IMG/VR virus record: IMGVR_UViG_3300030376_005550 | Location: 1-30,972 of that record | Source of the DNA: a virus | Taxonomy: Duplodnaviria > Caudoviricetes | Direction: 5' to 3' (one strand) | Length of the DNA: 30,972 nucleotides | Made by a program: the position numbers and the translations under genes | Notes under the pieces: model-generated | The model's database searches: none | What the model saw: only the letters and a program-made list of their open reading frames with translations | Told to the model about the DNA's origin: nothing | Shown: positions 1 to 30,972 of the stretch, in pieces | How positions within the stretch are numbered: position 1 is the stretch's first letter | Layout of the letters: every line of letters starts with the position of its first letter

Positions 1-209
1 TAAATATTCTGTTGAATATCTGCCAGCCTCGGAAGGTACCGCGCCTCAACCGGTTGGGCATTCATCTTCACCGTATTGCCAGCCTCATATGCCAAGGCCT
101 GCTCGGTGTCCTCCTCTAAATCCACTTGGTCCTGCTTTGTCAACTTACCAAATGCATTGGGCTCAAACCGTGCGACCAACTTCTTCATGTCCATCATCTT
201 GTCTGCCAT
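1..209 (-). CDS. hypothetical phage protein, partial (runs off the left edge)
   Basis: ATG at 209, 4 nt after the stop of the HTH gene; frame MADKMMDMKKLVARFEPNAFGKLTKQDQVDLEED... stays open to the window edge; absent from the ORF track because it is truncated. Confidence 0.7.
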   Translation of the reverse strand, partial: MADKMMDMKKLVARFEPNAFGKLTKQDQVDLEEDTEQALAYEAGNTVKMNAQPVEARYLPRLADIQQNI

Positions 210-213
210 GGGG

Positions 214-387
214 CTAGTTTATATTCTCGCGCTCAATTCGGTCCACTTCTTCCTTGGGGATTCTGACGGTGCGGCCAAAGCGGAAGATTCTAATCTCCTG
301 GTTCATGTAGAGGCGTCGGACACATTGCTCTGATACTTTCCAACGATCAGCTACCTGTTTGACTGTATAGCAGTTTGACCTATCCAT
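214..387 (-). CDS. excisionase-like helix-turn-helix DNA-binding protein (HTH_17/MerR-like)
   Basis: YTVKQVADRWKVSEQCVRRLY...IRIFRFGRTVRIPKEEVDR fits the Xis-like winged HTH pattern; AGGAG lies 6 nt before the ATG at 387. Confidence 0.8.
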   Translation of the reverse strand: MDRSNCYTVKQVADRWKVSEQCVRRLYMNQEIRIFRFGRTVRIPKEEVDRIERENIN

Positions 388-645
388 TTGCATCTCCTGT
401 GCTGTTTTCACCATATTAGATAAATATCTGAAACTAATCCAAGAGGGCGCACGAAAAATGTGCGCGGTCCGTGCCCGCAAATAAACTCCGCTAAATCACA
501 AATACCTAACACGTTTATTCGGGACGTTTATTCCCCAGACAGAACAAGAGGTTACAGAGAAACTCCCCGAAACGCGGAATTATACCAGCACATTTATCTC
601 CAAGTTACGAATTCTGCGAAGTACATGTTAGACCCCGCTAATTAG

Positions 646-849
646 CTACGGCAAGTGCCGGTAGAGAGCCCATAGCTCAGTGCCATCTTTAGTCTCGCCA
701 GCACGCTCAAAGCTGATTGCGTCATGGTCTTCAATCAGTTCCGCAAACTCCCATCTCCTAAATAAGCCTGGGATACGCTTCCAATCGCTTAGGTCATCAG
801 GGTTCATGAACGGGTCTTCTTGCTTCTTCAGTAAATCTTTAATGGGCAT
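646..849 (-). CDS. hypothetical protein
   Basis: Strong SD AGGAGGT before the ATG at 849; 67 aa of plausible composition. Confidence 0.7.
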   Translation of the reverse strand: MPIKDLLKKQEDPFMNPDDLSDWKRIPGLFRRWEFAELIEDHDAISFERAGETKDGTELWALYRHLP

Positions 850-1400
850 AGCCACCTCCTACTACCTAAACGCGGGTTTGGAGTGCTAAGTGGGACACAT
901 AACGCATTGCGTCATGTGAAAAGATGAATAGTGGGTGTGAGTGTTAACATAAACAACAACACAAACATAAACCGGGGATACCCCCCCTGACGCATTGCAG
1001 CATAAATCATCCATCCGTTCCCCTTCTAACGTCCTGAAATCATTGAGCTTTTGCTTGTGTCTCCCATTGTTGACGCCTGGCTGTCGATACAGGCGCGCGC
1101 ATACTTTTGGAGACGCTTTGATTGACCGGGAAGAGGCATAAAGCTTGAGGGAATTCCCTGAGCGCAGGAAGGGAGAGGCCGGAAAAGAGGGAAGCAGACA
1201 GAGGAAACCTTACGGGAAGATATATTTCTTCCTCTATCTCTTCCCAAATTGGCCTAAATCCAGCTTGAAGCCATTTCCCACCAAAGTCAATCCCAATACT
1301 CAATCCACCATGGAAACGCCGTGAGATCGGCTCCAGTGAGCCGTGAGCTTATCCACCATAGAAAGGTTTCTCTCTAAATGTTTTCAACGGAAAACGACCC

Positions 1401-1640
1401 CGGTACAGTCCCGTACAAAAGGTTCCCCCCTTTAGGGGGGGGAACCAACTTGTACGGAACGGATTCTGATACCGCTCTGGTACAAATGTCCGTACAAGTC
1501 CGTACAAGTGGTCTGCTAACCCATTGATATCGTTAGACTCTGATTTGTACGGCGATTTGTACGAGTTGTACCTTGTCTGATAATCCGTACAAAATGGCAC
1601 TTGTACCAGGGGGGGTCTGGTACAACTCTGATTTGTACCA
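1401..1640. repeat. iteron-like GTACAA/TTGTAC repeat cluster with hairpins; putative replication origin
   Basis: 13 GTAC cores in about 240 bp, in both orientations, immediately downstream of the primase-helicase; inverted repeats at 1411-1457 and 1601-1625. Confidence 0.75.
1517..1529. promoter_or_regulatory. IHF-binding consensus site
   Basis: TAACCCATTGATA matches YAANNNNTTGATW exactly and sits between oppositely oriented repeat groups. Confidence 0.6.
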
Positions 1641-1665
1641 AGTTGTCTGACAATGCTGCACCGCA

Positions 1666-3654
1666 TCAAAGACTGATCTTCATCATTTTAAGGATGCTTG
1701 ACCACGCTTCGTCGACGACGGTGTATCCGTACTGGTCGGCCTGGATTAAATTGTTGGAAAGCAATGCATGAATCAATCGGTTACCTGAGCCGGGTTTCAT
1801 CTCTTGATCGATGCTCTTTGGCTTGAGTCCCTTTACATCAGTGAGCCAAGTTCGGAGCTGGGATATGCTGAGCCACGGAAGCCCGTCACGATCCATCGTG
1901 CAGCCGCCATGCACCCAAGCCCTGGCAAACCTATCCTTGCGCCCAGCAATGACGCTGTCGACTTCAATGGGTTCGCTTGCTGCTTGGGGCACTGCCGAGC
2001 TAACCGGCTCGCCGTCTTCATCAAACCAGCCGGGAATGTCCACGCTAATCAGCTCGCACTGATGCGACATAGCGAGTTCGGCATCTTTAGATTTGCGCTG
2101 AATGATCTCAATCGGCTTATCGCCCTTAGCTGGAACAACCGAGATCTCGATATCAAGTGCGCCACGCCATGCGCTCGAACCTCGCGCCCTATGCTGAGCA
2201 TCACCAGCAACACCGGTATGATGGACGAGCAAGACTGAGCAGTTAAAGGTTTGCATCAAGTTTGCGCAAGCATCGAGCATACCCTTAGCATCTTGTGCGC
2301 TGTTCTCATCACCGAGCAGAAAGCGGTGCAGCGTATCCACAACGATTAGTTTGGGAGGCGTGGGAAGAGCCCGCAGAGATTCGGCAACCTTCTGGTATCC
2401 AATATCAGTGTTAAGATCACACCCCGCTTTTGACAGCCACATCTGAAGCGAGCCCACTTTGTGATAGTGTTTCCACGCCGCAACCCGACCCCTCAGTCCA
2501 TGATGACCCTCGCCAGCAAGGTAGACGACTGGGGCAGGCCGTACTTTATGGCCTCGCCAATCCTGCACACCACCAGCAATCCGAAGCGCCCAGTCGAGGA
2601 CGACAAAAGTCTTACCGCCGCCGCTTGGTCCATGAACCATCATGAGTGCATTGTCTTGGAGCCACCTTTTAACAAGCCAGGAGATTGGCGCGGGTTGTTG
2701 GCTCCACTCATCAGCGGGAACAAGCCAATCGCTAACTTCTGGTGTGAGTACGGACATAAGATCTTGGCCGCTGTTGTGGTAATCGTTGGCATCACCGGAC
2801 TCAGGAGGACTCACAACCAAAGCTGCATGTTTTGCCGCGGCTTCATGTGCTTTAGCTAGGCCAACGCCCGAGTGATCATTATCGGCAACGATAACAATCC
2901 GCTGGGCCTGCCCATACTGCTCGCGAATAGTGCCAGCAACTAAAGGAAGATTACTTGCCGAGAATGCAGTGATAACCATTTCGCCGGTTACCTCACGAAT
3001 AGTTGCGGCGGTAGCGAAACCCTCAGCAATGTAAATGGTGTCGCTGGGCATACCCAGCGCAAAGTAGCAGCCAGTGACACGACCGCCCCGATGGTAAATC
3101 TTGCCCCCACTCCCGTCGATGTACTGAAGCGAGCTGAGCTTGTACGACTCATCGTAAAGCGGAACCATCAGCCGCCCGTCTTGAGCAATGCGAACACCAT
3201 GAGCCCGAACCTGCTTACGGTCTAAATAGGGATGGTCATCGCTTGCAGTCTGGGCGTTGTCCCAGATGCGAGCCACTTCTTGACGTGTGTTTTCATGCTG
3301 TCGCTCAAGCTCCTGACGTCGCAGGGCTTTAGCTTTCTCGATGACTGCTTGACTGCGTGCAATCTCTTGCGGTGTCAGCTCACGCCCCAAGTTTGCGCGC
3401 CAGTCTTGTTTGATGTCCTTTCGCCAACAGCCGAAAGCCCCGCCCGGTATGTCGTCACCATGCGCAACATACCAACCAGTTTTACCGCCCTTTTCGTCAG
3501 AGTCAAAGCGGTGCATTAAACCGTCGAGGACAATCTCGAATGGTGGACACAAGCCCGCTTTCTCGATTGCGTCGCGCAGTTGCGCCTCTGGTGGATCAAC
3601 CTGCGTAGGTGATGCGTCGAATGGTTTACCGAATATTTCAATCAAATCGCTCAT
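1666..3654 (-). CDS. primase-helicase (TOPRIM domain plus AAA_25/RepA-like helicase)
   Basis: TOPRIM motifs YIAEGFATAA and IVIVADND; Walker A GPSGGGKT; Walker B LIVVDT; VHHTG..RGSSA helicase motif; ATG at 3654 follows GGGGGA. Confidence 0.9.
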   Translation of the reverse strand: MSDLIEIFGKPFDASPTQVDPPEAQLRDAIEKAGLCPPFEIVLDGLMHRFDSDEKGGKTGWYVAHGDDIPGGAFGCWRKDIKQDWRANLGRELTPQEIARSQAVIEKAKALRRQELERQHENTRQEVARIWDNAQTASDDHPYLDRKQVRAHGVRIAQDGRLMVPLYDESYKLSSLQYIDGSGGKIYHRGGRVTGCYFALGMPSDTIYIAEGFATAATIREVTGEMVITAFSASNLPLVAGTIREQYGQAQRIVIVADNDHSGVGLAKAHEAAAKHAALVVSPPESGDANDYHNSGQDLMSVLTPEVSDWLVPADEWSQQPAPISWLVKRWLQDNALMMVHGPSGGGKTFVVLDWALRIAGGVQDWRGHKVRPAPVVYLAGEGHHGLRGRVAAWKHYHKVGSLQMWLSKAGCDLNTDIGYQKVAESLRALPTPPKLIVVDTLHRFLLGDENSAQDAKGMLDACANLMQTFNCSVLLVHHTGVAGDAQHRARGSSAWRGALDIEISVVPAKGDKPIEIIQRKSKDAELAMSHQCELISVDIPGWFDEDGEPVSSAVPQAASEPIEVDSVIAGRKDRFARAWVHGGCTMDRDGLPWLSISQLRTWLTDVKGLKPKSIDQEMKPGSGNRLIHALLSNNLIQADQYGYTVVDEAWSSILKMMKISL

Positions 3655-3671
3655 AGGTCCCCCCGACAAAC

Positions 3672-3869
3672 TTAAGAGTTCGCCGCCCTTTCTAGCTTTT
3701 CGTGCTCTTTTGTTAGTGACTCCAATCCGATCATAAGCGCAACGCGGATAACGTCTGAGCGTGATGCGCTAAAGATGCTTGGCCGTAAAACCGGAAGGAT
3801 ATCAATGAGTTGATCGATGCTCTCGATCATATCCGCCGTGCACTTAAATCCTACAATTTGTGACTTCAT
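3672..3869 (-). CDS. ribbon-helix-helix (CopG/Arc-like) transcriptional regulator
   Basis: N-terminal strand IVGFKC, a helix, then SRSDVIRVAL as in RHH helix 2; first gene of the divergent arm; SD GAGGT. Confidence 0.65.
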   Translation of the reverse strand: MKSQIVGFKCTADMIESIDQLIDILPVLRPSIFSASRSDVIRVALMIGLESLTKEHEKLERAANS

Positions 3870-4004
3870 GTTTAACCTCTCAAGAAAAGTACTTTTATTA
3901 TCATAAATCTTTTAACACCCTTTGAAAGAAAGTTGCAACGGCTTTTCACATGTGATTAGTTCACTTTGTCGCAGCAACGCGGCACGAAACAAAGGAAACA
4001 AGAA
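3870..4004. promoter_or_regulatory. divergent promoter/operator region
   Basis: AT-rich gap between divergent operons; palindromes AAAAGTACTTTT (3885-3896) and TCACATGTGA (3946-3955); leftward TTTCAA-N16-TATGAT and a rightward TTGCAA -35-like hexamer. Confidence 0.55.
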
Positions 4005-4445
4005 ATGACTCACCAAACTTTTCAATCTGCAATCACTGCCATCAAAGAAGACCTCGCCGACGGTTCGACTCAAGAGCTGGCGCAATATATCGCAGAGCTT
4101 ATGTCAGATAATGCGATTGAGCATCAATCCGACGACGGTCTTCGCGAAGCGTTCAACACTTACATTGAGAGCCTGACCGACGATATCGACTTAACCAACA
4201 TCGATGAGGATGAGCTTTTCAATCAATCTCAAGATCTTATCGAGGCTGGAAAATGGTGGACCTCAGACGACAATCAATCATCAGTCGGCAAATGGGATAT
4301 CACTACACCCGACGCCGAAATCATAGCTGAACTCGAAGCTCAAGGTTACGAACTGCCATCAGGTAACGGGCGGATTGAAATCGGATAAACGCACGTATTG
4401 AACTGGTGCGCCTAAGCGCAAGCAACACTAAACAAAGGAAACAAG
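3987..4445 (+). repeat. 16-bp direct repeat AAACAAAGGAAACAAG (3987-4002 and 4430-4445), a shared leader/RBS
   Basis: Identical copies precede the ATGs at 4005 and 4449. Confidence 0.85.
4005..4388 (+). CDS. highly acidic early protein, function unknown
   Basis: 127 aa, about 29 D/E versus 5 K/R; SD AAGGA; first gene after the promoter region. Confidence 0.8.
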   Translation: MTHQTFQSAITAIKEDLADGSTQELAQYIAELMSDNAIEHQSDDGLREAFNTYIESLTDDIDLTNIDEDELFNQSQDLIEAGKWWTSDDNQSSVGKWDITTPDAEIIAELEAQGYELPSGNGRIEIG

Positions 4446-4448
4446 TAA

Positions 4449-4679
4449 ATGAAGACATTCATCAGGGTGGAGTATCACCTTCACACAATCACTTTTACTT
4501 CACTCAGCAACATCGGCACCGATACCTGCAACTTCTATCACGTGGAGATTGAGGGCCCAGACGGCGAGCAGATCTATGAAGAGGTTGAGCTTGAGAACTG
4601 GACCGGCTTAGACAAAACCCTTACGAAGCTCCAGAAGTTTATTGACATTCCGGCAGACGAGCGAGGTGCGTTGCAATGA
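4449..4679 (+). CDS. small acidic hypothetical protein
   Basis: Same leader/SD as the previous gene; ATGA overlap with the next gene. Confidence 0.75.
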   Translation: MKTFIRVEYHLHTITFTSLSNIGTDTCNFYHVEIEGPDGEQIYEEVELENWTGLDKTLTKLQKFIDIPADERGALQ

Positions 4680-4864
4680 TGATTACCGTACCGGAAAGCA
4701 TTCGAGCCGCCATGCGTTCAGACTCACAACGCGACGCGATAGAAGCGGCATTTGCACTGAAGCAATCCTATTATCAGGCGCGCGGGTTTTCTCGCGCAGC
4801 GGCGACAGAACGGGCTTGGTCTTCATTGATCCAGGATCTCCCAAACAAATTTAGCTGGAGTTGA
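4676..4864 (+). CDS. hypothetical protein
   Basis: ATGA overlap with the upstream gene; SD GAGGTG. Confidence 0.65.
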   Translation: MMITVPESIRAAMRSDSQRDAIEAAFALKQSYYQARGFSRAAATERAWSSLIQDLPNKFSWS

Positions 4865-4866
4865 GA

Positions 4867-5121
4867 ATGTTTCATTTAGGTTTTCAAAACAAGCGTCGCA
4901 GAGGCGGGGCTATATCGCTTCAGTTTGCGGTAATGTTGCCACGGGTCAAACCGTACTCTCTATTCATCAATTGGTGCCGACGAGGTAAAACTTCGATTAC
5001 AGAGCGTCGCTTATCTTTTCGTTGGCCGCGTCTTAGGGTGATACAGGTGGGGCCGTTTCTTGATCGGGCATCGATTCTCACGATGGCTCGCGGCGCTATG
5101 AATGCAATCTTAAACCGCTAA
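4867..5121 (+). CDS. basic hypothetical protein
   Basis: Fills the operon gap; GGAG upstream of the ATG at 4867; no recognisable motif. Confidence 0.45.
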   Translation: MFHLGFQNKRRRGGAISLQFAVMLPRVKPYSLFINWCRRGKTSITERRLSFRWPRLRVIQVGPFLDRASILTMARGAMNAILNR

Positions 5122-5137
5122 AACAAAGGGGCAGATA

Positions 5138-5629
5138 ATGAGTAAGCAAGACAAAGAAATTATGGAAACTGAGGGCGATGTCACGTGGGAGCGTGAGGAG
5201 CTTTACCACGGCTTTGGTGATTGGAATCGCAAAGTGAATGCCGTCCTCTTTCACCTTTTCACTTGGAAGATCATAGCGTTTGCGCTGCTTGCAATGACGG
5301 TGATTCATTTCACGGCGACGGCAGCATTGGCGCTTGAGCGTGATAGCGTTTACAAGACCACGGGCAGCACCGTTCGTTTTGAATACAACAAGCATTTGTT
5401 TAGCCTGCCAGGCTATGACGTCATTCTGAAGCGTCGCGAGTTTCACGACAGACGGGAGACGCTGGCAGAGGCGGTGAGAAAGGAGCGAGAGCGAGAGCTT
5501 GAGTTGCTGGAGTTTCAAAAGAAGCGGCTCCAGTATCAAAAGGAAAACGTTGGGCTGGCTGAGCTACCCGACGCACCAGGAGAAGATATTCTTGGTGAAC
5601 TTGGAATGAGAGGCCCTGCGGGCCATTAA
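5138..5629 (+). CDS. hypothetical membrane protein with C-terminal coiled coil
   Basis: Hydrophobic IIAFALLAMTVIHFTATAALAL segment; charged helical tail; SD AAGGGG. Confidence 0.75.
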   Translation: MSKQDKEIMETEGDVTWEREELYHGFGDWNRKVNAVLFHLFTWKIIAFALLAMTVIHFTATAALALERDSVYKTTGSTVRFEYNKHLFSLPGYDVILKRREFHDRRETLAEAVRKERERELELLEFQKKRLQYQKENVGLAELPDAPGEDILGELGMRGPAGH

Positions 5630-5641
5630 AGGAGAAACAAA

Positions 5642-6304
5642 GTGGTTAAGATTAGTAGGACATCAGACACAACATACCAGCACCTCAAGGTGTTGACGTA
5701 TGGGGGCGCAGGGGTTGGCAAAACCACGCTTTGTGCAACGGCCAAAGACTGCATCATCATTAGCGCCGAGAGCGGGCTATTGAGTCTGCGCAATCATGAC
5801 CTTCCGGTCATCGAGGTTACGAGCTTGGCAGAGGTTCAGGAGGCTTACAAGTTCTTGACGGAGAGCGACGAGGCCAAGGGCTTTCGTTGGGTATGCATCG
5901 ATTCATTGAGTGAGATCGCAGAAGTCGTTCTTGCTCAGGAAAAGAAAAGCAGCAAAGATCCAAGGCGCGCTTATGGCGAGCTTCAAGATCGCATGGCTCA
6001 ACTCATCCGAGCGTTCCGAGACTTACCTCGTCACGTTTACATGAGTGCAAAGGCTGAGCGTTTGCAGGATGAGAACGGGGCGATGCTCTGGAACCCATCA
6101 ATGCCAGGGCAGAAGCTTGGGCAATCGTTGCCATACTACTTCGACGAAGTGTTTGCACTTCGAACAAAGCAAGTAGAAGACGAAGTGCGCCGAGCGTTGC
6201 AGACTGGTAGCGATGGCGTGTGGACAGCGAAAGACAGAAGCGGGTCGTTGGCCCAATTTGAAGAACCAAACTTGGAAGCAATTCTTAACAAGATTATTAA
6301 CTGA
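5642..6304 (+). CDS. Sak4-like recombinase / AAA_24 phage NTP-binding protein
   Basis: Walker A YGGAGVGKTT, then SAESGLLS, Walker B VCIDSLSE and a C-terminal AKDRSG motif; SD AAGGAG. Confidence 0.85.
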   Translation: MVKISRTSDTTYQHLKVLTYGGAGVGKTTLCATAKDCIIISAESGLLSLRNHDLPVIEVTSLAEVQEAYKFLTESDEAKGFRWVCIDSLSEIAEVVLAQEKKSSKDPRRAYGELQDRMAQLIRAFRDLPRHVYMSAKAERLQDENGAMLWNPSMPGQKLGQSLPYYFDEVFALRTKQVEDEVRRALQTGSDGVWTAKDRSGSLAQFEEPNLEAILNKIIN

Positions 6305-6317
6305 AGGAAGAAACATC

Positions 6318-6773
6318 ATGGCAACTTTAAACTTCAACGCAAGCAGCTATCAATTTGATGACAACGAGCGGGGCGGCTTTGAGCCCATCCCTGAAGGTTA
6401 CTACCACGTCATCGCCATTGATTCAGAAATCCGTGAGACCAAAGCGGGTAATGGTCGGTACATTCAATTCAAGTTTGAGATCACCGACGCGGGACCGTTC
6501 CAAGGTCGCTACGTTTGGGATCGTTTCAATATGCAAAACCCAAACCCGAAAGCCGTTGAAATCGCTCAGGAAAACCTGGCGCGTTTCTGTCAGGCTGCCG
6601 GGCTAAACTCTATCAGTGACTCGTTCGAACTTCATCACCGACCGGTCAAGGTCAAGATCGCTCAGCGTGAATGGAACGGACAAGTGCAGAATGAGATCAA
6701 AGGATATCGGCGCGCCGAGCTTGGTAACGCAACTGGGACGCAACCGAAGCAAGACAACAACCTCCCGTTCTGA
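6318..6773 (+). CDS. single-stranded DNA-binding protein (DUF669-like)
   Basis: FEPIPEGYY...ETKAGNGRYI...GRYVWDRFN...NEIKGY and an SSB-type DNNLPF C-terminus; next to the Sak4-like gene. Confidence 0.85.
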   Translation: MATLNFNASSYQFDDNERGGFEPIPEGYYHVIAIDSEIRETKAGNGRYIQFKFEITDAGPFQGRYVWDRFNMQNPNPKAVEIAQENLARFCQAAGLNSISDSFELHHRPVKVKIAQREWNGQVQNEIKGYRRAELGNATGTQPKQDNNLPF

Positions 6774-6784
6774 TTGAGCGGATC

Positions 6785-6823
6785 GAGCGTCAGCCCTTTG
6801 GGTTGGGCTGGCGCTTTCTTTCT
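6785..6823 (+). terminator. putative intrinsic terminator
   Basis: Stem AGCGTCAGCCC/GGGCTGGCGCT followed by TTCTTTCT, just after the SSB gene. Confidence 0.65.
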
Positions 6824-6845
6824 AACTTTAACTCAGGTGAATGAC

Positions 6846-7181
6846 ATGGCGAATTGGATCAAAGCGAGACAGGTGTTTAGGACATCGGACTCAACAAGCA
6901 TGAAAGATGCGACCCCCATTGTAAAGCCGGTGTGGACCAGCATGGTAGGTAAGCGTGGGCTAACAGGAGAGTGTCGCAACTATTTAATCAATCTGGATTC
7001 TGCAATTCATATTGCGGACTGGGGAAAGCATCGTCTCGTTATCGACGGGAAAGACTGCGGAACCGTTCCAGTGGTGCGAATACATTTCGCAGCAACAGAT
7101 GAGCAAGCGATTGAAGAAAAGTGTATCATTGCAGATTTCAATATGATCGTAGGAAAAGTTTCAGCCGAAAGGGTCGAGTAA
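6846..7181 (+). CDS. hypothetical protein
   Basis: ATG at 6846 after AGGTGA; TAATG overlap with the next gene. Confidence 0.7.
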   Translation: MANWIKARQVFRTSDSTSMKDATPIVKPVWTSMVGKRGLTGECRNYLINLDSAIHIADWGKHRLVIDGKDCGTVPVVRIHFAATDEQAIEEKCIIADFNMIVGKVSAERVE

Positions 7182-7336
7182 TGAATGATAATCACGCCAA
7201 ATACAATGACGGCGAGCTATCGCCGAAAGAAGAAAAGCGCCACTGGAAGCGCTTAGAGCTTGAGGAAGAGGCGCGCGAAGAGCGCCGAGCTGAGCGCCAG
7301 GCAGAACTCCGAGAGCGTTATTGGGAGAATGAGTAG
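7181..7336 (+). CDS. small charged hypothetical protein
   Basis: MNDNHAKYNDGELSPKEEKRHW..., 51 aa, coupled to the genes on both sides. Confidence 0.6.
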   Translation: MNDNHAKYNDGELSPKEEKRHWKRLELEEEAREERRAERQAELRERYWENE

Positions 7337-7337
7337 A

Positions 7338-8183
7338 ATGAGAACCACTCTTCAGATACTCGATGAGCGTTTGGAGCGTGAGCAAGATGCCACCCATCGG
7401 CCGCACTTAGGTGCGTCCGGTGTTGGTGGTGAGTGCGAGCGCAAGACGTGGTATTCGTTTCGACACGCAAAGGCTCCGAACTTCAACGCCGAAACTCTGC
7501 GTAAGTTTGCCGATGGTCATTACAGCGAAGAGGTGGTTGCCGAGCAATTGGGGAAAGTTGTCGTTCTATCTGGTCGTCAGGCTCGTTTTCAGGACGGGCA
7601 CTTTGGTGGATCTGTCGACGGCATCATTGAGGCTGGACTAGTGGAGGCACCGGACGAGCCGCATATCTGGGAGCACAAGTGTGTCTCGGACAAGCGTTAT
7701 GATGAGCTTCACCGATTGCGTGAGCGTCATTCCCTTCTTAATGATGAGGGGTCCGTCCTTCTGAAATGGATGCGCACGTATTACGAGCAAGCTCAAATAT
7801 ATATGTACAAGCTTAAGCTCGATTGGCACTACATGACCATTGCGAGTGCAGGGTCTCGGCGTCTGCTCAGTTTACGCACGCCGTTGGATGAATACTACGC
7901 CAGGGAGATCGAGGAGAAAGCGCAACGCATTATCACCACGCGAGAGGCACCGCGCCGGATTGGTGACTTTGATTATTGGCTTTGTCGTTTCTGCGATTAT
8001 GCTGGCATGTGTCACAACAACGAGCAGCCAGACAAAAGTTGTAGAACGTGTCGATACTCGGAGGCCGTTCCAGATGGTCGTTGGAGTTGCAGCTTTTACG
8101 CTAAAGAGATCGACGGACGTGGTGACGAAAATAATTGTAAAGAGTACAGACGTTTCTTGGATGGGGGTCCAATCGTCGAATAG
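7338..8183 (+). CDS. Cas4-like PD-(D/E)XK exonuclease
   Basis: GASGVGGECERK (first Cys), GSVDGI, WEHK, QAQIYM and CRFCDYAGMC (three more Cys); start may be 7329. Confidence 0.85.
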   Translation: MRTTLQILDERLEREQDATHRPHLGASGVGGECERKTWYSFRHAKAPNFNAETLRKFADGHYSEEVVAEQLGKVVVLSGRQARFQDGHFGGSVDGIIEAGLVEAPDEPHIWEHKCVSDKRYDELHRLRERHSLLNDEGSVLLKWMRTYYEQAQIYMYKLKLDWHYMTIASAGSRRLLSLRTPLDEYYAREIEEKAQRIITTREAPRRIGDFDYWLCRFCDYAGMCHNNEQPDKSCRTCRYSEAVPDGRWSCSFYAKEIDGRGDENNCKEYRRFLDGGPIVE

Positions 8184-8301
8184 AATCGGAGAACGCTAAG
8201 CCATTCCCCCGAGGGTCACCGAACACGTTTCGAGAGGTGGTCCATACATGGATGGCTTGCGGCTCGAGGGGGCGCGCACCCCCTCGGGCATTGGGGGCAC
8301 A

Positions 8302-8748
8302 ATGAGTGATGAGTTTAAAGACAGAATTATGGCAAGCCTGGACTCGTTCTATTCGAAGAATGATCCGAGCTATCGCAAAGCTAAAACCAAGGCGAAGAAG
8401 AAGCGCACCAAGAGCGACATCCCAACGGAGCATTGGGAGCAAGTTCAGGTGGTTAACTGGTTGCGCAAGAACGGTTGGGTTTACTTTGCCGTTCCTAATG
8501 GGGGCAGTCGTAGCAGCGCCATCGAGGGTAGCAGAATGCGAAGCGAGGGCGTTTGTGCTGGGGTGCCTGACCTTATCTGTATTGCTCCGGTGCAGTGCGT
8601 CATTGAGATGAAGAGAAGCAAGCGGGGCAGAGTTTCCGAAGTGCAAAAGGAATGGCTTGAGAAGTTCGAGGCCACGGGCAAATGGGCGTGCAAAGTGGCA
8701 CATGGTCACGAGGAAGCCATAGAGTTTCTAAAGGGATTGGTTGAATGA
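8302..8748 (+). CDS. VRR-NUC domain nuclease (putative Holliday-junction resolvase)
   Basis: EHWEQ..FAVPNGG..GVCAGVPDL..IEMK..GRVSEVQKEW motif set. Confidence 0.88.
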   Translation: MSDEFKDRIMASLDSFYSKNDPSYRKAKTKAKKKRTKSDIPTEHWEQVQVVNWLRKNGWVYFAVPNGGSRSSAIEGSRMRSEGVCAGVPDLICIAPVQCVIEMKRSKRGRVSEVQKEWLEKFEATGKWACKVAHGHEEAIEFLKGLVE

Positions 8749-8885
8749 TCGCGGCTATCGGAGGGGTCCTAGCCTTGATCGTTCTATTTGTAATTATGGA
8801 GGTCTGGTCGGTGAACAAGAGCACCAAAGATCTCAACGAGAGGATAAGAAAGTTTCGGAGGGGAGACCATGGGGGAGAAGAGTAA
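8745..8885 (+). CDS. small single-pass membrane protein
   Basis: MIAAIGGVLALIVLFVIMEVWSVNKSTKDLNERIRKFRRGDHGGEE, 46 aa; ATGA overlap with the VRR-NUC gene; below the ORF-track cutoff. Confidence 0.65.
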   Translation: MIAAIGGVLALIVLFVIMEVWSVNKSTKDLNERIRKFRRGDHGGEE

Positions 8886-9051
8886 ACCAAAAGGCTGGTA
8901 TCTTAAAGAGAAGAGAAAAGAGCTGGCTATGCAGATAAGAATGGTGAGGCGATGGATTGAAAGCTGCACCGACATAGACAGGATAGAGGACTTAAAAGAG
9001 TACCTCTGGCGGCTTGAGTACAAAGAGATTTTCTTAGCAAGAAAGAAATAA
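8869..9051 (+). CDS. hypothetical protein
   Basis: SD GGAGGGGAG upstream; last gene of the plus-strand operon. Confidence 0.65.
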   Translation: MGEKSKPKGWYLKEKRKELAMQIRMVRRWIESCTDIDRIEDLKEYLWRLEYKEIFLARKK

Positions 9052-9072
9052 ACCAGAAGAAGAACTTTATTG

Positions 9073-9267
9073 TCAGGCTTTGCGCTTTCGGAGCTTCGCC
9101 AGTGTTTGGGCAAAACGCGCACGCTGGCCCAGCTTGCCGCCCTTCTTCGCAGCCGCCGCTAACTTCTTAGCAGAGATCTTCTTTCCCGCCTTCACACCAA
9201 GCTGCTTACGCAAAGCACCCGGTTTCTTGATTGCATCCTTAATAAAGTTCTTTTTCTTTGCAGCCAT
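9073..9267 (-). CDS. small Lys-rich basic protein
   Basis: 64 aa, about 23 K/R versus 1 acidic; IKDAIKKPGALRKQLG...GKLGQRARFA; TGATG coupling. Confidence 0.85.
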   Translation of the reverse strand: MAAKKKNFIKDAIKKPGALRKQLGVKAGKKISAKKLAAAAKKGGKLGQRARFAQTLAKLRKRKA

Positions 9268-9371
9268 CACTTACCCTTCTTCGGGCCTTTCTTGGTGCCT
9301 TTCTTAACGGTCATCTTCTTCTTGGGTGGCCGTCCAACTTTGCTTCCGTATGTTCCTTTTCCTTGTGGCAT
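9267..9371 (-). CDS. 34-aa basic peptide with AT-hook-like GRPPKK motif
   Basis: MPQGKGTYGSKVGRPPKKKMTVKKGTKKGPKKGK; TGATG overlaps at both ends; not in the ORF track. Confidence 0.8.
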   Translation of the reverse strand: MPQGKGTYGSKVGRPPKKKMTVKKGTKKGPKKGK

Positions 9372-9628
9372 CACTTCTTCCCCTTCTTAAATGTTGATAC
9401 ATTGCGAGGCTTGCCACCACTAGGGAGACCAGCCTTGCGTTTACGCTTAACTGCGGATGTCTTCTGCGCCTTACTCATCTTCTTAGCTTTGGCTTTCGGT
9501 ACGCATTTAGGGTAGCCCTTGCCACCGGACTTCTTGCGGCCACACGGCGGGTGTGAGCCGTCCTTATTGGTGCGGCTAATATCTACCCAATCCTCATCAA
9601 ACCACTTTGCTAAACCTGTCTTAGCCAT
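9371..9628 (-). CDS. small basic protein with Cys pair
   Basis: GLAKWFDEDWVDI...PCGR...YPKCVP; TGATG overlaps at both ends. Confidence 0.85.
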   Translation of the reverse strand: MAKTGLAKWFDEDWVDISRTNKDGSHPPCGRKKSGGKGYPKCVPKAKAKKMSKAQKTSAVKRKRKAGLPSGGKPRNVSTFKKGKK

Positions 9629-9816
9629 CACTTGCCAGCCTTGCGTTTACGCTTAGTGCTGGTCTTCTGAGTGCGCCAAGAGCCGCCCATCTTCTTATAT
9701 TCCTTGACCGCATAAGCGTTGGCGTAAGCCGATGGATAAACATCAAACTTAGAACGAGCCTTGGCTTTTGCCCTGGACCACTTTGCTTTGTCGGTTGGAA
9801 CATTCTTCGTCGCCAT
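9628..9816 (-). CDS. small basic protein
   Basis: KFDVYPSAYANAYAVKEYKKMGGSWR core; TGATG overlaps at both ends. Confidence 0.85.
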   Translation of the reverse strand: MATKNVPTDKAKWSRAKAKARSKFDVYPSAYANAYAVKEYKKMGGSWRTQKTSTKRKRKAGK

Positions 9817-9989
9817 CACTTGCCTACTTTCTTCATGGCATCTTTATGAGCCTGCGTGAAAGTTTTGCCTGCACGCATTGACCTGCGCATCTCAGACATG
9901 TGCTTCTTCGTGTGATGCACCGAGTGAGATTTCAATGTCTTCTCTTGTCTTGCTGTTAGCTTCTTTGTCGGTTTCTTTTTTGCGGCCAT
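9816..9989 (-). CDS. small basic His-rich protein
   Basis: MAAKKKPTKKLTARQEKTLKSHSVHHTKKHMSEMRRSMRAGKTFTQAHKDAMKKVGK, 57 aa; TAATG overlap with the endolysin; not in the ORF track. Confidence 0.8.
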   Translation of the reverse strand: MAAKKKPTKKLTARQEKTLKSHSVHHTKKHMSEMRRSMRAGKTFTQAHKDAMKKVGK

Positions 9990-10534
9990 TAGATTTTAAT
10001 CCCCACGTCCAAAAGAGCTTCAAGGCGCTTGGTCTCAAGCTTATACTTTACTTCATTACGCATTGCGTTAAGGTCGAGGTGAGGACCAGGGCATTGCTTC
10101 TTGGGGTCACTGCTTGAACCTGGAAGCTCGGTGTGGCCGTGAATCGTTAGGCCATAACCGGCAAGCGCCGTAAGCAAATCAATCAATGCGCATTCTTGCT
10201 CATTGGTTGGAGCGTGCTTTGTGAAGTCACCGATGCAAGCAACCGACACGCTAGAGCTATTCCACTTCTTTGCATGGGGTCCGGTATCAGTCATTGGCAG
10301 GCATTGGTCGATGGTGCCATCTTTGCGAATGATGAAGGTGTAAGGCATTTGACCGCCAGTGTACGAGCCCGCCGCATATTTGCTGGTGTCCTTAAAGGAG
10401 CGGCTAATCTCTGGGCCAGTCTCGCCGAGTGAGTCGCCAACCTTATGCACTACCACTTTAGCAATCTTTGAGATTTCTCTCATGCGTGGCTTGCCGTCGT
10501 CGCACTCAGTAATCTTGTTGAGGACGTAGGTCAT
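9989..10534 (-). CDS. endolysin, N-acetylmuramoyl-L-alanine amidase (Amidase_2/T7 lysozyme-like)
   Basis: VVVH, YTFIIRKDGTI, GPHAKKWNSSSVSVACIGDF, IHGH and K.CPG zinc-amidase motifs; ATG at 10534 overlaps the upstream stop. Confidence 0.88.
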   Translation of the reverse strand: MTYVLNKITECDDGKPRMREISKIAKVVVHKVGDSLGETGPEISRSFKDTSKYAAGSYTGGQMPYTFIIRKDGTIDQCLPMTDTGPHAKKWNSSSVSVACIGDFTKHAPTNEQECALIDLLTALAGYGLTIHGHTELPGSSSDPKKQCPGPHLDLNAMRNEVKYKLETKRLEALLDVGIKI

Positions 10535-10797
10535 TTGCGGCTCTTCTTCCCGACGCACTTCCAGCGTTTGCGCGAAAGGTTTAGAGGAGAGTTTGGATCT
10601 TTGGCCGCTTTGGGGAACTTCTTCTTTTGTGCGGCTGAGCGTGCGCAATAGGCATCGCCCTTACTTGTCCCTGGTTTAACACGAGGACCGCCGCCCTTAG
10701 CTTTACCCGCCTGACCATAAGAGACTTTCTTCTTACGCCCGGTCTTGGGGTTCTTAACGACTTTTACTTTCGCTTTACCTTTTGCTGGCTTTACCAT
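10531..10797 (-). CDS. small basic protein with Cys pair (DUF6321-like)
   Basis: VSYGQAG...YCARS...AAKDPNSPLNLSRKRWKC; family name from recall only. Confidence 0.8.
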   Translation of the reverse strand: MVKPAKGKAKVKVVKNPKTGRKKKVSYGQAGKAKGGGPRVKPGTSKGDAYCARSAAQKKKFPKAAKDPNSPLNLSRKRWKCVGKKSRK

Positions 10798-11245
10798 CGC
10801 ACCCTCAGTCCGGCCATCGCGGCCCAGTCTTTCGCCCCGACGTGCCCCGTCGCAATCGCCTCCACATGCTCATTGATGCGAGCGGCAGCATCAAGAGTGC
10901 CGACGACGCCGCTGAGGCTGTTAGCACTAAGACCAAGATCGATCCGTCCACCGCTGTCTGGAACCGCTGCCAGCGCACGCGTTACTCTGCTTGTGAGCTG
11001 GCTTGCTGCTTTCCCGCTTCAGCAACCGCTTCTGCGCCCATGAGAGACGACTTAATCTTAGCACGACTATTGGCATAAGAAGCCCCGCAAACGGCACTTA
11101 GAACGCCACCAGCGAGCGTGAGCCACTGGTTATCGCCTTGCGACTGCTCAAGGGTTGCGATAATAATACCGGCAATCATGCCGACTAGGTTGAGCCAGAA
11201 CTCTGATGATTTAAATCCGTTAGTCTTGTTGGCTACGCTTGGCAT
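10791..11245 (-). CDS. predicted -1 frameshift product: holin-like N-terminus fused to a YadA-anchor-like four-strand beta domain (about 151 aa)
   Basis: In-phase G GGA AAG at 11015-11009; the -1 frame is open for 72 codons to TAA at 10791, overlapping the next ATG; it has no start codon near its 5' end. Confidence 0.65.
10969..11015 (-). promoter_or_regulatory. programmed -1 ribosomal frameshift signal (slippery heptamer plus stem-loop)
   Basis: GGGAAAG, a 6-nt spacer, then a GCCAGC-T-CAC...GTG-C-GCTGGC hairpin. Confidence 0.65.
10982..11245 (-). CDS. putative holin (two transmembrane segments)
   Basis: GFKSSEFW followed by two hydrophobic segments; 87 aa; upstream of the amidase; SD AGGGGG. 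Confidence 0.7.
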   Translation of the reverse strand: MPSVANKTNGFKSSEFWLNLVGMIAGIIIATLEQSQGDNQWLTLAGGVLSAVCGASYANSRAKIKSSLMGAEAVAEAGKQQASSQAE

Positions 11246-11531
11246 GTTCAATCCCCCTTTGAAATGCTAGGAACTCGCGGAACTCTTCGCGAAACTCGCA
11301 AACGTCTCGGTGCGTCCTAGCCATTTTGTCCCGCAGGTCGCCAATGTCTGACTCCATGCGATTGATTTTCTCTTCTACGATAGTGATGCGATTGCCCGTG
11401 TTCTTGACGTTATCGTAGACGGTTCCCCCGTTGGCCTTGGCTTTGCGCGTCTCGTAGACCCGCATTGCCCAAAGAAGGCTCATAGTCAGAACACCGGTGA
11501 TACCGCCGGAAGCAAGCGTCTCCTCCACCAC
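11220..11531 (-). CDS. membrane-anchored coiled-coil lysis-module protein (holin-like or i-spanin-like)
   Basis: N-terminal hydrophobic GGITGVLTMSLLWAM, then heptad-like RITIVEEKINRMESDIGDLRDKM. Confidence 0.6.
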   Translation of the reverse strand: MVEETLASGGITGVLTMSLLWAMRVYETRKAKANGGTVYDNVKNTGNRITIVEEKINRMESDIGDLRDKMARTHRDVCEFREEFREFLAFQRGIEHAKRSQQD

Positions 11532-11869
11532 TACTCTCCATCATCCGGTGGCGGAATATTACCCGCCCATTCGGCAGCTTGTGGCTGCGTGTAGATAGTC
11601 CAGCCAGTTGCTCGGAATGCGTCTAAGTCACCACCAGCCATTAAGGTCGGAGAGTTGCATTTCCAAATCGTATGGACGCCATCGCTCGCACCTAACGCAC
11701 AATTGGCTCGATTGAACTCTGCCGAGGTTCGGTAGGTTGGATGCACCATTACCGGTTCACCTTCAGGGTCCGGGTAGGTAGGGTAGTCGTATCGAGTGAC
11801 CGCCGAGGGCAGGTCATCGTCAAGTTTGTTCACCGGTACTAATACGTAAATCCATGAACCACTACTCAT
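11531..11869 (-). CDS. hypothetical protein following the receptor-binding protein (possible assembly factor)
   Basis: Overlaps its neighbours on both sides; function inferred from position only. Confidence 0.65.
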   Translation of the reverse strand: MSSGSWIYVLVPVNKLDDDLPSAVTRYDYPTYPDPEGEPVMVHPTYRTSAEFNRANCALGASDGVHTIWKCNSPTLMAGGDLDAFRATGWTIYTQPQAAEWAGNIPPPDDGE

Positions 11870-14540
11870 TGTCTAATCCTTTTATAAGACGAAGGTCGGA
11901 ATAATAATTTCGCTTCACTTCGTCATCGCTCCAAGTTCTTTGCGCTGCTTTGAAAAGCGCGACCGGGGTTGTGCCTGTTATAGTTGCGTGCGTAGCACCG
12001 GAGCCGCCTATATTAACATCACTAAAGGTTGTAGGTAAGACTAGGGTTCTAGCGGCGGTCGTTTGCAATGCGCCGTTGGTGTACATCTTCGCCGTATTAG
12101 TACCGAAGTCGAGAGTGAATGATAGACACGCCCACTCGTTGGGGTCATACGTGACTGCGGCGTCGGCGCTTCCTGAGCCCGCCGAAACAGGCATTTCAAG
12201 CCCCCAAAGATTAGCGGAATTTTGAGTATACATACTATATCTTTGAGTTGTGGATGTATTCGTTGTTGCCACAATGTATGCGTTGCCGGTGGTCTTTCGA
12301 CCACGCACCCAAATGCTACAGGTAAACCCTTGACTGGTCGGAAACACGTCTGCGCTTGCTGGGATAATAGCGATCACGTCATTATCGTTTTCGGTCTTGT
12401 TAAGAACCGAGACGCCGCGACGTTTTAGCGTGAAGTCACCAACGATAGTCGAGCCGCTGGCGTTTTCTGGGAAGGACGCCAGAATAGGATCGCCGATAAC
12501 TGTTAAATCGTTTGAGCCTTTTCGATCTTTAATTGTGGTCAAATCATCCATAAACCATAGGTTTGTAAGCGTAGCACTCGACGCGTAATTGCCTGTATCG
12601 TTTCGCGGATCGTAGTCTGGACCTTGATTATATAGCTCCAGAATTTCAGCGGTCGACAGATCGTCAGACCAAAAGCCCATGCTAGAGCAGGTGCCATGAC
12701 ACGGTAATCCTGCGGAGTGTCGTCCGAAAATTCGATATTCAGTACCGAGCCAATCGAGCGTAAAAGCTGGTGTATGTTTAACGCCGTTCTTAAAGATACC
12801 GGCTGAGGTTATCGCGATATGAGACCACTCACCTACAGCGCAAGATACTCCCGTATAGACGACCCCCGCCGTAGAGCTATAATACACGATCTGAGAGAGA
12901 TCATAATAAAACTGATAGAGACCCGGTGTGTTCACTTCAAACCAAACATCTGCATTTACACTACTGCCCCTGAACCACCAAAACGCGATCGTAAAATCGG
13001 AATCAAAAGCGGGAATCGTTGCCGATAGCTTTTCGGCTGCGTTGTCGTCCCAGTAGATCCTTGACGCACTTTGCTGCAGTCCCAATTGCGGACACGGTAC
13101 GGGTTGAGCGAATTCCATAGAGGACGAGCCTTTATCTTCCGCTGGTTCGCCATCTGCGCCCATGTCTTGGAAGTATCGACCGCCGGTGGCACCTGTATCG
13201 TTGTAATCGCTTAGTGGGTAGTACCGCCGCAGATTGCTAGCACTAACGCCGGTGGGTAAGACTTGCTCGGGGTTGTGGTAAAGCTCGCGAACTTGGGCCG
13301 CTGTCAATTGAGAGTTAAAGACCTTTACCCCTGCGATCGCACCATCGAAAAACGTAGCACCGCCCCTCGCACCAATATCTAAGACATTTTGTCCTGCCCA
13401 CCCCTGAGCACTCTTAGAAGTTGTATTCTCTACGCCATCAATGTACGCCTTGATCGTGTTGTTTGCGGCGTCGCTTTGATCAACCGTCATCGCTAAATGA
13501 TACCATCGACCCGCCGTCAAAGTGGTTTGGTGAATGATGGCATAGTCGCCGGTGGTATCGTTTCCATAAAAGTACACGGCACCAGTTGAAAGAACAAAGA
13601 TCAGAAACGCATTGTCGCCAAGATTACCGCTTGTGACAATGTTCTGATTTGACCCAATCGCATCAGCGTTTACCCAAACAGAAACAGAGAAGAAGTCGCT
13701 TGAGTTGCTATAGATTGTTGCTTGTAAGTGATCAGCCGATCCGTCTAGCAGCACCGCCCGTCCCGTATACACTTGCGCCATTGCCGCGTTTTGTGTCAAA
13801 CTGAGACCGCGTGGGAGTTGGGCTCTATCGACACCGAACGTCGGTGAGTTGTTGGCTGTTAGATTATTACCGGTTGCGCCGCTGTCATTTGCGTTGGTTT
13901 CAAATAAGTATCGATGGATAAGGTCCGCGCTTGTGAGACCTGTCGGGACCGTTTGACCTGGATTGTTTAGAAGCTCTCTAATCTGATCTTGCGTAAGCGT
14001 CTCGTCATAAACGCGAAGGTCAAAGAGCTTCCCCTGGAAGTAATTACTTCCGCCCAAATATCGGCCAACCTCGAAAGTGACATCTGACAAATCGACCGCA
14101 ACGGTATTGCTCGGGGTTCCGTCGATCCCGTTTTTATACAGCTTCACATTACCTGCGCCCGGTGCAACCGTGAGCGCAAAATGAAACCACTCGTTAAACT
14201 CTACCGTGTTTGATGTATTGACTGACGTGCCATTGTCGAAGAAGTACAAAGCGCCCGGATTTGCGTTAGTGATCGAAATCGAAATAGCATTACCCGCGCC
14301 GCTCGTATTTCCTGTGTTTACGATGTAATCATAGGATGCTGACGTTCCTTCTCGTTTAGCCCATCCCATAATGGTGAACGAATCACCGAGCGCGGAGCTT
14401 AGTTCTGCGTTTAGGTATTGATTGGATCCGTTGAGTTGGATTGACCCATCACCGCAAAACTTCGGCTCACTCCGAAAACCTACGTCCGCCGTCAAGCCGC
14501 GCTTGGGGTACGACCTAGCTATGTCTTTTGGTGGTGCCAT
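11862..14540 (-). CDS. tail fibre/receptor-binding protein with about four LamG (ConA-like) domains
   Basis: Repeated FTI..W, WFHFALT/WYHLAMT/WSHIAIT, LYKNG/AYIDG/MYTNG and FQGKLFDLRVY/FDGAIAGVKVF motifs. Confidence 0.85.
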   Translation of the reverse strand: MAPPKDIARSYPKRGLTADVGFRSEPKFCGDGSIQLNGSNQYLNAELSSALGDSFTIMGWAKREGTSASYDYIVNTGNTSGAGNAISISITNANPGALYFFDNGTSVNTSNTVEFNEWFHFALTVAPGAGNVKLYKNGIDGTPSNTVAVDLSDVTFEVGRYLGGSNYFQGKLFDLRVYDETLTQDQIRELLNNPGQTVPTGLTSADLIHRYLFETNANDSGATGNNLTANNSPTFGVDRAQLPRGLSLTQNAAMAQVYTGRAVLLDGSADHLQATIYSNSSDFFSVSVWVNADAIGSNQNIVTSGNLGDNAFLIFVLSTGAVYFYGNDTTGDYAIIHQTTLTAGRWYHLAMTVDQSDAANNTIKAYIDGVENTTSKSAQGWAGQNVLDIGARGGATFFDGAIAGVKVFNSQLTAAQVRELYHNPEQVLPTGVSASNLRRYYPLSDYNDTGATGGRYFQDMGADGEPAEDKGSSSMEFAQPVPCPQLGLQQSASRIYWDDNAAEKLSATIPAFDSDFTIAFWWFRGSSVNADVWFEVNTPGLYQFYYDLSQIVYYSSTAGVVYTGVSCAVGEWSHIAITSAGIFKNGVKHTPAFTLDWLGTEYRIFGRHSAGLPCHGTCSSMGFWSDDLSTAEILELYNQGPDYDPRNDTGNYASSATLTNLWFMDDLTTIKDRKGSNDLTVIGDPILASFPENASGSTIVGDFTLKRRGVSVLNKTENDNDVIAIIPASADVFPTSQGFTCSIWVRGRKTTGNAYIVATTNTSTTQRYSMYTQNSANLWGLEMPVSAGSGSADAAVTYDPNEWACLSFTLDFGTNTAKMYTNGALQTTAARTLVLPTTFSDVNIGGSGATHATITGTTPVALFKAAQRTWSDDEVKRNYYSDLRLIKGLDNE

Positions 14541-14542
14541 CG

Positions 14543-14929
14543 TTAAGCCATATCCAAGCCGAGTACGTGGCCATAAATCTGGTCCGCGCCATCGTTGGTA
14601 ATATCGAACGCAATGCGGTCAATGTCACCCGCGCCAGTGCTGAGTGTTGGTGAAATGCCTGAGTCAAACTTAGTACTGGTGAATGTCACGGTCCTTGAAC
14701 CTGAGCCATCTTGCACAAAGTCCACCACAACGCTCTTGCCTTCACTGGTGCCTGGACCGTTACTGAACGCCAAGGAAGTGACGTTACCGGTCAGAGTAAG
14801 CTCTTGGTAATAGCCATTGGCGAAATCAATGGTCAAAGCACCAGAGACATTCGCTTGAAAGAAGTCGCCTTCGCCCATCTTGCCGCCACCGCCAGCAACG
14901 GCAGGGACATTAACAACTGTCTGAGTCAT
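14543..14929 (-). CDS. small beta-rich virion/tail-fibre-associated protein
   Basis: IDFANG..LTLTGNVT..VQDGSGSRTVTF..PTLST..DRIAF resembles a module common at phage fibre C-termini. Confidence 0.7.
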   Translation of the reverse strand: MTQTVVNVPAVAGGGGKMGEGDFFQANVSGALTIDFANGYYQELTLTGNVTSLAFSNGPGTSEGKSVVVDFVQDGSGSRTVTFTSTKFDSGISPTLSTGAGDIDRIAFDITNDGADQIYGHVLGLDMA

Positions 14930-15273
14930 CAGTAGCCTCCTTCGACTTCGATGAGCACGACACCGGCAGAAGAGCTTGCTACGGTGTAGTCAATTCGAAA
15001 CTTCGGCACGTTGTAACTAACAGCAAACGTAACACCGCTGCCTGGCGATACCGCTGGAGTCGATGACGCCTCCTCGGAGGCAACGCCGTCGCTAAAGATA
15101 CGCATAAGCTTGACTGCGCTAATGTCTGGACCGCTGACATTACGAATTGCTACGGTTACTTCTTTTTTGTGAAATAGCTCAAACTCGGGGCCAGTAACAG
15201 ACGTTGAGTCGCTCGTTACCTTTTTAACGATTTGCCCTACAGAGCTAGATTGTCCTTCAATTACTGTCGCCAT
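14929..15273 (-). CDS. hypothetical beta-rich structural protein
   Basis: Val/Ser-rich; coupled within the structural operon. Confidence 0.7.
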   Translation of the reverse strand: MATVIEGQSSSVGQIVKKVTSDSTSVTGPEFELFHKKEVTVAIRNVSGPDISAVKLMRIFSDGVASEEASSTPAVSPGSGVTFAVSYNVPKFRIDYTVASSSAGVVLIEVEGGY

Positions 15274-15274
15274 G

Positions 15275-18200
15275 TCAGGCCTCCATCATTCGCTGTCCGG
15301 GGGTCTGGAAGGCGGCTGCCGACTTGCGTAGCTGACCCACTCCCCCCTGTGTCATGTTAACCCCTCCACCTTGTTCTTGGCCAGGGGATGTGTACATTTG
15401 TTGATTCATTGCCACGAACTCAGGGGAGACCGTGGACTCCATGCCCGCACCATAAGTTAGCCCCATCTGCACACGGGATGCGTATGGGAGTTCTTTGCGG
15501 GCGCGGGTAAATTTATCAAACACCGACTCTGTTACTCTGGAGTAAAGGTCAGGGTAGATTGCCTTAAAGGGGTCTGTCACCTGACTAGTAAGAGTGTTGT
15601 TTGCCAAGTGATAGTAGAAAAGCTTCACTGGGTTGTTAATTACCTCTACGGCCACCGCAAAGTTTTGCTTTTGCTCTGGTGTTGGCTCTGGGTCGTATCG
15701 ATCTAAAAGACCTGGCTCAGCAAGGTCAGGCGTAACTTCTGCAAGATAATTAAATGCCCGAACCGTTGCACCCTGAAGTGGCTCGCTCAGAGCCTCAACA
15801 CCTGGAGACTTAATGGACTCTACAACACCGGCTAGTCTTTGAGGGTCATCTCTTAGTTCTCTAACGCGCTTAACTGTTTTTTCGTATTTTTCATCATCAG
15901 GCACATCACCAGGTTCCGCGATAATTGCACCCGTTGCCCCCAAAACTCGACCAAGAACCGAAGTTCCTCTCACATATTTCTCTGGGGCTTTACCTGCGAT
16001 AGCGACATTTAGCGCGTAGTCCGCACCCCTATCAATCGCCTGACTGGTCTTTCGAGCCACATTAGACAGAGCAGAAACGGTTTGCATAAACTGCAAAGGC
16101 GATGACTTAAGTCGGTTTGCCACCAAGATAGCAGCACCGGCTTGGCTAATTCCTGGGATACCACTTGCGGCGGCTAAGGCAGCAGCGGCATCACTAGCAG
16201 AAGTGCCGCCTTGTGCTCTGTACGCCAAGAGCTGCTCGATGTTTTCGTCGGCTGGTTTAGGTACACTGGCCTCCGCAAACTCTTTAACTCTGCCTTTCAT
16301 CACATCAAGCTGAAGAACTTCTTCTTGAATGTCCGCGAGTCTTTGAGTTACTTCCTCAGGCAGCACAACGTCTTTGTTAACAAAACTCTCTAATGATTCC
16401 ATTAACTTAGAGTATGATGATGCAATGTTGTCCGCAGCTTCCTGCGATACGCCAAGGCCCTCAAGTGACTTAGCATCAGAGGCCTCATCAAAAAGCTCTG
16501 ACATGCTTTTGCCTTTGAGCCGCTGTATTTGCTCAATGGACTTTTGATACTCACCAAGGCGGTTTGTTCTGGATCGAGTTCTCTCAATCGCTTCACGGAT
16601 CTTATTGAGTTTCTTCCGTAGTTCAGGTCTCCCTGCAAGCTCGGTAAACTCAAGAATCTGGTCATCAATAGAAGATAGAAGCGGCTCGATTACATCCGGC
16701 ATACGGTAGAAGGTAACCGTGTCGCCAATGCCTCTTCTTCGCGTAAAGATTTCATTGCGAAGTTTCTTAATTACTTCCTCAGGCAAAAGGTCATCAAGTT
16801 TGCCAACATTTCCAAGCAGCGTTCTGGACGTATCGACAATTCCAAGTCTGGCTTTTTCTAAGGCCGCAGCGCCACCGAATATGTCTTCATCGATATGTAG
16901 CTGCTTAAAAAAGTCTTTTGCGGCAATGGCATCTCTCTTCAGACCACCAGGCGTGAAGTCACCCGTAGCTTTTGCGATTTGATTCGGCGCGTACTCTAGT
17001 TGCCGCAATACTTTTCGTTGCTTGCGGTAAATCTCCAACAAGTCTGCGTTGGATATAGCGCCTTCTTTTTGAGCCCGGGTTAAAACGTCTCCGTAGAGTT
17101 GCCGTGCAGATTCAATCTCTCCAATAGCATCTCGGATAATTTTCTTTGCTTGCTCAGTAATTCGGGGATCACTCAGCATTCGCGTGTATGAATCTAAAGA
17201 CCTTTGGTAAAAACCCTCTTTGCCGTTGATGGCCTGATTAAGAGCTTTGCCTTGATCTACGGTAGAGAAAACGCGTTGAGCAGCTAAGTCGTCGGCAAAC
17301 CTTTGATCGATAACTTCATCGATTGTGCTGGCAACCTGATAATCTCCAAGCCGAACCTTGGTATCTCCGAACTCACCAAGAATGCCACGGGCACCGCTGG
17401 TTATATCGCCAAGGTCGTCAGCCATGCCTCCAAGGATTTCATCTTGGCCATCTGCAAAAGCTTGCGCCGCCCTTGTCTTTGATTCGTTTAGTTGGGCACT
17501 AAGATTGTTTAACGCTTTTGTGTTCTCAGATTTGTTGAGAGCGTTGTACTCTTTGCGAAGGGCTGCAATCTCTTCTTTGAAGTACGCCTTGATTTCGTCG
17601 GTGTCCTTGCCGGCAGCTCTCATCTCCTCCGCATACTTCTGCATGTTGTCGATGCGGGCTGCGATGCCTTGAAAGTCTTCTTGAAACCGCAAGACTTTTG
17701 ACAGCTCATCGGCCATTGCTCGCTGGACGCCAGGGTCATCCGCAGCAATAAACTTAGCAACTGACTCAGAAAACCCATCACCAAATCTATCTACAGAGTC
17801 GGAGTAAACCTTTTTAGCGAGCGCATTCGCTCCTTTAATTGTGCCCGCTGCCAGGGTTTTAGCACCAGACAAAACACCACCAACACCTGCGCCAAGCATC
17901 AGGCCATCAGGTATTTGAGCAGCACCATAGCTTAAAAGTTCTTCAGCGGTGGCATTAGGATTCTCAAGGAATTTATCTGCCATTCCGTAGGTAGCAGAAG
18001 CAACACCGCCCTCTACAGCACCGGCAATAGCCAATGGGGCGACTGACCTAGTAGCCTTCCCGACTAACCCTTCGCCTGCGACTTTGGCAATCGGGGCAGC
18101 CGCAGCTTTCTCCGCAGCACGGGCAACCATACCGGCGGGGGTCTTTCTTGCGAGAGCAGCAACGCCACCTCTAGCCGCAGCACCAGCGCCACCACTAAGG

Positions 18201-18538
18201 ATCGCAGAAGCAACACTAGTACCAATGTCACCGGTATAATACGCGCCAGGGAATGCTTCTTTTGCCGCTGCAAGTTCTATTGGGTCCATGGCCAACTGGC
18301 CTAGTCCCAAAGTAGCACCAGAAACAGCACCACGGCCCAAAGCCTCTAATCTGCCGAGTACGGGGCTTTCCTGAAGATCTACGGCCTCAGCCAAAACGTC
18401 CGCTTCATATTGGCTAATTTGCCGATATGCAGGATCGTCTCGAAATCGGACAATGACGTCAGCTTGACTCAACGGCACCGCATAGGGCTTACCGTCTTTC
18501 TCAAAGTATGCCGTTTTCTGTGCCGGTGATTCTGCCAT
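15275..18538 (-). CDS. large internal virion/DNA ejection protein
   Basis: 1087 aa, helical, with Ala/Gly-rich hydrophobic patches near the N-terminus; last and largest of four genes after the nozzle. Confidence 0.7.
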   Translation of the reverse strand: MAESPAQKTAYFEKDGKPYAVPLSQADVIVRFRDDPAYRQISQYEADVLAEAVDLQESPVLGRLEALGRGAVSGATLGLGQLAMDPIELAAAKEAFPGAYYTGDIGTSVASAILSGGAGAAARGGVAALARKTPAGMVARAAEKAAAAPIAKVAGEGLVGKATRSVAPLAIAGAVEGGVASATYGMADKFLENPNATAEELLSYGAAQIPDGLMLGAGVGGVLSGAKTLAAGTIKGANALAKKVYSDSVDRFGDGFSESVAKFIAADDPGVQRAMADELSKVLRFQEDFQGIAARIDNMQKYAEEMRAAGKDTDEIKAYFKEEIAALRKEYNALNKSENTKALNNLSAQLNESKTRAAQAFADGQDEILGGMADDLGDITSGARGILGEFGDTKVRLGDYQVASTIDEVIDQRFADDLAAQRVFSTVDQGKALNQAINGKEGFYQRSLDSYTRMLSDPRITEQAKKIIRDAIGEIESARQLYGDVLTRAQKEGAISNADLLEIYRKQRKVLRQLEYAPNQIAKATGDFTPGGLKRDAIAAKDFFKQLHIDEDIFGGAAALEKARLGIVDTSRTLLGNVGKLDDLLPEEVIKKLRNEIFTRRRGIGDTVTFYRMPDVIEPLLSSIDDQILEFTELAGRPELRKKLNKIREAIERTRSRTNRLGEYQKSIEQIQRLKGKSMSELFDEASDAKSLEGLGVSQEAADNIASSYSKLMESLESFVNKDVVLPEEVTQRLADIQEEVLQLDVMKGRVKEFAEASVPKPADENIEQLLAYRAQGGTSASDAAAALAAASGIPGISQAGAAILVANRLKSSPLQFMQTVSALSNVARKTSQAIDRGADYALNVAIAGKAPEKYVRGTSVLGRVLGATGAIIAEPGDVPDDEKYEKTVKRVRELRDDPQRLAGVVESIKSPGVEALSEPLQGATVRAFNYLAEVTPDLAEPGLLDRYDPEPTPEQKQNFAVAVEVINNPVKLFYYHLANNTLTSQVTDPFKAIYPDLYSRVTESVFDKFTRARKELPYASRVQMGLTYGAGMESTVSPEFVAMNQQMYTSPGQEQGGGVNMTQGGVGQLRKSAAAFQTPGQRMMEA

Positions 18539-20154
18539 CATCTACCTTCGTACTCTAGTTCTGACCATTCTTTCTCATTATATCCTGGTGGAACATAGTC
18601 ACCGTCAGCGGTCATCACATAGCCAAACTGATCTTTCATATACTCTTCAGCAATTTGATTTGCCCGGTCAAAGTCAGCTCCTTCAACAATTGCGCTATTA
18701 TAGACAAGGGCTGCGCTTGCTTTGTTCTGTAAGTACTCAAGGTAACTCTCAAGCCTTTCAACTGTTGTATTTGGTTCAGCAAGAAGATCTCGGAACACCT
18801 TAACATCCTTATCCGAAATCGACGACGCCGATTGGCCTTGAGATGCTTGGCCAAAAGCGACTGCGTTAATTTTGGTGTAAAAATCTTTAAGAGCTTGAAT
18901 TCTTGGTGACGCACTGGTCAATCCAGCTTCAGTTAAAGCTCCTAATGTGGTGTCGGTTGGATTAGAAATAAATTTTCTCATCAGCTTGTCTGTGACTGAG
19001 TTGTCAGTTTCAGATTGCTTTAATAAAGCACGTGCTGCCTTTAACTCACCCACCAACTTACCTGACTCAGAAATCTTACCCGCAGACAATCGTCGCGTTG
19101 TTTCACCGGTGGCAGCTTTCTGGCTAACCCTTGCATTAAATATTGATTGCTGGAACTGAGCATTTGCTTGAGCTTCCTGATTTTTAATCTGAGCCCTAAG
19201 ATTTTCTGCTTGCTGAGATGCTCCAACTGAATCAAGCGCCACGTCCATAGTCACCCTGGCTTGATCCATAAGCGCACGCTTGGTGTTTGCAAACGCGGTC
19301 TCTGCATTGCCAAGAGCTTGCATAGATCTCGCATAAGCGTTCTCTGATAGATTCACCTTATCGCGCAGTCTGTTGTATTCGTCTTGTTGCCGCTTGGCCT
19401 CTCGATCAATCGCCTGATTGATAAGGTCTAAGCCAACGTTTCTGCCTTGCCCGCCTCGAAAACCACGGGCTGCTTCACCAAGTGCGATGGCAATGCCTGC
19501 AAAAATCTTTGATGATAGATTTGAGTAAGGGCCTTCTTTGCTTGGCTTGTAGCCCTCTAAGGCTTTATTTGCAGCCTCAAAGTCTTCTTGAGTTTCTTGC
19601 TCAATCTCTCTTGCGCGTCGAAGCCTGTCTGACTCCTGCATCTGTTCTACGCGTTGACGCTCGGCTTGGTATGTGTCAATTGCCGCCTGTCTCTGAGGCG
19701 TCAAGTCTTCAGGCAAAACAAAGCGAGCCGCTGAAGGTGCGCGAATACCAAGACTCGCTAATCCTTCTGTTCGGGGGCCTACTCTTTGCCGAACATACTC
19801 AGCCGCACTAATTTGATCAGAGCGAGGACCTTCGGTTGAAACACCAGATAGGTCTACTATTTCGGTGTCGGTCTGAGTCGGCTGAGTTGGCATTGAAGCG
19901 CCTCTCATTGAAGCCGGAAGAGGCGCTTGCGCGATACCAAGAATTCTTTGAACGGAAGCCGGGAGGGCAACCGGTTTTAATGGTTGATTTGATGGAACTA
20001 AATTAGGGTCAACCGTGGCGTAAAGATCTCCATAGGGACTAGCACTCTGAGCTGCAGGCTGTTGACCCGTGGGCGTAAAAGCTTGAGCTGCTCTCTTGTT
20101 ATCAGCCCTTTCTCGGGCCTCACGCTCTGCTTTAAGTATATCGGCGATTGACAT
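18538..20154 (-). CDS. putative ejection protein
   Basis: Coiled-coil rich; hydrophobic IFAGIAIALG segment; position in the operon. Confidence 0.65.
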   Translation of the reverse strand: MSIADILKAEREARERADNKRAAQAFTPTGQQPAAQSASPYGDLYATVDPNLVPSNQPLKPVALPASVQRILGIAQAPLPASMRGASMPTQPTQTDTEIVDLSGVSTEGPRSDQISAAEYVRQRVGPRTEGLASLGIRAPSAARFVLPEDLTPQRQAAIDTYQAERQRVEQMQESDRLRRAREIEQETQEDFEAANKALEGYKPSKEGPYSNLSSKIFAGIAIALGEAARGFRGGQGRNVGLDLINQAIDREAKRQQDEYNRLRDKVNLSENAYARSMQALGNAETAFANTKRALMDQARVTMDVALDSVGASQQAENLRAQIKNQEAQANAQFQQSIFNARVSQKAATGETTRRLSAGKISESGKLVGELKAARALLKQSETDNSVTDKLMRKFISNPTDTTLGALTEAGLTSASPRIQALKDFYTKINAVAFGQASQGQSASSISDKDVKVFRDLLAEPNTTVERLESYLEYLQNKASAALVYNSAIVEGADFDRANQIAEEYMKDQFGYVMTADGDYVPPGYNEKEWSELEYEGR

Positions 20155-21011
20155 CACTTACCCTCCAACTTCTTGAGGCGATCGTTAAGGTTCGCCATGC
20201 CCGCAAGCAACTTACCGAAACCTTCAGGGATAGTCTTCACGCCATCGACTTCTTTGACCATTTCTTCCGGCATGTCTTGAGCCATTACACCGTAGTCGCG
20301 CTCCCCATCAATATCGTACTCTTTGGCAGAGAGAGCGTCTAGCATCTTGCGAGTCTTTGGATTTCCATCCTTAATGTTAGACTTCATATCTTCATCAGAT
20401 ATTTCCTGACCGAGTGCCCCGCCAAGCTGGCCACCGGCCGCCATGGTTGCAGCACCTACGGCTGGACCACCAAAGAAACCAAGTGCCCCGATAGCTGAGC
20501 CAAGAGCACTACCGATGCCTCCACTAAACATTCGATCACGCTCTTCTTCCGCTGCTTTTCGAGCTTGTGCCTCTTGGTACTGTTGAATTTCACCCTGAGT
20601 CTGTAATTGCTGCATCATCTCGTCAGTCTGACGAAGACGCGCTAAATCCGCTGCTCCTGCCTGTGCTGCCGCTTGCGCCCCACCAGCACCTACCGCTCTT
20701 TGCGCTGCTTGTTGAGTTGCTCCAGCAAACGGGCCACGGGCCGCTGCACCAACGCCCATTTGCGCCCCGGCAAGTTCGCGTTGCTGCCGCATAATGTCCT
20801 GAGCAGCTTGGCTCCTGCGCTCGCGGGTTCTAAGACCACGGGCCTCCTCGCCTAGACCAACAAACTGATCTATTTGAGGACCGCGCAAACCAGCGTCTTC
20901 TGCTCTGCTTGTGAGCCGACCTTGTGACTCACCAAGGCGTTCACGTCTCTGCGCCCTATATGTTTCTTTCAGTGAATCTATTGCTTCTTGTGTGGGCAAT
21001 CCGAATGACAT
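20154..21011 (-). CDS. putative pilot/ejection protein with C-terminal peptidase S74-like chaperone domain
   Basis: Gln/Ala-rich body, glycine zipper, then SDEDMKSNI...GVMAQD...LNDRLKKLE. Confidence 0.7.
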   Translation of the reverse strand: MSFGLPTQEAIDSLKETYRAQRRERLGESQGRLTSRAEDAGLRGPQIDQFVGLGEEARGLRTRERRSQAAQDIMRQQRELAGAQMGVGAAARGPFAGATQQAAQRAVGAGGAQAAAQAGAADLARLRQTDEMMQQLQTQGEIQQYQEAQARKAAEEERDRMFSGGIGSALGSAIGALGFFGGPAVGAATMAAGGQLGGALGQEISDEDMKSNIKDGNPKTRKMLDALSAKEYDIDGERDYGVMAQDMPEEMVKEVDGVKTIPEGFGKLLAGMANLNDRLKKLEGK

Positions 21012-21013
21012 CT

Positions 21014-22048
21014 TCACATACCCCCAAATCTTACACCGGCCTGAATTGTACCTATCAGGTCTTCGTAAATTTTCTGTTGCCTCTGCATGTCTCGGGCAAC
21101 TTTCGTGCTCAAGTCATCGCTGATTGTAGCGTTGTTAAGTATGAACTCTAAAGACTCTTGCTTTTGAGCAAGGTCCGCAAGGTTGCCGTAATAATTAGCC
21201 ACGTCGTCAGGAGTAGCTGTTCCAGAACGATACTTATCAAGAAAAGTATTTAACTTTAAAAGGCCTTCATCCCCACCTTTAAGATTCATTTCTAACGCTG
21301 CTCTTGCAGACTGTTCGTAAGGCGTCATTCTTTGTCGCGTAGGAGCGACCGCTGCATCAAAACCAGAAACTACACCAGATGGCCCTAGCGTCGCGGAATC
21401 ATCAAGACGTGTAGAGCCAATGTCTGCTGCTAAAGGAGTGACCATATCCATTCCTTCAAAAGCCTGATTGCCAAGCTCAGGATTAAACTCTCTTTCGAAA
21501 CGTCTTGCCTCCGCTGCGTTAAAAACACTCCTAGCTAACGCCTCTTGCTCCATCGCTCTTTTGGCGGCATCTTGCTGCCCCATTTCAGAGCCAGCGTACA
21601 ATCGCTGAAGCGTATCTTCGCCAGGATCATAGTTTGGATTTGCGTTTAGGAAGTCGACCGCACCTTGAGCGCCGCCCTCTGCCTCGGCAGCCTTCAAGCC
21701 CTCAGCTAAAGCATTTTGCTCTGCAAGGTAACTAGCACCTTGTGCCGCTAATGTGCTTGCAGCACCAAGGCCCGCCTGAAGCATGCCGCCGATTCTTTGA
21801 GTACCCCTTTGATAGTCCTGAATGCGCTTTTGAGCCTCACCAGCCGCAACAACATCACCAAGTCTTTTACGACGAGCAAAATCAGCTTGTGATTGCTGCG
21901 CCTCTCGGGCTTTCGCTTGCTGAGCTGCACCGCCAAGAATTTGCTGGGCCATGCGTCCACGCTGGATCTCATCAACAGTGCCGGTAGCTTGCTGCCTTGC
22001 CAGTTCTTCGGCAGCCTGCGCTGCGATAAGTTGAGCTTCTGGTTCCAT
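21014..22048 (-). CDS. putative ejection protein
   Basis: Ala/Gln-rich helical protein directly after the nozzle; SD AAGGAG. Confidence 0.65.
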   Translation of the reverse strand: MEPEAQLIAAQAAEELARQQATGTVDEIQRGRMAQQILGGAAQQAKAREAQQSQADFARRKRLGDVVAAGEAQKRIQDYQRGTQRIGGMLQAGLGAASTLAAQGASYLAEQNALAEGLKAAEAEGGAQGAVDFLNANPNYDPGEDTLQRLYAGSEMGQQDAAKRAMEQEALARSVFNAAEARRFEREFNPELGNQAFEGMDMVTPLAADIGSTRLDDSATLGPSGVVSGFDAAVAPTRQRMTPYEQSARAALEMNLKGGDEGLLKLNTFLDKYRSGTATPDDVANYYGNLADLAQKQESLEFILNNATISDDLSTKVARDMQRQQKIYEDLIGTIQAGVRFGGM

Positions 22049-22057
22049 GATTGCTCC

Positions 22058-25000
22058 TTACGCTGGGGCGATGGTTTGTGCCGATGGCAGCTTAAAGGTT
22101 CCTGGGCGAGCACCAATTTCAAGAGCTAAACCATTAAGAGCGATACCTGAGTTAGCCCCTGTAACAGTAAGTTTTACCTGAACGGCTTTGCATTTTTGAT
22201 TAGACAAATGAACACGAAGATTCTCTGGGGCATTTGGCATTGCGGCCAAGTTATGTTGCTCTGTAAATCCTTTGTAGTCAAAAGCTAACTGAACAGACAA
22301 CGCTACAGTGCCCGAGTCCTTGGTGGTGTATAGAACCATTGCCCGGTAAACTCTTTGAGCACCCTGAATTCCGTTAATGCTAATCGGCATAAACGAGACA
22401 TCCATATTGTACGCAGATGTTGTTGTAACACCTGAATCAAGTTGGGTTGTCGTATCTTGATACGACGTGCTTGACTGCCTTCGTATCGGGGAGTCATCTG
22501 ATAGGATGTAATGGCTATCATCTGCGCTTCCACCAGTGGCGCTGTAATTGATTTGGTCAACAATGTGCTCGCCAAGGGTCCATTCGCTCCATTGTTTGTA
22601 GAACGTATTAAAGCAACAAATCTTAGAGTTTCCGGAAGTTGGCTGTATCAAAAAGCGAATTTCGTTATTATGATCAAACAAATCAATACTTTTAACAACG
22701 CCCTCTAGGACTGTATCCTCAACCGCCGCACCTATATATTGGATTTGACCATTGGTACCGACCAAGTAAATCCCCCGGTCAGACATGTAGAATGTGCCGA
22801 ACGCATGAGAGAAATGCGCACTGCCAGGGACAGCACCTTGCCCATTACCAAGCAGGCTTGGTTGACTAAAACCACCTTGACCAATGGAGTTGGGCCCATC
22901 ACCGCTAACGGCAAACACCGAGTCCCTAGTAAACAAGCATAAGAAGTTTGGATTTGATTCAATGCCAGCTATATCTGAAGCATCACCCGGAACATCAATA
23001 ACAAACTGCGGGACAGGAAAACCGGCGGCAAAGCCTTGCTGAAGCGGTTTAGAGAAACGAACAAACTCAGTGGGCGTTGCCAAGAAAACTCGACCACGGT
23101 GCTCAATAACATCAGTGATAGATCCCGGCTGATAGTTATCAAGGACGCCACCAGTAGTGTAGATTACCGGCGCTGCATCAAACACGTCCTGAACTTCACC
23201 AAAATCATAAAATGTAAAGTCTCTTTGAGAGGCATCCAAGATACCCGTTTTTACCTTCTTGAGCAAAACACCATCGCCAGACGGAGTAGTTCGATACATT
23301 GTAACTCGTATCGATCCTCGCTTTAAGCTTGCATCGCAAGCATAAACTTTAGCGCACACCGCACCTTTATCCGAGGTTGTATCAACTTGAACCTGCGGGG
23401 TTGTGACCGACTCGTGAATATTATTTAGAGAATCAACAAACTCATATACAAATGAATAAGTGTATGTTTTCGCCGATCCTAAATTAGAAGCAAAATTTGT
23501 CGCAATTGGGGTAAGAGTGCGAACCTCTGGGTATTCATAAAACCCATTCTCCACCAAAGTATTGCCATCATAGGCGCAAAGAACCCCTCCGCCAATAAGT
23601 AGCTGATTGCCGATATCTACCGCAGGCAAAGATCTTGCCGGAAGAGGGTCTAGCTCAGTCACGCCAACCGAATAAAACTGATCGCTCCCAATCTCACTTG
23701 CCAACTCGCTATCATCTGAATCAGTATATGTATTGCCATCAGCCGTTAACACATTAGAGCCAAACAGAAAGCCTGTAGATATTTTGCCGTAACCACTAGG
23801 GGATATTCTTTGAACGCGCGAAACTCCATCAAACATGCGAATGTAGTTTCTATAAGCACTTTCATAATCAGAGCCATAATTCAAAGATGACGTGCCGCTT
23901 GGGGTGCAGGCAAGCAATCTACCCTCTGTATCAATCAAAGCGTTAAAAGAGTTGAAGCTGCCTGTATTTCCATTGGTTCGAGAGATGTTCACATAGGTTT
24001 TAAGCCCAACCCCTGTAGCATCAGCTTTTAGGCTAGTTGAGACATAATCACGAAAACTATCCGAAATAAGAGATGCGTTTTTGCATATTGAAACAGGGGC
24101 ATTTGGTGCAACCGCTGCATCATGATCACCATCGATATAAAAAACTTCGTGATTCTTTGTCCTAATTAACTCATTGCCTTCATCAAGTGTAAGAGAAACA
24201 GTTATAGATAAGCTTCCCCCGATAAAGTTTACAATCGCTGCATCGATTGTAGCACTATCACCGGCAATAAAACCTGAGCCCGGCTCAATGACAGATACGT
24301 TGACAGGGTCTCCAGACTGAAATTGCTGCACATACAAAACGCATTCTGAAGCCATCTCAGCGGCAAGTATAGCGCCACTAAGAGTTGAATCTGGCAAGAC
24401 CCTTACCAAACCCTCTTTCTTAGCTCCATTAGAAACGCTCGATACCGCAACCGTTTTTATGCCGCCAAACTCTGTAGAGCTTCGCTCGAAAAAAGAAGAC
24501 CCTCCCCCGTTGCTTAACATTGTTGGGTTAGATGCGGTCCCTGTAAACGCTGCATGAGACGAGGTTGTTAAAAATACATCAGAGCTATCTGCGGCAATTA
24601 GGCTTTGAGTTCCATTTATTAAAAATCTATACTTTAAATTGTTATGCGTAATCGGGGCAGCGGTCCCAGAAGCAGTAATACCCGCGTTAAAAAACCGGTA
24701 GACCACCTCGGTCTCATAAGATTTTCCGCCACTAGTAAGTTTTCTTGTAAACCCCACCATCAAAGGAAACTGAGCGCCTGATAATACGCCTTCTGGATCA
24801 CTATATGTAAGAGCTATCCCAAGAAAATTGCCCGCACCATAACCGATTGCGTAAGTAGATACCGCTGTGGTTGTTGCTGAGCCACTAAGGTCGGCGTTAG
24901 CAACAGTTGCGTCTTTCTCGGTGTCTGCATCCCAATTTGAAGCAAAGTTAGAAAATGTATATTTTGCTATAATAATTTCATCTGTGGTAAAATTTACAGC

Positions 25001-25888
25001 CCCGCTATTGTCGTAATATGCGACATACAAGGTAGCACCATCGGTGCTTATCGTCGCTCCAATGCTTGGCACATTAAAGTGAATCTCAATGTTTGCACTG
25101 CTACTAGTTCTCAAAGTCGCAGCGGTTGTACCGGTTAAAACAGGAGGCGTTGAACCAGCGAAGTTAAACTCTCTTGATTTAATTGTGGGCAATGCGCCGG
25201 TACTATTTGCGTTGCTATACACCAAGTAAATTTTGTTATTGCTTGCTTCAAACATATGCAGCGAAGGAATACATGCCACTTCTTGCCAAAATGCATCTGT
25301 ACCCGAAGCACCAGACCGGCTAAAGCTTTCAATCTCAGTAGGCGCACGATAGAAAGATCCGCTCGAAACTTCGCGAACCGCCATCATAATCTGAATAGTG
25401 TCGCCAGAAGCCGCTCTAGATGGCTTCACTTGAACCCATGAAAGTATGTCGTAATCAACGCTATCTAATGTTTTACGGACAACATTAACGCGACCAACTT
25501 TTTTGTTAGATGGAGTAAAAGCTGATTTGTTCGAGTAAGTGCAATCAAGAAGAAACTCAATCGGCTTCATGTTGCTGGTGCCAACTTTATTATACAGCAT
25601 TTGGCCATCTGCCATCAAAAGCGAATCTTTAAACTTGTGAAGCATTACACCTTTTTTAGTGTTGGTGCTTGACGGAACAAGGCCACCAAATGGGCTGCTT
25701 TGATCACCAACGGTGCCTGAAGAACTGCGAAAATTGTCAAAACCATTGCGCTTCACAATCTCACCGGTCTTCTCAAAAATTACATCTTTCGCCTCCTGAA
25801 CTGAACCAGGCTCAGACGCAGGCAAAGAAGTCTTTTCGTCAGACCCCTTGAGTATTGGAAACGATATGGTTTGCTTCTTCAAAGCCAT
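22058..25888 (-). CDS. tail nozzle / head-closure protein (large beta-propeller type)
   Basis: 1276 aa, beta-rich; N-terminal G.D.K...G.IVKRNG and C-terminal QRVYRA...KCKAVQVKL as in podovirus nozzles; follows the adaptor. Confidence 0.7.
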   Translation of the reverse strand: MALKKQTISFPILKGSDEKTSLPASEPGSVQEAKDVIFEKTGEIVKRNGFDNFRSSSGTVGDQSSPFGGLVPSSTNTKKGVMLHKFKDSLLMADGQMLYNKVGTSNMKPIEFLLDCTYSNKSAFTPSNKKVGRVNVVRKTLDSVDYDILSWVQVKPSRAASGDTIQIMMAVREVSSGSFYRAPTEIESFSRSGASGTDAFWQEVACIPSLHMFEASNNKIYLVYSNANSTGALPTIKSREFNFAGSTPPVLTGTTAATLRTSSSANIEIHFNVPSIGATISTDGATLYVAYYDNSGAVNFTTDEIIIAKYTFSNFASNWDADTEKDATVANADLSGSATTTAVSTYAIGYGAGNFLGIALTYSDPEGVLSGAQFPLMVGFTRKLTSGGKSYETEVVYRFFNAGITASGTAAPITHNNLKYRFLINGTQSLIAADSSDVFLTTSSHAAFTGTASNPTMLSNGGGSSFFERSSTEFGGIKTVAVSSVSNGAKKEGLVRVLPDSTLSGAILAAEMASECVLYVQQFQSGDPVNVSVIEPGSGFIAGDSATIDAAIVNFIGGSLSITVSLTLDEGNELIRTKNHEVFYIDGDHDAAVAPNAPVSICKNASLISDSFRDYVSTSLKADATGVGLKTYVNISRTNGNTGSFNSFNALIDTEGRLLACTPSGTSSLNYGSDYESAYRNYIRMFDGVSRVQRISPSGYGKISTGFLFGSNVLTADGNTYTDSDDSELASEIGSDQFYSVGVTELDPLPARSLPAVDIGNQLLIGGGVLCAYDGNTLVENGFYEYPEVRTLTPIATNFASNLGSAKTYTYSFVYEFVDSLNNIHESVTTPQVQVDTTSDKGAVCAKVYACDASLKRGSIRVTMYRTTPSGDGVLLKKVKTGILDASQRDFTFYDFGEVQDVFDAAPVIYTTGGVLDNYQPGSITDVIEHRGRVFLATPTEFVRFSKPLQQGFAAGFPVPQFVIDVPGDASDIAGIESNPNFLCLFTRDSVFAVSGDGPNSIGQGGFSQPSLLGNGQGAVPGSAHFSHAFGTFYMSDRGIYLVGTNGQIQYIGAAVEDTVLEGVVKSIDLFDHNNEIRFLIQPTSGNSKICCFNTFYKQWSEWTLGEHIVDQINYSATGGSADDSHYILSDDSPIRRQSSTSYQDTTTQLDSGVTTTSAYNMDVSFMPISINGIQGAQRVYRAMVLYTTKDSGTVALSVQLAFDYKGFTEQHNLAAMPNAPENLRVHLSNQKCKAVQVKLTVTGANSGIALNGLALEIGARPGTFKLPSAQTIAPA

Positions 25889-26202
25889 TAAAACACCCAA
25901 AAGGTTACGGTTACATCAGCAGAGCATCTGACTTTAAATTCCCTAGATAGATTACCACCTGCGCCAGTAGCATCAAATACAACCGAATTGGCGCTCAGCC
26001 TAACTGGTATATAACCTGTTATCGGGCGATTTAGCGAATGGCCAATGACATTATCCTGTCCTGACCTAAGATCAATATCCTCAATCAGAACACCGTCGGT
26101 TATATCGCTATCGGTAACGGAATCCGCAAAACGTTGAATATCGCTTTGCATACCAAGCAAGGGGCCAGGCAAATGAAAGCGGCTAACAAATTTGCGAGCC
26201 AT
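25888..26202 (-). CDS. small structural protein
   Basis: GHSLNRPITGY..VTFWVF; TAATG overlap with the nozzle gene. Confidence 0.7.
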   Translation of the reverse strand: MARKFVSRFHLPGPLLGMQSDIQRFADSVTDSDITDGVLIEDIDLRSGQDNVIGHSLNRPITGYIPVRLSANSVVFDATGAGGNLSREFKVRCSADVTVTFWVF

Positions 26203-26213
26203 GCGTCACCCCC

Positions 26214-26915
26214 TTAGTAGCGAAGAATAAAGTCGTCTCTGAACCGACCTTTGCGAACATCGCGAATAGCGAATGATCCACTAACATCACGCGGGGAGAT
26301 GGCCCGAATAATACGACTAGCAAGTTGCTGACGCTCACGCTCAAGAGCAGAAATGTCAGACTCCTCTTTCATAAGCATACGGATTGCTGTCGCTACAACC
26401 ACATATTCATCATACCCAGGTATTACGTTCGTAATTGACGTAACGCCTGAGCCGTCGAACTGAGTGGCTACAGGAACATAAAACAATGTAATTGTTCCGG
26501 ACGTTGAGTTGTTGGGAATAAGCTTAATCTTAGTCCCTTCAACCTTATACATTGGCTCGGCCAATCGATCGATGACGGCATAAGGCGTATTGTAGACGTT
26601 GCGCTCAGAAAAGGAGTAAGCCCTGAGTGTCGACGTGATCCCCCCGGACTCATAATCAACACCCAAGGCCTTATAAAACTCGCCGCCGCCGTCAGAGGAC
26701 GTAGGCAGATTTTCACCTGCCGCCGCTAACGGAGCGGTATAGGTTTTTGTAGACACGAAATAGTCTTCGTAGCTTTTGACCATAAAGTCATGAAGCTCAG
26801 AGATGCTTGAATTCAAGTAATCTCTTATCTCTTCATCTGTTACGAAGGTGCTATTTACCATGTCGGCGCGGCGACGCGCACGAGTTCTTAAATCAGATTC
26901 AGTGAACGTCGCCAT
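26214..26915 (-). CDS. head-tail adaptor protein
   Basis: LRTRARRRADM...DEEIRDYLNSSISEL N-terminal helices and YDEYVVVATAIRMLMKEE; position between capsid and nozzle genes. Confidence 0.75.
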   Translation of the reverse strand: MATFTESDLRTRARRRADMVNSTFVTDEEIRDYLNSSISELHDFMVKSYEDYFVSTKTYTAPLAAAGENLPTSSDGGGEFYKALGVDYESGGITSTLRAYSFSERNVYNTPYAVIDRLAEPMYKVEGTKIKLIPNNSTSGTITLFYVPVATQFDGSGVTSITNVIPGYDEYVVVATAIRMLMKEESDISALERERQQLASRIIRAISPRDVSGSFAIRDVRKGRFRDDFILRY

Positions 26916-26925
26916 ACCCCACTCC

Positions 26926-27126
26926 TTACATGCGCATGTCTATGAAGTCATTCAGAGCTTCAACGAGTGCTGACCCGTCATCGCCCTTCATGGCATCTAT
27001 CATGCGCTTGCCCGCATCATCCATAGCCTTATCATAGTCTTCATCTTCAGAAGCCTCGGCATCCTTGCCTTTGGCTTTCTCAAGAATCATGACCGCAAGG
27101 CCTTTGCCTTTGCCCTTGCCCTTCAT
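26926..27126 (-). CDS. small hypothetical protein (basic N-terminus, acidic body)
   Basis: TGATG overlap upstream; 66 aa. Confidence 0.7.
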   Translation of the reverse strand: MKGKGKGKGLAVMILEKAKGKDAEASEDEDYDKAMDDAGKRMIDAMKGDDGSALVEALNDFIDMRM

Positions 27127-27515
27127 CAGCGTGTCACGCTGCTGTTCTTGAGGTCAAAGACCAAGAACAAAGTTGAGCCGTTTGATGGATCAGTTGCAGA
27201 TGCACCAGTCAAAGTTAAAACTTGAACTGTGCCGGAAGCGACAGCATCTACTTGGATTTGCACGCGAATATCTTCGCCCGCTGCATCCAAAAGTTTACCG
27301 TCAGCCCAAAGCAACTTATTGTAATTATCGGTGATGCTTGAATCACCGAAAGTTACAGTGTAGTCACCCGCACTATTCCGACCAATACTCTTAATTCCGA
27401 GGCTATTGTCAGAGACAAGTGTTGGCGCTCCTGAAGCGCCAATAGTTGCCTTGCAATAAAGTCTTTTAACTTCCCGATCATACGCCTGAAAGTTTTGGAA
27501 TCTTCTGTTAGCCAT
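27126..27515 (-). CDS. putative capsid decoration/minor structural protein, paralog 2
   Basis: SD GGAGG before the ATG at 27515; visibly similar to 27527-27910. Confidence 0.7.
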   Translation of the reverse strand: MANRRFQNFQAYDREVKRLYCKATIGASGAPTLVSDNSLGIKSIGRNSAGDYTVTFGDSSITDNYNKLLWADGKLLDAAGEDIRVQIQVDAVASGTVQVLTLTGASATDPSNGSTLFLVFDLKNSSVTR

Positions 27516-27526
27516 AACTTGCCTCC

Positions 27527-27910
27527 TTAGCTTACTTCGCCATCCAGGAGATAGAGGCAAAAGCTGAAATCGTCGCCGTTTGGAACGTCTGTTGGGGTGC
27601 CTGTGCTACCAACAACGCAGGTAATATCAACAATTGCTGTTGCTGCAGCTACATCTTCATTAGTAACCAGAATTGCATACTCAGCTGTGCCTCCACCAAG
27701 ATCATAGTGCATGGTGCTTGCATGAAGGAGACCAGTGTAAGACTTATCGAGAGTAATCCGATAAACACCAGTGCCAGTCCGAGCGATTGACCAACCAAGG
27801 CCAAACTTTGTGCTTACTGCACCAGAGCCGTCTGTTACATCAAGACGCCCCGCAACAACTTTTACGTCGCGGTTAGCGCACTCTAAATCAAAAAATGATT
27901 GACTTGCCAT
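27527..27910 (-). CDS. putative capsid decoration/minor structural protein, paralog 1
   Basis: SD AAGGAG; immediately after the capsid gene; SIARTGTGVYRITL beta motif. Confidence 0.7.
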   Translation of the reverse strand: MASQSFFDLECANRDVKVVAGRLDVTDGSGAVSTKFGLGWSIARTGTGVYRITLDKSYTGLLHASTMHYDLGGGTAEYAILVTNEDVAAATAIVDITCVVGSTGTPTDVPNGDDFSFCLYLLDGEVS

Positions 27911-27923
27911 TGTACTAATCTCC

Positions 27924-29129
27924 TTATGCTAGCTTAACGCGAGCGTTGTAGCCAGGTGCGGTGCAGCCAATGTTTCCGTAGAAACCAACTCGAACTTCGT
28001 AAGCGTCCGCAGATGCTTCACGAAGCATACGGTTGCCATCAAGGTCAAGAATGTGCGGTGCATCGCCAAGACTGTTTAAAGTCCAAGTATCCATCTGAAG
28101 CAAGTACGCAACATCAGGAGTGCAGTTTTGGTCAGCAACAATCTGAATCGGGCCTTTTGGTCCGATGATAGTAAGTGACTGAAAGCCGATATCAGCGTCG
28201 TCGCTGCTTACTTTGTCGTAAACAACCTTTGAGCCAAGAGCTTTCTCAAGGTTTGCAAAGTTTGCAAAGTTCATAAAGCAGTGGCTAGGTGATCCACCTT
28301 CGCGAGCGAGGCGGCTAGCTGCACCGATAAGTGCTTCTTCGATTGGCTGAGCAGAACCATCGAAACGGATACCACCAAGTCGAGTCGCATCTTTGCTTCG
28401 GTCTTGACTAAAGAAAAGAGTTGCCGATGGTGATGTTGCCGGAAGCCATGCTTCGAGACCAGAGATCTTCTTAGCAGAACCACCGTTTTGCGCATCGCCA
28501 CGTTGAAAAAGAGTGTCGCCGTTAGTAAACGCGCCAGCGTTATCTACGGTGAAAGTGCCTAGGTCACGGTCAACAGTTTGAACAACCATGGTTGTACCTG
28601 CGCGAATCGCACCGGTTGCTGTTGCCGAGCAGTTAAGCTCCATGCCAACTTCGATGTTGGTGATTTGATCAGGCTTGAGCATGGTCAAAGTGGTGCCCGC
28701 TACGTTAGCAGCTCCAAGTGAACCAGAGCCATCGGCATACATAGAAACCGCAAGAGATCGAGTAAGCGACTGGATAGCGCCGTCGATTTCAAGAGTTGCA
28801 TACTTCAAGAACGCATCTGCTGCGCCTTCAGTAGCCTTGATGGTTTCGCCGGTGATGCTAGCGAAAGAGTAGTCCTTAACACGGGTAAGAACGAACCGTG
28901 CAAGCTCAGTTGCAGTGTTCAGGCCTTGACCGGTTGAGAAGTCAGCAGAGCGTCGGTTTGCGATACCGTACTGAACTGGAACAGGCATGTTCTCACCGCC
29001 GAACCGCTCATACTTAGGCATAAGAGCGAGCAGTGGGTTGTCCTTGTAGACCATGTTTTTGACGGTAAGGGCTTTATAATGCTCCTTTAACGCCTGGGTA
29101 ACATTATCGAGATTTAATGAAGTTGCCAT
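27924..29129 (-). CDS. major capsid protein
   Basis: 401 aa after the scaffold; strong SD AAGGAG; HK97-like layout (NPLLALMPK, SITGETIKA, long spine helix, YGNIGCTAPG). Confidence 0.85.
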   Translation of the reverse strand: MATSLNLDNVTQALKEHYKALTVKNMVYKDNPLLALMPKYERFGGENMPVPVQYGIANRRSADFSTGQGLNTATELARFVLTRVKDYSFASITGETIKATEGAADAFLKYATLEIDGAIQSLTRSLAVSMYADGSGSLGAANVAGTTLTMLKPDQITNIEVGMELNCSATATGAIRAGTTMVVQTVDRDLGTFTVDNAGAFTNGDTLFQRGDAQNGGSAKKISGLEAWLPATSPSATLFFSQDRSKDATRLGGIRFDGSAQPIEEALIGAASRLAREGGSPSHCFMNFANFANLEKALGSKVVYDKVSSDDADIGFQSLTIIGPKGPIQIVADQNCTPDVAYLLQMDTWTLNSLGDAPHILDLDGNRMLREASADAYEVRVGFYGNIGCTAPGYNARVKLA

Positions 29130-29158
29130 AACTTACTCCTTATCGGAGCAAGTTTATC

Positions 29159-30121
29159 TTACTCCGAGCGAAACAGACTGGACCCGTACTTATCGACCAA
29201 CACATCTATAGATTGTTGGCGACTAAGCTTTCCGGGCTTATCCCCTGGCGCACGCTGCACCTGAGAATTTGTTAATGTTTTTGGTGGCGTTTTTTCGGAA
29301 GCCTGAGCTTCTTCTTTTGCTTGCCCCGCCTCGGGCTCTGTTTTCGCTGGAGCATATCGCTCTTTGAGTCGCTGCTCTAGTTTCGGCACTGCGAGATACT
29401 TTTCTGCTTCAGCCTCGTAGTAGTCCTCAACCATTTTAGCCGCATCGTCGTAGCTCATAACGTCTTGCGTGCTGTTGTAGTGCTCTTGCATTACTTCAGC
29501 GACGACGTGATAGGCGTTATTTGCCTTAACGAAGTCGAACTCACTTGTATTCTCCACGAAAGTTTTGATCTCGTCAACAAATGTCGAGTAAGTGTCTTGA
29601 TACTTCTTCGCCTCTTGTTGTTTTTGAAGCTCTGCTCGCTCCGATTTCATGGAATCAATCTCATCGCGAAGGCGCTTCATCTCCCCGGCCATCTTCTGCT
29701 CAGGGGTAATCTCGCCATCTTGCAGGACTTGTCGGCTAAGGGCTTCGTAATCTAGCCCTAGTTTCTGCATGACCTCGTAAGGGTTCTCACGCGCAAGCTT
29801 CTGTAGGTCATCATAAGACGAGACCGTACTTTTACGTGCATCTAGGTCTTGCTGAACGCGCTTCATTTCGTCGCGCTCTTGGCGTAGCTTTTTCTGCTCG
29901 CGAGCTAGTTGAGCAAATCTTCGAGAGAACGGGTCGGGCGCTGGTTCCGGGGGAGATCCTGCATCGCTGCTCTCCACTCCATCGTTATTATCATCCGCTC
30001 CAGCTGTTTCATGTGAAACACCGTCTCCTCCAGAGGGTCCTCCATCAACTCCTCCAGGAGATTCTCCCATATCAAGAACTGGTTGAACCTCTGCTTCTGC
30101 AACTTGACCCTCTTCAGTCAT
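29159..30121 (-). CDS. capsid scaffolding protein
   Basis: Acidic disordered N-terminus and coiled coils; lies between portal and capsid genes; SD AGGAG before the ATG at 30121. Confidence 0.8.
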   Translation of the reverse strand: MTEEGQVAEAEVQPVLDMGESPGGVDGGPSGGDGVSHETAGADDNNDGVESSDAGSPPEPAPDPFSRRFAQLAREQKKLRQERDEMKRVQQDLDARKSTVSSYDDLQKLARENPYEVMQKLGLDYEALSRQVLQDGEITPEQKMAGEMKRLRDEIDSMKSERAELQKQQEAKKYQDTYSTFVDEIKTFVENTSEFDFVKANNAYHVVAEVMQEHYNSTQDVMSYDDAAKMVEDYYEAEAEKYLAVPKLEQRLKERYAPAKTEPEAGQAKEEAQASEKTPPKTLTNSQVQRAPGDKPGKLSRQQSIDVLVDKYGSSLFRSE

Positions 30122-30131
30122 ATAACTCTCC

Positions 30132-30972
30132 TTAAACTGGCACACCTTCCATCGCGGCACCAGTTACTTGCGGGGCTGGCAATTCTGCTTCTGCCAACAC
30201 ATCAATGGCTTCCTTCGGCGGAGTCGCCGTAGGCGTTAGTTCGGTAGGTAGCGGACCACCGGCAACTGGGGTTTGACCTCCTGGCATGGCAGCGACAGGC
30301 GGTGCCGGTGGCTGAAGCAACTTAAAGCACTCCTGCATATAACGTCTCATGAGGTCTAAACGGTCTTCAGGGGCACCGTTTATCTTGGCCTCGATATATG
30401 CCCGCTGAAAGTACTGTAGGTGAAGCTGAAGATTGGAGAAAGGCTCTGGTGGATGGTACTTGCCCTTTTCCAGAATCTCTTCGACGAGCATTTCTGCTTC
30501 TTCCATTGGTGCTGTCGCCAACTTGTTGAACTGCTCGATATCAGGGAAATCCAGAAGACTGCGAGTCTCCGTCTTATCAATCAAGCCTGCTTGCGCCATC
30601 TCGATGACGGTCTGCAAACGTGCGGCTGGCGTGGTCGGGAGAAGACTCGCCGGATAAACTTTCATTCGGTACTGGTCTTCACGCAGGTCAATGTCAGACC
30701 ATTTGATTTTCTCAATGTCTTTGTCGCCGTACGAAATAACTTCGTAAGTCTTACCTTGCTCAGATACGTCTTTGGCTAGGTCAATCATCTGCTTCGCTAT
30801 TTCAAGAAACGCAGACTCATACGCCTGGCCAACGATTACAAAACGCTCAGTTTCGATATCGCTATACTCACGCAGAGCAACGCCAGACTCTAGGCCCGCA
30901 GGCTTGAGACTTGTTGCGGATAGCTGGCTGATACCAGAGATCTCATACGCACGGTTGTAGAGTCGGTCGAGG
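30132..30972 (-). CDS. portal protein, partial (5' part outside the window)
   Basis: Frame open to the window edge: YEISGISQLSATSLKPAGLESGVALREY...; P22-like portal tunnel/crown region with a Pro-rich tail. Confidence 0.8.
   Translation of the reverse strand, partial: LDRLYNRAYEISGISQLSATSLKPAGLESGVALREYSDIETERFVIVGQAYESAFLEIAKQMIDLAKDVSEQGKTYEVISYGDKDIEKIKWSDIDLREDQYRMKVYPASLLPTTPAARLQTVIEMAQAGLIDKTETRSLLDFPDIEQFNKLATAPMEEAEMLVEEILEKGKYHPPEPFSNLQLHLQYFQRAYIEAKINGAPEDRLDLMRRYMQECFKLLQPPAPPVAAMPGGQTPVAGGPLPTELTPTATPPKEAIDVLAEAELPAPQVTGAAMEGVPV

Follow-up and report, generated by a model that had tools for sequence, protein, structure and literature searches.

How spanin-less phages breach the outer membrane of their hosts is an open question, and one survey recorded no spanin for 91 of 677 phages of Gram-negative hosts (PMC6139136). 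A virus record of 30,972 bases (88% complete by CheckV), analysed here at its full length and referred to as the window, brings this question down to a single small locus: a holin-like gene in the lysis region which carries a frameshift-type heptamer near its end, followed by an open -1 frame. The initial annotation had read the arrangement as a holin that acquires an outer-membrane anchor by frameshifting and thereby stands in for spanins. We ask here whether the frameshift is genuine, what it adds to the protein, and whether the product could do the work of a spanin.

The window encodes an SU10-type capsid protein with its adaptor, a primase-helicase and an Amidase_2 endolysin, and the sequencing runs holding the region came from marine or seawater metagenomes wherever a habitat was given. 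No cultured phage matching the extension, the holin-like gene or the capsid protein was found, and no host was identified; two GTDB matches considered as a host lead were discarded, each covering 22 residues in frames full of stops. The features of the locus are collected in Table 1. The gene upstream of the holin-like gene, for which family matches were weak and of the coiled-coil type only, is predicted to be a second holin-like partner with N-out/C-in topology. In seven near-complete relatives (96–100% complete), the order of a one-helix coiled-coil gene, the holin-like gene and the endolysin is constant—with the endolysin directly after the module or within about 2 kb. The endolysins that follow the module belong to Amidase_2, to Peptidase_M15 or to a third family recognised by a PHROG endolysin match, and since two different capsid families occur among the relatives' genomes, the module travels as one unit. 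The amidase gene is also flanked, on the minus strand of the window (9073–9989 and 10531–10797), by five small genes very rich in lysine (57–88 aa); two of them match halves of DUF5872, their number and order differ among relatives, and DNA-condensing or disruptin-like roles are candidates.

Table 1. Features of the locus, in window coordinates.
Feature	Coordinates	Strand	Basis or remark
Upstream 103-aa gene	11220..11531	-	One N-terminal hydrophobic segment, then basic residues and a probable coiled coil
87-aa two-helix holin-like gene (0 frame; 9.0 kDa)	10982..11245	-	ORF and helix prediction
TGA closing the -1 frame, three codons before the extension	11019..11021	-	
Slippery heptamer G_GGA_AAG, in phase	11009..11015	-	
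Stem-loop, 6 nt after the heptamer	10969..11002	-	Folding and close-clade covariation
-1 frame extension, 72 aa	10791..11009	-	Helix, Pro turn, four strands, beta-signal-like C-terminus; YadA-anchor-like
Nested 57-aa ORF	10805..10978	-	0 frame, +1 relative to the extension; GTG two codons past the holin stop
Lysine-rich 88-aa gene overlapping the end of the extension	10531..10797	-	Position not conserved
Endolysin, Amidase_2	9989..10534	-	E 4e-15

At the slip site, the sequence agrees with nearly every detail initially reported. The holin-like gene reads GCG GGA AAG with eight sense codons left, so that GGGAAAG lies in phase; the -1 frame is closed just upstream by a TGA and then runs for 72 codons that translate to exactly the peptide given in the initial annotation. 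This frame offers no early start (the first ATG, GTG or TTG is codon 49) and stops inside the beginning of the next gene, overlapping its ATG by 7 nt. The intergenic gap that the extension was said to fill is present, although it measures 184 rather than 185 nt. If the shift occurs, the predicted fusion product has 151 aa and 15.4 kDa. Across eight phage records, G_GGA_AAG or A_AAA_AAG was found in phase within the last 30 codons of 10 of 368 ORFs, and because 7 of these 10 are this very gene (against a background of 3 in 361 other ORFs) the heptamer is not there by chance. Contigs from two further studies cross the site without an indel, and the one-nucleotide assembly error that might have mimicked a frameshift was rejected accordingly. 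One metatranscriptome contig covers positions 10882–11041 and is uninformative on expression, and an SD-like word located 5–20 nt before the slip site occurs in 56 of 90 copies—a count with no null comparison—and not in the window. Polymerase slippage was considered as well and, by reasoning only, is unlikely for G_GGA_AAG.

With the extension and the holin as queries, viral and metagenome contigs yielded 132 loci, many of them redundant; 133 loci including the window were examined, and 15 cut at their 5' side were set aside to leave 118 testable. Within this redundant, extension-recruited set the strict in-phase heptamer was present at 116 of 118 loci, the two others being 3'-cut, with the heptamer visible in another alignment view. 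Reverse recruitment with a holin profile yielded 67 loci: 39 combine the heptamer with a barrel-like -1 ORF (38 complete, at 65–79 aa, and one cut), one holds a chance heptamer and 27 have none. Once copies that were incomplete or ambiguous had been removed, along with one locus whose end is aberrant, the pooled set comprised 90 distinct extensions in 14 clusters under 60% identity. Heptamer, phase and -1 ORF (65–79 codons) are kept in all 90 of these distinct complete copies from marine phages, with 75 carrying G_GGA_AAG, 11 A_AAA_AAG, three A_AAA_AAA and one A_AAA_AAC. The two commonest types each appear in several branches of the holin tree, and every switch of type requires coordinated changes in two codons. 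In-frame fusions are absent from the 118 testable loci, and a search of proteins of 203–2000 aa also returned none, which is weak evidence; a further search at 35–202 aa gave 101 matches, and among the 24 sequences inspected the long ones were miscalls of the upstream frame and a further one was a chimera whose start is unrelated. The locus is a conserved module and not an assembly error. Conservation and the coordinated switches between G_GGA_AAG and A_AAA_AAG strongly support the -1 frameshift interpretation, and on this comparative evidence we regard programmed -1 ribosomal frameshifting at the heptamer as highly probable.

A reading in which no frameshift takes place—the extension being an independent small gene that has its own start, or arising as a by-product of the nested gene—could appeal to the gene callers, which annotate products of 57–71 aa from internal GTG or TTG codons in relatives. 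Yet no start codon is conserved in the -1 frame, where the first one moves from codon 49 in the window to codon 69 in L011; moreover, the heptamer is kept through coordinated changes, and conservation is stronger in the -1 frame than in the nested one. We give this reading next to no credence.

Two irregular cases deserve mention here. In the singleton P0028, helix 1 of the holin is joined to the -1 frame and the barrel with helix 2 skipped, the result of a deletion or an assembly artefact. Holin and extension halves are also shuffled when L001, L005 and L006 are set against the window (holin 51% with extension 93%; holin 94% with extension 62%), which suggests recombination at the conserved block of slip site and hairpin.

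The hairpin was recovered where it had been described, folding at -15.2 kcal/mol. Taken alone, the window's hairpin does not stand out: 14 of 200 shuffles fold equally well (z -1.54). Among 12 distinct close sequences—which are related, and onto which the structure of the window was imposed—93.5% of cells are paired and 4 of 9 pairs show two-sided change, as against 0–1 of 500 shuffles. The fold beats shuffles (z at or below -1.9) in just 4 of 16 sequences and is no better than they are (z above -0.5) in 7, being weak in distant clades, so the hairpin is probably not a universal stimulator. The holin stop is located in its loop and the GTG of the nested gene in its 3' arm, a placement that suggests translational coupling.

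That nested gene had initially been set against the extension, on the assumption that conservation of the 0-frame ORF would exclude the -1 ORF. This either/or proved wrong, as both are conserved side by side. With the extension protein fixed and synonymous codons resampled, a nested ORF that starts at most 8 codons from the holin stop, stays open for 35 codons or more and encodes a hydrophobic segment is expected in 0.12 clusters and was seen in 12 of 14. The two missing clusters have, respectively, a double stop followed by an ATG and a hydropathy of 1.5 against the threshold of 1.6. Under the converse null, which keeps the nested peptide constant, 2.3 of the 14 clusters are expected to have an open -1 frame and all 14 do, a figure partly built in by the choice of copies that have the extension. 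At every divergence the -1 frame is the most conserved of the three, and substitutions at its codon positions 1, 2 and 3 number 2041, 600 and 2913. The nested product begins with a basic N-terminus, contains a single hydrophobic segment and ends in a variable tail of 1–31 residues, which is short and basic in the window. By these codon-level tests, two overlapping frames, the -1 extension and the nested 0-frame ORF, are under selection, and the locus likely makes three products of 87, 151 and 57 aa. Stop-codon readthrough into the nested ORF is disfavoured: the holin stop varies (TGA 39, TAA 26, TAG 25), and in one clade an ATG is preceded by two stops.

As to what the -1 frame encodes, AlphaFold (with a 16-row alignment) predicts a helix at residues 2–14 followed by four strands, with a pLDDT of 72. 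The anchors of Hia and YadA occupy ranks 1–4 when this model is compared with the PDB by Foldseek (E 0.074–0.17), and YadA-type phage adhesins come first among viral models (best E 0.0074), with nothing at E 0.001 or better in Foldseek. A wide VIA search was not discriminating—its top hit, at Z 7.1, is the barrel of the autotransporter NalP and falls within the range of common arrangements, with Hia at Z 5.2 and rank 13—and a PDB sequence search with the extension gave no match. The YadA_anchor family of Pfam, to which the extension had been likened, is indeed its only family match, but a weak one (5 of 23 members, best E 0.012, none for the copy of the window). Atlas leads for the extension are BCSC_C, DUF7840 and Phage_OMP. 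In hhalign comparisons with a profile of 11 phage-encoded YadA-type anchors, the extension scored 89% and 93% (E 2e-6 and 3e-7, pairwise), with collinear alignments from the Pro turn through the last Trp. Lipid-facing residues alternate, and the C-terminus reads G-x-x-hydrophobic-x-W/F in 90 of 90 copies, part of the set having been recruited with a pattern holding the Gly, with the penultimate Phi position aromatic in just 5. This end is close to the BAM beta-signal, G-x-x-Phi-x-Phi (PMC13067283).

Modelling three copies together gave a predicted trimer with a score of 0.57 (best control, 0.01), contact agreement of at least 91% and a pLDDT of at least 72 across runs; in a calibration on a task different from the present one, 20 of 30 solved homodimers attained this mark, compared with 1 of 23 monomers. 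The prediction pairs strand 1 with the neighbouring chain's strand 4 (interfaces were reported for one copy, which has two), in keeping with the trimer foreseen at the outset and with autotransporters, in which each chain contributes four strands and three helices run through the pore (PMC5670179). The trimer may be a recall of solved autotransporter structures. Predicted fold, Foldseek ranks, trimer model and hhalign scores together support the YadA-type interpretation strongly, and a distant homologue of autotransporter anchors is, in our judgement, very likely. An adhesin was rejected as an identity for the protein, which has neither signal peptide nor passenger and consists in its N-terminal part of a two-helix membrane protein. 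Separately, a 90-aa gene of Yersinia phage TG1 (L213:1492-1764), annotated as hypothetical and located 125 nt after the previous gene, consists of a YadA-type anchor only.

The carrier of the extension has the build of a class II holin—small, near the endolysin and with two helices. Its two hydrophobic helices, the acidic loop and the invariant Arg61 and Lys65 after helix 2 are the reasons for which N-in/C-in topology is predicted, and the difficulty raised in the initial annotation stands: the basic residues after helix 2 are predicted to place the tail in the cytoplasm. No holin family matched significantly (best PHROG holin, E 0.014; Pfam Phage_holin_1, E 0.19; Atlas, 0.81), and we infer the identity of the gene from its anatomy and context. 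Helix 2, with 41–53% Gly/Ala/Ser, is the weaker helix in 14 of 18 homologues by a crude, approximate insertion-energy estimate.

Slip-less relatives of the holin mostly have, directly after it, a small protein with a hydrophobic start overlapped by a lipoprotein, a layout described for overlapped spanins (PMC6139136). A lipobox within 600 nt of the holin stop was found at 14 of 23 slip-less and 1 of 35 slip loci (8, 15 and 17 versus 0, 1 and 1 under three rules), counting loci with at least 400 nt downstream and using an insensitive scan; the single match at a slip locus lies inside the nested ORF. In a tree of 40 of the 67 loci, built on the first 70 residues, one branch (93/96) separates slip from slip-less genes, and since the slip genes form one side of that branch, the contrast in lipoproteins amounts to one evolutionary event. 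The slip-less partner pairs are only spanin-like, with a best PHROG match to an Rz-like family at E 0.027. The statement that no lipoprotein spanin lies nearby held up, in that no convincing one was found, in a window that is 88% complete, and no conserved lipobox exists in the module; a relaxed genome-wide scan gave 2–4 matches per record, chance-like by eye except in G004. The spanin-substitute role has circumstantial support from this dearth of convincing lipoproteins and from their presence in slip-less relatives, although the latter contrast counts as one event.

Several spanin-type candidates were examined and rejected. A two-component spanin lacks its o-spanin lipoprotein here. An i-spanin with a periplasmic coiled coil fits neither the nested tail of 1–31 aa nor the upstream gene, in which the basic residues follow the helix instead of preceding it, and a unimolecular spanin would need an N-terminal lipoylation signal and a C-terminal TM helix, which the product does not have. 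The plus-strand lipobox at 8008 (119-codon ORF 7840-8199) lies inside a Cas4-like exonuclease gene and is probably due to chance. In G004, a 104-aa lipoprotein-like gene (L221:11953-12264, minus strand) located 2 kb downstream of the module is credible; it has no obvious i-spanin partner and no Pfam match. T7-like podoviruses (L182:2492-3061, L199:2495-3034 and similar) carry a slip-less relative of the holin with an overlapped pair of small protein and lipoprotein between the scaffold and major capsid genes, an unusual site for lysis genes.

The explanation that we favour, and on which we are evenly divided, is that the module acts as a lipoprotein-free spanin substitute, in which a minority of frameshift fusions tether both membranes through a trimeric outer-membrane barrel. 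Most ribosomes would make the 87-aa protein, a putative holin, and some would slip at G_GGA_AAG before the hairpin to give the 151-aa fusion, as the conservation of the site suggests. Ribosomes stopping in the hairpin loop would likely restart two codons on and produce a 57-aa single-helix membrane protein; the selection on its frame is detected, and its translation and role are putative. The tail, predicted to start in the cytoplasm, would most probably reach the periplasm only after the inner membrane is holed, or through release of the weak helix 2—the weakest step of the scheme; helix release is known from pinholins. BAM would then insert three tails as one 12-stranded barrel, with a tether back to the inner-membrane anchor of 43 residues from helix 2 or 67 from helix 1. 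In autotransporters, the chain preceding the anchor is drawn up through the pore, and a similar draw would bring the two membranes together after degradation of the wall. Behind this proposal stand the observed sequence, conservation, two-frame selection and context, along with modelled fold, trimer and topology; frameshifting, export and function would follow from them. More tentatively, and with more doubt than conviction, we consider the whole of a wider reading: a new outer-membrane lysis machine in which a 264-nt holin gene plus 190 nt would yield a holin, a single-helix accessory and a holin-autotransporter fusion. In this wider reading, BAM would insert the barrel only after the holin lesion, the autotransport stroke would winch the inner onto the outer membrane, and the machine would have replaced a conventional lipoprotein spanin pair a single time and spread through marine phages of podovirus-like and long-tailed type.

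A real frameshift could also serve regulation, with a trimerising tail in the cytoplasm or inner membrane turning the long form into an antiholin or nucleator made at a fixed ratio. Lambda has such a holin/antiholin pair in S105/S107, made by dual starts. The predicted N-in/C-in topology, the missing signal peptide and the trimer prediction accord with regulation, as does the fact that G/GT-type frameshifts set product ratios; a regulator, however, does not obviously need a barrel, the beta-signal-like end is kept in every copy, with alternating lipid-facing residues, and slip-less relatives have a lipoprotein in the same slot. We consider this unlikely, and equally so an outcome in which the fusion reaches the outer membrane without fusing the membranes—weakening or permeabilising it, jamming BAM by way of the beta-signal, or mediating adhesion or exclusion—with another factor breaking the outer membrane. 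For the latter speak the homology to adhesin anchors, which many phages encode (98 records), the short linker and the five small basic genes nearby in the window as disruptin-like candidates. Those basic genes, though, are not beside the module in G002–G005, neither passenger nor signal peptide is present, and the module keeps its place in the lysis region whereas the endolysin is exchanged.

Considerably less probable is that the nested single-helix protein is a miniature i-spanin binding the barrel, which would mirror the Rz1-in-Rz arrangement with the roles swapped. Its nested +1 architecture is selected well above expectation, a basic N-terminus precedes the helix, and embedded spanin pairs are common (PMC6139136); the tail of 1–31 residues, on the other hand, is basic and poorly conserved, with no coiled coil. 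This role is compatible with the spanin-substitute explanation if the nested protein is merely accessory.

Set beside known systems, the extension resembles the trimeric autotransporter anchors of YadA, Hia and EibC (PF03895) in its helix, Pro turn, four strands, terminal aromatic residue and predicted strand 1–strand 4 trimer. Unlike them, it has no Sec signal peptide or passenger, is joined by frameshift to an inner-membrane protein, falls below the Pfam cut-off and carries a conserved Lys/Arg at position -3. The heptamers are of the same classes as those of the lambda G/GT frameshift and of dnaX (A_AAA_AAG), similarly close to the gene's 3' end, and both types are highly shift-prone in E. 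coli according to a frameshifting review (PMC5009743); unlike those cases, the slip lies in a lysis-region membrane gene and adds a membrane-targeting domain. The word "holin" is absent from the 300,000 characters examined of that review. As proposed, the fusion is a single chain anchored in both membranes, like the unimolecular spanin T1 gp11, but with N-terminal inner-membrane helices and a C-terminal barrel in place of the N-terminal lipoprotein and C-terminal helix given for T1 gp11 (PMC6139136). Like embedded or overlapped Rz/Rz1 pairs, the module occupies the slot between holin and endolysin region and uses nested frames, whereas it has no lipoprotein and no periplasmic coiled-coil i-spanin. 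A likeness of build only links it to LysF1a/LysF1b, an 88-aa two-helix N-in/C-in protein paired with a one-helix N-out/C-in protein (PMC13056207), and to Lcc6 of LambdaSo, an extra 65-aa membrane lysis factor (bioRxiv 2024.01.23.576932); the abstracts of both mention neither frameshift nor barrel. Searches of the openly accessible literature returned no description of a holin-barrel frameshift system. The parts are known; their assembly belongs to neither spanin class nor to the adhesins, and it is new in anatomy, with a putative function.

Concealed behind a frameshift and a nested frame, the module escapes gene callers, and it offers a small and directly testable candidate for how spanin-less phages open the outer membrane. 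Should the proposal be true, phage frameshifting would extend from virion assembly to lysis, and an autotransporter anchor would be in use with no signal peptide. Were the spanin role to fail, there would still be a conserved three-product gene to explain, one whose beta-barrel tail is recoded. Finally, a 120-aa tail-protein gene of G004 (phrog_2115; L222:10304-10663, minus strand) has an in-phase G_GGA_AAG near its end and a -1 ORF of 113 codons—likely an ordinary tail chaperone frameshift of the G/GT type, so that this long-tailed relative would use the same heptamer twice.
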